A stretch of DNA of 63,816 nt, filler included, from Lenisia limosa (Eukaryota > Protista > Breviatea), in NCBI GenBank assembly GCA_001655205.1. It is 13 parts of 13 records of this genome, joined end to end, with 100 filler letters (N's around TTAATTAATTAA, not from the genome) between each part and the next. Parts side by side here need not be neighbours in the genome. Positions count along the whole stretch, not along the records: positions 51,392 to 55,605 come from LPNZ01007904.1; 12 more parts are not named here. One strand, written 5' to 3'. Position numbers and translations under genes: made by a program. Positions 1-63,816 of this stretch are shown piece by piece. A model generated the notes under the pieces. It was not told the DNA's origin. It saw only the letters and a program-made list of their open reading frames with translations, and ran no database searches. Within the stretch, counting starts at the first letter, position 1. Each line of letters opens with the position of its first letter.

Positions 1-614
1 GGGGGGGGGGGGGTGAAGAGAGTGCGATCAGTTCTATCAGAAATTCAATGCGCGATCACACTCAAAAAGGAGCGCAAACCTCCTCATTGACAGGGTATCT
101 GCCCAGAAGAACTTCGAAGTGAGCCGAGGCTAGAATGAGCTTCAGCATTGCCTCGTCCTTAACTTGCCCCACGCTCAGCGGGAAGAAACATGACGACAGT
201 CGAAGGGACAACTTGAGATTGTGCGGCTCTGAACCTACAATGTCAATACATGGTCTTCTGTATCTCCGGCTTCACTCAAAAACTATCGATATTTTAGTGT
301 TCTTTTTCGAACCAAAGTGAAGCCCTATTGGTATCATAGGAGAATTTCTTCAGAATTCCAGAAATATCTGTAAAAACAACGTTTCCAAAGTAATAAAAGG
401 TAGACTTGCTCGATAGCAGGGTTATTCCTACCCCAACAAACCAGGAAGGGGGATAATCGCTTTCTTGACTTTTTCTTTCCGAGACATTTTGCCCTGAATG
501 ATCAAACCAGACCCTTCTAAAAATGATTCTCAGTTAGAAATGAGGGAACGTTTCATCGTCGGCAAATATTCAAAATCGTTAACTCAAGTCAGACTTTGTG
601 AAATGACTTGGAAG

Positions 615-704
615 TAGGGCTTCACTCGGTTCGAAAAAGACTTCTTAAATATCGATAGTTCTCGAGGACTTTTCCAGTTTTTTTTGAACCGAAGTGAAGC
701 CCTA
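615..704. mobile_element. hAT-like MITE, family A (subfamily A1)
   Basis: TIRs TAGGGCTTCAC(T)TCGGTTCGAAAA / TTTTGAACCGAAGTGAAGCCCTA; perfect 8-bp TSD CTTGGAAG (607-614, 705-712). Confidence 0.9.
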
Positions 705-784
705 CTTGGAAGGTATAGTATAAATGGGAGGGGCTTGCCCCAACAATGGAAGTTGAAATTGGTACTGATAACTATGTCATAGCA

Positions 785-874
785 TAAGGTTTCACTTCGG
801 TTCGAAAAAGACTGAATTTTCGATAAATCCTCGAAAACTATCGATATTTTTCTCTGAACCGAAGTGAAACCTTA
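785..874. mobile_element. hAT-like MITE, family A, co-varying TIRs
   Basis: TAAGGTTTCACTTCGG...CCGAAGTGAAACCTTA; both ends carry the same two changes from consensus. Confidence 0.85.
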
Positions 875-1094
875 CATATCATAATAACGCTGTAAAATCA
901 CCCCCCCCCCCTCTCTCACTTCTTGTTTAATTTGAAACTCACGGAANNNNNNNNNNNNNNNNNNNNNNNNNNNNNNNNNNNNNNNNNTAAGTGCCTGGAT
1001 TGTAAGATTGTGATAATGCCACTATAGCCGAGACGCTGCCTGTTATCATGAGTGGAGGGATAGTGTGATTCCAACGACGCACAGATGGTACCAC

Positions 1095-1183
1095 TAGGGC
1101 TTCACTTCGGTTCGAAAAAAACTGAATTTCTCGATAAATCTTCGAAAACTATCGATATTTTCCCGAACCGAAGTGAAGCCTTA
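1095..1183. mobile_element. hAT-like MITE, family A
   Basis: Full TIRs; degraded TSD GGTACCAC/AGTATCAT. Confidence 0.85.
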
Positions 1184-1392
1184 AGTATCATATGAGAAAT
1201 GGACTTTCTGAGAGTTATTTGGAATTGAGATACATTAAGAAAGTTACATCTGAGGAGGCACCTACCTGAAGAACCATCTCTTTCGGGCCAATAGGGTGTC
1301 CGAATAATCCTTGAAAATCAAAGAATTTTTTTTCTGAAAATTACAAAATGAGAACCCATGATACTTCTTCGATGTAACATACAACTTATATC

Positions 1393-1533
1393 GCAATGAG
1401 AAATTTTAGGTTTTATCTGGCAGGAAGCCGTCCACACTATCACGCTTATAAGAGATATTGGATTACAGTATAATATTAATTCACCCAATCATTTGCCTTA
1501 CAACTCTGTGTACACGCTTTCTGCGTGCCTCCC
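1393..1533 (+). repeat. Interspersed repeat family C, near full length
   Basis: GCAATGAGAAA...ATCTGGC.GAAGCCGTCCACA..ATCACGCTTATAAGAGATATTGG...TTCACCCAATCATTTGCCTTACAACTCTGTG...CTGCGTGCCTCC; recurs at 10 or more loci. Confidence 0.8.
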
Positions 1534-1686
1534 TAGCATTTAACATTTTGATGTTAAAAACGAAACAATACTCACACACACATTTGTTTGTGTAATCTCA
1601 TAATGTGTTATTAAGCTGAATCATCATTCATGTCAGTCCATCCCTTACAAATTTCAATATAAAAAAGCTCCAAATATTATTATACC

Positions 1687-1786
1687 AAGTGCTTCCCTGC
1701 GGTCTGAAAAAGACCAGTAAATTATCGATATTTATCGAGAATAGTTCTAGATATTCAGTCTTCTTTGGGACCGTAGGGAAGCCCTA
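1687..1786. mobile_element. hAT-like MITE, subfamily A2 (GCTTCCCTACGGTCC TIR)
   Basis: Right TIR GGGACCGTAGGGAAGCCCTA; same ATCGAT-rich core as A1. Confidence 0.8.
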
Positions 1787-1804
1787 AATACAATAACATC
1801 CCAC

Positions 1805-1904
1805 TAAGGCTTCACTTCGGTTTGAAAAATACCGGGAAAATATCGATAGTTTTCGAGGATTTATCGAGAAATTCTGTCTTTTTTCGAACCGAAGTGAAGC
1901 TCTA
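1805..1904. mobile_element. hAT-like MITE, family A
   Basis: TSD CATCCCAC/CACCCCAC (7/8). Confidence 0.9.
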
Positions 1905-1908
1905 CACC

Positions 1909-1974
1909 CCACCAACCAGTATCACCTTCCACCAACCAGTATCACCTTCCACCAACCAGTGTCATCTTCCACCC
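1909..1974 (+). repeat. 20-bp tandem repeat x3
   Basis: (ACCAACCAGTATCACCTTCC)n directly after the MITE. Confidence 0.9.
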
Positions 1975-2608
1975 AGATCTGTAGAGGAAATGTCGAGTTC
2001 AACTCCAATTTACGACAAACTGCCATGGTTAACAAAAGATCCAAATACTCTTCCCAAGTCTAAATATGCAGGTGTGTTCTGAAATACATTTTGCAGTTTG
2101 GGATTCAACTATAATTGTCATTTGAGGATAAATCATGATCACAATTACATGTTTTTGGGATTACTAAACGGTCAAACTTTCTCCCCCACCTTCTTCTCTC
2201 AGCTCAGTAGCTGTTGTGTTGTTGCGACAATAAATATCAAATTTGGTCACTTCAAATGCACGAACCTCCACTGATACCGTCTCTCCTACATCATCAGAAT
2301 AAAATGGGACTGAACGCTAATATGGCGGAAATGAAAGAATAAAACCGGGGCTCCCAAACAGCAAGTAATTATATTCAGCTTCCTTTATGAACATCACAGA
2401 ATGGACAATTTCGGCCATATAATGTCATTTAAACTCTTAACATTTCAAAAACGAGGCACAAACATTCGCAAACACCTTAGGAGTCCGAAGAATTACCCGT
2501 CCTCCGCGGTTCCAACTTAATATAGAATAACCCGTCCTACGTAACTTAAAAACATCCACAACCAACAATTATCATCAGCATAACCCCATAGACATCTTAA
2601 TACTAAAC

Positions 2609-2819
2609 AGCAAGAGCCGTCTTAGTACAGAGGCTGATCAAATCAGCTTGTGAAATGAAGTTACGACAATCGCGACTACAAGACCACCAGACCCACCCAT
2701 CATTGTTGCTTGCTCTTCTGAGGCAACACCAGCGCCACAATCAGAGTACACATTCTGATTACCTCCAGCGGTAATGTGCGGAGGAGCTGTCATGTCTGCT
2801 GTGGCAGGTGTCAAGAGCG
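2609..2819 (-). CDS. Two putative exons encoding a PAS-like segment
   Basis: Joining 2819-2763 and 2717-2609 over a 45-nt GT-AG intron gives ALDTCHSRHDSSSAHYRWRRASNNDGWVWWSCSRDCRNFISQADLISLC, resembling the PAS YR..KDG.WVW motif; strand assignment in 1-4100 is ambiguous. Confidence 0.3.
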
Positions 2820-4009
2820 CTATATGGTATTTCCGAGACTGATTGGACTATTCTATGTAAGTTAATGACACTGCAGGGGTGGAAGAGTCGCTAAGTCCTT
2901 CCACCGTGGAAGTTACCGATAAAAGGAAGGCTCAAGATAACTTCACCACTATTTTGTTGCATAAACAGATTAATTATTACACTGAAATATGTTTTTGCCT
3001 TAAGAGAGAGTTTGAGGAAACCACTGGCCAATTTGAGAAGTTTGTACCCTTGGTGACAGTGTGCTATCTCGCAATCCGTTGCTCCAGCGCGTTGCTCACG
3101 TTTTCGATTGATAAGTGCGCAAAAAGTTCCTATAACAGATTTACAACTTGTATGCGAACAGTTAGACGTCAATCGGTTGAGGGCTTCAGGTCCATGAACA
3201 GCCATTAGTTGGTATGGGGATGATAAGGAGGAGGTTTAATTAGCTAATCGAATTCTGGCCTTTTTATTGGAAATCAAAGAGAGTGAGCTCGGTGCGAGCT
3301 CCCCTCATTTCAACATTCGAGGTCTTTCTAGATTCTTTCACCTGGATTTTGTGGTAATATCTACTATTAATTCAGATTTAACTTTTCACGCTTTGAAATT
3401 CCTTCAACAAAGTCTGCACTTGCCTAAGTCTGTGAACTTTTGTGTCTCCATGGCCCCCTATTCTCACCTGAACCAGATTAAGCAGACCAGTTAAATGCAA
3501 TGGACCCGTATCGCCTTCAGAACAGGCCGCGGAGACGAGAAAGCTTCGTTTCCAGCGGTATGTTGGCTCGCAAGGCGCCTGGACTGGCGGGTCTGGTGAT
3601 CAGGCCTGGTGGTATGACCGGAATGCTGGCTGTTTGTTGGTTGGCGTGTGGGAAGTCGGAAGTGGGTAATAACTTGAATCTATCAATCATCTGATAAACG
3701 GTGTTGTGTGTATTATATATGTATATTACCGGGTTTCTTGTTTGGTGACGTCATGCTCTCCTGACAAGGGATGTTTCCCAGTCCACAGCCTTTTAATTAG
3801 AGAGTTAAATTGGCTAAGAGAGGTGAGGGACAGGATGCAAATCGGCTCAATATGATGTACATATATTTTCAGGGTATTTGTGTGGTTTGTCATATTTGTG
3901 TTGTCAGCCANNNNNNNNNNNNNNNNNNNNNNNNNNNNNNNNNNNNNNNNNNNNNNNNNNNNNNNNNNNNNNNNNNNNNNNNNNNNNNNNNNNNNNNNNN
4001 NNNNNNNNG

Positions 4010-6048
4010 ATAGCGGGGTACTCTCGGGTTCCACAACCAACTTGAGTATACAGAGTCAGACCTTTCGAAATGAAAAGGCCGTGTTTTTGGTGGGTGAGGG
4101 TAGGGTGAAAAGGCGTTTATCAATAAGCGAAAATATCCATGGCATGTCACCCATCTGCTCTGTCGTCACTTTCGTTCATCATTTCCTTTGTCTTCTCGGT
4201 TGTCACTTTTGCTCACCATTTCATTTGTCTGCTCTGTTGTCACTTTTGCTCACCATTTCCTTACAGTACCCACATGAAACCATAATATTAGTACTGCTCC
4301 CAAGATAACCACATGCCATTTCTCTCACACGACAGTTGCGTCTTCTCATTGTTGGTTCATTTCTGGTGGTGACCATCATCATCATCGCTGCCATCACTGC
4401 TCTGTTCTACAACAAGGCCACTACAAATGGTGCGTGGGGGATTCCATGCACGAATGAGGAGTTTACAGTTTGCCAAATTAAGTACCAGTATTACAAAAAA
4501 AAAAATTTATCACATATATGATGAGGGTTTGGGATTGGGTTTGCTGAAATTAAAACCTTGCGTCACACAAATGCCAATTAGGGTGTGTATGCTGCAGAGA
4601 GTAGCTCTTCTGATTTTTTTAGTTCAGCGCATTAACCGAATGCTCATTACAGACATGGTGAGTCGGGCATTGTTGTGTTCTTCAGAGGGCTTCACTTCGG
4701 TTCGAAAAATACTGGTAAACTATCGATAGTTTTCGACGATTTATCGAACAATTCAGTCTTTTTTCGAACCGAACCGAAGCACTAGTTCTTCAGTTCTTTC
4801 ATATGTAGGCCTTTTGTACGGTCCCAAAAAAGACTGAATTTCTCGATAAATCGATAATATCGAAATTAAATGGTCTTTTTCGGACCGTAGAGAAGCCATA
4901 CTCATATGATATAGCATAGTTATGACGGCTTTGCAAGATACAATCTTACATCAATTCTCATTTTTACATTATCATGAAATACTAAAAGTTGCATGGTCAA
5001 ATCCATTTCAACTTAATCATCATAAAGTGGAATTTCAAGCATATGGTTTGGTAAGAAGTCTCAATAAAATATTATAATGATAAGTTGAAATAAGTCCATT
5101 AGTGCTTACCCTTCAGTCATCCTCAATTGTGACTCATCTTACTGATGCTCTTCGTCTCCAGGAGGTGGGAGGGAGGCAATATTGGTGATAGGGGATATCA
5201 AGACAGGCTTTAGCTGCGGGTGGTGAGAGGGGATGTTTGGAGGAATACTTATTGAACCTCAAAGGGGGCTTGTCTTAAATTGAAATTTCACCTTAATCCT
5301 CCTCTTCACTCTCAAATTGAAATCCCCCCCCCCCCTTATGGGATNNNNNNNNNNNNNNNNNNNNNNNNNNNNNNNNNNNNNNNNNNNNNNNNNNNNNNNN
5401 NNNNNNNNNNNNNNNNNNNNNNNNNNNNNNNNNNNNNNNNNNNNNNNNNNNNNNNNNNNNNNNNNNNNNNNNNNNTTTCATATATTTCCCAAATTCACTC
5501 CCCCACCTCCAGTCGTTAGCGATTGGAGTAGCAAATCGCCTCCGAGCCAGCAATTACGACCTTAACTCTTTTGCTACGTACACTGCTGATGTGGGAGGTG
5601 GTGCCTTATTCATCTCAATTGTGATGACTGATGAGACAAATTGTCAAATTGTAATTGTGAATAATTATGAAATAATGCTCAGGGTGGGATGCTACAATTT
5701 TAACGATTGGATGATGATCTTGAGTTCTTTCAAGCACCTGAGCTGAGCTGGTACAACACCAGTCTAGTATTTTGGTGTATCATGCAAACACTTTGACTGT
5801 TTTTTAGATTTATCCAACCCTCACTGCAGTCAATCTTATTCCTGGTTTGTATGGGCAAAGTCCTCTTTCAACTTTGGTAGCCCTCAATAAAAATGATATT
5901 ATTTGGGCGTCTCTAGCCGCCATAACTATTCCAAAGTCATTATTCTCTATTCGCTTCTCACCACCCAGCTGTTGAGGTCAACTCAGAGAACTTCGTAGTG
6001 TCAACATCTGGGGAACTGATCGCTCTCCTTAAGGGCGAAAATCATGAG
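4010..6048 (+). CDS. Partial multi-exon membrane protein (TM helix followed by a probable extracellular domain)
   Basis: Exon 4336-4429 LRLLIVGSFLVVTIIIIAAITALFYNKATTN; further GT-AG exons VLTLQSSSIVTHLTDALRLQE and SLAIGVANRLRASNYDLNSFATYTAD; model incomplete. Confidence 0.35.
4155..4260 (+). repeat. ~36-bp tandem repeat x3
   Basis: TCTGCTCTGTYGTCACTTTYGYTCAYCATTTCMTTTG units. Confidence 0.75.
4685..4784. mobile_element. hAT-like MITE, family A
   Basis: Perfect 8-bp TSD GTTCTTCA (4677-4684, 4785-4792). Confidence 0.9.
4806..4900. mobile_element. hAT-like MITE, subfamily A2
   Basis: TSD TTCATATG/CTCATATG (7/8); 21 bp from the previous copy. Confidence 0.85.
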
Positions 6049-6515
6049 GTGGGTAAAGTAACAATGAGCTTTGGTCCCGGCTCTGTTTAGTGGAAATGAG
6101 AAATAGTATACAATCATCACGTTTATTCAAGATGATGACAATAACCATTGCAACTCAATGTGCACAGCTTTATACAACTTGAACCTCCATTACTGACGTT
6201 GTAGCACACGGTCACATATGCTGACTCCTTAAACAATATGTGGTGAGCGAAGGGAATTCAGTAGAAAAACGATACTTTGGTCATTCCACTTTTTTGAGAC
6301 ATTTTACTGGCAATACCGCATTTACCACATCCCCCCTCTCACTTTGGTCCGGATCTCAGAGAGATCTGACCGGATAAGTCCTCTTCACACTACGTCTCAC
6401 CTTGCCACAGTATCACATAGAAGGAAGTTAGAATATTTGTATGCAATAAGAATACAAACGACACTGTGTCAGTCATTCTACTTTTTTGACTCTTTTTACT
6501 TGCTATACCTCATGC

Positions 6516-6581
6516 CTGGGGAGGCACGCAGGAAGCTGTGTGCACAGAGTTGTAAGGCAAATGATTGGGTGAATTGATACT
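6516..6581 (-). repeat. Family C fragment
   Basis: GGGGAGGCACGCAGGAAGCTGTGTGCACAGAGTTGTAAGGCAAATGATTGGGTGAATT, cut by gap. Confidence 0.8.
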
Positions 6582-6736
6582 NNNNNNNNNNNNNNNNNNN
6601 NNNNNNNNNNNNNNNNNNNNNNNNNTTAATTAATTAANNNNNNNNNNNNNNNNNNNNNNNNNNNNNNNNNNNNNNNNNNNNCCACAACAAATAATACCAG
6701 CAAGAAAAGCACAGCATCTTGTACTAACTTCTTTAG

Positions 6737-9260
6737 GATGGAGTCCGCTGATGTGTGCTGCTGCGGCAGGTATGAAGGGAACATTTCTTATAATAGGGAT
6801 GTATTTCACAACACACCTCATCATTATAACAACAAGGGAATGAATATGATACTATTATCCAATATCTCTGATAAGCGTAATGTTGTGGACGGCTTCGGTC
6901 AGATACAGCCTTTTTTTTTTATTTCCAATTGCTAATACACCCCTTTTAAGGAAAAGCGCAAGTATGCCAACGCCTGATCTCCAAAGGGGTTGGTGGGGCT
7001 GAAACTTAACGGAAATATACATTTAAACGGGGGAAAGAATACTGTTGTCTACGGTTTTCATAATGGACAAAATTGTAGGAAATGTATCTGTAGTGTTTCC
7101 TGGAGGCTGAATAATGAACTGTTATCTTTTTCTCAAATAATGACCGGATTCGGGGTGTTACTGGAACCCTGTTTTCGGCCGGTTAGTGAATTCTTTGGGG
7201 ATTCAATTGTTTTTTTGCTTTCTTGGAAAACTCGAATTTCCCATTATGGGGGGTTTCCCTTTTGTTTCCTGGCGTTTTCACACCCTAGGCCAGAATGGAT
7301 GTCCGCACTCTTGCAACTAATGTAAGCGTATTGAGAGTAAATCAAAGGAAGCCAAATAATAAACCAAGATATGATATATATTGCAGCAATAAACCAAGAT
7401 ATTGCAGTAATAAACCAAGATACTAAAAAGGATATAGGAATAAAATAGAATCAAGTATGATTTTCTCAAATATGAAACTGCTTTTCGGGTCATTGTCAAA
7501 GGTGTCAACTGTCATTTTCTGGCATACCCATTTTGATGAACCTCTTCGTATACACCCATAGTGAATAACCCGTTCTAGGCCTCTTGCCTCCATTTTGCCG
7601 CCTCCAAAGGTCATCGTGATGTGTTAAAGTTTGCGGGGGAGGGGGGACACTAGGCACTTCGGTTCAAAAAAAAAACCGAGGAAAAAATATTGATAGTTTT
7701 CGAGGATTTGTTGAGAAATTCCGTCTTTTTTTGAACCAAAGTGAAGCCGTAGGGACACCACATAGAAATTGATAGTTCCCACGATCCAAAAAAGTGATAT
7801 GATTGTCATTAACAACCACTCAGACTATTCCTTGATCACGATTGTGACGTCAAAGCGAAGAACAAGAACGGACAAACCGCCCTCCACGTGGCGGCTTCCA
7901 GGGGCCGAGTGGGGGGTTGCTTTTTTGTTTTTGCTGTTTTGTTCTCTTTTTTTGAGGGGGGAGTATGCTTGTATGTTAGGGGGAGGGGTGGTCGTGCTCG
8001 GTAGTGGACTATGTTTTTTTTTTTGGATTCATTTCGGTTCAAAAAAGACTGAATTTCTCGATAAATCTTCGATATTTATCGATATTTTACTGGTCATTTT
8101 CGAACCGAAGTGAAGTCCTACTAGGGTGTATTTTTTATTTTGTTTTTTTGGAGAGAGGGGTGAGTATCTGGTATTATTAGTTTCTCTCTCAATTAATTGA
8201 TACATTTGCATTCTTGTTCTTAAAAAAACAAAGTGAGTCCTGTGAGTTTCCCCTTTCTGCGTACCTTCACACTTCCGTAACTCCTCAGACCGAAGCCATC
8301 CATATTCTGGTCCAATATGACGAAGACATCCTTGGTGGGGAGAGGAGGTTGTTTGTATTTTTGGCTCCTTTTTACGTGGGTTGTTATTAATAAAAGGATA
8401 AAAGTGGTGTTTTTATGAACAAAATTTTATAAATAAACGGTTTTGCAAAAACAATTGTTTTTTTTTACATCTAGACAAGTCCAAATTTGTTGAGTACAAG
8501 ATCACTAGGATTCCACTGGTATTTAGAATCAAACCTGCTCGCGAGTTGATCTGTTAAACAATATTCGGATTTTTGGACAGAGATGGTGGTGATATTGAAG
8601 AGCTTGATTAGGGCTTCACTTCGGTTCGAAAAAAAGACTGAATTTCTCGATCAATCCTCGAAAACTATCAATATTTTCCGAACAAAGTGAAGCCCTAGGC
8701 GTGATGCAAAGATATGCTTGGTATTGAGGGAGTGATCCATGAATAGGCTTGACAGCAATTTGGATGGAGAAGCCACTGATAGGGCTAAGGCTTCCCTATG
8801 GTCCAATTTTTTTTTTCGAAAAATATCGACATTACACTACAGGGTTTTTTTTTTCACAAAGTGGAACTGATAGGTTTATCCTTCGCAGATGAAGAGGACG
8901 CAAATGAGCAGACCGCTTTTCAAACCGCCAAAGAAGCTGATCAAATGGTCGGGGGGGGGGGGTAAAGNNNNNNNNNNNNNNNNNNNNNNNNNNNNNNNNN
9001 NNNNNNNNNNNNNNNNNNNNNNNNNNNNNNNNNNNNNNNNNNNNNNNNNNNNNNNNNNAAGAAATTTTTGATGTGATGCTCACACAAGCTATGATTTTTT
9101 TATGATGATGTGTAGCGTTCGCGTATAAATTTTGGTGTTTATAGGAGAGGGGAGGGGAGAGAGGAGTTCATATTTTTGACTATTTAACAGGGTTAACCCC
9201 CTTTTGACTGAGTAGGCTGCAGCTCATCTTTTGGCCGAACTGGGTGCTTCCACAAACTAG
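6737..9260 (+). CDS. Ankyrin-repeat protein, gankyrin/PSMD10-like (5' truncated by gap)
   Basis: Spliced exons give GWSPLMCAAAAGKAQVCQRLISKGARMDVRTLATNASCLHFAASKGH...LFLDHDCDVKAKNKNGQTALHVAASRGRTEAIHILVQYDEDILDEEDANEQTAFQTAKEADQMAAAHLLAELGASTN*. Confidence 0.75.
6849..6934 (-). repeat. Family C fragment in ankyrin intron
   Basis: CCAATATCTCTGATAAGCGTAATGTTGTGGACGGCTTCGGTCAGATACA. Confidence 0.8.
7651..7751. mobile_element. hAT-like MITE, family A (decayed)
   Basis: TIR remnants; GGGACAC on both flanks. Confidence 0.8.
8022..8120. mobile_element. hAT-like MITE, family A
   Basis: Right TIR CGAACCGAAGTGAAGTCCTA; left TIR partly decayed. Confidence 0.8.
8609..8697. mobile_element. hAT-like MITE, family A
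   Basis: Full TIRs; TSD AGCTTGAT/GGCGTGAT (6/8). Confidence 0.85.
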
Positions 9261-9453
9261 ATTGTAGTTTAATGTGAATGCTTCGCCTATACTTGTGTTT
9301 TGAGTATCACATCCAATCTACAGACCTAAAGACCAGTTTTAATTACGTTAAAAGGGGCGTTACTTCCGACATTTACGTATCATATGTACATCTCAGCAAT
9401 ATTTTTTTACAGATATGATTGAACTGTTTATAGAAGATATTTTGGCCTCTGAA

Positions 9454-9551
9454 TAGGGCTTCACTTCGGTTCGATATATACAGGTGCAATATCGATAGTT
9501 TTCGATAATTTTTCAAGAAATTCAGCCTCTTTTTGAACCGAAGTGAAACCC
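9454..9551. mobile_element. hAT-like MITE, family A
   Basis: TSD-like CCTCTGAA/CCTTTGAA. Confidence 0.8.
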
Positions 9552-10520
9552 CCTTTGAATAACTATTTGAAACCACAATCAAGAAATGAATTAAAAAACG
9601 AGGAATAAATAAGAGGCTAGTTTAATGATATTGAAGGAATTCCGAGGTTGGATAGTCGTTCGCCTGGAGGGGTGAGCAAAATGTAATCAAATACATTTTG
9701 AGTTGAAATATGCGAAAAATTTGCTTCAAATATGGTATAAAACTAAGAAAATAGACGTAACACTCTGGTTGCTAACACAAATGAAAATAACTATTATTTG
9801 TTGATAACACTATTATTTTGGCAAGATTGCAGCTTATTTGTCTACCGTATGGTAAAATGTAAAATATATCAATTATTTCTTCATAAAATTAGGTTAAACC
9901 TTTGTTTTCTGTCGTACATGTTTTTTTTGGTTGTTTTTAATTGAAGTAAATCTGAAGATGATCCTCAAAAATAAAATGAATTAACATTATATGATAAATA
10001 CTGTGATACTTAACTCTTTTTATCAAGGAAAATGTTCATTTGGCTTCTTTTCACAGATAGAGAAAAATCATAGATATCATATATGGACGGTGTGATATAT
10101 ATTATATAAGATATCATATGAGGCGATCGTATTCAATGTATTTTCTTACTATCAAATAAAATAGTCCGTTTTTCTTAAAGAAAACCCCTACAAAGAAACC
10201 GCTCACTCATTGCGCTTGCCGGTCTAAATCGGGAGTTGTTTCGACCTGTACCAGCATCGGACGGTCTTCGCTTTTTCCTATGGAAGTGACGGGTAAACTG
10301 TCTGGCATAACGTTAAGCTCATCGAATATGATTCAACCTTGGGTTTTTTATTTCTCATTGTATAGTAATATATGTACATGTACATAATATATAGCCCTCC
10401 CCATACAAGGCAGAATTCAAGGTTTTTGTGGAGGCGGAAGGGACGAGAGGGGCAAGAGCTAAACTGTAAGAGGTCTAAGGATAAGTCGTGGCTCGGATAT
10501 TGAGCTGTATCTTCTGTCTG

Positions 10521-13500
10521 TCATGTAACGACTTGTGGCGTTAGGTGTAAAACCCCCCGTACTATCGGGGGAGAGAACGTCTGGAATTGGCGGGGATTGT
10601 AAGGGTCTTGGCTGAGGCTCCATGCGGAATAGCCCTGGTATGTTAAAATGGAAAATTTATGAAAACAGAAAAGGCCCAAATCAACTCTGTTAGCTTACAA
10701 CACACGAGGGTTGGAAACAACAAAACAAACAAAGCCTAGGCCAGTCGCTTCTGCCGCACCGCNNNNNNNNNNNNNNNNNNNNNNNNNNNNNNNNNNNNNN
10801 NNNNNNNNNNNNNNNNNNNNNNNNNNNNNNNNNNNNNNNNNNNNNNNNNNNNNNNNNNNNNNNNNNNNNNNNNGGAGGATATCGATACAGAATGAAGGAG
10901 TGGTGAAAGGTCAACTAAATATGCTCCAGATTATTAATGAACCCACCCCCTTGTTATGTCAATGGCAAGGGGGTAGGGGAGTTATCCAGAAGATGATGTT
11001 AAGATGAATGTTAATTTGGTTAACAGTTAACATTTGCTTAAGATGATTGTTAACATTTCCTCCATCCACCCACAAATAAGAATTTTTCCTCCATCCCGGC
11101 TCACAAATGAAAAACCGTTTAATTTTGTCGAAGCTATTCGTGATCACAAACGCTACTGCGGCTATACCTAAAGAGGTAAACAAACGGAAAAAGGTAAAAA
11201 CGGATAATAATACAGAAAGCAAGGAGCTTTGTTTGTTTTGTTGCAACAGAGTTGATTTGGGTTTTTTTTGTTTCTTAAATTCTCCATATATATCCCCCTC
11301 CCCCCAGATCAACCTCCTACCAGAAAGCAGGAAAGAGAGAAAATAGAATGCCCAATCAGCGAGCGTGGAGGCCTGGGGAAATTAGTAATGAATTTGTTTA
11401 TAGTATCCCATGGTGTGCACAGAGTTGTAAGGTAAATGATTGGGTGGAATAGTATTATTTCGATCAGATACAACATATTATACAGTATTATTTTGTCAGC
11501 CAAGATTTTAATTTAGAGTGTTGGGCTTCGCTTCGGTTCGATAAAAGACAAAATTTCTCTATGAATTCTCGAAAGCTAGCGATATTTTACTGGACTTTTT
11601 CGAACCGAAGTGAAGCCTTAAGTGTATATCGTACTTTTTTCTTGACCCCAAAATAAATGAGAAATGTGCATATGAATATCACACCAAGACTCCACTTTGA
11701 AACAAAAAGTGGAAGACAAATGTGGAACTTTTAACTTCATCCCTTACAACTTGTCAAAGCTTGAGAAAATCATGAACCAACTTCCATAAAACTATTATTC
11801 TATATGATCTGTAGAAATACCCCCCCCCCCCATATAACCTCCCACCTGGGCCGCCTCTATGACATGAACTGAACTTTCAAGGCGTTTGAATTTATCAAGT
11901 TGTCCATCCACGACCTTCGGAGTAAATAATCATGCAAATATACGTGTATATGCAAACAACGATGAACTTAAAAACTATACATAAAATATATATGATATGG
12001 ATATCCATGATATAATTTATATTCACATGGGATGAAAGACGGTTTGAGACGAGAAGGGCGTAAAACTACTCAGAAAAGCAAATGTGATTAGGACTTTTCC
12101 CCTAGTATCAATTGGGAGCCCAGCGATCTTTCACTCAAACAAAAGATGTGGGTAGTAATTGTTAAGATGAGTATTATGCTGCAAGACAAGGTGAATAGAT
12201 AGAAATTATGATTATATAATATAGCAATGAGAAATAAAAAATAATATTGTATCTGGCCGAAGCCGTTCACATCTATAATACCTAGGGCTTCACTTCGGTT
12301 CGAAAAAAGGCTGAATTTCTCGATAAATCCTCGAACTTTCGATATTTTACCGGTCTTTTTTCGAACCAAAATGAAGCAATAATACTCCACCTTCAGATGT
12401 GGGTGGAAATTGTTAAGATGTGCAAGATGAGTATACAAATAGTTAGAAATTATGATCAGTGATATCTATAATACCCTCACCTGTCCAGCCTCATCAGCAC
12501 GCTGTCGGGTCAAATCTATTTCCTTGCTCAAGCGGACTGTGGATCTATCAACCTAAGTAGTGAAATGTGACGGGAAACGTGTGGAAAATAGATTTACTTA
12601 GAAATTAGGAATACTTGAACCCACACCCAAACTCATCCAATATTATCTAATATATGATATGATAATATAAAAATAAGAAAGGTTGTATCTGGCCAAAGCC
12701 GTCCACATCATCATGGCGTTTAAAAGACATTTAATTATAGTATTAATTTACCCTGTGCACACAACTTTCTGTGTGCCTAATGATGCAACAACTAGGGCTT
12801 CACTTCGGTTCAAAATATACCGGTAAAATATCAATAATTTTCAAAGATTTATCGAGAAATTCGTCTTTTTCGAACCAAAGTGAAGCCCTAGCAACACCCA
12901 CAAACCAGGTCCAGTCTCCCTGTTAGATTGTCGACGCTGGTAGCCACAGCCTCCACCTTATCACCAAGAGTCCCCGCTGAAGGTCAAATTAGTTTCATCA
13001 GAATGTCAAATCGGTTTTGGGAATTTCTGCGTTCTGTTTATTGTAAATTACTACTGGTATTCACAATATAAATTATTCTTTTCCCTGAAATTCTTCATCT
13101 CAAACGAGAAAATTATGTTAATAGAATATCATATGGACACATTTACGATAATTACAGAGAAAAATGTACAGTGGCCGGGTTAAGTCTTGACACCCCCCTT
13201 TTTTTTGTTTGTTACCCCTCCCCCACCCAAAGTTTGGAGCTGCGACAGAATACTACTGACATCAGCCTTGACTTCATCAATATCCTCACGCAGTGTCTGC
13301 ACTTTGGTGGTCAACTACAGGCGTAATTTAATGGGAAATAGCGAGAACCTTACATTTTAACCTCAGAAGTACCCCCCCCCCTCTCTCCAATAAAAAGCAA
13401 TGAGAAATAAAATATAAGGTGCCAAAGTGAGGCAACAGGTATGAGTGTGGATCCCCCATCATCATCAATATAATACCCCCATATAATACCCCCATACAGA

Positions 13501-14902
13501 AGCCACTGCCATCGGAGTCGTACCGGCTGAATCCGAAGGCGTTGTGGCTGTGTTCAGCCCCAGGGCTCTGCAAGGTTAATTCAGAAACTTATAATATCAT
13601 GTATTATGTCATAATATGTACTGGTACTTCTATGTACATGATATGATACAATGTTAAAATTTCAACAACCTGAGTTGAGGGCAAATTCCCTTTTTTTAAT
13701 GTTGGTAAAAGGACTCACAGTATTTCTATCAAAGGCATATCATTACTTATGCTGTATTTTCACAAAATGACAAAATGAGAGTACTTATACAGTGACCGGG
13801 ATAAGACTTGACCGATTTTTCCTTGGGAAGTCAGGTGGTAAATCGGTCAAGACTTACCCCCGTCTATATAGACATATTGGGCTTCACTTCAGTTCGAAAA
13901 ATACCGGCAAAATATCGATAGTTTACGAGGAGTTTTTGAGAAATTCAGTCTTTTTTCGAACCGCAGTGAAGCTCAATGTACATATGATATATAATTATGT
14001 CAAGAAGAAGAATATCAAACAAATTGCTAGTATTTCTTGCCCTTAGCTCACCATATCAGTATATAATACATGTAGAGTAGTTATATGCCCCATGCAATAC
14101 CCCTCCCCCTGGCCTGGGCTTTGTTTGTTTTGTTCTTATCAACCTTCGTGTGTTGCTAGCCAACAGAGTTTAATTATGGACTTTGACTCATAAATTTCTC
14201 AATTTACTCCCCTCTCACGGTATATTCAAGATGCCCGAGGCACGTCGTCTCTGTTGTGAGAGGTCAGGAAAGCTCTTGCGGGGTTCTTCAGGTGCGGCGG
14301 CGATTGTTTCTTCTTGGGGAGTGGAAATACGAACTAGGTCACGTGAGAAAGGTACATTTTGTTATCAAAATCCCACACGCGCGATATCAATGTCCCTTAA
14401 TAAACGTGATGTTGTGGATGGCTACTTATACACGTCAGAAGTTGAGTTTAAAGGTGTACTGTGACAGAGATAAGTCTGCCAATTTGCTCTATAATTTTCC
14501 CAAGGAGAATTGGTCAACACTTACCCCGGTCACTGTATAATATATCAGCTATAAACTCAACTTCAGCCGCCTAAATTTTAAATTGTGTCAATTAATTTCT
14601 TCAAAAAGTGAACTGCACGGAGTTCTAATTATGAGCCTACTTATGTGGTATACATAATTAAGAGAGGAAGTCATTACAATGACAGATTAGACTGATATCA
14701 TTGTCTTAGGAAGGGACCAATATTGAATATGTCTTGGGCTTCACTTCGGTTCAAAAAAAGACCGGTAAAATATCTCCCAACATCTCCAACCCCCTCGTGT
14801 GTGTATCCAGCCTACTTGTGGGGGTGGACTCAGCAGACGATCCAGCCGATCGCGTTCTTCCTAATGAACGTGGCGGCTGTCCTGAGGAAACGGGCGAACC
14901 TC
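10521..14902 (-). CDS. Hypothetical protein: S/P-rich region, coiled coil, single TM helix, short C-terminal domain (5' truncated; 3' end uncertain)
   Basis: Nine consecutive phase-compatible exons: GGSPVSSGQPP..., IRISTPQEETIAAAPEEPRK..., LTTKVQTLREDIDEVKADVSSILSQLQTL, AGTLGDKVEAVATSVDNLTGRLDL, VDRSTVRLSKEIDLTRQRADEAGQ, ..., ASTLADWAFYFLSFLLSGIAAVAFVITNSFDKIKRFF. Confidence 0.7.
10641..10762 (+). repeat. Family D element abutting a 3' splice site of the minus-strand gene
   Basis: AAAATGGAAAATTTATGAAAAC..GCCCAAATCAACTCTGTTAGCT.ACAACACACGAGGGTTG..AACAAACAAAGCCTAGGCCAGTCGCTTCTGC; AG acceptor (CTG on +) at 10635-10637. Confidence 0.85.
11222..11300 (-). repeat. Family D element ~20 nt from a donor
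   Basis: CAACAGAGTTGATTTGGGTTTT...CCCCC; minus-strand donor at 11319-11320. Confidence 0.7.
11521..11620. mobile_element. hAT-like MITE, family A
   Basis: TIRs TTGGGCTTCGCTTCGGTTCG / CGAACCGAAGTGAAGCCTTA. Confidence 0.85.
12283..12381. mobile_element. hAT-like MITE inserted at the end of a family C fragment
   Basis: Follows C fragment 12222-12278; ATAATACC/ATAATACT flanks. Confidence 0.8.
12670..12778 (+). repeat. Family C element
   Basis: GGTTGTATCTGGCCAAAGCCGTCCACATCAT...CTGTGCACACAACTTTCTGTGTGCCT. Confidence 0.75.
12793..12890. mobile_element. hAT-like MITE, family A
   Basis: TSD GCAACAAC/GCAACACC (7/8). Confidence 0.9.
13788..13868. mobile_element. Tc1/mariner-like hairpin MITE, family E
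   Basis: TA-CAGTGACCGGGATAAG.CTTGACCGATT...AATCGGTCAAGACTTA. Confidence 0.75.
13877..13976. mobile_element. hAT-like MITE, family A
   Basis: TIRs present; TAGACATA/TGTACATA flanks; adjacent to family E copy. Confidence 0.8.
14110..14212 (-). repeat. Family D element abutting a 5' splice site
   Basis: Minus strand reads exon|GTGAGAGGGGAGTAAATTGAGAAATTTATG...; donor at 14217-14218. Confidence 0.85.
14457..14537. mobile_element. Family E hairpin MITE
   Basis: TACTGTGACAGAGATAAGTC...CTTACCCCGGTCACTGTA. Confidence 0.75.
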
Positions 14903-15024
14903 CTGGCGGGGGGGGGGGGGAAAANNNNNNNNNNNNNNNNNNNNNNNNNNNNNNNNNNNNNNNNNNNNTTAATTAATTAANNNNNNNNNNNNNNNNNNNN
15001 NNNNNNNNNNNNNNNNNNNNNNNN

Positions 15025-15598
15025 TAGGATGGAATTGGCCTTGTTGGCAACACCGTTATTTTGCTTATTGGTAATACCTACCTGGGGAGACACGGAACAA
15101 CGCAGGAGGCTACTGAAGATGATGTGGGGGGTGAAATACACTTTTTGAGTCGGGGAAACATCATCATCATCAATATCATCTTCTTATTCATCATCGTCAA
15201 CAACAACAACATCATCGTCACCCCTCTAGTCATGGGTTCTACTGCTATCAGTTTTCTCAATCCTCGTCATCATTCCCATTATCTTTGCTGTCGCCATGAT
15301 GCGCTCCTTCAAGGACGGTGGGGGGGGGGGAGTCTCGTTAGAAAAAGAAAAAAGGGGGGGCTAACAGAGTTGATTTTGGTTTTTTTTTTAAAAAAAATTT
15401 TTTTTTTTTTTTTCNNNNNNNNNNNNNNNNNNNNNNNNNNNNNNNNNNNNNNNNNNNNNNNNNNNNNNNNNNNNNNNNNNNNNNNNNNNNNNNNNNNNNN
15501 NNNNNNNNNNNNNNNNNNNNNNNNNNNNNNNNNNNNNNNNTGCCGAGTTGGAAAAGAATGATGTGCTAGGCTTCGAGGACGAGGAGAGTGAGGAATAG
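15025..15598 (+). CDS. C-terminal exons of a membrane protein (5' truncated)
   Basis: Exon 15230-15317 SWVLLLSVFSILVIIPIIFAVAMMRSFKD; terminal AELEKNDVLGFEDEESEE*. Confidence 0.45.
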
Positions 15599-15891
15599 AT
15601 CTTCGGGTCAGTTGTTTGAAGTACTATGTGATGTTTTTTGTAGATGTGATTCTTTGTATCAAACTTTGTGTGAGGGTTATGTATCTTTTAGACCTTTAAT
15701 ATGGCGCAGGTTTAAAACTGGTAATACGTATAATGCTCAAAGTTCAAATATGTACTCTAGATATCCAGTTGTAATAAAACCTTAGCCCTTTAACATGAAA
15801 AATAAATTTCTTCTTCAAATCTAAAACACACACAAAAGCAAAAAAAAATAAAACACAAAAACCGATTCGAAAAGCAGGAAGATGGAGGCGG

Positions 15892-16781
15892 TTATCCACC
15901 TTCCGGTACCAGTGTATCGAGGGAAGCCAGGGCTTGATCAATGTCATCATCATAGGTCTTTTGCCCAATCTGAAAGGTCATGCATATGGGTGATTGCTTT
16001 AAAATGAGGGCTTCCCTACAGTCTCAAAAAAAGACTGAATTCCTCCTTTAATCCTCCTTAAATAACGTTATTTGACCGGTCTCCATTCATCACATTGCCC
16101 CCCTCCCTCTCTTAACGTCTTTTGACCAATCTGTTGTAGAATATTCCTCAATTCTTGATTGCAGTAAAAGGCCTTTATTTACAAATTTGCCTTCCTTTGA
16201 CAGCCTCCAATACCCCACCCCCAATTCTAGATTGTGATATGATATTGCAACAACCCACCTCATTCCTCAATGTGTGGACGACAACAGCACCCGAGTCATA
16301 GCTAATGGCAAGCTGCGGAACTAATTCGGTTAATAATAGGTGAATTTTTGGTCAAAATGTAGGTCACTTTCAGTTCCAAAAAAGACTGAATCCTCGATAA
16401 GTTCTCGATAAATCCTCAACGATTTTTTCGATAAGTTCTCGATAAATATCGATGTTTTAACGATCTGTTTGGAGATGAAAATGAAGCTCTAATATACATG
16501 TACTGGCATACCATCCAGGCTGGGGGCAAAAGTGATGGAGGTGACTCCTCCTTCGGCAGTCTGCAGGCTGATGGAACCTCTAGGTTTATTAAACAATTAA
16601 ATAAAATCTAGCAATTACATAATCTACACTTATCGTATGATACATCCGAATCCCCCCACCGGTGCCCCATTGGACACGAGGCGCTAGGCCAGGCTGCCAG
16701 GACGGGATGGACGGAAGCGTCTCGAACTGGCTTGGATTCCGGCGCAACGTCAGCAAGGTGGAGCGTGGAGGCGGCGTCTAG
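15892..16781 (-). CDS. C-terminal part of a WD40-like repeat protein (5' truncated)
   Basis: Phase-compatible exons give RGSISLQTAEGGVTSITFAPSLDVPQLAISYDSGAVVVHTLRNE ... IGQKTYDDDIDQALASLDTLVPEGG*. Confidence 0.5.
16360..16491. mobile_element. hAT-like MITE, subfamily A3, with internal duplication
   Basis: Right end ATGAAAATGAAGCTCTA; duplicated CGATAAGTTCTCGATAAAT. Confidence 0.65.
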
Positions 16782-16881
16782 NNNNNNNNNNNNNNNNNNN
16801 NNNNNNNNNNNNNNNNNNNNNNNNNTTAATTAATTAANNNNNNNNNNNNNNNNNNNNNNNNNNNNNNNNNNNNNNNNNNNN

Positions 16882-17796
16882 TGAGAGGTTGTCGCCATTG
16901 GAGTGGACAATAGCGGCACGGGATGACACGTAGTGGGCCTTGTGGAAGGTGCAATCTTAAGGGATGATTAAAACGGATCATCCGGGGGTATTAGAAGGAG
17001 ATGAGGTATGCTGATTGGTACTACTGCATCTAATAGATACGTAGAGCTATGCTTTTCGGTTCCAAAAAGAGACAGAGTTCTCGTTAAATCCTCGATAAAT
17101 ATCGATATTTGACACGTGTTTTAAAATGAAAATGAAGCTCTAACTTTAAGAGGTCATTACTTTAGTGACTCGTTCGAATAAATTTGCATAACGGTTGCGA
17201 CAATAATACGACTTTCTGATAGCAGTTTGAAAACTGAAGCAAGACATATCACAAATATTAGAGACTTCAATTTCGACACTTTATAACAAATTTTGAGAGG
17301 GGGAATGAATTGCGCAGGAGTTCTAAAAACGAAGATTCTGGTAACTCAAAAAGTTCTCGAAAAGATCTGACGGAATACAAAGCCAGAAACAAGATCAATG
17401 CCCCATCTTTTCCTCTCATCTTTAAAAGAAGTAAAAAAACAAAGCAGCAATGGGTGGGAAGAGAAGAGGGGAAGATTGGTCCGATCAAAGAGGATTCATT
17501 CTGGTCAAAGAAAAACGAAGATTTGGTCACGGCTTACCCTTAACCTCGTCGTAATGGTTGAATACAATGACATGGGCGCCTTCAGAAGGGGCAGCCTGGT
17601 AAATGGTGAGGAAGATTTAGCAGAAATATCACAGCGGTACAACTCACCTCTTTGACAATGTGGGTTTCTGTGTTTAACACACCAGTAGAAAGCTTAATCT
17701 GCACATAATAAGTCGAATAGAGGCCTATAGTCTTACCTCCAGAGAAAATGAAGCCGTGATTAGCGCCAAAAGCACTAATGATATAACCCCCTTCAT
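16882..17796 (-). CDS. N-terminus of a secreted protein (3' truncated by gap)
   Basis: Signal peptide MKGVISLVLLALITASFSLE, then IKLSTGVLNTETHIVKE / AAPSEGAHVIVFNHYDEVK / DERKRWGIDLVSGF with canonical splice sites. Confidence 0.55.
17042..17142. mobile_element. hAT-like MITE, subfamily A3
   Basis: TAGAGCT...ATGAAAATGAAGCTCTA. Confidence 0.7.
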
Positions 17797-18398
17797 TATT
17801 GACCAGTATTGACTTATCAAATGAAGAAGGTAGAGGCTAAATTCCCCCAAAAAAACTAGTGAAAAGGGGAATTGCGTTGACGCTCGGCGTTAGTATAAAA
17901 TTCTTTTTCATTTATTGCCTATTTATTAGACCTGCTTTCTGAATTTACTTTATTTTTGCATTATACTACGATTTATGGCGGTTTAATAATGCTTAATGTT
18001 CAAGGAAGCTCAACTGTCTAAACAGCTCCTTTGAGTATTCCCCCTATTCCGAAGGTTTGAGGGACTATGCTTGGGTAATATATTTACAGTGGCCGCATTA
18101 ATGACACGGATTTGTGTTTTTTTTCTTCAGGCAATCGTTTCAAGACTTGTACACACTGACCGCGATAAGTTAAGACCTATTGAGACCGGTGTTAGTCAAT
18201 CATGTCAATCATGTCTTGATCATTTGAAATGTGATTATTAGATCAGTTTCGAATACTAAAAGATAAAAAGTTATTATCATCGATCGAGTCAATAATGGAG
18301 GGCATCTCCTTTGGTTTTGTAATATGCTGGGTTCGCTTTATTTGTTCTGATTGTGCGTTATTTTCGGAGTATAAAGCCATTTAAACCCTAAGCCCACC

Positions 18399-18450
18399 CA
18401 CAGAGTTGATTTGGTTTTTTTTTGTTCATAAATTTTCCAATTTTACTCTG
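18399..18450 (-). repeat. Family D fragment forming the polypyrimidine tract of a plus-strand intron
   Basis: CAGAGTTGATTTGG...CATAAATTTTCCAATTTTACTCTGCAG|; acceptor at 18451-18453. Confidence 0.8.
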
Positions 18451-18453
18451 CAG

Positions 18454-21311
18454 AAGCCACTGGTGTTTGTTTTGTTGTTTTTAACCGTTGTTTCCCCAAA
18501 CTTTCTAGCCAATAGATTTGATTCTGGGTTTTTTTGGTTCAATTTTTTTTTTCATTTACCATACGTTGTTGGCAGCCAACAGAATTGATTGGGTTTTAGC
18601 CCCTTCCCCAGAACACGGGATGCTTCGGGGTGATGACAGCCGCCAGCACCAGATGCAGTATTCGGACTTGAAACTCGAGAACGATGTAAGCCACCTAGGA
18701 ACGAAAATGAAAATAGTTAATGTTCGTGAAGTGAATGAAGATAGTTAACGCTTGTTAAGTTCATGAAAATAGTTAATACTCGTGAAGTTAATGATACTGA
18801 AATGAAGGTAGTTTATAATACTAATAAAATGAAGATAGTTCAAAACTATTAAAATGAAGACAGTTCATAATACTATTAAAATGAAGATTAAAATGAAGAT
18901 AGTTCATAATACTATTAAAATGAAGATTAAAATGAAGATAGTTCATAATACTATTTAAATGAAGATAGTTCATAATACTATTAATGTTATTAAAATGAAG
19001 ATAGTCCATACTTACCCCCCCCAACAGGTAGTCCATATCCACCGTCTGTGGAAGGAAGCCTCGGAAGCCCTGAAACACCGGAGTGATGAGGCGGTTCATC
19101 TGCAGCAGGAAGTGGCAAGATTGCAGGTGGGTGGGAGAGGGTTCAAGATATTACAGGTGTTNNNNNNNNNNNNNNNNNNNNNNNNNNNNNNNNNNNNNNN
19201 NNNNNNNNNNNNNNNNNNNNNNNNNNNNNNNNNNNNNNNNNNNNNNNNNNNNNNNNNNNNNNNNNNNNNNNNNNNNNNNNNNNNNNNNNNNNNNNNNNNN
19301 NNNNNNNNNNNNNNNNNNNNNNNACCGACAGGCGTTTACGGCCTCTCTTCTCAGTCAAGCCCGCAGTGATATTGGGGGGTTGAAGGTGGGGTGATGTTGT
19401 GTCATACAGTGGCCGGTAAGTCTTGACCAATTTGCTCAATGATTTCCCAATGAAAATTGGTCAACGTTTCAATTTTAATCCTAAAAAACCTGTAAAATAT
19501 CGATTGTATTGTAGGTTTATTTAGAATTTGGTCTTTTATGGAACCATATTCCTCATCGAAATGTTCAAACTAAGTTTTGTTCTCCAACCACCTACAGAGT
19601 TGATGATGGGCTTTTTAAGTAGCATAAATTTTCCAATTTTGCCCCTCCCCCCCAAGTTTATTGCTTGTTTTNNNNNNNNNNNNNNNNNNNNNNNNNNNNN
19701 NNNNNNNNNNNNNNNNNNNNNNNNNNNNNNNNNNNNNNNNNNNNNNNNNNNNNNNNNNNNNNNNNNNNNNNNNNNNNNNNNNNNNNNNNNNNNNNNNNNN
19801 NNNNNNNNNNNNNNNNNNNNNNNNNNNNNNNNNNNNNNNNNNNNNNNNNNNNNNNNNNNNACCAGGCCCAGGAATCCATGCGGAATGCCAATACGCTGCA
19901 TGAGGTAGGCTACTACATGCATGGGGTTGGGGCATCGTAATTAGGGCTTCTCTGCAGTTCGAAAAAGATCGTTACAATATCGGTATTTATCGAGGATTTA
20001 TCGAGGATTTATCGAGAAATTTTGTCTTTGGGACCGTAGGGAAGCCACAATCTTATATAGTACATGTATATACAGTGACTTGGATAAATCTTGACTTTTT
20101 TTTCGGGAAATCATAAGGCAAATCGGTCAAGACATATCTCGGTCACTGTACAGATTTACACTGCCAGCAATAAGTCTTGACTAGGGCTTCACTTCGGTTC
20201 GACTGAATTTCTCGATAAATCCTCGAAAGCTATCGATTTTATACTGGATTTTTTCGAACCGAAGTGAAACCCTTGTCCTGACACGATTGACAAGATTTTG
20301 ATAGATGTCTTTGATTGGATAATGGAAAATGCTAAGCTGTTCTTGTGGCTGAAATTCTTGATTGGGCTATATAAATTACCAGGCTCAGCAGAGTCATGAT
20401 CAACACAACATAATATTGGAATTCCCTACGTTTTAAAAAAAAACTGAATATCTCGAATCCTTGCTAATATCGATATTTTATTGATCATTGTCGGACCGTA
20501 AGCCGATTTTTCGCAAAATAACCAATATCAGAGCCAACTTTCCCGTTTGTAACCAGGTTTTAGCGAGACTTAGCAAAACACTCATCTGCCATCGTGATAG
20601 ATATCCTTGATTGATGAGCAAAACACTCATCTGTTGTCGTGATTGATATCCTTGATTGATTAGCAAAACACTCATCTGCTGTCGTGATTGATATCCTTGA
20701 TTGATATTAGGAAAACGCCAATCTCAGAGCGGAACTGGCGAAAGCGCGTCAGGAGTGTGCGGATGCACGAAATTGGGCGTCTTATCAGGAGGCTGAGTTT
20801 GGATCGTGGGTGGGGGGGAACGGTTTTTTGGTTATATTGTTTTTAGGTTCTAGTTTTGTATCAACTAGTGGGGTAGAAGGTGTTACTAATTCGCATATTC
20901 CCAAAATTCCTCTCATTTCCCCAGGGTCTCACAGCAGCTGGAGGCTTCGCGCCATGAGCTGCAGACTGCGCTTACAGACGCGCAATTACTCCGAAGGGAG
21001 GTGACTGNNNNNNNNNNNNNNNNNNNNNNNNNNNNNNNNNNNNNNNNNNNNNNNNNNNNNNNNNACGCGAAAGAAACGTAACAAAAAAACTTATTATACG
21101 TAGGGCTCCCCTTCAATCCCAAAAAGACTGAATTTTTAGATAAATCCTCGTAAATATCGCTATTTAACCGGTTTTTTGAGACCGTGGGGAAGCCCTAAAT
21201 ATACTTCTTACATATCATATCCTTGTCTAAATTCCCTCATTTTGAAGTTGGAAGTTTCGTTGAAAGAGTCCGAAGCCAAAGTGGCTACTATCGAAGAAAG
21301 CAAATTGACAG
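18454..21311 (+). CDS. Coiled-coil hypothetical protein (partial)
   Basis: Exons EHGMLRGDDSRQHQMQYSDLKLEND, VVHIHRLWKEASEALKHRSDEAVHLQQEVARLQ, ENANLRAELAKARQECADARNWASYQEAEFGS, VSQQLEASRHELQTALTDAQLLRR, LEVSLKESEAKVATIEESKLT. Confidence 0.6.
18705..19010 (+). repeat. Intronic AT-rich minisatellite
   Basis: AAAATGAAGATAGTTCATAATACTATT (27 bp) and 11-bp sub-units, about 8 copies, degenerating 5'-ward. Confidence 0.85.
19942..20048. mobile_element. hAT-like MITE, A1/A2 hybrid
   Basis: Left TIR intermediate, right TIR A2; triplicated ATTTATCGAGG. Confidence 0.75.
20071..20150. mobile_element. Family E hairpin MITE
   Basis: TACAGTGAC...GTCACTGTA. Confidence 0.85.
20182..20274. mobile_element. 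hAT-like MITE nested in a family E-related element
   Basis: TSD GTCTTGAC/GTCCTGAC lies within the E-type motif ATAAGTCYTGACACG. Confidence 0.85.
20572..20706 (+). repeat. 45-bp tandem repeat x3
   Basis: AGCAAAACACTCATCTGYYRTCGTGATWGATATCCTTGATTGATK. Confidence 0.9.
21101..21197. mobile_element. hAT-like MITE, subfamily A2
   Basis: TAGGGCTCCCC...GGGGAAGCCCTA; ATTATACG/AATATACT flanks. Confidence 0.8.
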
Positions 21312-21556
21312 GTATGATGAAGTGGGTCCACTTTTATCTTACTTGCCTTGTATTGCAATTGGCTGCATAGTTTACTTGCCAAAATATCTCGATAAATCCT
21401 CGATAAATATCGATATTTAAACGGTCTTTTTTTGGACCGCAGNNNNNNNNNNNNNNNNNNNNNNNNNNNNNNNNNNNNNNNNNNNNTTAATTAATTAANN
21501 NNNNNNNNNNNNNNNNNNNNNNNNNNNNNNNNNNNNNNNNNNATAACATCCCCACT

Positions 21557-21658
21557 TTAAAGCAGGGTGGTAATTCAAGCCTTGTTCAATATGCGCCAAT
21601 CTTACACGAAAAATGAAAGACAATCCGAGCCAATTTCTGAATTACCACGCTGATTTAA
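21557..21658. mobile_element. TTAA-bounded ~100-bp inverted-repeat element (single copy)
   Basis: TTAA-AGCAGGGTGGTAATTCA...TGAATTACCACGCTGAT-TTAA. Confidence 0.4.
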
Positions 21659-21671
21659 GCACCCCCCCCAC

Positions 21672-24600
21672 CTCCAGAACGTGTCGTAAGTTGTCGATAA
21701 AGTTCTTTTCAGTGTCACGAAGTTCGAACACCACGCCCCGCCTTTTATCTGCGGAGTAAAATTGGAAAGTTTTTGAAATAAAAAAGCCCAAAATCAATCT
21801 GTTGGCTGACAACACACAAGGGTTGATAACAACAACAACAAAAAAAACAGACGTAGCCTAGGCCAATTGCTTCTGTAGCACCGCATTCAGGGTGATAAGA
21901 ATCAATATTATAGGGAGACAAATAATTATTTTTATTAGGAGAAGAATGGTTTGCTTTTCAAAATGCGACTTGTCTATTATCTAGCGATCCTTAAAGTGGT
22001 AGTTCAAAGCTGACAGGGGATCAGGCAAGGCATGGGTTAAGATGGGGTAACTACATATTATTTTATATTTAGAATACAGACATGACAGAATTAGGAGAAA
22101 GCCTAAGCACTAAAACCAGCCCCTTAAAAATCCGAATTTATTGTTATACCTTGGATGTTACAGAGTTCCCCCCCCCTCCCCCTCTCCTCCAACTATTTTG
22201 CTTGTCTGTAATTGAGATTTCTTTGTTCCTTCTTCCTGAGAATTGAGTTTGGATCAGTTCAACCTAAAGAGTCAAAACCATCGAATAATCTTATATATTA
22301 TATATTATTAACCAGGAAGTGAAGCCCTCCTCTTCTGACTCTCCCCACCTGTGCAAGTTGGTGGCTATGTAGCAAAGAGCGCCTTTCTTGATGATGTCGT
22401 TTCTTCATCTGGATCGTAATGTTGGCTTTTAATTGTCATACAAAAATGAAAGGAAACCAGTTCCAAGCTAACCAAAAGGATCTGCTTGTTTTTCTGACTC
22501 GATTCCTTTGACGCCTTGAGAGCGGCAAGCTCGCCAGTTTGACGGCGGCGTAATCTGAGGGGGGGGGGGTAAAATTGGAAAATGAAACAAAAATAAAAAG
22601 CTCAAATCAACTCTGTAGGCTGTAAAGATGCAAAATTAAGGGAGCATTTGGCCTTTTGAAGGGGGGGGGGAGTTCCTGGCATGCACACACCTTGCCTGTT
22701 CATCCCTCTGCGACACCAGAAGATCCTCACGCTCAGACTCGTCCTAAATCGTCAAGGCCCATGTACTTCATATTCGAGGGAAATTAATTGTTTTAAGCAG
22801 GGCTCCTTGCACAAGTTACGGCTTCACTTCGATTCGAAAAAAGACTGAATTTTTCGATGAATCTTCGAAAATTATCGATATGTTACCAGTATTTTTTAAC
22901 TGAAGTGAAGCCCTAGTCAAGGTCCAAGAGATATCAGAGAAAATGGCCATAAAGTTGTTCCCGTCACCAGTTTTATCAAAAAAAAAAAAGACGGAACAAG
23001 TTAGTCATTCACACCATCACGCTGATAAGAGATAATGGATAAAACAAAACCTGTCATGTCTTATAGAAACCTGTCATCCTCACCAGTCTCTCCATAGAGC
23101 TCCGTAATGAAGATTGAAGACTCGGAATCGGCTTGACTACGTTAGCTTGCGCAAAGGCCTCGAGCTCAAACTCGTCACTCTCACGTGGAGGCGTGTCAAC
23201 AACCATAAAACGGCTCGGAGTGGTTTGAGGCCCTGGCGTCTCACAAGGCGATCGGGTAACTGCCCGGGACGCGGGGCTCATGGGGCTCTGGACTAAGAGG
23301 TGGGAGTTGCTAGGCTTGGGAGATGGTGATCTTGAGATCTTGGGCGAGGAGAGGCGATGGCTGATAAGGGGTGGCGTGACAGAGATCGTTCTGCGCGAGT
23401 CTTTGCGCNNNNNNNNNNNNNNNNNNNNNNNNNNNNNNNNNNNNNNNNNNNNNNNNNNNNNNNNNNNNNNNNNNNNNNNNNNNNNNNNNNNNNNNNNNNN
23501 NNNNNNNNNNNNNNNNNNNNNNNNNNNNNNNNNNNNNNNNNNNNNNNNNNNNNNNNNNNNNNNNNNNNNNNNNNNNNNNNNNNNNNNNNNNNNNNNNNNN
23601 NNNNNNNNNNNNNNNNNNNNNNNNNNNNNNNNNTGCACAGCTTTCTCCGTGCCTCCCCAATATGATAATAATATTAAAAAATATGATACATACAGAATCC
23701 GAGGTAATTCCTGACACGATTGACTCAAGATAAAGCTCAATATCCGTGTCAGGACTTATCGCGGTTAGTGTACATTACACCATAACCAGGGCTTCCCAAG
23801 AGTCTGAAAAAGACCGATAAAATATAGAGAATTCATTGAGAAAATCATTCTTTTTGGGACAGTAGGGAAGCCCTAACCATAATATAGTAGTATGTATCAC
23901 GCATACCGATATGAAGGTTGGAGAGGGAGCTCGACATTGACTCGGTTGTTGCTGAGTGTAGGGTCGGGGGTGATGGTGGGTTGAATCTGGTAGGAAATGT
24001 ATGAAATGACAAGACAGTTTTCGAGGATTTATCGAGTAATTTTTTTGAACCGAAGTGAAGCCTTCAGTTCTCTGTGATAGTTGTGACCACAGAGAATTGT
24101 CCGATATTAAACATCAGGTCAAGATATTGTATTATAGTATTATAATATATTTTCACCCATCATTTGCTTTACAACGCTGTGCACACAGCTAACTGCGAAC
24201 CAAACCCACAGATCATGGCATGAATTTGACGACGTTCGAAGAGTTGGTGTGACTGGATCAGTAAAAACAAGGCAAATGATTACGTTGTAAAAAGCTCTAT
24301 CAACGTATTGGTATATAGTAGTGTGTAAAATGTGTGATTAAAAGCAAATCACATCAAATCACAAAGGTAACGAAAGACGCCTTTGACATCCAATCATCCA
24401 CTACCTCCAGATTTCAAATTTTCTATCCGAACCAATTTTTATCATATATGCCCAGTGAAGCTCCACGAAGCTTTTTTGCCCAGTCAAGCTGCAGCCAGCA
24501 CCCCCAAAGCTCTTTTGCCCAGTCAAGCCGCAGCCTGCACCCACGAAGCTCTCACCAGAATTGTAATTTTAATATTAGAATATAGTGCATTTACGATTTT

Positions 24601-26433
24601 GGTAAACATACAGTAGTATGTAATATGTATAATTATGTTACCACCACCCACAAAGCTCTTTTGTCGATCCCATTTGCGGCATGGTGGCGGACATGACGAC
24701 GGCTCTCTCGGCTCGGAGCAACATGCTTTCCTCAAACTCCGAGTCGTCCGGGGGGGAAGGCGGACTGAGGTCGGCGGAATCACTATCGGAAGCGTCAGAA
24801 GCCTCGTCGGAAGAGGTTTCGGAATCGGAAGGTGGCGGAGGCGGTGGCTCATCATCAACGTCGATGGAGGTGTTGAGAGAGGCAGGCTNNNNNNNNNNNN
24901 NNNNNNNNNNNNNNNNNNNNNNNNNNNNNNNNNNNNNNNNNNNNNNNNNNNNNNNNNNNNNNNNNNNNNNNNNNNNNNNNNNNNNNNNNNNNNNNNNNNN
25001 NNNNNNNNNNNNNNNNNNNNNNNNNNNNNNNNNNNNNNNNNNNNNNNNNNNNNNNNNAAGCAACTTGCAAATTTGCAAAAAAGCCAACTGATTTATTATT
25101 GTTGATTGAAATGGGTCTTTACTAGGGCTTCGCTTCGGTTCGTAAAAGACTGGATAAATATCGATAGTTTTTGAGGAATTATCGAGAAATTCAGTCTATT
25201 TTCGAACAGAAGTGAAGCCCTGGTCTTTTCTCCAAATTGTCCGGGTACCCACCTTTTGGTCAAAGCTGTCAAGTAGTATGTCAGTCAAGCGTTTCGAAGT
25301 ACCCCGACGCATCTCTTCTCCCATAACCTAGACAGTGATAATTATCCCATAAATTAGGGGAGTAAAAATAGAAACAATCAACTCTGTTGGCTAACCATTT
25401 GAGAAACACGCAAAACAATTGCGAAAAAAGACCTTCGAAAAACAAAAACACAAAAAGTATTGGGAAAAACGTGATGTCAACTAGTAGAATCCCAGGACAA
25501 TTACAAACCTGACGGTAGAACCCATCATCTTCTTCAGGCGGAATAGGCGGAGGAGAGAGGGGTGGTGAACCTTGGGCTGTCACAATACAGAGGGGTGGGG
25601 AAAAACTTTTTCCAGAAAATTCACTGTATTATTCCTTAACAGAAAACTCCGAGTAACAAAAGGAAGACAACCACGAGCAAAAATCGAGAGGGAATTCGAT
25701 TGGAAAACACTTGAGTCAGGATTTTCCCACTTTGTAGTTTTCCTGGAATAAACTTTTTCAGAAAATTCACTGTATTTTTCCAGTTACTCGGAGTTTTCAG
25801 TTAAGGAAAACACTTGTAAAAAATCAGCAAACCACTCTTCGGAAAAAAAACTCGGAAAATGGAAAAAAAATATGAAACAAAAAATGCCCAAAATCAACTC
25901 TGTTGGCTAGCAACACACGGGAGTTGAAAATAAGAAAGCAAACAAAGCCCAGGCCAGTCACTTCTGCAGCACTGCATTCCATCACTCCAGCGTAAGTGAA
26001 TTACAGGGAGAAGATTACCTTTAAACTCAGAACACTTTCACAATTTTTTAAAAAACTACAAGCCATTTTCCAACCTGGTGAGTCCGGCGGCGGGCTCGGA
26101 GGTGGACTGTCGAATTCCGGGCTCGAATCGGCAAAGGCTCCGTCTTTGGGTTTAAGGAGGGGCGGGGGTACAATTTACAAAAAGGCCCACAATAAACTCT
26201 GTGAGCTTAATATTTGACAAACAAACGAGAGTTTAAAATATCAAATCCCAGCCTTGGAGGTATACATATATATTTATATATTCAGCGAATAGGGACAAAA
26301 GTTATAAATAAATGAATTTCAAATCGGATGAGAAATAAAACAGAAACCTGGGTAGTACAGCTTTGACTGTCTTCTTGAGAGAAAACCATTCAACTAACTC
26401 ACCTTGAAGTAGGAGTAGAGAAGACTGATGACT
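21672..26433 (-). CDS. RhoGEF (Dbl-homology) protein with long S/P/D-rich and coiled-coil N-terminal part (3' truncated by gap)
   Basis: Exon 21748-21672 KRRGVVFELRDTEKNFIDNLRHVLE matches the DH helix-1 consensus (R..v..El..TE..Y...L..l.e); upstream exons DESEREDLLVSQRDEQARLRRRQTGELAALKAS and ORF-track segments 23054-23400 and 24660-24890. Confidence 0.65.
21752..21887 (+). repeat. Family D element, near full length, abutting the acceptor of the DH exon
   Basis: CTG(acceptor)CGGAGTAAAATTGGAAAG...CCCAAAATCAATCTGTTGGCTGACAACACACAAGGGTTG...CCTAGGCCAATTGCTTCTGTAGCACCGCATTC. Confidence 0.85.
22559..22622 (+). repeat. Family D fragment abutting an acceptor
   Basis: CTGA-G11-TAAAATTGGAAAATGAAAC...TCAAATCAACTCTGTAGGCT. 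Confidence 0.85.
22817..22915. mobile_element. hAT-like MITE, family A
   Basis: Both TIRs recognisable. Confidence 0.8.
23787..23875. mobile_element. hAT-like MITE, subfamily A2
   Basis: TSD ACCATAAC/ACCATAAT (7/8). Confidence 0.85.
24467..24552 (+). repeat. 39-bp tandem duplication
   Basis: AAGCT.TTTTGCCCAGTCAAGCYGCAGCC.GCACCC x2. Confidence 0.85.
25123..25222. mobile_element. hAT-like MITE, family A
   Basis: TSD GTCTTTAC/GTCTTTTC (7/8). Confidence 0.9.
25855..25992 (+). repeat. Family D element, full length, mid-intron
   Basis: ...GCCCAAAATCAACTCTGTTGGCTAGCAACACACGGGAGTTG...CCCAGGCCAGTCACTTCTGCAGCACTGCATTCCATCACTCCAGCGTA. Confidence 0.9.
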
Positions 26434-26847
26434 TTTAGTTTGGCCTAACTTTGGGGGAGGCATGGGTCCTTTCTTTACAGTTACAAGAGGAATATAGGAT
26501 ATGACACTGATCGGTATTATATATTTCATAAATTCCTTTCATCATACTCAACGATGTTAGTATGTTATTATTAGTCAATAAAATGCAGACTTATCTGGGG
26601 GAACTTGAAGGTAGCATTCAATGAGCAGGATGAAATCCGAAAAAAAAGTGTTCAGATGAAGTGGGATACTGTTAATCCATTTTCTGGGCAATTTCTTATT
26701 GTATGTAAACAAACCTCAACAAATATATTTGTGTAGGAGAAAGAGACCGACAATTCACAGATTTTGCACTCGTTGAAATACGGCGGCGCAGTATTTAAAC
26801 TCTTTTTTTTGAGGATAATCCTCTTTGTTTGGGCAGATTTCTTTAGG

Positions 26848-28270
26848 ATGAGCGCAATGCTGGAGACAGAGAAGAAAAAGCACATACCTGGCACTTTTGA
26901 CCCGGGTATGTTTTGTGATTCCAGTGTTCTCTGACGTTATCCTCTAGATCTTCAGGAGAGCATCCGTGCAGCTGACTTTGTGCCGTTTTATGTTGCGCTA
27001 GTCACTTACTTTTCGTACGAAGACATTTTATTTGAAATTATCTTCTTCTAGTTTCATGATTCTCATCTTCTTTGGCCATCTCAACGACATGTTTGCAAAA
27101 ATTTTCTTTCCCAGAGAAGTCCGAAAGGTAAGAGTGGCCTTCTCCTCGTTGATCTCACCTTCGCTCCAGGGTTACGCACCTCTCTGTGGTGACTGGGAAG
27201 GCTTCTTCACCAGGAGAATGTTCATTCGTGTCAGAGTATGCTTGTTTATAGAAGTTTTCTTGACACAATAGTATCACCTTCATACATTGCCTTTGTTTTC
27301 CCCTACCTGTTTATGCCGTGCTCTGTCATGAAATCTCCCAGTCTTACCCTTTAGGATTGCTTCAACCGCCCAATTTTCACAGTTCCCGGAGAGCGTTTTG
27401 ATGTTCAGGTTGGCTTGGTTGAGGACCGATTAATCTTGCATACACACACCCTTTCTTTGGTATCTTCAAAGCTCCGAGCCAATTACAGATATTGTCATCT
27501 TCTACGAATGCTAACATACATAGATTACTACATATGATTGGTATATTTTAGTTATCATAACCCTCATTCTCTTCAGATCCGTCGGATTGACCCTCGAACC
27601 CACGATGTTATTCCTACTGGTGAAGTCAGAAGCTGCTACAACCTGTCCTCCTACAACTACCTTGGGTATGCCATTGTTAATCCTGGAATAGTACAAGATA
27701 TATCCCATAGTATCTCATCCACAAATGAGAAAGAGCAATGCTAAAAATAACATAAATATAAACTGTCCTTGGTGTAATTGCTTTTTGAGACGTCTGGTTT
27801 TTTAGGTGACGATTTTGGCTCATACATCATGTATTATATTTAGTACGTTGTGTTGGGTGTACCTGGCCCGCCAGAAAGATGGGCATCATCCTTATGTCAA
27901 AATCTATTGCATCACAGGGCAATAGAATGTATTGAAATTATTTTTTCAACAATATCCTCCTGGCCTGGGCTCTGTTTTGTTGTTTTCAACCCTCGTGTTT
28001 CTAGCCAATAAAGTTGATTTTGGGAGTTTTTCTCTTTTTACTCCTCACAACCCTAAAACGCACCAAACATTAATAGCTGGCTTGTCTTCTCTGGTTTCTG
28101 AGTGCTGTGTGTGCTTTCTTCGCAGTACTAAATTTCCACTTAGGTTTGGAGAGAACTCCGGACCGGTCATTGACAAAGTGAAGGCCTCCATCAACGAATG
28201 GGGTGTCGGCATACCGGCGGCGCGAGGCGACTGTGGTGACACCATTGTCCATCGCGAGTTAGAGAGAGAG
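26848..28270 (+). CDS. SPTLC2: Serine palmitoyltransferase subunit 2 (LCB2/SPTLC2), N-terminal half; rest lost in gap
   Basis: Spliced: ...VPFYVALVTYFSFMILIFFGHLNDMF...GYAPLCGDWEGFFTRRMFIRVRDCFNRPIFTVPG...TGEVRSCYNLSSYNYLGFGENSGPVIDKVKASINEWGVG...HRELERE, matching LCB2 motifs GHLRD, APL..DFE.FY.RR, DC.NRPI, N.GSYNYLGF. Confidence 0.9.
27959..28042 (-). repeat. Family D element in SPT intron (~100 nt from acceptor)
   Basis: CTGGCCTGGGCTCTGTTTTG...CAACCCTCGTGTTTCTAGCCAATAAAGTTGATTTTGGG. Confidence 0.85.
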
Positions 28271-28544
28271 GTGCGGTGGCGTGGGTAGTATTTTGATCTT
28301 TATCAAACCTTGTGATACACACACACTTGTCATGAATTGTACAGAAATATTTGATTTTGGAGTTTTTTTTNNNNNNNNNNNNNNNNNNNNNNNNNNNNNN
28401 NNNNNNNNNNNNNNTTAATTAATTAANNNNNNNNNNNNNNNNNNNNNNNNNNNNNNNNNNNNNNNNNNNNAGTTGGGGGGTGGGGGTGGGGGTTCGACAC
28501 AGTAGATGATGAACTGTACCTAATTTTTTTTATCACATATAATA

Positions 28545-28685
28545 CAATGTTTTATCACAATGTTTTTTTATCACAATGTTTTTTTATCACAATGTTTTTT
28601 TTATCACAATGTTTTTTTATCACAATGTTTTTTTTATCACAATGTTTTTTTGTCACAATGGTTTTTTATCACAATGGTTTTTTTA
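28545..28685 (+). repeat. 17-18-bp tandem repeat x8
   Basis: (TTTTTTATCACAATGT)n; the two ORF-track calls here are artefacts of this repeat. Confidence 0.95.
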
Positions 28686-28709
28686 TTATTCCATTTATTT
28701 TTGTGTCAG

Positions 28710-31700
28710 GTTCTTCAGTACCTCTTTGACTCAATTGAATCGATGAAATGCGAGGAACCCGACTCGAAACACAAGCTCTCTTTGTCTTTCATTGAGGTTA
28801 GCATTGCAGGCAGATATGATATACCCTATCATTGCCGCGTTGAGTTGGAAAACTAGGGGTTAGGATAACTATGTCATGAAAACCCTTGCGTAATCAGTGT
28901 TTGAAAGGGACTTTTTATTTCACTCTAAATCTTCTTTTCAACTCTATTAGATCTACAATGAGCAAGTGAGAGATCTCCTGAGAGACCCCCAAGACAAACC
29001 AACAGACCTCAAAATATTGGTAAGAACAGGATTATGATGGTTTTTGATCACTCAAATTCTCAGGCTTTTTTATTTTCATCATATTTTAAGGGAGACAAAG
29101 TAGCTGGTGCCAAGCAGCCCTATGTAAAGAAGTTCAACGACGTGGGGGAGGGGGGGATCTGCAGTAAATCTCAAATGCATTGTAAAAGGTAGTAATTAAC
29201 ACAAGAATAATGAGGGAATTTTCTACATCGGAGTTTAAGTCGAAACAAGACACAAAATAATTCAAAGGCTTCAAATATGATCGGAAATATGAGGCTTTCA
29301 ACACAAGTGACCATTTCAGATCAACGCGTTGTTCCGAAGGGGATTGGCCAACAGGCAGACCGAAAGCACCAAAGCGAATGCGGTGTCCTCGAGGTCTGGT
29401 TGAAGTATGACCTCCTTGCGGATGGTCTCTCTCTCTCCCCCCCCCCCCCCCNNNNNNNNNNNNNNNNNNNNNNNNNNNNNNNNNNNNNNNNNNNNNNNNN
29501 NNNNNNNNNNNNNTCTCCGTTTTCCTTGAATACAGTTTCGTGTAAGCGAGGAAATTGTCTTGAATACCCCTATTCTCTGTCTGGTTTATGACATTCTTTG
29601 GCGAACCAGACCATATGGACCTTAAAGTTTCCATTTTCATTTTTGACAGCTCATTTTTAGGACGAAGGAAGGACTCTCGCAGACAGTCAATGGAAGTATA
29701 CAATTCGTGGATCTTGCTGGTATGCACAAAGATAATGGGTCAAAAATGACTGTAATTGCCGTCTTTTTCTTGCCAGTTGCGTCTTTATCACTGAAACTAA
29801 CGAGAAACCAATTGATCAAGAATTTACTTCTTTTTTTGAACTATTGGGAATCACTGTTCCTTATTCATATTTACCGTACCTACTACCACTTTACTTGCAA
29901 CCAGGTATGGAGACACTCAAGATTGCTGGTGATGACGGTGTACTCAGGAGCGGACCGCACAACAGCCCGGGTGGGTCTACTGGACATATATATCATGTAA
30001 CTACATACTAATATTGAATAATGAATGTTGTTTCATGAAAGAATGATCACAGTTTCGGTTTAACAAACGATCATGAAAATACAGGCATTTGTTCCAACAA
30101 GCTTGTGATACCTCCAGGAAACCACATTGAAAAGGCTCGGGAATTGGATCGAAACCGCATCATCAGAAAACAGCGCCAGTTTAGGGAAATGACAAAGGTG
30201 GGAGGATGGCATAACTGGTTGCATTCTACGCCGAGGAGCGTGGGCGCGGAGGTACGGTAATTTGTTAATGGTATGTATCCCTATGTATTTATTTGTTTCC
30301 CTAGATTATTAATGTATATTATATTATTTCTCTTGTTCAAAACAAGAGGGGAATAGTGCTTCAGCACATATATGTATATCATACATCTGTGATAAATGAA
30401 TGCTTTTCATTGCAAATNNNNNNNNNNNNNNNNNNNNNNNNNNNNNNNNNNNNNNNNNNNNNNNNNNNNNNNNNTCGATATCGTAATGATGTTGCAATAT
30501 TTGTGGAAACTCTCAACGGGCTTCTTAGATACTCATCTTCTAGATCAACAATAGTCTGTCATGTCTGATGCAAGTCATTGATCAGCTGAGTGACGAGCAG
30601 AAGTTGGCAGAGATCAAAGCCGGCAAGTTGAGAATCAGGTTGGCTGTCGCGCAACGTATCACATAAGCTTTTGTACCCGGACAAGGATACTATCGTTTAA
30701 AATCATCTCAACGCAGAAAAGGCTCCGATTGTGAGGCGCTGGGTTTATTATCTTTAATCCTGCACTGACGCCCCAGGTACCGAGACAGTAAGTTGACACA
30801 CTTACTCAAGTCCTCACTCGATCCCATGGCACAGACCCACACCTACATGATCGCCAACATCAATCCCTTCCACAGGAATTTCGCCACTAAAACTATCAAG
30901 TGAGCGCACAAAAAGGAGGGAGAGAGAGGGAGGGAAGAGAAAAATAAACGGGGGGGGGGGGTAACTCAAGGAAAACATGATTCAAGGAATTAATTATTTG
31001 GAATTTATTCCTTGAATCACATTATTGCGCAAGAGTCGTCATAATCATTCAATGAACACAAGCTAAAAAACCGTATTTTCCATTGGTTGCAAACAGGTTC
31101 AAATTAATATAATTTTTTGTGCCGTAGTACTCCATTGGCTGCTAAAGATGGTGCTACTTCGTTTAAATCTTTGACTCTCCTTCAAAACCATTTGTGTGTT
31201 TTCTGGCGGGAAAAGAGTAATTCAGTTCTCCTGTTGATCTTTTGATCTGGCTTGTTGGGGGTAAAGCGTAGGTGGGAGGCTAATCCCGTCCATGAGACAC
31301 CACCACCACAACAAGGACTATAAATGTCACCTTGGGGATACCCCTGGGCTCGGATTGAAATGGAGGGAAAGCTGAGTTACTCCTCGCTAGTTTCTCTGCA
31401 CCATCTGCTCTCAGCCTTTTTTTGGGCAAATTAATCGAACATCTATTTTACTACCCCCCTCTAAATAATGTTACCCCTCTTAATATGATATACTATATTA
31501 CATATCATATCATATGATATGTAACTCCCCCTTATTATTATTATAATACTACAGAAAAGCACTTATTACGCAATAATGCAGAACATTAAGGCGCCTAACT
31601 TCTCAGATACGCGAATAGCGCCAAAAATATGAAAACCCAGCCTACAGCCAACAAGGCAACTTCAAAGTACATTAGAAAACAGGTATCCCCAGAAATGTGT

Positions 31701-34700
31701 TATATAGAATGAAATGTATTGTGTTACAATTGTCAACTCATCAATGGTTCAATGGTCATTTTTTAGATGGAAAAGCGGACGGAAGATCTCCACAAGTTGA
31801 TTGAAAAGCTGAAAGGAATGGGAATTAACTGTGGTGACAGCTTGGACGGTCTGGACTCTGTTGTTGCTGGCTTACAGGTGGGCAAATTAATGACTGGAAT
31901 TGTATGGTTGAAAGCTGGACCTTTTGATTTTCTGTGTCGTCAAAAAGCAATTGATAAATTCACATTGAATACTATGATACTGTGAATATGATATTTGATA
32001 ACAATATCGTTACTTGAATACAGAGTAATTTTGACATGGGCAGGATGAGAAGACAAGTTTGAAGAATGAGGTTGACAAAGTTGCTGTAGCCTTGGAAATG
32101 GCTGATCACACTGTCAAAGTGGGCATGGTATAAAGACCCAAATCTAGGGATTATAATTTTTGTACTCATATTATATTACGAATTATGATGATACTGCACA
32201 CCAAGCAATTGCATTTCGATTTTGATCTGCAGACTTGGTTTTAAGCTGGTTAATAGAACAAACAATGACATTTTATTCTTTTATTCTTAGTACCTCTCCA
32301 AACAACTTGCTGGCAAAGGGATACTGGAGAACTTAATGGTGTCACTCCCTCGAATAGCCGGTTGGGATGTATAAACTATAATAGTTGTTCTTTCCGATTT
32401 ACTTAGAATGATTATTTTCTGTTTTTATATACTTCAATGATGCTCCTTTTTTGATTCTTATTTTTCGGCTTCGCTTTTTGACCTTCGGCAGAGGAGAACC
32501 TGAGACACCTGATCGAACTTGAGGACACTGTGGCTGAAAAGAAAAAGAAGAGTTGGTTTGGCTGTCTTTTTTGGATACCCAACTGTCTTTTTTGGATACC
32601 CAACACATCAACACACTGCTATTGACCTCTCTTAGTATCTTCCCATGAGGCGTACGTAAAGCATTATGTTGCATTGTTGCGGGCAGCTGTTGCTGGAANN
32701 NNNNNNNNNNNNNNNNNNNNNNNNNNNNNNNNNNNNNNNNNNNNNNNNNNNNNNNNNNNTGAGTTTCTTGACTGAGATGATATAATTAATTTCTAATCAA
32801 AAAAGCCATGTATATTTTGGCTTCCGTTATTGTTCTTTTTTCAAATTTTCAATTGTCTTTGAGTTTTTTTTATACTATAGAGTTTTAAAAAGTCACCAGT
32901 TTAGCTCCATCGTATCCTGGACTTGCTTCTCTCCGCCACAGTCGACCTGAATAAAGCCCAAGGTAGGGGGGGTAAGCCCCGAGTGGGGGCGGGAAAATGC
33001 AGTCCTGTATTGTTTTATCAAATTTTGTATTTATTATTCTCGATTTTGAAGCCCAACTATTCCTACCCCTTTCCAGCTGCCCTCAACCCCGTCTTAACCC
33101 AGCGAATGGCTATCATCGAATCGGAGCATGAGAGGTTTGCTAGCTTTTGGGACTGGGTTTTGTTGTGATGGTGGTTGTTTCTGAAACATGACATGGATTG
33201 GTTATGAGTTATGGGTAGTTTGGTAGGGACTTTGGGGGTGATAGAGCCTTGGTAGGGACTTTGGGGTGCATTGTAGAGGGTCAGCCAGGCTTTTATAATT
33301 TCTCATTTCGGTGAATTTCTACTTACTGAATACCCTGTCACAACAGTCCTTAAACCATAGCTTCACCGTCCCACCAACACCCCACAGACTATCCTCAGAA
33401 GTTCACCGTTTGGCTCGAGGGCCGGCATCAGAGGTGTCCGCGCAGGAAACCCAGGAATGGGAAGTTGACCACCAAAACGCCTTGTAGGTTGAGGCGCTCT
33501 TCAGAATTATTGAGACTCTTGTTAACCCCAACATACTGCAGGCTAGCCTAATCTTTGTTATCAAGCTCTTAGAATCTGTAGACAATAGAGTTGATCTTAT
33601 GTTTTTATTTCTTCCCTTTTCCCTCGTAAATTCCCTTCACCCCCACCCCAAAAAAAACCCCTCGTTTGTTGTCAGCCAACAAAGTTTATTTGGGCCTTTT
33701 GTTTCATAATTTCCAATTTANNNNNNNNNNNNNNNNNNNNNNNNNNNNNNNNNNNNNNNNNNNNNNNNNNNNNNNNNNNNNNNNNNNNNNNNNNNNNNNN
33801 NNNNNNNNNNNNNNNNNNNNNNNNNNNNNNNNNNNNNAATGGACACTGGTGCGGCCGCCACCGTCGTACCGATAAGTCACCCCGGGGCACAAATCGACTC
33901 CCGCTTGCCTGGTGAACGGGGTGTAATTCGGAGAAATACACCATCATTTGGAAATGTATGCTTATCATATGGGTACCAGCTATCATTATCTTCTCCTTCA
34001 AGTTGAGTGCTTGGGGCTGTTATGATGGATTGATTAATTTTTTATCGCATAACACATGATCTGATAGACTAGTATTATATAGTATATCTATATCATATTA
34101 TATGGGTTATTAGGGGCTATTGTCCTTATTCATGAATCTAATCCTTGTAGGTATGCTGTGGAGGCACGCAGAAAGCTGTGTGCACGAGTTGTAAGGAAAA
34201 TGATTGGGTGAATTAATACTATACTATAATTCAATCTCTCTAATAAGCGNNNNNNNNNNNNNNNNNNNNNNNNNNNNNNNNNNNNNNNNNNNNNNNNNNN
34301 NNNNNNNNNNNNNNNNNNNNNNNNNNNNNNNNNNNNNNNNNNNNNNNNNNNNNNNNCTCCCAGCTTTGTGCTTAAGGCAGGTTATCTCGTGTGCATTATC
34401 TGACTCTTTAGACTCGGATAATGAGGCTTTTGAAGCAGACCAAGAAGAAGAAGGTATGTTCTGGTGTTACTTCAGACTAAAATCCTGCATTATATTTCAT
34501 CATCATGGTATAATCTGATGTCTCGCGAATCAGGTATAATCTGATGTCTCGCGAATGATAAAATTATGGAGAATATTTCGAGAAATACTGTCTGTCAGAC
34601 CAAGTAAAGCTCAGAATTGATCTTGTATTTCATAAAAACTGAATATTTCTCTGAGTCCTCAGATCCTATCGAGCGCCGAATGACTATCGAGCTCAGTCCG

Positions 34701-37700
34701 GCCGACTGCGGCGGATTGGGGCTCCTGTCGGCAAACAGAGTTGCGGCTTGTAGGGACACCCAGGCCGGGAAAATCCTCGGTGGGTGATGGCATCAGCTAA
34801 TTAGTGTTCTCCTGTTTAATGTTCACTACTTTTTGTGTGGGGTGATATCATACTCATCATACCCATGTAAACGTTAATTTCTTCATTTAGTATAAGGTAG
34901 ATATTTTACGTCATAGTATCACTTATCATTATCCAAAGTATCATCAAAATTGCGTCACATATCAGCTGTGTCGTTATTGTTCAGAAAAGGAGCGGTTTGA
35001 CGGCTTGAAGCAGCTTCTAGAGAACCCTGATGTTGGCAGCACAAAACAGTTCACATTGGAATTTCAATTTAGGCTTTTTTTGGCTTCACGTAACCCCAAG
35101 CACCAGGAATATTGGGACCACAGGGAAAACCCAGTTCATATTGTATCTAATATTAATGTGTTCAGGTGGATGCCGTAGAGCTCTTAAGAATTCTTGAAAA
35201 TGTCAATGCTCTTAGAACAGAGTGCTTCTCAAAGGTTTGGTCGATAGTGATTCAGCTTGATATTATCATATGATGCCAATAATATTGTATCTATTTTCAC
35301 GACCTTTCATGAAGAGTTAGAGAATTGTATCCTCTCTATATGCCTTAACACTTCTCCCAATTTCCTTACCGCAACTCCCCTGCTTTGGTTTGAAAAGCCC
35401 TTGATCCATACTGACATTTATTGGCCTTTTTTTTGGGGGTGAAAAGCCAGGTATTTGCGATAATTTATATTTAGCTCCAAGAGCAAGCTCAGCTGACTGC
35501 GGAGAAGAACAAACTGCTTTCAGATAAACTCAAAAAGCAAGGTATGGGCAATTGTGGGCAGTGTAATTCAGGGTTCCATACGGTTCTCAACAAAACAATT
35601 CTAGATGGCCTTTTCTGTGATATCGTAACACCACTTCCCCCTATTTCCCCTCATACTCTCAGTGAAACGCACCAAAAAACTGGAAGAAATGCTCAAAATG
35701 AATCAAGGAGAGTTTGGAGGGCAAATCACAGCTCTACGTGAGGGGGGTTAGTCCACAGTTTTCGCTTGTTTCTTTATGTGACGCTTGACTTGCTTGAAAT
35801 TTACAATGAAGAAAAGGAAATTGATGACCGGGAAGAAGAAGTCCGCAACAACATCAGCAAAATGGCGGAGAGAGACGAGGCGATACGCGACCGTGACGCC
35901 ATCATTATCGAGCAGAATGGTGGGGGGGATTGTTGAAGGTTGAAGAGAATGGTGGGGGAGGGGTGTGAATGCATTAAGCATTAGATAACATTTTTAGATA
36001 AGGCTGCGTCAATGAGCGAACTGTTAGCAGCAAAGGAGGAATCCATCTCTGCAAAGTGCGAGGGGCGCTTCTGTTATAGTATAATCAATTAATTATTTGA
36101 CTTGGACCGCATTTCTCCGGTTTGGAGGTTATTGACATATAATCCTCAGACACTGACGGATTCACTTCGGAATTCCTCTGTAAATTCTCGATATTCCGAG
36201 TCTTCTTTTGCAAACTGGCCTGACCCCTCCACTTGATACTACAGGGATGCTGAAATTGAGCTTCTTCGCACGATGGTGGCCAAGCTTCAGGGGGACGTCT
36301 TAGACCTTCAGAGGGTGCATGACCGAAGCAAAGATGATCTTGGTGGGACCTTATGATTTACTGTCTCTGATGATAGAACCTTTTTTGACAGAGTAGAATC
36401 ATTTATTGATTTGACACACACCCAATCGGAGGAAATTGAGACCCTCCATAGCAGCCTGAGGGAAGAAGAGAAGAAGTTCGAAGAAATGTGGGGACTACAT
36501 AGAATGACGATAAAAAAAATCCGTATTTTTCACTGGGCACAATTTATTTTATTTAAGTTGAGTCATCTTCTGAAAAATTTTGCCATTGAATGTATCCAAG
36601 GGGGACGCTGAGTTGTGCTGTCCGTTCTTTCTTTCATTCACATATTTCTCTTTAGACATTTCCGAAAAAAATAATAATTTGATCGCATGATAATTCTCTT
36701 GTTTTCTATGGGGTGGGTAGGATTGGCCGGACCCATACACCTTTCCACGTCATCAGACCGTTATCTAAAAGGTACAATATATAACCGAAAACCAAACTTC
36801 CCCTGTGTTAAAACTATTGTGGTGTCACGTTTATACCTTGGTCACGCTTCAGATCCATCGCGCTCTCAAGGGAGAAGCAAGTCAGACAGTTTGCTGAGTG
36901 CCGTGAAATCGCCCGGGATGGTTAGGGGAACTATTTTGTCAGCTGTGTTGTGGTACTCTTCACTATTCTTTTTTTGCAATAATTGGGGACATGACAATGA
37001 AATTTTAACATTTCCAACTTCATGTGTTCTCTTTTTCCGCCCTCCAGGACTATCAGTGTTGAAGCAACACCGGAAGAAGCCTACCAAAATGGCAATGCGA
37101 GACATCTGGGTTGGTTAGCCTGACCTCCCCCCCCCCCCNNNNNNNNNNNNNNNNNNNNNNNNNNNNNNNNNNNNNNNNNNNNTTAATTAATTAANNNNNN
37201 NNNNNNNNNNNNNNNNNNNNNNNNNNNNNNNNNNNNNNCCCCCCCCGTCAACATTCAGGACCGACTTACAGAGGCTGATTCTCACAACGACGCTCTGACA
37301 TTTGAAATGGATGCCATGTCTGACCTTCTGAAGTCCTCTCACGGTGAATTGGCTGAGGCTCTTTCTGAGCTTCGCACCGAACATGATGTGACGCTGGAGC
37401 GACTCAAGGAGGTATACATGGGTCAAGGAATAAACTTGTATAACATAGATTTTTACCCGCAGCATTTTCTTCCAGCATACCATGTGTTTGGAAACTGAAA
37501 ACAGTCTTTCAGTTTTGACTTCTTACCTTATATCTGAGGAAACTGATGGAACAAATATATCGCCATCTTTTATGGAAGGGTTATCAGATCGCATAGGAGA
37601 TATTTTTGTATTAATCGCTCTTTAGGTTGAAGAGGAGTCAGCGGAGCGCTTCACATCACTGTTCGATGCAGAAGCCAGAGCTCAGTCAAAAGTCGGTTTT

Positions 37701-39705
37701 CATGCTTCAAGTTTCCGCCTGTTGTTTTTTTGTTGGGTTCCTGTCTACTTCCATTCCTATGATTAGACCAATCACTGCTATTCTCAACATTTCTGATTCC
37801 CAACCTCTTGTTTACATAAACAGTTCAACGACATGAGGATTGAAATTGAGATTGCGCGCGAAGCTGAAGCGCGTGCGCGTCAAGATATGCAGAAACTTCT
37901 TTCTGCCTCCAGTGGGTATAGCCTTCATCTATTCTCATAAAAAAAAGCATTAGTGCAGATTCCATGAAATAAATTTGAATTTTCTCATATTCAACTTGTG
38001 AATTTCCAGGGACTCCAATCACCCCCGATTTTTCACATTGCAGGAGGGGCATTTGACATGATGCATTCCTCATACGTGGAGGGCGACTCCGAAAGTGAAA
38101 GTGATGTTCTTGCTCCTTTGCCCTTGGAACTCTCAGTATTGGGCCAGACCGTTAACAGTCTTGCAGCCAAGGACTACTCCACTGAGGACTCGGTCTATGC
38201 CCCAATTGGGGAGCTCACTGACCATGATGAAGACACTGAGGATGGCTCTTTCAATGTTGAAAGTCAAGGTGATAACTGGAACAATGGTGACGACAATAAC
38301 ATTGTCGTAAACAGTAGCGACGTTCAGAGTGACGGTGACGCTGACCATTCGCCATGCCTCTCGCCAGTCGTGCTTGCAACGCCCTTGTCAGACGCTGATC
38401 TTACCCCAGACGACTCACCCGTCACCCTATCCAAAAAGAAGAGTGAAGATGAGGAGCTTGATTCTGCAGTTGACAACGCTATTGAGAAGACAATAGATCA
38501 GGATGAGGTAAGCGTCGAAAAGGCCATTGGCAGTGACATTGAAGAGAAGACAGAAGAGAATGTAGACAAAGCAGAGAACGAAGAGAATGAACAGGAAGAG
38601 AAGGAAGAGAATAAAAACGAAGAGAAGCAGCCTGAAAATGTATCAGTTATTTCAACTTCTGTAAGTGAGAAAGTGATGGAAATTGCAAGTACTCATCATT
38701 TGTCTCAGTACAATGACAAGGATGAAGAGGTTGCTGCAAAGCTGCAGGAGTTGCAGGAAGCCATGGCCAAGTTTGAAGAGGAAAAGAAGAATATTGAAGA
38801 GCAGAGAAAAGAAATCGAAAACCTGAAGAGGAAAGAAGAGGAGGAACGAAATCAAGAGGAAAATAGGTTGAAGGTGGAGAGGGCTGCACTGGAGGAGGAT
38901 ATTTTACACCTTAACCTACGGAAGAAAGAGATTCAGGAAGACGAGAAGAAAGAAATTGAAGAAAAGAAGGAAATTGGAGAAGAGAAGCTAAAGGTTGTGG
39001 AAGAAAAGAAAGAAGACACGATTGAGGAAGAAAAGAAAGAAGAGAAGATAGAGATTGAGGAAGAAAAGAAAGAAGAAAAGATTGAGATTAAAAAAGAAAA
39101 GAAAGAAGGGAAGATAGAGATTGAGGAAGGAAATAAAGAAGAGAAGATAGAGATTGAGGAAGAAAAGAAAGAAGAAGATAGAAAGTTTCTCAAAGATTTA
39201 CCTATTGTTCAAGAGGAGAAGGTTGTTAGAATTGAGGAGAAGGTAGTTGAAGAAGAGTTAAATAATATGGAGATAACACAGACTGTTGAAGAAAGCATTG
39301 CTGATGCGAAAATAGAGGAAAGTAAACTAAATGAAGAAGTTACTGAAGAGAGCTCTGAAGCTACACACCTTGAAGATGGGGAATTCAGAAACCCTGAGCT
39401 GACTGCCACCCCACTCCCCATTTCCGCCAGTGACATAAGGGAGGATCATGTGGACGTAGCAAAAACACCGGTTCATTCAATACCGGTGTGTTACCCAACC
39501 ACTTGTTTTATTTCTTTGATATAAACATATAATTTTTGAGTTTCAAACTCCCACAGATTATAAAACTAAAAAACTGTATTCCTTTTCATTTTTGCCCTAT
39601 TGACCTTTTAACGATATTTAGCCGACTCCAGTGAAGACTATTATCAGTGAAAGTGGCGACATCGACACCCAGTATGGAGGCTTGGATGAAGCTTTTCAGA
39701 TGTAG
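28710..39705 (+). CDS. Kinesin-family motor protein, N-terminal motor, long coiled coil and acidic tail (P-loop exons lost in the upstream gap)
   Basis: SFIEIYNEQVRDLL; GLANRQTESTKANAVSSR; IQFVDLAG; INNSLSCL; YRDSKLTHLLKSSL..TYMIANINP; RYANSAKNMK; then more than 20 coiled-coil exons, large exon 38045-39486 and terminal PTPVKTIISESGDIDTQYGGLDEAFQM*. Confidence 0.9.
33663..33720 (-). repeat. Family D fragment running into a gap
   Basis: GTCAGCCAACAAAGTTTATTTGGGCCTTTTGTTTCATAATTTCCAATTT. Confidence 0.75.
34152..34249 (-). repeat. Family C element in kinesin intron
   Basis: GGAGGCACGCAGAAAGCTGTGTGCACGAGTTGTAAGGAAAATGATTGGGTGAATTAATAC. Confidence 0.85.
38995..39180 (+). repeat. Coding 33-bp repeat in kinesin tail
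   Basis: (IEEEKKEEKIE) x5-6 in frame. Confidence 0.85.
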
Positions 39706-40043
39706 ATATTGCCCGCCTTGTTAAAGTTTTATTCAAACTCAAAAGCTCTACATTTCCGTCTGAATCTGACATTTTAGCCCTCAAACTAATTTGGCGGTTC
39801 CTGCCTCCTTACTTCCCTACACCCAAGGCCTAACTTCTGGTGCAACCTTCGGTGGGATGTTTGAATTTCATGATTATCTGGAGAAGCTATTGTTATTGTT
39901 TTGATTTTTAGACCTTGATTATGTTGAAATGAGCAATGTTTATTTGAATGGAGTGTCGTTATGTTTTGTCATTATATATCGTGAATCAATAGGTTTGTTT
40001 CTTGAGTATGATTGAATAGAAATAAATGACCCTCATCTCTCAG

Positions 40044-40909
40044 ACGAATTCTTTAACTTTATGGAACGCGTGGAAAAAAGGTGAATTGGGGAGTTGATAT
40101 TAGATAACAGTAAATATCTCAAATAAATGTAAATTATTGATTATATAATCTCTTGTTTACACAATGCCATAACGGATCCTTCGATGTGATTTGTGAGCGC
40201 TCTTGAATTGGACCTTAACTGGTCTTAACTTCACCACACTTTTCAACAATACTTATCACAATATTTCCTATTTTACCTGACATTCTGCTTTTTTTACATC
40301 CTTCAGTTTGTTTTCCTCAACATTGTTGTCGATCAAGTTGTCCGAAGCTATGGGCGGAAGGTCTTGTAACATTGACTCATCTGCACTTTGGGATAAGGTG
40401 GAGGAGGGGGGGCAATGTACAGTGACTGCTGTAAGTCAAATCATATTCTTTTCTCCCACAGTCAGTGTATCTTGTTGTTCAATTGTTCAATTAACTGGCC
40501 TGTTGCCTGAATGAAACACAAAAAGATATCTCCAACGTTTTTCACAATTGTAGCTCCAAACTGATACAGCACCACCTCTCGACCAATGGCCCTTGTATAT
40601 CTCGGACTACATCTTCAACAGCGATACATTTAAGGCAAAATGGTTAAAGTGGGTTTGGTTCCGTCCCTGGAAATCATCCCTATAATATATGATATATGGT
40701 AAATAAATACTTTTCTGCATTTTCAATGAGTACCTCACAGTTGCAGGGATGAAGAAGCAAATCCACTTTCAGCAGTATCTGATAGTCCTTCAGTCAATGA
40801 AATTGAAACTGAAAGGTTTGCAAGTGCTTGGAACTCATTTATTGAGTTATTGAGAACGCTGACAGCTGACTCATATAGTGAGAAAATGCTTCTACCTCTT
40901 CAAGAATAA
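40044..40909 (+). CDS. Small hypothetical protein (5' end uncertain)
   Basis: Four phase-compatible exons: DEFFNFMERVEK/SLFSSTLLSIKLSEAMGG...WDK/LQTDTAPPLDQWPLYISDYIFNSDTFKAK/CCRDEEANPL...RFASAWNSFIELLRTL...QE*. Confidence 0.55.
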
Positions 40910-41063
40910 TCCCTTTTCCAACCTTCCATTATGGTCTTTTTGTTGTTTCCTTGTTTCTTATTTGTACTTTGATATTATTTACTTTGTTCTTCGAAAAAAC
41001 ATAGATAGTATATCAAAATAGAGAGAAAAAACAATAACCACAAACCATAACCATGTACCATAA

Positions 41064-44000
41064 TTAAACCTTTCTGTTGAGAATATTAATGTTCACAGGG
41101 AAGTCTTCCTTATGGGCATTTCTATCATGAATTGCCTTCATTTTCTTGCCTAAAAAGTAAATCACATGATATGGTAACAATTGAAGGGTGTGCAACTGTA
41201 AAGTTGCTTGCGAATCAAAATCTCCACTCAAGAAAAGTCACCTTTTCAGTTTCAAAGTTGACTAAGTCGTAACAACAGCAAGAGTCAAATATTCCCTTAG
41301 CATACCAACATCCTCGAGTTGAGCTCTGGCATTATCACTCAATGTAGAAGGAAGGTGGTCAGGGTACTGCAGGATGTGCGTGTAGAGCTCAACAAAGTCA
41401 TACTATGGGGTGTCAGGAGGAAGGTAATTGGAAGGATACTTCAAAGAGAAGGGAAAATTGAAAATACACAAATCATCCTAGTATTACACGATACTGAGAC
41501 CTGCCTTTCCCATTACTGGATGCATCAACAGGACACCCCCCCCCCCGCAAACAGAGANNNNNNNNNNNNNNNNNNNNNNNNNNNNNNNNNNNNNNNNNNN
41601 NNNNNNNNNNNNNNNNNNNNNNNNNNNNNNNNNNNNNNNNNNNNNNNNNNNNNNNNNNNNNNTAAGTTAAGAAAATCTGAGTAACCCAACGCAATTCATT
41701 CTCTTGTAGATTAGGGGGGGGGATTGCAACAAAGACGGATCAAGTTGATAGGAATCATTATGTATGATTGTAAAAGTAGCAAAATGAGAAGAGCTAAGTA
41801 GATGAAACAGCTAAATATTCCCTCAGGATATATCCACTTCATTATCTCTATTTCACCTTCACCCACCAGAGGTCAGCAGAAGGGGCAGCATCAAGGATTG
41901 ACTTGGACACCTGCGAAAGAAGTGAATACAATNNNNNNNNNNNNNNNNNNNNNNNNNNNNNNNNNNNNNNNNNNNNNNNNNNNNNNNNNNNNNNNNNNNN
42001 NNNNNNNNNNNNNNNNNNNNNNNNNNNNNNNNNNNNNNNNNNNNNNNNNNNNNNNNNNNNNNNNNNNNNNNNNNNNNNNNNNNNNNNNNNNNNNNNNNNN
42101 NNNNNNNNNNNNNNNNNNNNNNNNNNNNNACTTACGCCAAGAGCATGGCCAACAGTGAACACTTCACTCTTGTGCAAATCAGCAAGAAGCTGGACGTCAC
42201 ATACACCGTCACCTATAGAGAGTAAAGGGGCAATAAAGGACTAATAGATATAACATAGGGTTATCCCGGTTAAGTTGAATTATCATTTTAGCAAAGAGTC
42301 CTAACATTTAATAAGAAAAGTACACTTGTTTTCCTCAGGTTATAAGGAAAAGGAAATGGCCGCCTTGTTCATACCAGCTTTGCAGAAGTAGCGAAGATAG
42401 CCGTCTTCGTCTAAAGGATATTAGTAACCCGTCACATACAATACATGAAATGATTTGAGCATTGAAAACGAGTGGATTTGTATGTCATAAATGTATAAAG
42501 AAATGTGAAAAAAAAATTAGGTTGTATATGGCCGAAGCCGTCTAGCTATATGCTTATGTGAAAAACCACCATTGCTTCACATTTGGGATACACACATAAA
42601 CATGGAATCTATACTCTTGTAAAAGGAAAAAAAAACAGCAGGTGGGAAATACCATCAAACCGAAATTGCCAGTTCCCATTACAATGCACGGCTTGCCACT
42701 CTGCGAAGTAAAATGCGAAGTGAAGAAAATCTTTGGTGAATGAAGGAAGGAATAGAAGCAGAAGAGGGCGAAGGGCATATGATGTAAAATACGGGCACTC
42801 ACTCCCACTTGAGATGAACTGATACCCCTCCTCCCCCCAACCTGTGAAAGCAGTTGGGCAACATAGTAGCCGACAGGGGTGCGTTGGTAAGACCTCAACT
42901 GCCCCCTGGCGAACAGTTCTCCTTCAATTGCGGCCTGGGAGGGGGGGCGGAGTAAAATGGGGAAATGAAACAAAAAACCCCAAATCAACTCTGNNNNNNN
43001 NNNNNNNNNNNNNNNNNNNNNNNNNNNNNNNNNNNNNNNNNNNNNNNNNNNNNNNNNNNNNNNNNNNNNNNNNNNNNNNNNNNNNNNNNNNNNTGCCCTA
43101 ACAAAAACCCACAGCATCTTCAACGGCTTTGACAAGAAGGTCATTTATGTGGGTTTGATCAACTGTGATAACCTGCAGTGTGAGTTGGATCGGAATTGGA
43201 TATTTAGAGTTTCAGTGAAATGGAGCATAATAAAAAGCACTTTAAACAGGTAGCAATGGAAATAACGATTTCTTTATGCCAATGACAAATGCACCTGATT
43301 ATACACGAACCTTTGCGCCAAGAGCCTTTCCAACTTCGTAGGCTCGGTTTTGGATTTCTAAATAAGGTAAGTACAACAGAGTGATGAGGAGAATATCAAT
43401 AAATGGAATAATGGAAAATGCAAACTCTCACTTGCGGTCCCCCCCCCCCCNNNNNNNNNNNNNNNNNNNNNNNNNNNNNNNNNNNNNNNNNNNNNNNNNN
43501 NNNNNNNNNNNNNNNNNNNNNNNNNNNNNNNNNNNNNNNNNNNNNNNNNNNNNNATGGGAGATCCTTCCTGTGCTTCTGCCTTCTTCATAAGCGCTGGTG
43601 GTTGTTAGTTGAACTCTGAAAAATAGAAATGCCATGAAACAATTAAACAGTTTTGTTCAGCCGAGGACGACAACTTGATGGAAAGCCCTTTCTAACAACT
43701 AAATATAGCCACAACAAACACAAAATGATACACTATGAGATATGCCATATCCAGTACCCACAAACCAAGGCAAACTGCGGAGTCCACGCCACCGGATAAG
43801 TTGACAACACAAGCGCGAAGCCCTAATGCCGATTAAAAGTGACTTGATGGTATGTTGACTGAATATCTTGAGATTTATTGCCGCGTGATACTTGCCAATG
43901 CCAATTAACCTCTAACACTCTCTGGATGTCCAAAGTCGGCCATATGATCATGCTACTAGTGACCCACGCACAAGAGTAGCTATGCGTTATTCTATCATAA

Positions 44001-44270
44001 CATGGAAATGATGACAGAATTTTTTTCTTTCGCAGAACCCAACTAACCGCATTTCCTCATATACTCATTGAAAGCAGTAACCTTTTTTTCAATCCAATCA
44101 TCAACCTAAATGTATGAAAATACGTTTGTTGTCTTCTTTCATTTCATAAAATAGATTTCTGTCTCATCAATAATAAAAAGCACATGCAGAACCACCCTAC
44201 CAACTTTAAAGTCAGAATTCTCTCTGATTTGCTTCAGAAGCGCAACTAGCTCTTTATCCATTTGAATCAT
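41064..44270 (-). CDS. nadE: NH3-dependent-type (single-domain) NAD+ synthetase
   Basis: MDKELVALLKQIRE..VDDWIEKKVTAFNEYMRKCGLRACVVNLSGGVDSAVCL..EIQNRAYEV..FARGQLRSYQRTPVGYYVAQLLSQSGKPCIVMGTGNFDEDGYLRYFCKAGDGVCDVQLLADLHKSEVFTVGHALGV..SILDAAPSADLW..YDFVELYT..IHDRNAHK; SGGxDS, GDG and PSADLW motifs. Confidence 0.9.
42938..42993 (+). repeat. Family D fragment abutting a nadE acceptor
   Basis: CTG(42935-37)GGAGGGGGGGCGGAGTAAAATGGGGAAATGAAAC...CCCCAAATCAACTCTG. Confidence 0.85.
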
Positions 44271-44591
44271 CTAAATAGTTCACAATAAATGGGAGGAGCA
44301 AGGGCCAACTTTGTTTTTTAACAGGTGGATTCCTTGAGGTAAAATGGATAATTGAAAAAGAGTATGAACAATACTCAATTAAAAAACGAAGGGTCACAAG
44401 CACAAACAAGCAAACAACAACTGCAAGCAAAATGCATCTTCAGTCACGCCACGTACACGTGGGTATTTAAACCCCATTTATTCATTTCAAGAGGCGATTG
44501 TTTGAATTACTAGTGCTTGTATTATCGTTGAATTATATAATGATAGTATTGTTATAGTGTGGCGAATAATAACACCTTGTGACAGACCAAG

Positions 44592-47500
44592 ATGGAAGAC
44601 GATATTGGTGAGCTGAGACAATTGAGAACGTAAAATAACCTAAACAATGTAGATACGCTACTCTCCGACTATCAGAGACAGTCATCGAGGACAAACGCTC
44701 GTCGAACTCGTCGATCTTCAGTTTTGGAAGACTCTCTCACGGATCTCGATGACTTTTTAAACGCCTCTATGTCTCCAACTAACTCCCCGAAAGCCTCACC
44801 ACGAAACAGTTGGTCATCCGTTGGGATCATATCTCATCACGTCTCAGAGAAGGAGGAGATTAAGTCATCTCGCGGGTCTTCTTCATCACCAAGTACGAGC
44901 AGAAGGTAAGTCTGGGAACGGTTGGGCGATTATATGAAGCAAAAGGTAGAGATATTTTTTTTTTTTTGCTCTGACTTTTTATTTCTGTTCGTTTTATTGT
45001 TTTCCTTATCGTAACTATGTGACAGTTGCTGACTATTATTGCATGGAAAGCATCTGTCGGGTATCTTTGATACATGATTCAATATTCTTAGTCTTCATGA
45101 TTTAATTGGAATGCTTGTGTGGATTCCTTATAACAATTTGAACATTCTGGCGTTTTTGGCGGGAAGTTGGAACAGTTATTTTGACTGGTGTGGGCTTCAG
45201 CTGACCTTGATGACCTTAAGGTTATCTTTTTTCAGCATGTTTAATTAAAAGGCAATATGTTTCATACAGTAGTCCTTCAACTGACTTTTGTGATTCAACT
45301 TTATAACGAAAATCGAGCATAGATATTTTCACCATCCTAGGACACGGGGCAACTGGTCCGAGTCACGAAGCCCGTCCTACCGCGTGCCTAAGAAAGAGCC
45401 TTACGACTACACCAAAAGGGACTATGGCGAGAGAAACCCCTCACGCGATGCTGAACTAGAGGCCTTGGGAATCAAGACCCAGTCGTCACGCTGGTCATCG
45501 AGAATCGGTCTGGGGCCAACATTGCTGGTAATCTCAAGAGTTTTGGGGGGTTGATCCCAGAACTCAGAGTTTGTTTGCTGAAGCGAATCACTTTATCAGT
45601 TATTATGCGTGTGTTGTTCATCTTTTCAGGGGGTGCATCCAAACGCGGTACTGGAAGATCTCGTTGGATGATGGACGAAAGCGAAGCTGGTTTGCTACTG
45701 CAAGTTGCAACTTTCATGAATTACATCCAATTATTAAGTGCAGATAACTATCATTTTCTTTTGGTAGTCTTCACCACTTGTTTGAATTTGACCTATTCTT
45801 CTATTGACTGTCCAACCCCTCAGAAGAAGAGAAGCCATCCGCTGAACATGCTGAAATCAATGGCACAACAAGTTTCGAAGATAGTCTACAAGTCGGGGGG
45901 TTGAGGGTAAATTTTTTATTCTAAGCACCTAGGAACAACCTTTTACAACATGATAGGGTTATTTTTTGCGTATTCTTCCAGAAAGATACCACGTTGAATA
46001 CTACTCAATATATAATCATATGACAATATGATATTATGCTTATATAATGGTTTAGGTGAGCGCAGAGCCCGCTGAAACGAACAAACTGTTCCGAGTTTGA
46101 GGGTTTTCTTGGGCATCACTCAGGTCTCGGAAAGAAGGATGTTTTCAAATAATAAAGAGCGATATCATTTGGGTCACATGGCGTGTTGTATTTGCCCCTA
46201 TTGCTTTGAACATATTCAATACGCCCCAAATACCTTCACGTTCAAATCGAGTCTTCGAGACTACCTACAAATCACATTTTTAGGTTGAGGATTTTGAAGG
46301 AGCCAATGCTGCTGCTGATATCCTGAGAAGAAGGCAAGGTCAGAAGATGGGGACTATAGTCGCGGGAGGGGGGGGGTGAATGAAAGACTTTCAACATTAG
46401 TTTGAGTTAACTCATCGTTGTTTTGAGCAGTTATCCCACTTATCCTGCATAGCAGCCCCCATTGTGCCGGAAGATTCTCTGGCACTGTCAGCTGACGGGC
46501 CGTCTTTGGCCACTTTGGCTGCGCAAGAAAGCCAACAAAGCGAGCAGCAGAGGAGTGATCAAAAAAGTGAGTTTCTTCCCTTTCAGCTTGTCTCTAGATA
46601 CTAGTTTGTGAAATGTGAGTCTTTTCAAACTCTATTTTATATATCCCCCACAGGTGCAGCATCAGAGGAGTCTTCTTCTGAGACTTTTGAAGCAGACTCT
46701 CCCGTTGAAACAGTTCTTCCAAAAAAGTTGGTTATCCTGTTTGTAAATCCAACATGTTGATGATATGAGTGCGAGGCATAGAAGAATTTAGAATATCACT
46801 ATGCTCAATTTCATGAATTTGTTCTACCCCATACTGCTGTTTAGTTTTACCTTTAGTTTAACTTGATTTAGTCCCTCCTCAAGTGTGATATCCCATGCTG
46901 ATTACAGTTTGAGGGATGAGACATGAATACAGACACACATATGCATTCACTTTAGAAACTTGTACATCTCAAAATTAGATTATGTTTGTGAAATGCGGAA
47001 TCTTATACAGAGCAAGGAACAGTGTTAGTAGTATTCAATTGTCTATTTTTCAAAATATGGATTGTTACAATTTTCAAATATCAGTTTTTTAGAGGCTCGA
47101 AGTAGTGTCCAACTTACCCTACCTAGTGCCATCCTCCCCAGAATTCTCCACCTCATCCCCTGTTCGTCACCCCAGGTCCAACCTCAGGATATCCGCTTCC
47201 AGTCTTGACCAGTATGCCGGCCAAATGTTGCAGTAATTACTGCTTTTCTTATCTTCTTGCGAACGATGATTTCTACCAAGCTTGGTTTCATTTACTGATG
47301 CACCTTTTCACTTTGATAGTTCTGCCGCCATCCCAATCCCCTCCATCCTGTCCAGCATATCGGACGATTCCATTGGACTCAATAGGCGTGAGTGGAGGTA
47401 AAGTGTTCAATCTTCATTCAGCTTGTGTGTCTTCTGGTCTCAACATCAACTAAGCTCCCTACATACATATTTTCCGCATCCATCCCTGTCCTTGTCCTCA

Positions 47501-49346
47501 TTTTTATTATATTGCAGTTTCGACCATTGAAATTGGACGCCCGCCCTCGATACCAGGTAAGACTCCAGAATAACTTGAGGCTTTTCTGAGTCCATGGTGT
47601 TCGTTTTCCCATTATGTGATGGCGTATTGACACGATTAGAAAAACAAGAAACATCCAATCCGTTCCTATCAGCCGTTGACGTGAGGGGGGTCATCTTTTT
47701 GTCAAAACTCTGTGTAACGCCAAGTAGTTGGAATTACTCTTGTCTGATGCTCTTTTTCAAGCATTGTATGGCATCAAATACAATATGATATGTACACTCC
47801 AGATGTTTCACAGTCGCAGAGCCCGGTGGGAGACTCCGGAGAACCCTCAGTTGTCACTCCAGGACTGCCTCTTCCAGATATTGAGGTGGGTGGTGTTCAT
47901 ATAGGTGGGTGTGCTCCATACTATTGGTTACTTTGTAATTAAATGGCAAATAGTATTGAAGTGGGGGAGGGGTTACACGGTAGTGGCTTCCCAATGTAAA
48001 TGATGTGTTTAGCCAAGTCCGAAAGTGGATGTTTCTGAAGGCCCTGACCTCCTCATGTCTGGAGAGTTCACTGTTTGTGGGATAGTTTTGGACAATACGT
48101 AATTAGTACTTTTTTTTTTGTCCCGTCATACCATATTGCCCTATTGAGTGTTTTTTTCAAGTTATGAAGGTTTAATCCTCTTGAATTACCACTAGAGCAG
48201 AGAAGCTTGAACAATGATCAATTATTGGGGAATAGAGTTGTAATATTCTTTCAGCATAATCGAAATTATAGTGCTTCTTATCCTTTGAGGTAAGGACGAG
48301 TCCCCACTTATTGGACGCTTGTCCAGCCATGTTTTTTTTTTTTTTTTAATATCTCAAAGGGGATCCGAAAGAACCTTCCGATGAATACTGCATCAGCACC
48401 AAACAGGGTAAGTTGACTCTATCGAACATCACTTTATTCCCCATTGGTGCATTTGTCACTATTGCAGGAGTCTAGCTACCCTGACTTTATTGAGAAGAGC
48501 CACAGCCAGAAGGCAATGAGGAAAGATGGTTGGGGGGGGGGGGGGNNNNNNNNNNNNNNNNNNNNNNNNNNNNNNNNNNNNNNNNNNNNNNNNNNNNNNN
48601 NNNNNNNNNNNNNNNNNNNNNNNNNNNNNNNNNNNNNNNNTACTCTCTGTTTTTCTGAGCTTTTCAATTTATGTTTTCATGTGTGTCAAATATTGACCTG
48701 TTTCATAATACCATTTGATGATAATACCTAGAGCATGCCTCGATTGTAGGCCGATCGAACCAACCAATTCCCGTTGTTTTGTCTAACTATGCAGAGCCGC
48801 CGTCGCCGCCCTACATTGCTGAGTAAATGGGCTCAGTGGCGTGTCTTCTGGGGTTTTTCTAACGTGTATTAGGCTTTCTCATTCTGTAATACTGACAAGA
48901 AACAAGAAAACGTTTTAATCCGTTTTTTTAGTTTTTATGATACCTTCGACTTTGAAAGAGCCTACCCCTACCCCCTTATTTACCCCGTTAGATCAGTGGA
49001 GTTTAGCATAGCGCGTGCATTGAACACAACAGCCACTTCACCTAGACCTCGGTAAGCCATTGTGAACTACAACTAATTGAACGTATCGACATAGTATTAG
49101 CTGCTTTTCCAGCTTTTCCTTTTTCTCAAAGAGACCTTTGTTTTTTGTTTTTGTTTTTTTATCAAACGAATGTTCATGTTGAGGCTTACATTTTCCATTT
49201 TAATATGTGATAAAAGCACCACAAGCTTTTTTTTTTTATGTCAGAATTTACCCTATTTAGACAAACGAGTTCGCCCGACCTCCCAAGTAGACACAAAGTG
49301 ACACCACCTTCGTCGTTCCTCCAGAGACTCAATAACTCGGCACTTG
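44592..49346 (+). CDS. Low-complexity S/P/E-rich hypothetical protein (3' truncated by gap)
   Basis: About 18 GT-AG exons, e.g. RRSSVLEDSLTDLDDFLNASMSPTNSPKASPRNSW, EEEKPSAEHAEINGTTSFEDSLQ, QTSSPDLPSRHKVTPPSSFLQRLNNSAL; not all phases verified. Confidence 0.55.
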
Positions 49347-49802
49347 GTGAGCGTGGTAAATCACAATCAACAACAGTTTGCATTCCAATTTGCCACCATT
49401 TGGTGTGTTTAAAGGTCTCATAATTTCATGATTCACACCTCTTTTACCATAAGTTAACCTATTTTTTCTTATTTACTATAATATATAAACACCTGAGGCA
49501 ACTAACCTTCTTTGGGTGTTTTTTGATAAAAATTATCTGGTATAGCAGATTGATCNNNNNNNNNNNNNNNNNNNNNNNNNNNNNNNNNNNNNNNNNNNNT
49601 TAATTAATTAANNNNNNNNNNNNNNNNNNNNNNNNNNNNNNNNNNNNNNNNNNNNTAACGAAAATGATTTATAAAACAAAAAAAGAGAACTTTTTGGCTC
49701 AACATTTGAGAAACCCATTGCAAACTGCAAAATAAATAAAGTAACTTCTGCATCTCAAATTGGGCGGATGGCTCATAATAATAATAAAAAAAAGGTAATA
49801 TA

Positions 49803-51113
49803 TCACTGTGACATCACCCCTTTAATGAGAATGATGAAGGTTTCGAAAATATTGCACTCTTTCATATTAGGAAAGTTCAAGGCAATCCTACCTAGATGTT
49901 GGAGAGTCTGGCTGGGGAGTTCGGGGTGCAGGGGGGTTAGATGTGGGTCTAAAAAGTCACAATGGACAGTTAGAGCTTCCCTGCGGTCCAAAAAAGGCCG
50001 TTTAATATCGATATTTATCGAGAATTTATCGAGAACTTATCGAGAATTTCAGTCTTTTTTGGGATTATTGGGAAGCCCTATGGACAATACACAGGGCTAT
50101 TTCAATTTTTTACTGTCCGGTTGTAAAAATTGAAGAGGAGTTTTCAATACTTGCCCTGTCCCTGTCCCCCTCTTGCATACTGTATATTGTATTATCACCC
50201 ACACACACATAGAGGTTTACCAACAGAGTTGATTTGAGCTTTTTTGTGACATAAAGGTTCCAATTTTACTCCCCCTTACGGCTGTTTAACGGCCTCAGCG
50301 GCATTGATTTTTTCGAACAAAAGACGCAGTACTCTCTCCTTGTCGCTCAGAGGTAAAGTGTCAATTGTGTCATTGGACGATCCAGCAAGGGGCTCTGGAG
50401 GACGTAAAAAGGGGGTATTGAGAGCCTCCCCCCCCCCGAAACGATCATGATAATCTGAGATATGGCAGGTGCTATATTAGAGCTCTCCTCATCCTTAGAA
50501 GATGTGGTAAAATGCAAGTACTCTGTACAGTGACCGGGATAAGTCTTGACTGATTTGCTATGTGATTTCCCAAGGAAAATCGCTCAAGACTTATGTATAT
50601 ATACCATATTACTACTATTAGGGCTTCACTTCGGTTCGAAAAAAACTGAATTTTTCGATATATCCTCGAAAACTATCGATATTTCTTTCCCGAACCGAAG
50701 TGAAGCCTTAAATACTATGATTCTAATAGTATAGACCCCCCACCTCGCGCCATGAGATCATCAACAACTTCCGAAGAAGGCATGTTGCCTTTTTGGGCTT
50801 CCTGGGGGGAGTAAATATGAAACAAAAAACCCCAAATAAGCGTTGGCCTCCTGAGGAGATGGAAAATGGGGATTTATGACAATAATAATAATAATAAAAA
50901 AAGAATAGCAAATAATTTACTTTATTGACTAATCTGTTTATTTTTCATAAAAATTCCACTTTTACCACTTTTTAGCTACAGACGCTGCAACCCCCTTTTT
51001 AGATGAGCCAAAATACCCCCCACGTTAATAGCGGCTACAGCGGCGGACGGTGGCTTTCGTCCCAGCGACTGCAGAGTGGGGAACAGGTCCGAGCCTAATA
51101 TCGTAAATCGCGT
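49803..51113 (-). CDS. C-terminal exons of a hypothetical protein (5' truncated)
   Basis: EAQKGNMPSSEVVDDLMAR; EPLAGSSNDTIDTLPLSDKERVLRLLFEKINAAEAVKQP; QTLQHLGRIALNFPNMKECNIFETFIILIKGVMSQ*. Confidence 0.5.
49971..50080. mobile_element. hAT-like MITE, subfamily A2
   Basis: TSD TGGACAGT/TGGACAAT; triplicated TTATCGAGAA. Confidence 0.85.
50217..50275 (-). repeat. Family D fragment abutting a donor
   Basis: Minus strand exon|GTAAGGGGGAGTAAAATTGGAACC...; donor at 50278-50279. Confidence 0.85.
50526..50598. mobile_element. Family E hairpin MITE (right end decayed)
   Basis: TACAGTGACCGGGATAAGTCTTGAC...CTCAAGACTTAT. Confidence 0.75.
50619..50710. mobile_element. hAT-like MITE, family A
   Basis: TSD ACTACTAT/AATACTAT (7/8). 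Confidence 0.9.
50805..50846 (+). repeat. Family D fragment abutting an acceptor
   Basis: CTG(50802-04)GGGGGAGTAAATATGAAACAAAAAACCCCAAAT. Confidence 0.7.
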
Positions 51114-51218
51114 CTATGTTTTCTGAATCTCAAGATACTATTTCTGAGGTACTTGTTCTCAACAATAGACTTATCCGTGTGTTAATTAATCCAAAACTAC
51201 TAATGATATGGTGATAAA

Positions 51219-51291
51219 TAGCAATGAGAAATAAAAACAAGATTGTATCTGGCCAAAGCCTTCCACACCATCACGCTTATAAGATCTTGGA
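51219..51291 (+). repeat. Family C 5' part, cut by gap
   Basis: TAGCAATGAGAAATAAAAACAAGATTGTATCTGGCCAAAGCCTTCCACACCATCACGCTTATAAGA. Confidence 0.85.
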
Positions 51292-51841
51292 NNNNNNNNN
51301 NNNNNNNNNNNNNNNNNNNNNNNNNNNNNNNNNNNTTAATTAATTAANNNNNNNNNNNNNNNNNNNNNNNNNNNNNNNNNNNNNNNNNNNNTTATGGCAG
51401 ATGTTAACAGAAGTACATCAAAACTACCAAATTTTGGTGTATCTTTTTTATTTCAGATAGACTTCAACAAAAGAATGGAAAGATGATTTACTTTTTGAAG
51501 GAATTTTTTTTTTTATAGGGTTTTATAGGGTTTAGCCGGTCCTGCATATATAAATGTATATATCACCCCCCCCCCCTTTCATNNNNNNNNNNNNNNNNNN
51601 NNNNNNNNNNNNNNNNNNNNNNNNNNNNNNNNNNNNNNNNNNNNNNNNNNNNNNACAGATCCAGGTGAGGGATGAATGAGGGCCTGGGCAAGGGGCAAGA
51701 TGTATCTTACTGGAGGCAATGGAATAAGGGAACATAAACTGTGGGGTTTTTTGAAATGACTGGTCTTAGGAGCAAATTTTCAAATACAGGGCTCAGTGGT
51801 TGAGATTTGAAAATTAGTTTTTTTTCTTTCTCACTCGACAG

Positions 51842-52409
51842 TCTGAACTGGAAACAGAGCGTCAGAACGTGGAAATGACCGAAAGTGTACTTTTGCAAGA
51901 ACACCGCAAGCGCAAGGCAGCTGAGGCCGGGTATGATGGTGTCCTGTCATGTCACTTTCTGGTCATCCCCACAGGGGATTGGCTCGGGTGATTGTTTCAT
52001 AATTCTGGGAACAAATAATCGCACTCATCCACAATTTGGTTCATTCTCACCTCCCAATATTCTTCATCGACAGTTCCTTCGTTTTACTCCTGTAGATTGG
52101 AGCAAGTCAATGAGACCCTCAGGTCAGTTGCCGCCAAGGCTGATGAAGAAGTCCGTCTCAATGACGAGAAGCTGGCTAGGTTCAAGAAGCATCACAACTA
52201 GCCCCCCCCCCTAATTCACTCACTCTCACTCACTTCATTATTCTCTTATTTCACTCAATACATCCCCCCTCAATCTTCGGCTTACCGAATTGATCAAACA
52301 TTTCAATGTGTACCGTTTTTTTGACAGTAGGGAAGGTCAGAGGACTCTTTCAACCAGCTCTTTGACCAGTAGGGAAGATCAGGACTCTATCAACCAACTC
52401 TTTGTATAG
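51842..52409 (+). CDS. 3' exons of a coiled-coil protein
   Basis: Phase-compatible SELETERQNVEMTESVLLQEHRKRKAAEAG/LEQVNETLRSVAAKADEEVRLNDEKLAR/EGQRTLSTSSLTSREDQDSINQLFV*. Confidence 0.6.
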
Positions 52410-53903
52410 CTTTTTTTAGGAAATAAAGGAAACACTTGAATAGGTTCAGTAGCACCCTGGTGGTGTGCTAGAGAAACCAATCAGGAAAGGGAAAGAGCTA
52501 AATACATACATACAAAAGACACCCACTGCCTCTTGATAAAAGTGATCTACAATGAAGCTGACACCTACCGAAGCCGACAGAAGCAATAATGCCAGAGTTA
52601 AGACATTCTCCAAAATCATTAACATGCAGAGGTGATGATACCGTTGGAAAACCGTTCTTTGTCTTCAAATTGGAAAATTTTTTAAAAAACAACTTAGCGG
52701 GAAAACTTCCAGAAGATAGAATTGTGAATTGTGTGAAAGGATCAGTATGGAAGAGACCTCTACATCTTAGAAACCTATCTATCATCTGTCTTTAGGAATC
52801 AAAAGAACAATACTTACAGCATCCAAATCCCTTTCTTTCTTTTTTTGGGAATAAAAAAATAAGGATTATCTATCAACTGTAGGGGTACAAATTTTAAAAA
52901 AGTTCTCCAATAACATGCAAAAACAAAAGGGTAAAAATAAAAAAAAAACAAGCTTAATATTCTCCCTCGCTTTGCAAAATCAGCCTCATGATATACCCCC
53001 TCCCCCCCCTTCGGGTTCTCCAAATGATGAGTGTTGTAGAAAATTGTCACAAGGAAGGTGGACTCTCGTGATTAAAGGGGAAGGAGGTACTTGTATGGGT
53101 TTCAACTCGGTATTGGGGTGGTGAAGGATGAATGATTGCTTGGAATCTGCCAACATGGGCGATTGCAAAATGTCATCAAATATCAAAAATCAAAAGCACC
53201 TCTGTCATTATAAACAAGTATGGAAGCACTCACCGCTTAACACAGCTTACAGTTGGCTTACGGGGTTTAAAAATCTGAATCTGTCCGCATGTTATCAAAA
53301 GCCTGTTTAGGGGAAAGGGTGTAAGTCGCAAGAGGTTAGTGGAACGAACCAGTTTAAGGGCAAAGGCTACTTCTTTTTATTCCTTTTTACAGCATATTTT
53401 ACTATAAATAAGGATAGCTCAGCGTAGTTCGCTTGGAGCTGCGTTACAACTATATGCCTTCCTGAGAATAAATCGGATCACTATTGTCATCAATTATCGA
53501 TCAATTAAGTATTTAGTCCTAACTATAGGCTATGATAAGGCCGTAACTTTGGAATCTGTAGAACAGCAAAATTTCTCCTGCGGGAAGAAACTAAAATTGA
53601 ACAATATTAACTTTTGACTAAAATTAACAAAACATAAGAGGTTTGAGAGAGGGAGTGGTTGAAAAAAAAAAGACAATGTCACAACAACCCTCGCCGTCGG
53701 ACACGTTACACTGCTTTTTAGGCGATTTTTTCATAAAATTTTAGCCTATTTTCACGGTATTAGATAATAAGACTACAAATAACGTTGTGAAGATACTCTG
53801 ATTAGTTGAAAGTTCTGTTTTAAAGCTGGAGCGACATTGTCGCAGCCTGAAACAGCGATTTAAATAAGAGTTGACCTTATAAATAGGAACGAAACGCTTG
53901 AAG

Positions 53904-55585
53904 ATGAGAAGTTTTTTCTCTCTTTGTCTTCTCGCCTTTCTAACCGCCCTTCCCGTGTCATTCGCCTTTAGTATGTCACAAAATGAATAATCAAGGCATT
54001 GCGTTTCAGTCCCCTCTCCTTTCCGTCATCTTCGGCATGATTGACCTCTATAGACTGCGAGTCTGTCACATCCTGCCACGCATGTCTCGTAGATGCCTCC
54101 TGTGGATGGTGTGCGGATGAAGGAGGAGCCTGTATGACCGGAACAGAGTCTTCACCCCCGGGCAAGTGCACAAACTGGTGAGAGATCGCGTCAGGGTTCA
54201 GAGTTGAGTTATCTTTGAAATCGATTGAATCTCATTGACTTAAGCCACCTCTCCGAGATAATTGCTCATTATATTTTGATGTGATTTGTTTTGGTGTTAT
54301 GGATAAATGTGCAGTTTACTTCAGTAACACTTTATCAATTATCAATCTAGCAATCATGATTAGTCCCGTCATTATGATGATATATTTTCAGTTTTGTTTT
54401 TTTCTCTACATTCCCATTTCCTCCATTATCATCAGATTATTCCTTCATGTTCACAACTTTGTTCTTTCAAAGCTTGATTCAAATTTCAGTCGTTACTTGT
54501 TTCTTAAATTTTCCAAACGTTACTCCCCCCCCCCNNNNNNNNNNNNNNNNNNNNNNNNNNNNNNNNNNNNNNNNNNNNNNNNNNNNNNNNNNNNNNNNNN
54601 NNNNNNNNNNNNNNNNNNNNNNNNNNNNNNNNNNNNNNNNNNNNNNNNNNNNNNNNNNNNNNNNNNNNNNNNNNNNNNNNNNNNTTCGTTTTCTCATCCC
54701 CTTAGTTCAAAGTCAAGGCAGTGGATAAGAGTCTTGACCTTTATGTTATCCAGGATCTGTCAGGATCCTACAGAGGTAGGGAAATAGTGTTTTTTATCAC
54801 AAATATATCTGGACGGGAAAACTCCAAATTTTCCTATTAATCCGCGATGTGTTCAGTTATTGTCAGAACGGTCTTTTGCCAATCTCCCCATAACCCCCNN
54901 NNNNNNNNNNNNNNNNNNNNNNNNNNNNNNNNNNNNNNNNNNNNNNNNNNNNNNNNNNNNNNNNNNNNNNNNNNNNNNNNNNNNNNNNNNNNNNNNNNNN
55001 NNNNNNNNNNNNNNNNNNNNNNNNNNNNNNNNNNNNNNNNNNNNNNNNNNNNNNNNNNNNNNNNNNNNNNNNNNNNNNNNNNNNNNNNNNNNNNNNNNNN
55101 NNNNNNNNNNNNNNNNNNNNNNNNNNNNNNNNNACAAGTCCATGTCGCCTTTTGGAGTTTCAGGGTATGTGTGGATCGTCTCACACTTTTTCTTCTTTTC
55201 TCATCCCTCCCCTCCCCGTTACTTTGCTTGAAATACCCAAGGACCTCACATTCGCAGCGAATACTCCTACAAACACTCACGTGATCTTACGACCGATTAT
55301 AACGCTTTTCGTTCTTCTCTTGGCAGCCTTGTTGTCAAATACGGAAAGGATTACCCCGAGTTTGTGGGATATGGCTTGCAGTGATATATTAATCAACTTC
55401 CTTTGTTTTACGTTTGATCATGCGGTGGTAGGACTCTTCGGTGGTGATGTGCTTTGTGAATGTTTAACAAGACCAAATCCATTACCCTCCCCAGGTCCCA
55501 ACTTGAGGGCCTTATGCATTCAATCATCCGTCCGAATTGGGACGATAACAACAGGAAGCTTGTTTTCCTCACGTCTGACGCGCCG
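53904..55585 (+). CDS. Integrin-beta-like protein: signal peptide, PSI domain, betaI/vWA domain (gapped internally, 3' truncated)
   Basis: E1 MRSFFSLCLLAFLTALPVSFAF; E2 NCESVTSCHACLVDASCGWCADEGGACMTGTESSPPGKCTN(W); FKVKAVDKSLDLYVIQDLSGSYR; YSYKHSRDLTTDYNAFRSSLGSLVVKYGKDYPE/SQLEGLMHSIIRPNWDDNNRKLVFLTSDAP. Confidence 0.75.
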
Positions 55586-55725
55586 GTAGGTGTATAATGG
55601 AGGAANNNNNNNNNNNNNNNNNNNNNNNNNNNNNNNNNNNNNNNNNNNNTTAATTAATTAANNNNNNNNNNNNNNNNNNNNNNNNNNNNNNNNNNNNNNN
55701 NNNNNCAAAAAATTTCCCAGGTACA

Positions 55726-55802
55726 TACAGTGGATAAGTCTTGACCGATTATCCATGGGAAAGCATGTGGTAAATTGGTCAAGACTTATCCCAGTCACTG
55801 TT
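55726..55802. mobile_element. Family E hairpin MITE
   Basis: TACAGTGGATAAGTCTTGACCGATT...AATTGGTCAAGACTTATCCCAGTCACTGT. Confidence 0.8.
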
Positions 55803-55876
55803 ATCGCTTAGATTCTCGTGTATGTCAACGAATTTGTAAGCTGCCGATCAAATAGGAGTAATGTACCAACCAGCAC

Positions 55877-55976
55877 TTGGGCTTCACTTTGGTTCAAAAA
55901 AGACCGGTAAAATATCGATAGTTTTCGAAGATTTATCGAGAAATTCAGTCTATTTTTGAACCGAAGTGAAGCCCTC
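55877..55976. mobile_element. hAT-like MITE, family A
   Basis: TSD ACCAGCAC/ACCAGCAG (7/8). Confidence 0.9.
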
Positions 55977-56097
55977 ACCAGCAGTATCGTATAATAATAT
56001 TGTATCATATGCATACTATGATGGCATCTGTATATTCATAAACAGGTCCCCCCTCCCCCTCCCATGCTGAGTAAGGTACACTCACAATAACCTTCAG

Positions 56098-58531
56098 ATC
56101 GGCAATGTGGACTTTGACATGGAGGGCTTCAGGAAGAGAACAGAAGGATTCAGGGTGGGCGGCTCAAGTCTTGATTGTTGTATTTAGGGCTTCACTTCGG
56201 TTCGAAAAAGTCTGAAAATATCAATATTTATCGAAGATTTATCGAGAAATTCCGTCTTTTTTTGAACCGAAGTGAAGCCCTACATATGATGCTGGTCCAG
56301 CAGGTGTTTTGCATATGATGCTGAACAAAGTGGGATTCTGTTAACCTTTTTAGAATGAGCTCAAGCAGCAAGTGGATGATGATGCGGCTCGAAGAAAACA
56401 AAACCAGCAAGATGAGCTGGACCATGACCGCAAAATGGTGGGAGGGGGGGGCTCATTGAGATAAGTGATACTAATCAACGAAGGTTAAAGCCTTTGTTTT
56501 ATATGACAGGCGACAACGAATGTCAAAGCCTTTGTTTTATATGACAGGCGATAATGAGTGTGAAAGCCTTTGTTTTATATGACAGGCGGTAACGAAGGTT
56601 AAAATCAGTACTTCATAAGAAACGATAGAACACCGCATTTTAAACATAGACTCTTGCGCTGAAAGATGTGTAACGTACATACAGATCAGTCTTGACCGAA
56701 TTACTATATGATTTCCCATGGAAAATAGGTCAAGACTTATCCCGGTCACTGTATATTGTTGCATTTTGCTTCACTAAACAGCTGGAGCGGATGCAACAAG
56801 AGAACCAGCGTCTTCTTGACAACAGCATTGACAAGCGGAAAGAGGAGCGTAAAAACCTTGAGGAAATGTGGCGCGATGCTGTCAACCAAGGTGGGAGAAA
56901 TGCCCCCTGTTTTGTTTCGAGTTTTGTGAGATTATCTGTTCAAAAGCCACAATTTCATATCAGGAAACGTACGATTTTGGCCTCACTTTCCATCATACTG
57001 ACCTGCCCAGGTAAAGATGGCGCTTTGAAGAAGAAGGTGAAACAAGCCCAGGAGGAAGTTGAAAACGCAGATAAAATCAGGAGAAGGTGGGAAGTGTGAT
57101 ACCCATTTAGTACCTGGCTTTAGCACTGGTTGTGTTTTTGCATGCGGTTGTGTTTTAGTATGTCCGATATAGTATCCCTTTGCTCCTACCCACCATCCAC
57201 TCCCAACTGCAGTCCCCTCTTTCTCACTTTTCAGCCTTGAAGATCTGAGAAAACAAGCGCTCAAGGACTATGTGAAGGGGAGGGGTGCAAGCAAGAACTT
57301 TATTGGCAATTCGAGATGGTTTTGCTGTATTTGTCAATTCCATAAGCTGCGAACATTTATCCTTTATTTGCGGTCGCTTAGTGACCCACTAGGCCTCGCG
57401 AAGAGCCTCGCTTTCAAGAGGACTCAGGGACCAGCTCGATGAGAGAGACGTGGGACTGGGATGAATGGTTCTTTTTTTCGTTTGGGGATATTTGAGGGAG
57501 AGGGGGGGGGCTGTGTTTTTGTGCAACCAACGCTGACATTATAGGCGAGATTGGCAGCGGAGGAAGCGTGGAGGAAAGCCCCTTGTGACGGCTACTTCAG
57601 CAAGAACCAAAGGCCGCCTGTCAAGAAATGCGGTGAGCCCTGGTCTTGTCTTGTATGTAAGGCTTTACTTCTTCGGGAAAATATTGATAGTTTTCGAGGA
57701 TTTATCCAGAAATGTCTTTTTTCGAACCCAAGTGAAGCCTAGTTGTGTGGGTGCTTGAGTTGCCATACTTATTCCGCGACGTGCCTCCTGTGCTGCCCAG
57801 TTCCTGTGAATACACACACACACCCCAAAACAGGGCTAACTAAGCAGGGGAATGCCTAAAGACGTTCCCTGCTCAGTACTTCTCTGCTGCCCCGAGAAAA
57901 GGCGTATGAGGGCATTTCGAAGGAACGAATGGGGATAGTAACTTTCTTTGCGATACTCCTAAATCACACCTTGTGACCAATTGAGATTAAAATTTACATT
58001 TAGTGCGGTGATATTGACGAGAATATCAATTTATTCCTTCAAAGAAGAATGCACAAACCTAAATACCATTTCTTTCCCTCTTTGAGACTAACCCCCCAGG
58101 ACGCATCACTTTGGCGGAAAACGCCGTTTAAGGGCCGCACAGAGCACGAAATGAAGTATACCCCCATCAAGCCCGCCAAGTAACCATATCATATGTTTTT
58201 TGTTATTTATTGAATCCAAATGTTTCATTTGTGGAAATTGAACGCAATGATTGGTTTGTCTGCAATAAACATCATCCAAAAACTCCCCGTCGCCTTACAA
58301 TTTATTACATGATGGTGACCAAATCAATAATTGATGATGAACAAGTGCATTGATTCAGATCACGCGTTTCATTCAAATCAGAGGACCTCTATTGTACTTA
58401 AACCATTTCACCCTACTGTACACACACAAAACCATAATGTACACTCACTCACTCATCACGCGAATTGACTTCGGTGGCGCCATGCTCGAAATTGATCCCC
58501 AGCTCCCTGATAAGACCTTCCATTGGCCCGG
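56098..58531 (+). CDS. Charged coiled-coil hypothetical protein (partial; the last exons may belong to a second gene)
   Basis: IGNVDFDMEGFRKRTEGFR/NELKQQVDDDAARRKQNQQDELDHDRKM/LERMQQENQRLLDNSIDKRKEERKNLEEMWRDAVNQ/GKDGALKKKVKQAQEEVENADKIRR... Confidence 0.6.
56185..56282. mobile_element. hAT-like MITE, family A
   Basis: Full TIRs; no recognisable TSD. Confidence 0.85.
56483..56605 (+). repeat. 38-bp tandem repeat x3
   Basis: AAAGCCTTTGTTTTATATGACAGGCG core repeated three times. Confidence 0.9.
56680..56753. mobile_element. Family E hairpin MITE
   Basis: ...GTCTTGACCGAATT...GGTCAAGACTTATCCCGGTCACTGTA. Confidence 0.8.
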
Positions 58532-58552
58532 GTAACCCGTTCTATGACGTCA

Positions 58553-58634
58553 GGGGGGGAGGGGTGTAAAATTGGAAAATTTATTAAATAAAAAAGCCCA
58601 AATCAACTCTGTTGGCTACAACATACGAGAGTTG
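58553..58634 (+). repeat. Family D element ~20 nt after a donor
   Basis: Donor at 58532; GGGGGGAGGGGTGTAAAATTGGAAAATTTATT...GCCCAAATCAACTCTGTTGGCTACAACATACGAGAGTTG. Confidence 0.85.
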
Positions 58635-58734
58635 NNNNNNNNNNNNNNNNNNNNNNNNNNNNNNNNNNNNNNNNNNNNTTAATTAATTAANNNNNNNNNN
58701 NNNNNNNNNNNNNNNNNNNNNNNNNNNNNNNNNN

Positions 58735-60997
58735 GCTGACAGATTCCGATGATGAGTCGTCCCGGTCGAAACCTGTCAGAACCAGGGTGGGTGGGGGGTC
58801 TTTTTTGGGGAGAGAGTAGGGCTTCCCTACGGCGATAAATATTGATAATTTAACTGTCTTTTTTGGACCGTAGGGAAGCCCAAGGAGAGAGGTTAGACAT
58901 CGTGTTAGTCAAGGCATGAAACTCCATTTTCGTTACACTCGTGTGTTTCGCTTAAAACATAAGATTTTGCTTTTTTTTTATGTTTTGTGTGTGTTTTTCT
59001 TAGAGCTGCCATTTTCACCCCCCTCCCCGCAGCCACCGGCAGTACCGGAGCCGAAGCCCAGTCGGAAGCGTCGGAAGCGGAAGACGGAAGAGCCGTCTTC
59101 CGAGCCTGTTGCTTCCGAAAAACGCAAGAAACCAGAAGCTAAGAAGGCGGAAAAGAAGAAAAATCCCGAGCCGGCAGAAGCGAAGCCGACAGAAAAGCCG
59201 GCCGCCCAGAAAAAAGAAAAAGAAAAGCCCGCACCTGCAGCCAAGGCCAATGCGCCTAAACAGGCCAATAAACTCGCAGCTGCAACAGCAAAGTCCAAGA
59301 AGGAAGAGAAGAAACTGGCCAAGGCCGCCAGCAAGGCCCTGGCAAAGGCAAAAGAAGCCCGGGATGCTTCGGATGCGAAGACTCAGCCACCGAAGGAGCC
59401 GAAGGAACAGAAGGATGAAAAGGAGTCGAAGGAGGCTAAGGAACCGAAGGAAGTGAAGGAAGTGAAGGAAGTGAAGTCTCTTGTCCCCACTGCTACCAAG
59501 TGGGGGGTACTTTATGAAACCAGGCTTATCATTCAGATACACCCGAGGGTTGAAAAAAACAAAAGCAAATAGCATTATTGGGTTTTCATGACGTGTTTTG
59601 TATTGGGCGTAACTTTGATCGGAAAAAGGAATTGCTCGATAAAACCTCGAAAACTGTTTATATAATAATTTTATTATATGTATTAAGTCTTTCCTCATCA
59701 CCTGCACATCCCTTATATTGCTTCTCACTATATAGCGAGGCCGAAAGTAGTGATGATGACGAAAATAAAAGCCTAATGTGGGGGGGGGGGAGCAAGACCA
59801 TAATAGCTTCTTGGTTTAGCATATCGCAAGTGTCTCCCTCTGTTAATTGCAATCAAGCCTATTAGCTTGATATGTATACATAACATCTCAGGTTTGCCAA
59901 CGCAGGCATGTTCGCAGTCCTTTCGCAACAACCCCCGAAGCCCCAGGTATCTGCCCAGATACACCTTTTATTTCTCATCATGAATTATATATCCTTGACA
60001 TTCACAGGCACATTACATATTTGAAAAGGGACAGTCGTTTTTAACGGCAACTTTTCCATTCGGCTCTCTAAATGCATTTATAATTCTTTGAGTTGACCCT
60101 TATTTTAATGAAACACTCAAGTGTAGTACCAGCTTATCAGCTTATGTAACAGGAAAAGAAGCAAGACGGTAAGAAGACGCGCAAAAAGCAGGAAGTGGAA
60201 CCAAAGGTAGAGAAAACAGTCCCACAGGTACGGAGGGGAGACAACATTTACTCAATCCTATCCTCTCCTAGTAATGATATGATATGTACCGAGAAAATTG
60301 CTTCGTAATATATGTTGTTTCATGCAACGAATGACGGCGTTTCAGGTGTCTCGCAACTCGAAACCAGTCCAGGACCTCCCACCGGTTAGTTTCACTAGGG
60401 CTAACCTAGAGTACTATTGGGCCAATTGGGTATTGGGAGTCATGTGACATCCCTTGTCATCTACAGGAGGAACATTTCTCATGTTCTTCTCAAATATTTA
60501 GCTCACAGAGTTGATTTTTAGCTTTTTTCGCTTCATAAATTGTCCGATTCACCCCTCCAGAAGGAGAAGAAACCTCCCGTCCCGGCCGCCCAACCTACCC
60601 CGGTCATAGTGCAGCGCAAATTGCCGGCTCCCGTGGGCGGGTATATGGAGAGGGGGGGATGGTATATGTCTTTTCATTGAATAGCGTTATAACAAACAGT
60701 CAGACAATAGAGTTGATTTTGGGCTTTTTTGTTTCCATTTTCTAGTACCTTTACGCCAATATTCTTCATCGAAATTTCCTTCGTTTCACTCCTCCTCCCC
60801 CTACGCTGGAGAGCGATGGGATGCGGTGCTGCAGAAGCNNNNNNNNNNNNNNNNNNNNNNNNNNNNNNNNNNNNNNNNNNNNNNNNNNNNNNNNNNNNNN
60901 NNNNNNNNNNNNNNNNNNNNNNNNNNNNNNNNNNNNNNNNNNNNNNAAGGCCAAACCCGCACCGGCCGTACACGAATCTACCGAGACCAATGTGGAG
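58735..60997 (+). CDS. Lys/Glu/Ala/Pro-rich disordered protein (partial)
   Basis: Exon 59033-59499 PPAVPEPKPSRKRRKRK...KEVKEVKEVKS; FANAGMFAVLSQQPPKPQ/EKKQDGKKTRKKQEVEPK/VSRNSKPVQDLPP/KEKKPPVPAAQPTPVIVQRKLPAP. Confidence 0.65.
58817..58883. mobile_element. hAT-like MITE, subfamily A2, internally deleted (67 bp)
   Basis: Perfect 8-bp TSD GGAGAGAG (58809-58816, 58884-58891). Confidence 0.9.
60503..60556 (-). repeat. Family D fragment forming the 3' end of a plus-strand intron
   Basis: ACAGAGTTGATTTTTAGC...CATAAATTGTCCGATTCACCCCTCCAG|AAGGAGAAG. Confidence 0.8.
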
Positions 60998-62574
60998 GTG
61001 GAGGGGTATTGAAATGATAAAAAGCTGTGTGCACAGAGGTATAAAGGCAAATGATTGGGTGAATTACTATTCAATATATCCTACAACCTTGTTTTTTATT
61101 TACCATTGCATAATATAAATATTTTTATGATTATTTNNNNNNNNNNNNNNNNNNNNNNNNNNNNNNNNNNNNNNNNNNNNTTAATTAATTAANNNNNNNN
61201 NNNNNNNNNNNNNNNNNNNNNNNNNNNNNNNNNNNNTTCAGGCATGTCCACGGTTTCCAACACCCACCTATATATGTTTAGGTTACCATTTTGTATTTTA
61301 TAATATGATGTCTCAGTGTGTTTCGCTCTGCAATGAATGAGCCGCTGAAGCTCTCGACGTACGACAAAGTATGGCATTGTTGCCGTATGTGAGAATACTG
61401 TCTCCTGCTTGCATTGAACCCATGGTAGAGGCGGGCTGCATTTTCTGGCTGAAGTTGTCAGAATTATAAATGACAATAATGGAGTATCAGAGATAAGTTT
61501 CCTACAAACCTGACTGGCACTTCTTCTTGAGCAATCAAGGTCTTTTGCTGGTGGGTAGGCTTCTCGCATCATTCAGCTGCATCACACGAAGTAACTTCGA
61601 CTGAAGACATTTTGTATTGTTTTTGCTTCTACATTTCACCTTTGCCTCTCTTCGCGTTTTAAACAAGTCCTTTTTGTATGGTTATAGTAAGATTCTTGTC
61701 GGATTACCTGAAAGTTTTCTTGACCTCACCTCAATCCTCAACCCTTTTGCGTTTCCCTATTGCATTCTTTTCTACTTCTTCTTATGTTCACAGTTTAGGA
61801 TTTCACAATTGTTGCGGATGGAAAATAGGAGGAGTGGGTGTCAAGCTCGGAGGAAGAGAGCGAAAGTGAAGTTGACGACTTCGAAGACACAATCGACTTA
61901 TCTTTCCTTTGCTGTTAGCTGGGATGGTTACAACATTGTCTGATCAAGGTTCTTCGTGTTATATATTTTGCTGGTTGGTGTATGTGCATATGTATATCAA
62001 GTACCTCCAAAATGGTCAACATCTGATAGTTTATAGACCAAATACTTTGATGTGTCCGTTCTCCTCGATAGTCAACTCAAGAACTTACTTAACCGACTAC
62101 TTACTTCACCCAGCATGAATCTGGGTTTGTGTTTTTGTGGTTTCTATGCTGCATACATATAGCATGAGTAATATATAGGATATAGGTGGGGGGACATGAC
62201 CGTGTCCACTTTTTAAAAAATTCTGGCCCGCGGCCCGGGTTGCCTTTTTGTTGGATTTTTTTCTTTGAAAGACCCTTTTCACAAGTACAAGTTGAACACT
62301 AACCTCACTCGGACAAATTGCCTTTAAATAGCCATCAACCTGAACTACCAAAATAGAAAGTTTCAAAAAAAACAGGCTAAGCCACATCGAGAACAAGTAA
62401 GCTACTTTCTCGGATGTGACTGAAGAATAGCGGACCAAGNNNNNNNNNNNNNNNNNNNNNNNNNNNNNNNNNNNNNNNNNNNNTTAATTAATTAANNNNN
62501 NNNNNNNNNNNNNNNNNNNNNNNNNNNNNNNNNNNNNNNGATTTATCAGATTCATTCGAGCGGGGAGTCTATAC

Positions 62575-63480
62575 AATAAAACAAAAAATGATTTTGAAAA
62601 AAGAAGAAACAAAATAACAATGATAAAGAAGACGACAAACAACAAAAGATAATCCGTAGCAGGAGAAGAATAAGAAGAAGATGAAGGAGAAAGATGCGAA
62701 AAGGAAGACGATTATGGTGATGAAGAATAATAAAGAGAATGGGGAGGTGAAGAAGAATAATGACTTGAATAATAATAAAGAAGATGATGAGATGTGATGA
62801 AAAAGAAAAACAAGAAGCAGATACAGAGGACAAGTAGAGGAAGAAGAGAAAGACGCTTCCTCTTAGTATCATATTCGTAGAAGGAAGAACAAATTGAAGG
62901 TGGTACAATAAGTCGAAGAAGAAGACAATGATAATGATGATGATGTAGAAGTAGAAAGAAGAAGTAGAAGTAGAAAGAAGAAGAAGATGTTGATGACAAA
63001 TACAAAGAAAAGAAGAATGATGAAGATAATGAAGAAGAAGAAGAAGTGGAAGTAAGGAAGAAAAAGAAACAAGAGCAACAAAAGAAGAAGAGGAGGAAGA
63101 GGAGGAAGAGGAGGAAGAGGAGGAAGAGGAGGAAGAGGAGGAAGAGGAGGAGGAGGAGGAGGAGGAAGAGGAGGAGGAAGAAGTGGAAGAAGAAGGAACA
63201 AGAAGGAAGTAGACAGGAGAAGACGAAGAAAAGAAGTTAAAGAAGTACAAGATGATGATATGAAGTAATACAACAAGTACAATAAAAAGTACAAGAAGAA
63301 AGTACAAGATGAGATAAGTAATAAGATTGAAGAACTGGAACAAGCAGAGCAAGAAGAACAAGCAGGAAGAGAAAATGTAGAAAGAAGTAAAAGAGAGGTA
63401 TGTACTACAAAAGCAAGAAGAACACGACGACGCCGACAATGATTTGAAAGAACAAGAAGTCAAAGAAGATAAATAGCCAA
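62575..63480 (+). repeat. ~900-bp purine-rich low-complexity tract (GAA/GAG/AAG), with near-perfect (GAGGAAGAG)n core 63085-63180
   Basis: Almost pure R on the + strand; stops and frameshifts in all + frames. Confidence 0.9.
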
Positions 63481-63525
63481 GAAAACACAGTATGCCTAAA
63501 CAACTCAAGGAAAAACCAGGCAAAC

Positions 63526-63806
63526 CTTGATGCCCGCCTTTTCTCGAGCCTCCATTTCTCTTTCTTCCGCCTCCTGAATCTTTCGAACCTTCTCCTGCTC
63601 CTGCTCATACTCCAGCCTTTTAATTTCAGCAAGTCGGGCCGCCTCACGCTCCTCTTCCTCTCGACGGATCTGCGCCTTTTCGTTGCGTATACGCTCAACG
63701 CTCGCCGCTGTTGGCCGTTCGTACTGCGTTTCGTTGGTTTCAAGGTTACCGTAGTATATGGCGCCGTCAGCATCCGTCATTTCCGTCCAGCCCGGGGGCA
63801 GGGGTT
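63526..63806 (-). CDS. Exon encoding a WW domain plus charged helix (gene extends beyond the window)
   Basis: TTTAG|EPLPPGWTEMTDADGAIYYGNLETNETQYERPTAASVERIRNEKAQIRREEEEREAARLAE...AGIK|GTTTG. Confidence 0.8.
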
Positions 63807-63816
63807 CTAAACAAGT

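Follow-up and report, generated by a model that had tools for sequence, protein, structure and literature searches.

A fragmentary gene of Lenisia limosa that probably encodes a new, divergent and loop-less member of the integrin-beta family

We analysed a window of 63,816 nucleotides from Lenisia limosa, in which the piece at 51392-55605 comes from LPNZ01007904.1. This piece has a GC content of 41% and is interrupted by runs of N at 51583-51654, 54535-54684 and 54899-55133. A coiled-coil gene on the plus strand forms the upstream neighbourhood and ends at 52201. An RNA contig that matches this gene at 100% identity shows its intron at 51931-52095 spliced out, and we therefore conclude that the piece belongs to a live eukaryotic genome. 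The 1.7 kb that separate this gene from position 53904 contain no Pfam-recognisable ORF. Beyond them, six exon segments (E1 to E6) with GT..AG borders were read from the sequence on the plus strand, the first and last visible coding bases being 53904 and 55585. They encode, in this order, a signal peptide, a PSI domain, a strand that carries a DLSGS metal site and, following on from this strand, a further portion of an integrin-beta I (VWA) domain. The donor of E6 lies 20 nt before the end of the piece (55605), and the gene runs on past it. ORF-based annotation missed this integrin-beta-like gene. No alpha gene was seen head-to-head with it, the upstream ORFs on either strand of the 4.2-kb piece giving no FG-GAP match.

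The first exon (E1, 53904-53970, +) carries the start codon and a signal-type peptide, and ends at the donor GTATGT at 53971 in phase 1. Its ATG is the first after an in-frame stop and has an A at -3. The 22-residue peptide begins with M-R-S, has one basic residue and a 15-residue hydrophobic core, and presents S-F-A at -3 to -1 of the likely cleavage site; the signal peptide was called by the -3/-1 rule only. A TATA-box-like motif read from the sequence, TATAAATA, is located at 53878..53885 (+), 26 nt upstream of the start codon, and is possibly the core promoter. E1 joins the second exon (E2, 54054-54177, +) through an Asn codon. E2 encodes the PSI domain, with seven cysteines in the pattern C-x5-C-x2-C-x5-C-G-W-C-x6-C-x11-C, and leaves by the donor GTGAGA in phase 2.

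The remaining exons build the visible part of the beta-I domain. E3 (54706-54775, +), entered in phase 0, reads F-K-V-K-A-V-D-K-S-L-D-L-Y-V-I-Q-D-L-S-G-S-Y-R with one base left over; it covers the final strand of hybrid type, followed by strand 1 of beta-I and the D-L-S-G-S of the MIDAS. The strand ends in LDLYVIQDLSGSYR, and the donor GTAGGG follows in phase 1, leaving a split codon G.. at the border. E4 (+) starts within the second gap and is visible at 55136-55164, where it encodes the F-G strand KSMSPFGVSG before the donor AGG/GTATGT (phase 2). E5 (55258-55359, +) holds the block EYSYKH...DYNAF...KDYP(E) and ends at the donor GTTTGT, again in phase 2. E6 (55495-55585, +) completes the Glu of D-Y-P-E and adds a helix and the beta-4 strand, which ends in L-V-F-L-T-S-D-A-P; its donor is GTAGGT (phase 0). 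Six junction sites are canonical GT..AG sites, the full introns measure 83, 93 and 135 nt, and the junctions E1/E2, E4/E5 and E5/E6 are in frame. GC content is 0.49 in exons vs 0.39 in introns. We found no stop codon or frameshift within the exons, and every splice site is intact.

The five motif blocks listed by a first, sequence-only reading of this DNA were all recovered on the plus strand and in the order it had given. That reading had placed an exon start at 55242, joined to 55164, and had flagged this junction as inconsistent in phase. The junction is indeed out of frame, and the acceptor that produces it was rejected for the frame shift. The acceptor CGCAG at 55253-55257 is the sole one in that intron with an open frame and sets the exon start at 55258, where GG/C joins to give Gly, followed in frame by E-Y-S-Y-K-H. 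The phase problem was thus resolved by moving the acceptor to 55256-57.

Two assembly gaps interrupt the gene. Gap 1 (54535-54684) is bridged by one 3468-nt public contig of the DNA run, which contains both flanks on one strand with 211 letters between them, not 150; the flanks are therefore physically continuous. E2, which leaves in phase 2, cannot join E3, which enters in phase 0, in frame. Direct splicing of E2 to E3 was rejected because each alternative acceptor near E3 leads to a stop or a wrong frame, and an exon within 54178-54534 was rejected because the open segments bounded by GT and AG there are only hydrophobic T-rich junk. From the phase mismatch and the lack of a plausible exon in 54178-54534 it follows that at least one exon of 3n+1 nt lies in the 211 letters of gap 1. 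This exon is expected to be the first hybrid-domain segment, with approximately 40-45 residues; alignment puts the start of E3 at the last strand before the beta-I domain, which fits a loss of that many hybrid-type residues. Of the hybrid domain only the short strand F-K-V-K-A-V ahead of the MIDAS strand can be seen, and its second segment would fall beyond 55605. The earlier proposal that this segment belongs in the gap at 54535-54684 is thereby strengthened.

Gap 2 (54899-55133) is expected to contain the 3' end of the intron after E3 and the start of E4. Closing both gaps had been proposed as a check on the gene; the first is bridged, whereas no contig among the public contigs bridges the second. 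At its left edge one contig reaches 18 nt inwards, and at its right edge a 783-nt contig reaches 198 nt inwards and extends 113 nt past 55605. These flanking contigs differ in depth (28 vs 17.7), and the continuity from E3 to E4-E6 is drawn from the scaffold and from the collinear domain match. Judging from the alignment to Pactolus, gap 2 is expected to hide some 20-25 residues of E4, comprising helix alpha-1 and the Asp pair of the ADMIDAS. Each gap is of a size that suits the residues expected in it, and the pieces are ordered and spaced as in the head of a beta chain. Twelve exact look-ups of ORFs returned no called gene on the contigs that span or flank the gaps.

An N-terminal signal peptide, present here by the -3/-1 rule, and an N-terminal PSI domain are both traits of integrin beta chains. 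The unspliced ORF of E2 matched Pfam PSI (PF01437) at 26.5 bits (cut-off 23.1, E 8e-6), and PSI_integrin (PF17205) at 22.5 bits, below its cut-off of 27. Searching the E2 exon against 1.84 billion representative proteins with HMMER returned nine matches (E 4e-8 to 5e-4), all of them multi-PSI repeat proteins and none with an Integrin_beta domain (0/9). We conclude that the PSI domain of E2 is real as judged from its sequence; its nearest relatives appear uninformative, with no apparent orthologue among them.

Assignment of the beta-I domain came from the joined exons. E4-E6 together matched Pfam Integrin_beta (PF00362) at 27.3 bits (E 3.7e-6), and adding E3 raised the score to 29.4 bits (cut-off 24.8, E 8e-7; profile positions 79-145 of 248). 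Among the generic VWA models, VWA_4 came out best on the joined exons, with 14.7-16.3 bits against a cut-off of 27, which leaves Integrin_beta about 13 bits above any generic VWA model. In a sequence search of the PDB with the joined exons, 20/20 matches up to E 10 were integrin beta chains. The best of these, the I-domain of Pactolus (2iue, E 0.0019), aligned across E3-E6 from the MIDAS strand to strand beta-4. Within this alignment, 9 of 15 residues of E3 are identical to the start of the Pactolus I-domain, and the FG pair of E4 falls on the Pactolus GFG. Residues 179-243 of integrin beta-2 aligned with approximately 31% identity over 62 residues. The HMMER check that the sequence-only reading had proposed, with the Integrin_beta and PSI models, thus placed both above their curated cut-offs, Integrin_beta with joined exons. 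The order it had described, from signal peptide through PSI to beta-I, is borne out as well, with Integrin_beta as the best Pfam family (29.4 bits vs 14.7 for the best generic VWA model) and PDB matches that are all beta chains.

Taken singly, the beta-I exons carry little signal: E5 alone scored 13.8 bits with Integrin_beta, E3 alone and E6 alone had no Pfam match, and single exons searched against the PDB and the ESM Atlas returned noise only. The integrin assignment therefore depends on the splice model, itself supported by canonical splice sites, phases that agree and the difference in GC. As a control, ten further ORFs from the two strands of the piece were searched, and none matched Pfam better than E 0.1; Rfam gave no match over the whole piece. 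The visible beta-I domain amounts to only about 98 residues, roughly profile positions 1-145 of 248, and animal chains score far higher per residue. A homologue search with the E6 ORF, limited to proteins of 25-79 residues, produced no candidates, and a metagenome scan with the E5 ORF yielded 600 pattern matches, none of which was confirmed. No relative that combines PSI and beta-I was found in these searches, which used single exons and hence give weak evidence.

To describe the metal sites, we compared their motifs with the consensus from 10.1101/2020.04.29.069435 and with the PDB alignments. The MIDAS has its D-L-S-G-S and the Glu of D-Y-P-E, whose codon is split GA/G across the E5/E6 junction. 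At the position of its last Asp, the HMMER alignment to beta-2 places a Ser, with an Asp one residue later (T-S-D for T-D). The MIDAS had been described earlier as intact; this holds for the DxSxS motif and the Glu, but that alignment shifts the last Asp by one residue. In the SyMBS, the Glu after F-G-V-S-G and the D-Y-P-E are present, while the Asn position is occupied by Gly (K-Y-G-K-D-Y-P-E), a departure from the motif. The distance from the first SyMBS acid to the N-x-D-x-P-E position is approximately 27 residues vs approximately 55 in animal beta chains. The first ADMIDAS position coincides with the split codon G.. at 54775, which can encode Asp, Glu, Gly, Ala or Val, and the rest of this site falls within gap 2.

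The specificity-determining loop (SDL) is absent: the stretch from F-G-V-S to Y-S-Y-K-H has just four intervening residues, about 30 fewer than in animal chains. We conclude this because the 93-nt intron at 55165-55257 is too small for an extra exon and offers no open-frame acceptor other than that of 55258. In animal integrins the SDL is in contact with the alpha propeller and gives the ligand pocket its shape. Without it, by analogy, ligand binding or alpha-chain pairing may differ from that of animal integrins. On the sequence read here, the beta-I domain appears clearly divergent from the chains of animals and from those reported in obazoans.

Collectively, these findings indicate that a divergent protein of the integrin-beta family is probably encoded by the spliced eukaryotic gene whose 5' part we read at 53904-55585 (+); the visible fragment probably represents a new, divergent and loop-less member. 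Such a protein would be exported, and by the established mechanism of beta-I domains its MIDAS would hold a divalent cation. A ligand borne by a substrate, the matrix, prey or another cell would fill the remaining coordination site of this cation with an acidic side chain, and the hybrid and PSI domains would work as a lever. The 3' part of the gene, beyond the piece, would be predicted to carry a Cys-rich stalk, one membrane helix and a short tail, in which an NPxY motif could link the receptor to the actin cytoskeleton via talin or talin-like adaptors.

Three other explanations have to be weighed against this one. A less likely but serious alternative within the family is that the gene encodes a beta-I protein of non-canonical architecture, in which the same metal-dependent head forms no classical alpha/beta integrin; it could be a receptor that, like Pactolus, acts independently of an alpha chain, or a beta chain that is truncated, or a fusion of the kind seen in the choanoflagellate protease-VWA-PSI protein. 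The missing SDL, also lacking in Pactolus as the closest solved relative, would suit such a protein, as would the replacement of the SyMBS Asn by Gly and the T-S-D found for T-D. The head-to-head arrangement of alpha and beta genes known from Capsaspora and Corallochytrium (PMC5560861) is not seen here, and non-canonical and truncated ITGB forms are documented (10.1101/2020.04.29.069435). However, the signal peptide, PSI domain, missing segment and beta-I domain follow the exact canonical order of a beta chain, head-to-head linkage of alpha and beta genes is not universal, and the deciding 3' part lies outside the piece. A generic extracellular VWA protein, Sib-like or other, that stands behind a PSI domain and outside the integrin-beta family is unlikely. 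For it speak the DLSGS, the classical VWA form of the MIDAS where beta chains typically have DLSYS or DLSNS, the low Integrin_beta score, and VWA_4 as a weak second match (14.7-16.3 bits). Yet Integrin_beta passes its curated cut-off, whereas generic VWA models stay far below theirs or are absent, and all 20 PDB matches are beta chains although the PDB is rich in alpha-I and other VWA domains. The gene also has D-x-P-E, and a Glu in this motif that serves as the fourth MIDAS ligand is a beta-I feature. Sib proteins, for their part, have neither a PSI domain nor the three cation motifs (10.1101/2020.04.29.069435). A Sib-like identity, which had been offered earlier beside that of a protist integrin beta, is therefore set aside, given the PSI domain, the better score of the integrin-specific profile and the failure of every generic VWA model to pass its cut-off.

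The third explanation concerns the integrity of the locus. If the exons were those of a pseudogene, or had been mis-scaffolded into a mosaic from two paralogues, no single functional protein would be encoded. We consider this improbable. In its favour, the neighbouring gene has RNA contigs in this study, whereas the study's single RNA run (46 million letters of contigs) contains none on the integrin-beta-like gene; E2 and E3 are out of frame as assembled; and gap 2 is joined by scaffolding only, between contigs of differing depth (28 vs 17.7). But this run is small, and RNA contigs show presence, not absence. The exons, moreover, are free of stops and frameshifts and their splice sites are intact, and one contig bridges gap 1. 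The divergent integrin-beta family member thus remains our preferred explanation. A further idea, that the host is a eukaryote outside Amorphea and CRuMs that retains an ancestral loop-less beta head without a classical alpha partner, strikes us as very improbable; if true, it would place the origin of the beta-I/PSI receptor earlier in the evolution of eukaryotes.

Integrin beta chains from outside animals are used to work out when the cell-matrix adhesion machinery arose. ITGB is already known in filastereans, ichthyosporeans, apusomonads, breviates, many amoebozoans and Rigifila, and a further member adds little unless its host lies outside these groups. If a full-length transcript confirms the loss of the loop and the partial SyMBS, the gene would provide a natural minimal beta-I head. 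Such a head, if real, would allow a test of which parts are needed for metal-dependent ligand binding and for pairing with alpha chains.

Compared with animal integrin beta chains (such as beta-2, beta-3, beta-6 and beta-7; PF00362), the gene shares the signal peptide, the PSI domain and a segment before the beta-I domain. It also shares the strand-1 motif L-D-L-Y-x-x-x-D-L-S-x-S, the block Y-K-H...L-T-x-D...F, the D-x-P-E and the W...R-x-L-V-F-x-T. It differs from them in lacking the SDL, in having DLSGS instead of DLSYS or DLSNS, in the Gly in place of Asn in the SyMBS, and in T-S-D instead of T-D. Outside animals, integrin beta has been described since 2010, with truncated and odd architectures among the chains reported, and ITGB is known from Capsaspora, Thecamonas, Pygsuia, ichthyosporeans, Corallochytrium, Pigoraptor, Syssomonas, many Amoebozoa and Rigifila (10.1101/2020.04.29.069435; PMC5560861; PMC6450878). 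Compared by description with the chains of Obazoa, Amoebozoa and Rigifila, our gene has in common the PSI domain, a beta-I head with a MIDAS motif and an intron-bearing structure. The three cation motifs are reported to be well conserved in obazoan ITGB (10.1101/2020.04.29.069435), whereas here the SyMBS is incomplete and the ADMIDAS lies within gap 2.

With the Sib proteins of Dictyostelium, the likeness is that of an extracellular VWA-type head of an adhesion receptor with a motif in the classical D-x-S-G-S style. Sib proteins lack a PSI domain, the three cation motifs and a Cys-rich region, and none has been found outside dictyostelids (10.1101/2020.04.29.069435). Pactolus, a mouse protein that resembles integrin beta-2 (PDB 2iue), shares the absence of the SDL and is the only solved relative without this loop. 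In Pactolus the first Asp of the MIDAS motif is lost (G-L-S-G-S), whereas the Lenisia limosa gene has retained it (D-L-S-G-S). Pactolus was derived from beta-2 recently, in rodents, and the loss of the loop in Pactolus and in this gene is for that reason most likely convergent.

The gene upstream of the integrin-beta-like receptor gene lies on the same (+) strand, and its last two exons occupy 51839-51930 and 52096-52201, the final one closing with a TAG stop at 52199-52201. The intervening GT..AG intron (51931-52095), which the penultimate exon adjoins, is confirmed at 100% identity by a 1755-nt RNA contig. These two exons encode a coiled-coil-like C-terminus, and a Pfam search with them returned no match.

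Within this intron lies a stretch of ~140 nt (51956-52096) over which summed contig depth reaches ~25,000, compared to 28 in the flanks. Many contigs run out of it into unrelated sequence or poly-C. The stretch is a dispersed repeat present at very high copy number in the Lenisia limosa genome; it has no match in Rfam.

Runs of 5-11 C recur in this region (51566-51576, 52202-52211, 52996-53009, 54525-54534, and 54894-54898). One of them directly adjoins the stop codon of the upstream gene on its 3' side. Such a run precedes each of the three assembly gaps (51583-51654, 54535-54684, and 54899-55133), ending either at the gap itself or a few bases short of it; C runs are probably the cause of the assembly breaks. 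The gap at 54535-54684, the expected place of a missing exon between exons 2 and 3 of the integrin-beta-like gene, is represented by 150 N in the scaffold, but in a public contig from the same DNA run its flanks are 211 letters apart; the gap length given in the scaffold is an underestimate.

The motif TATAAATA occurs at 53878-53885, just 26 nt before the start ATG of the integrin-beta-like gene (53904, + strand). If this motif acts as the core promoter, transcripts of the gene would have a very short 5' untranslated region.
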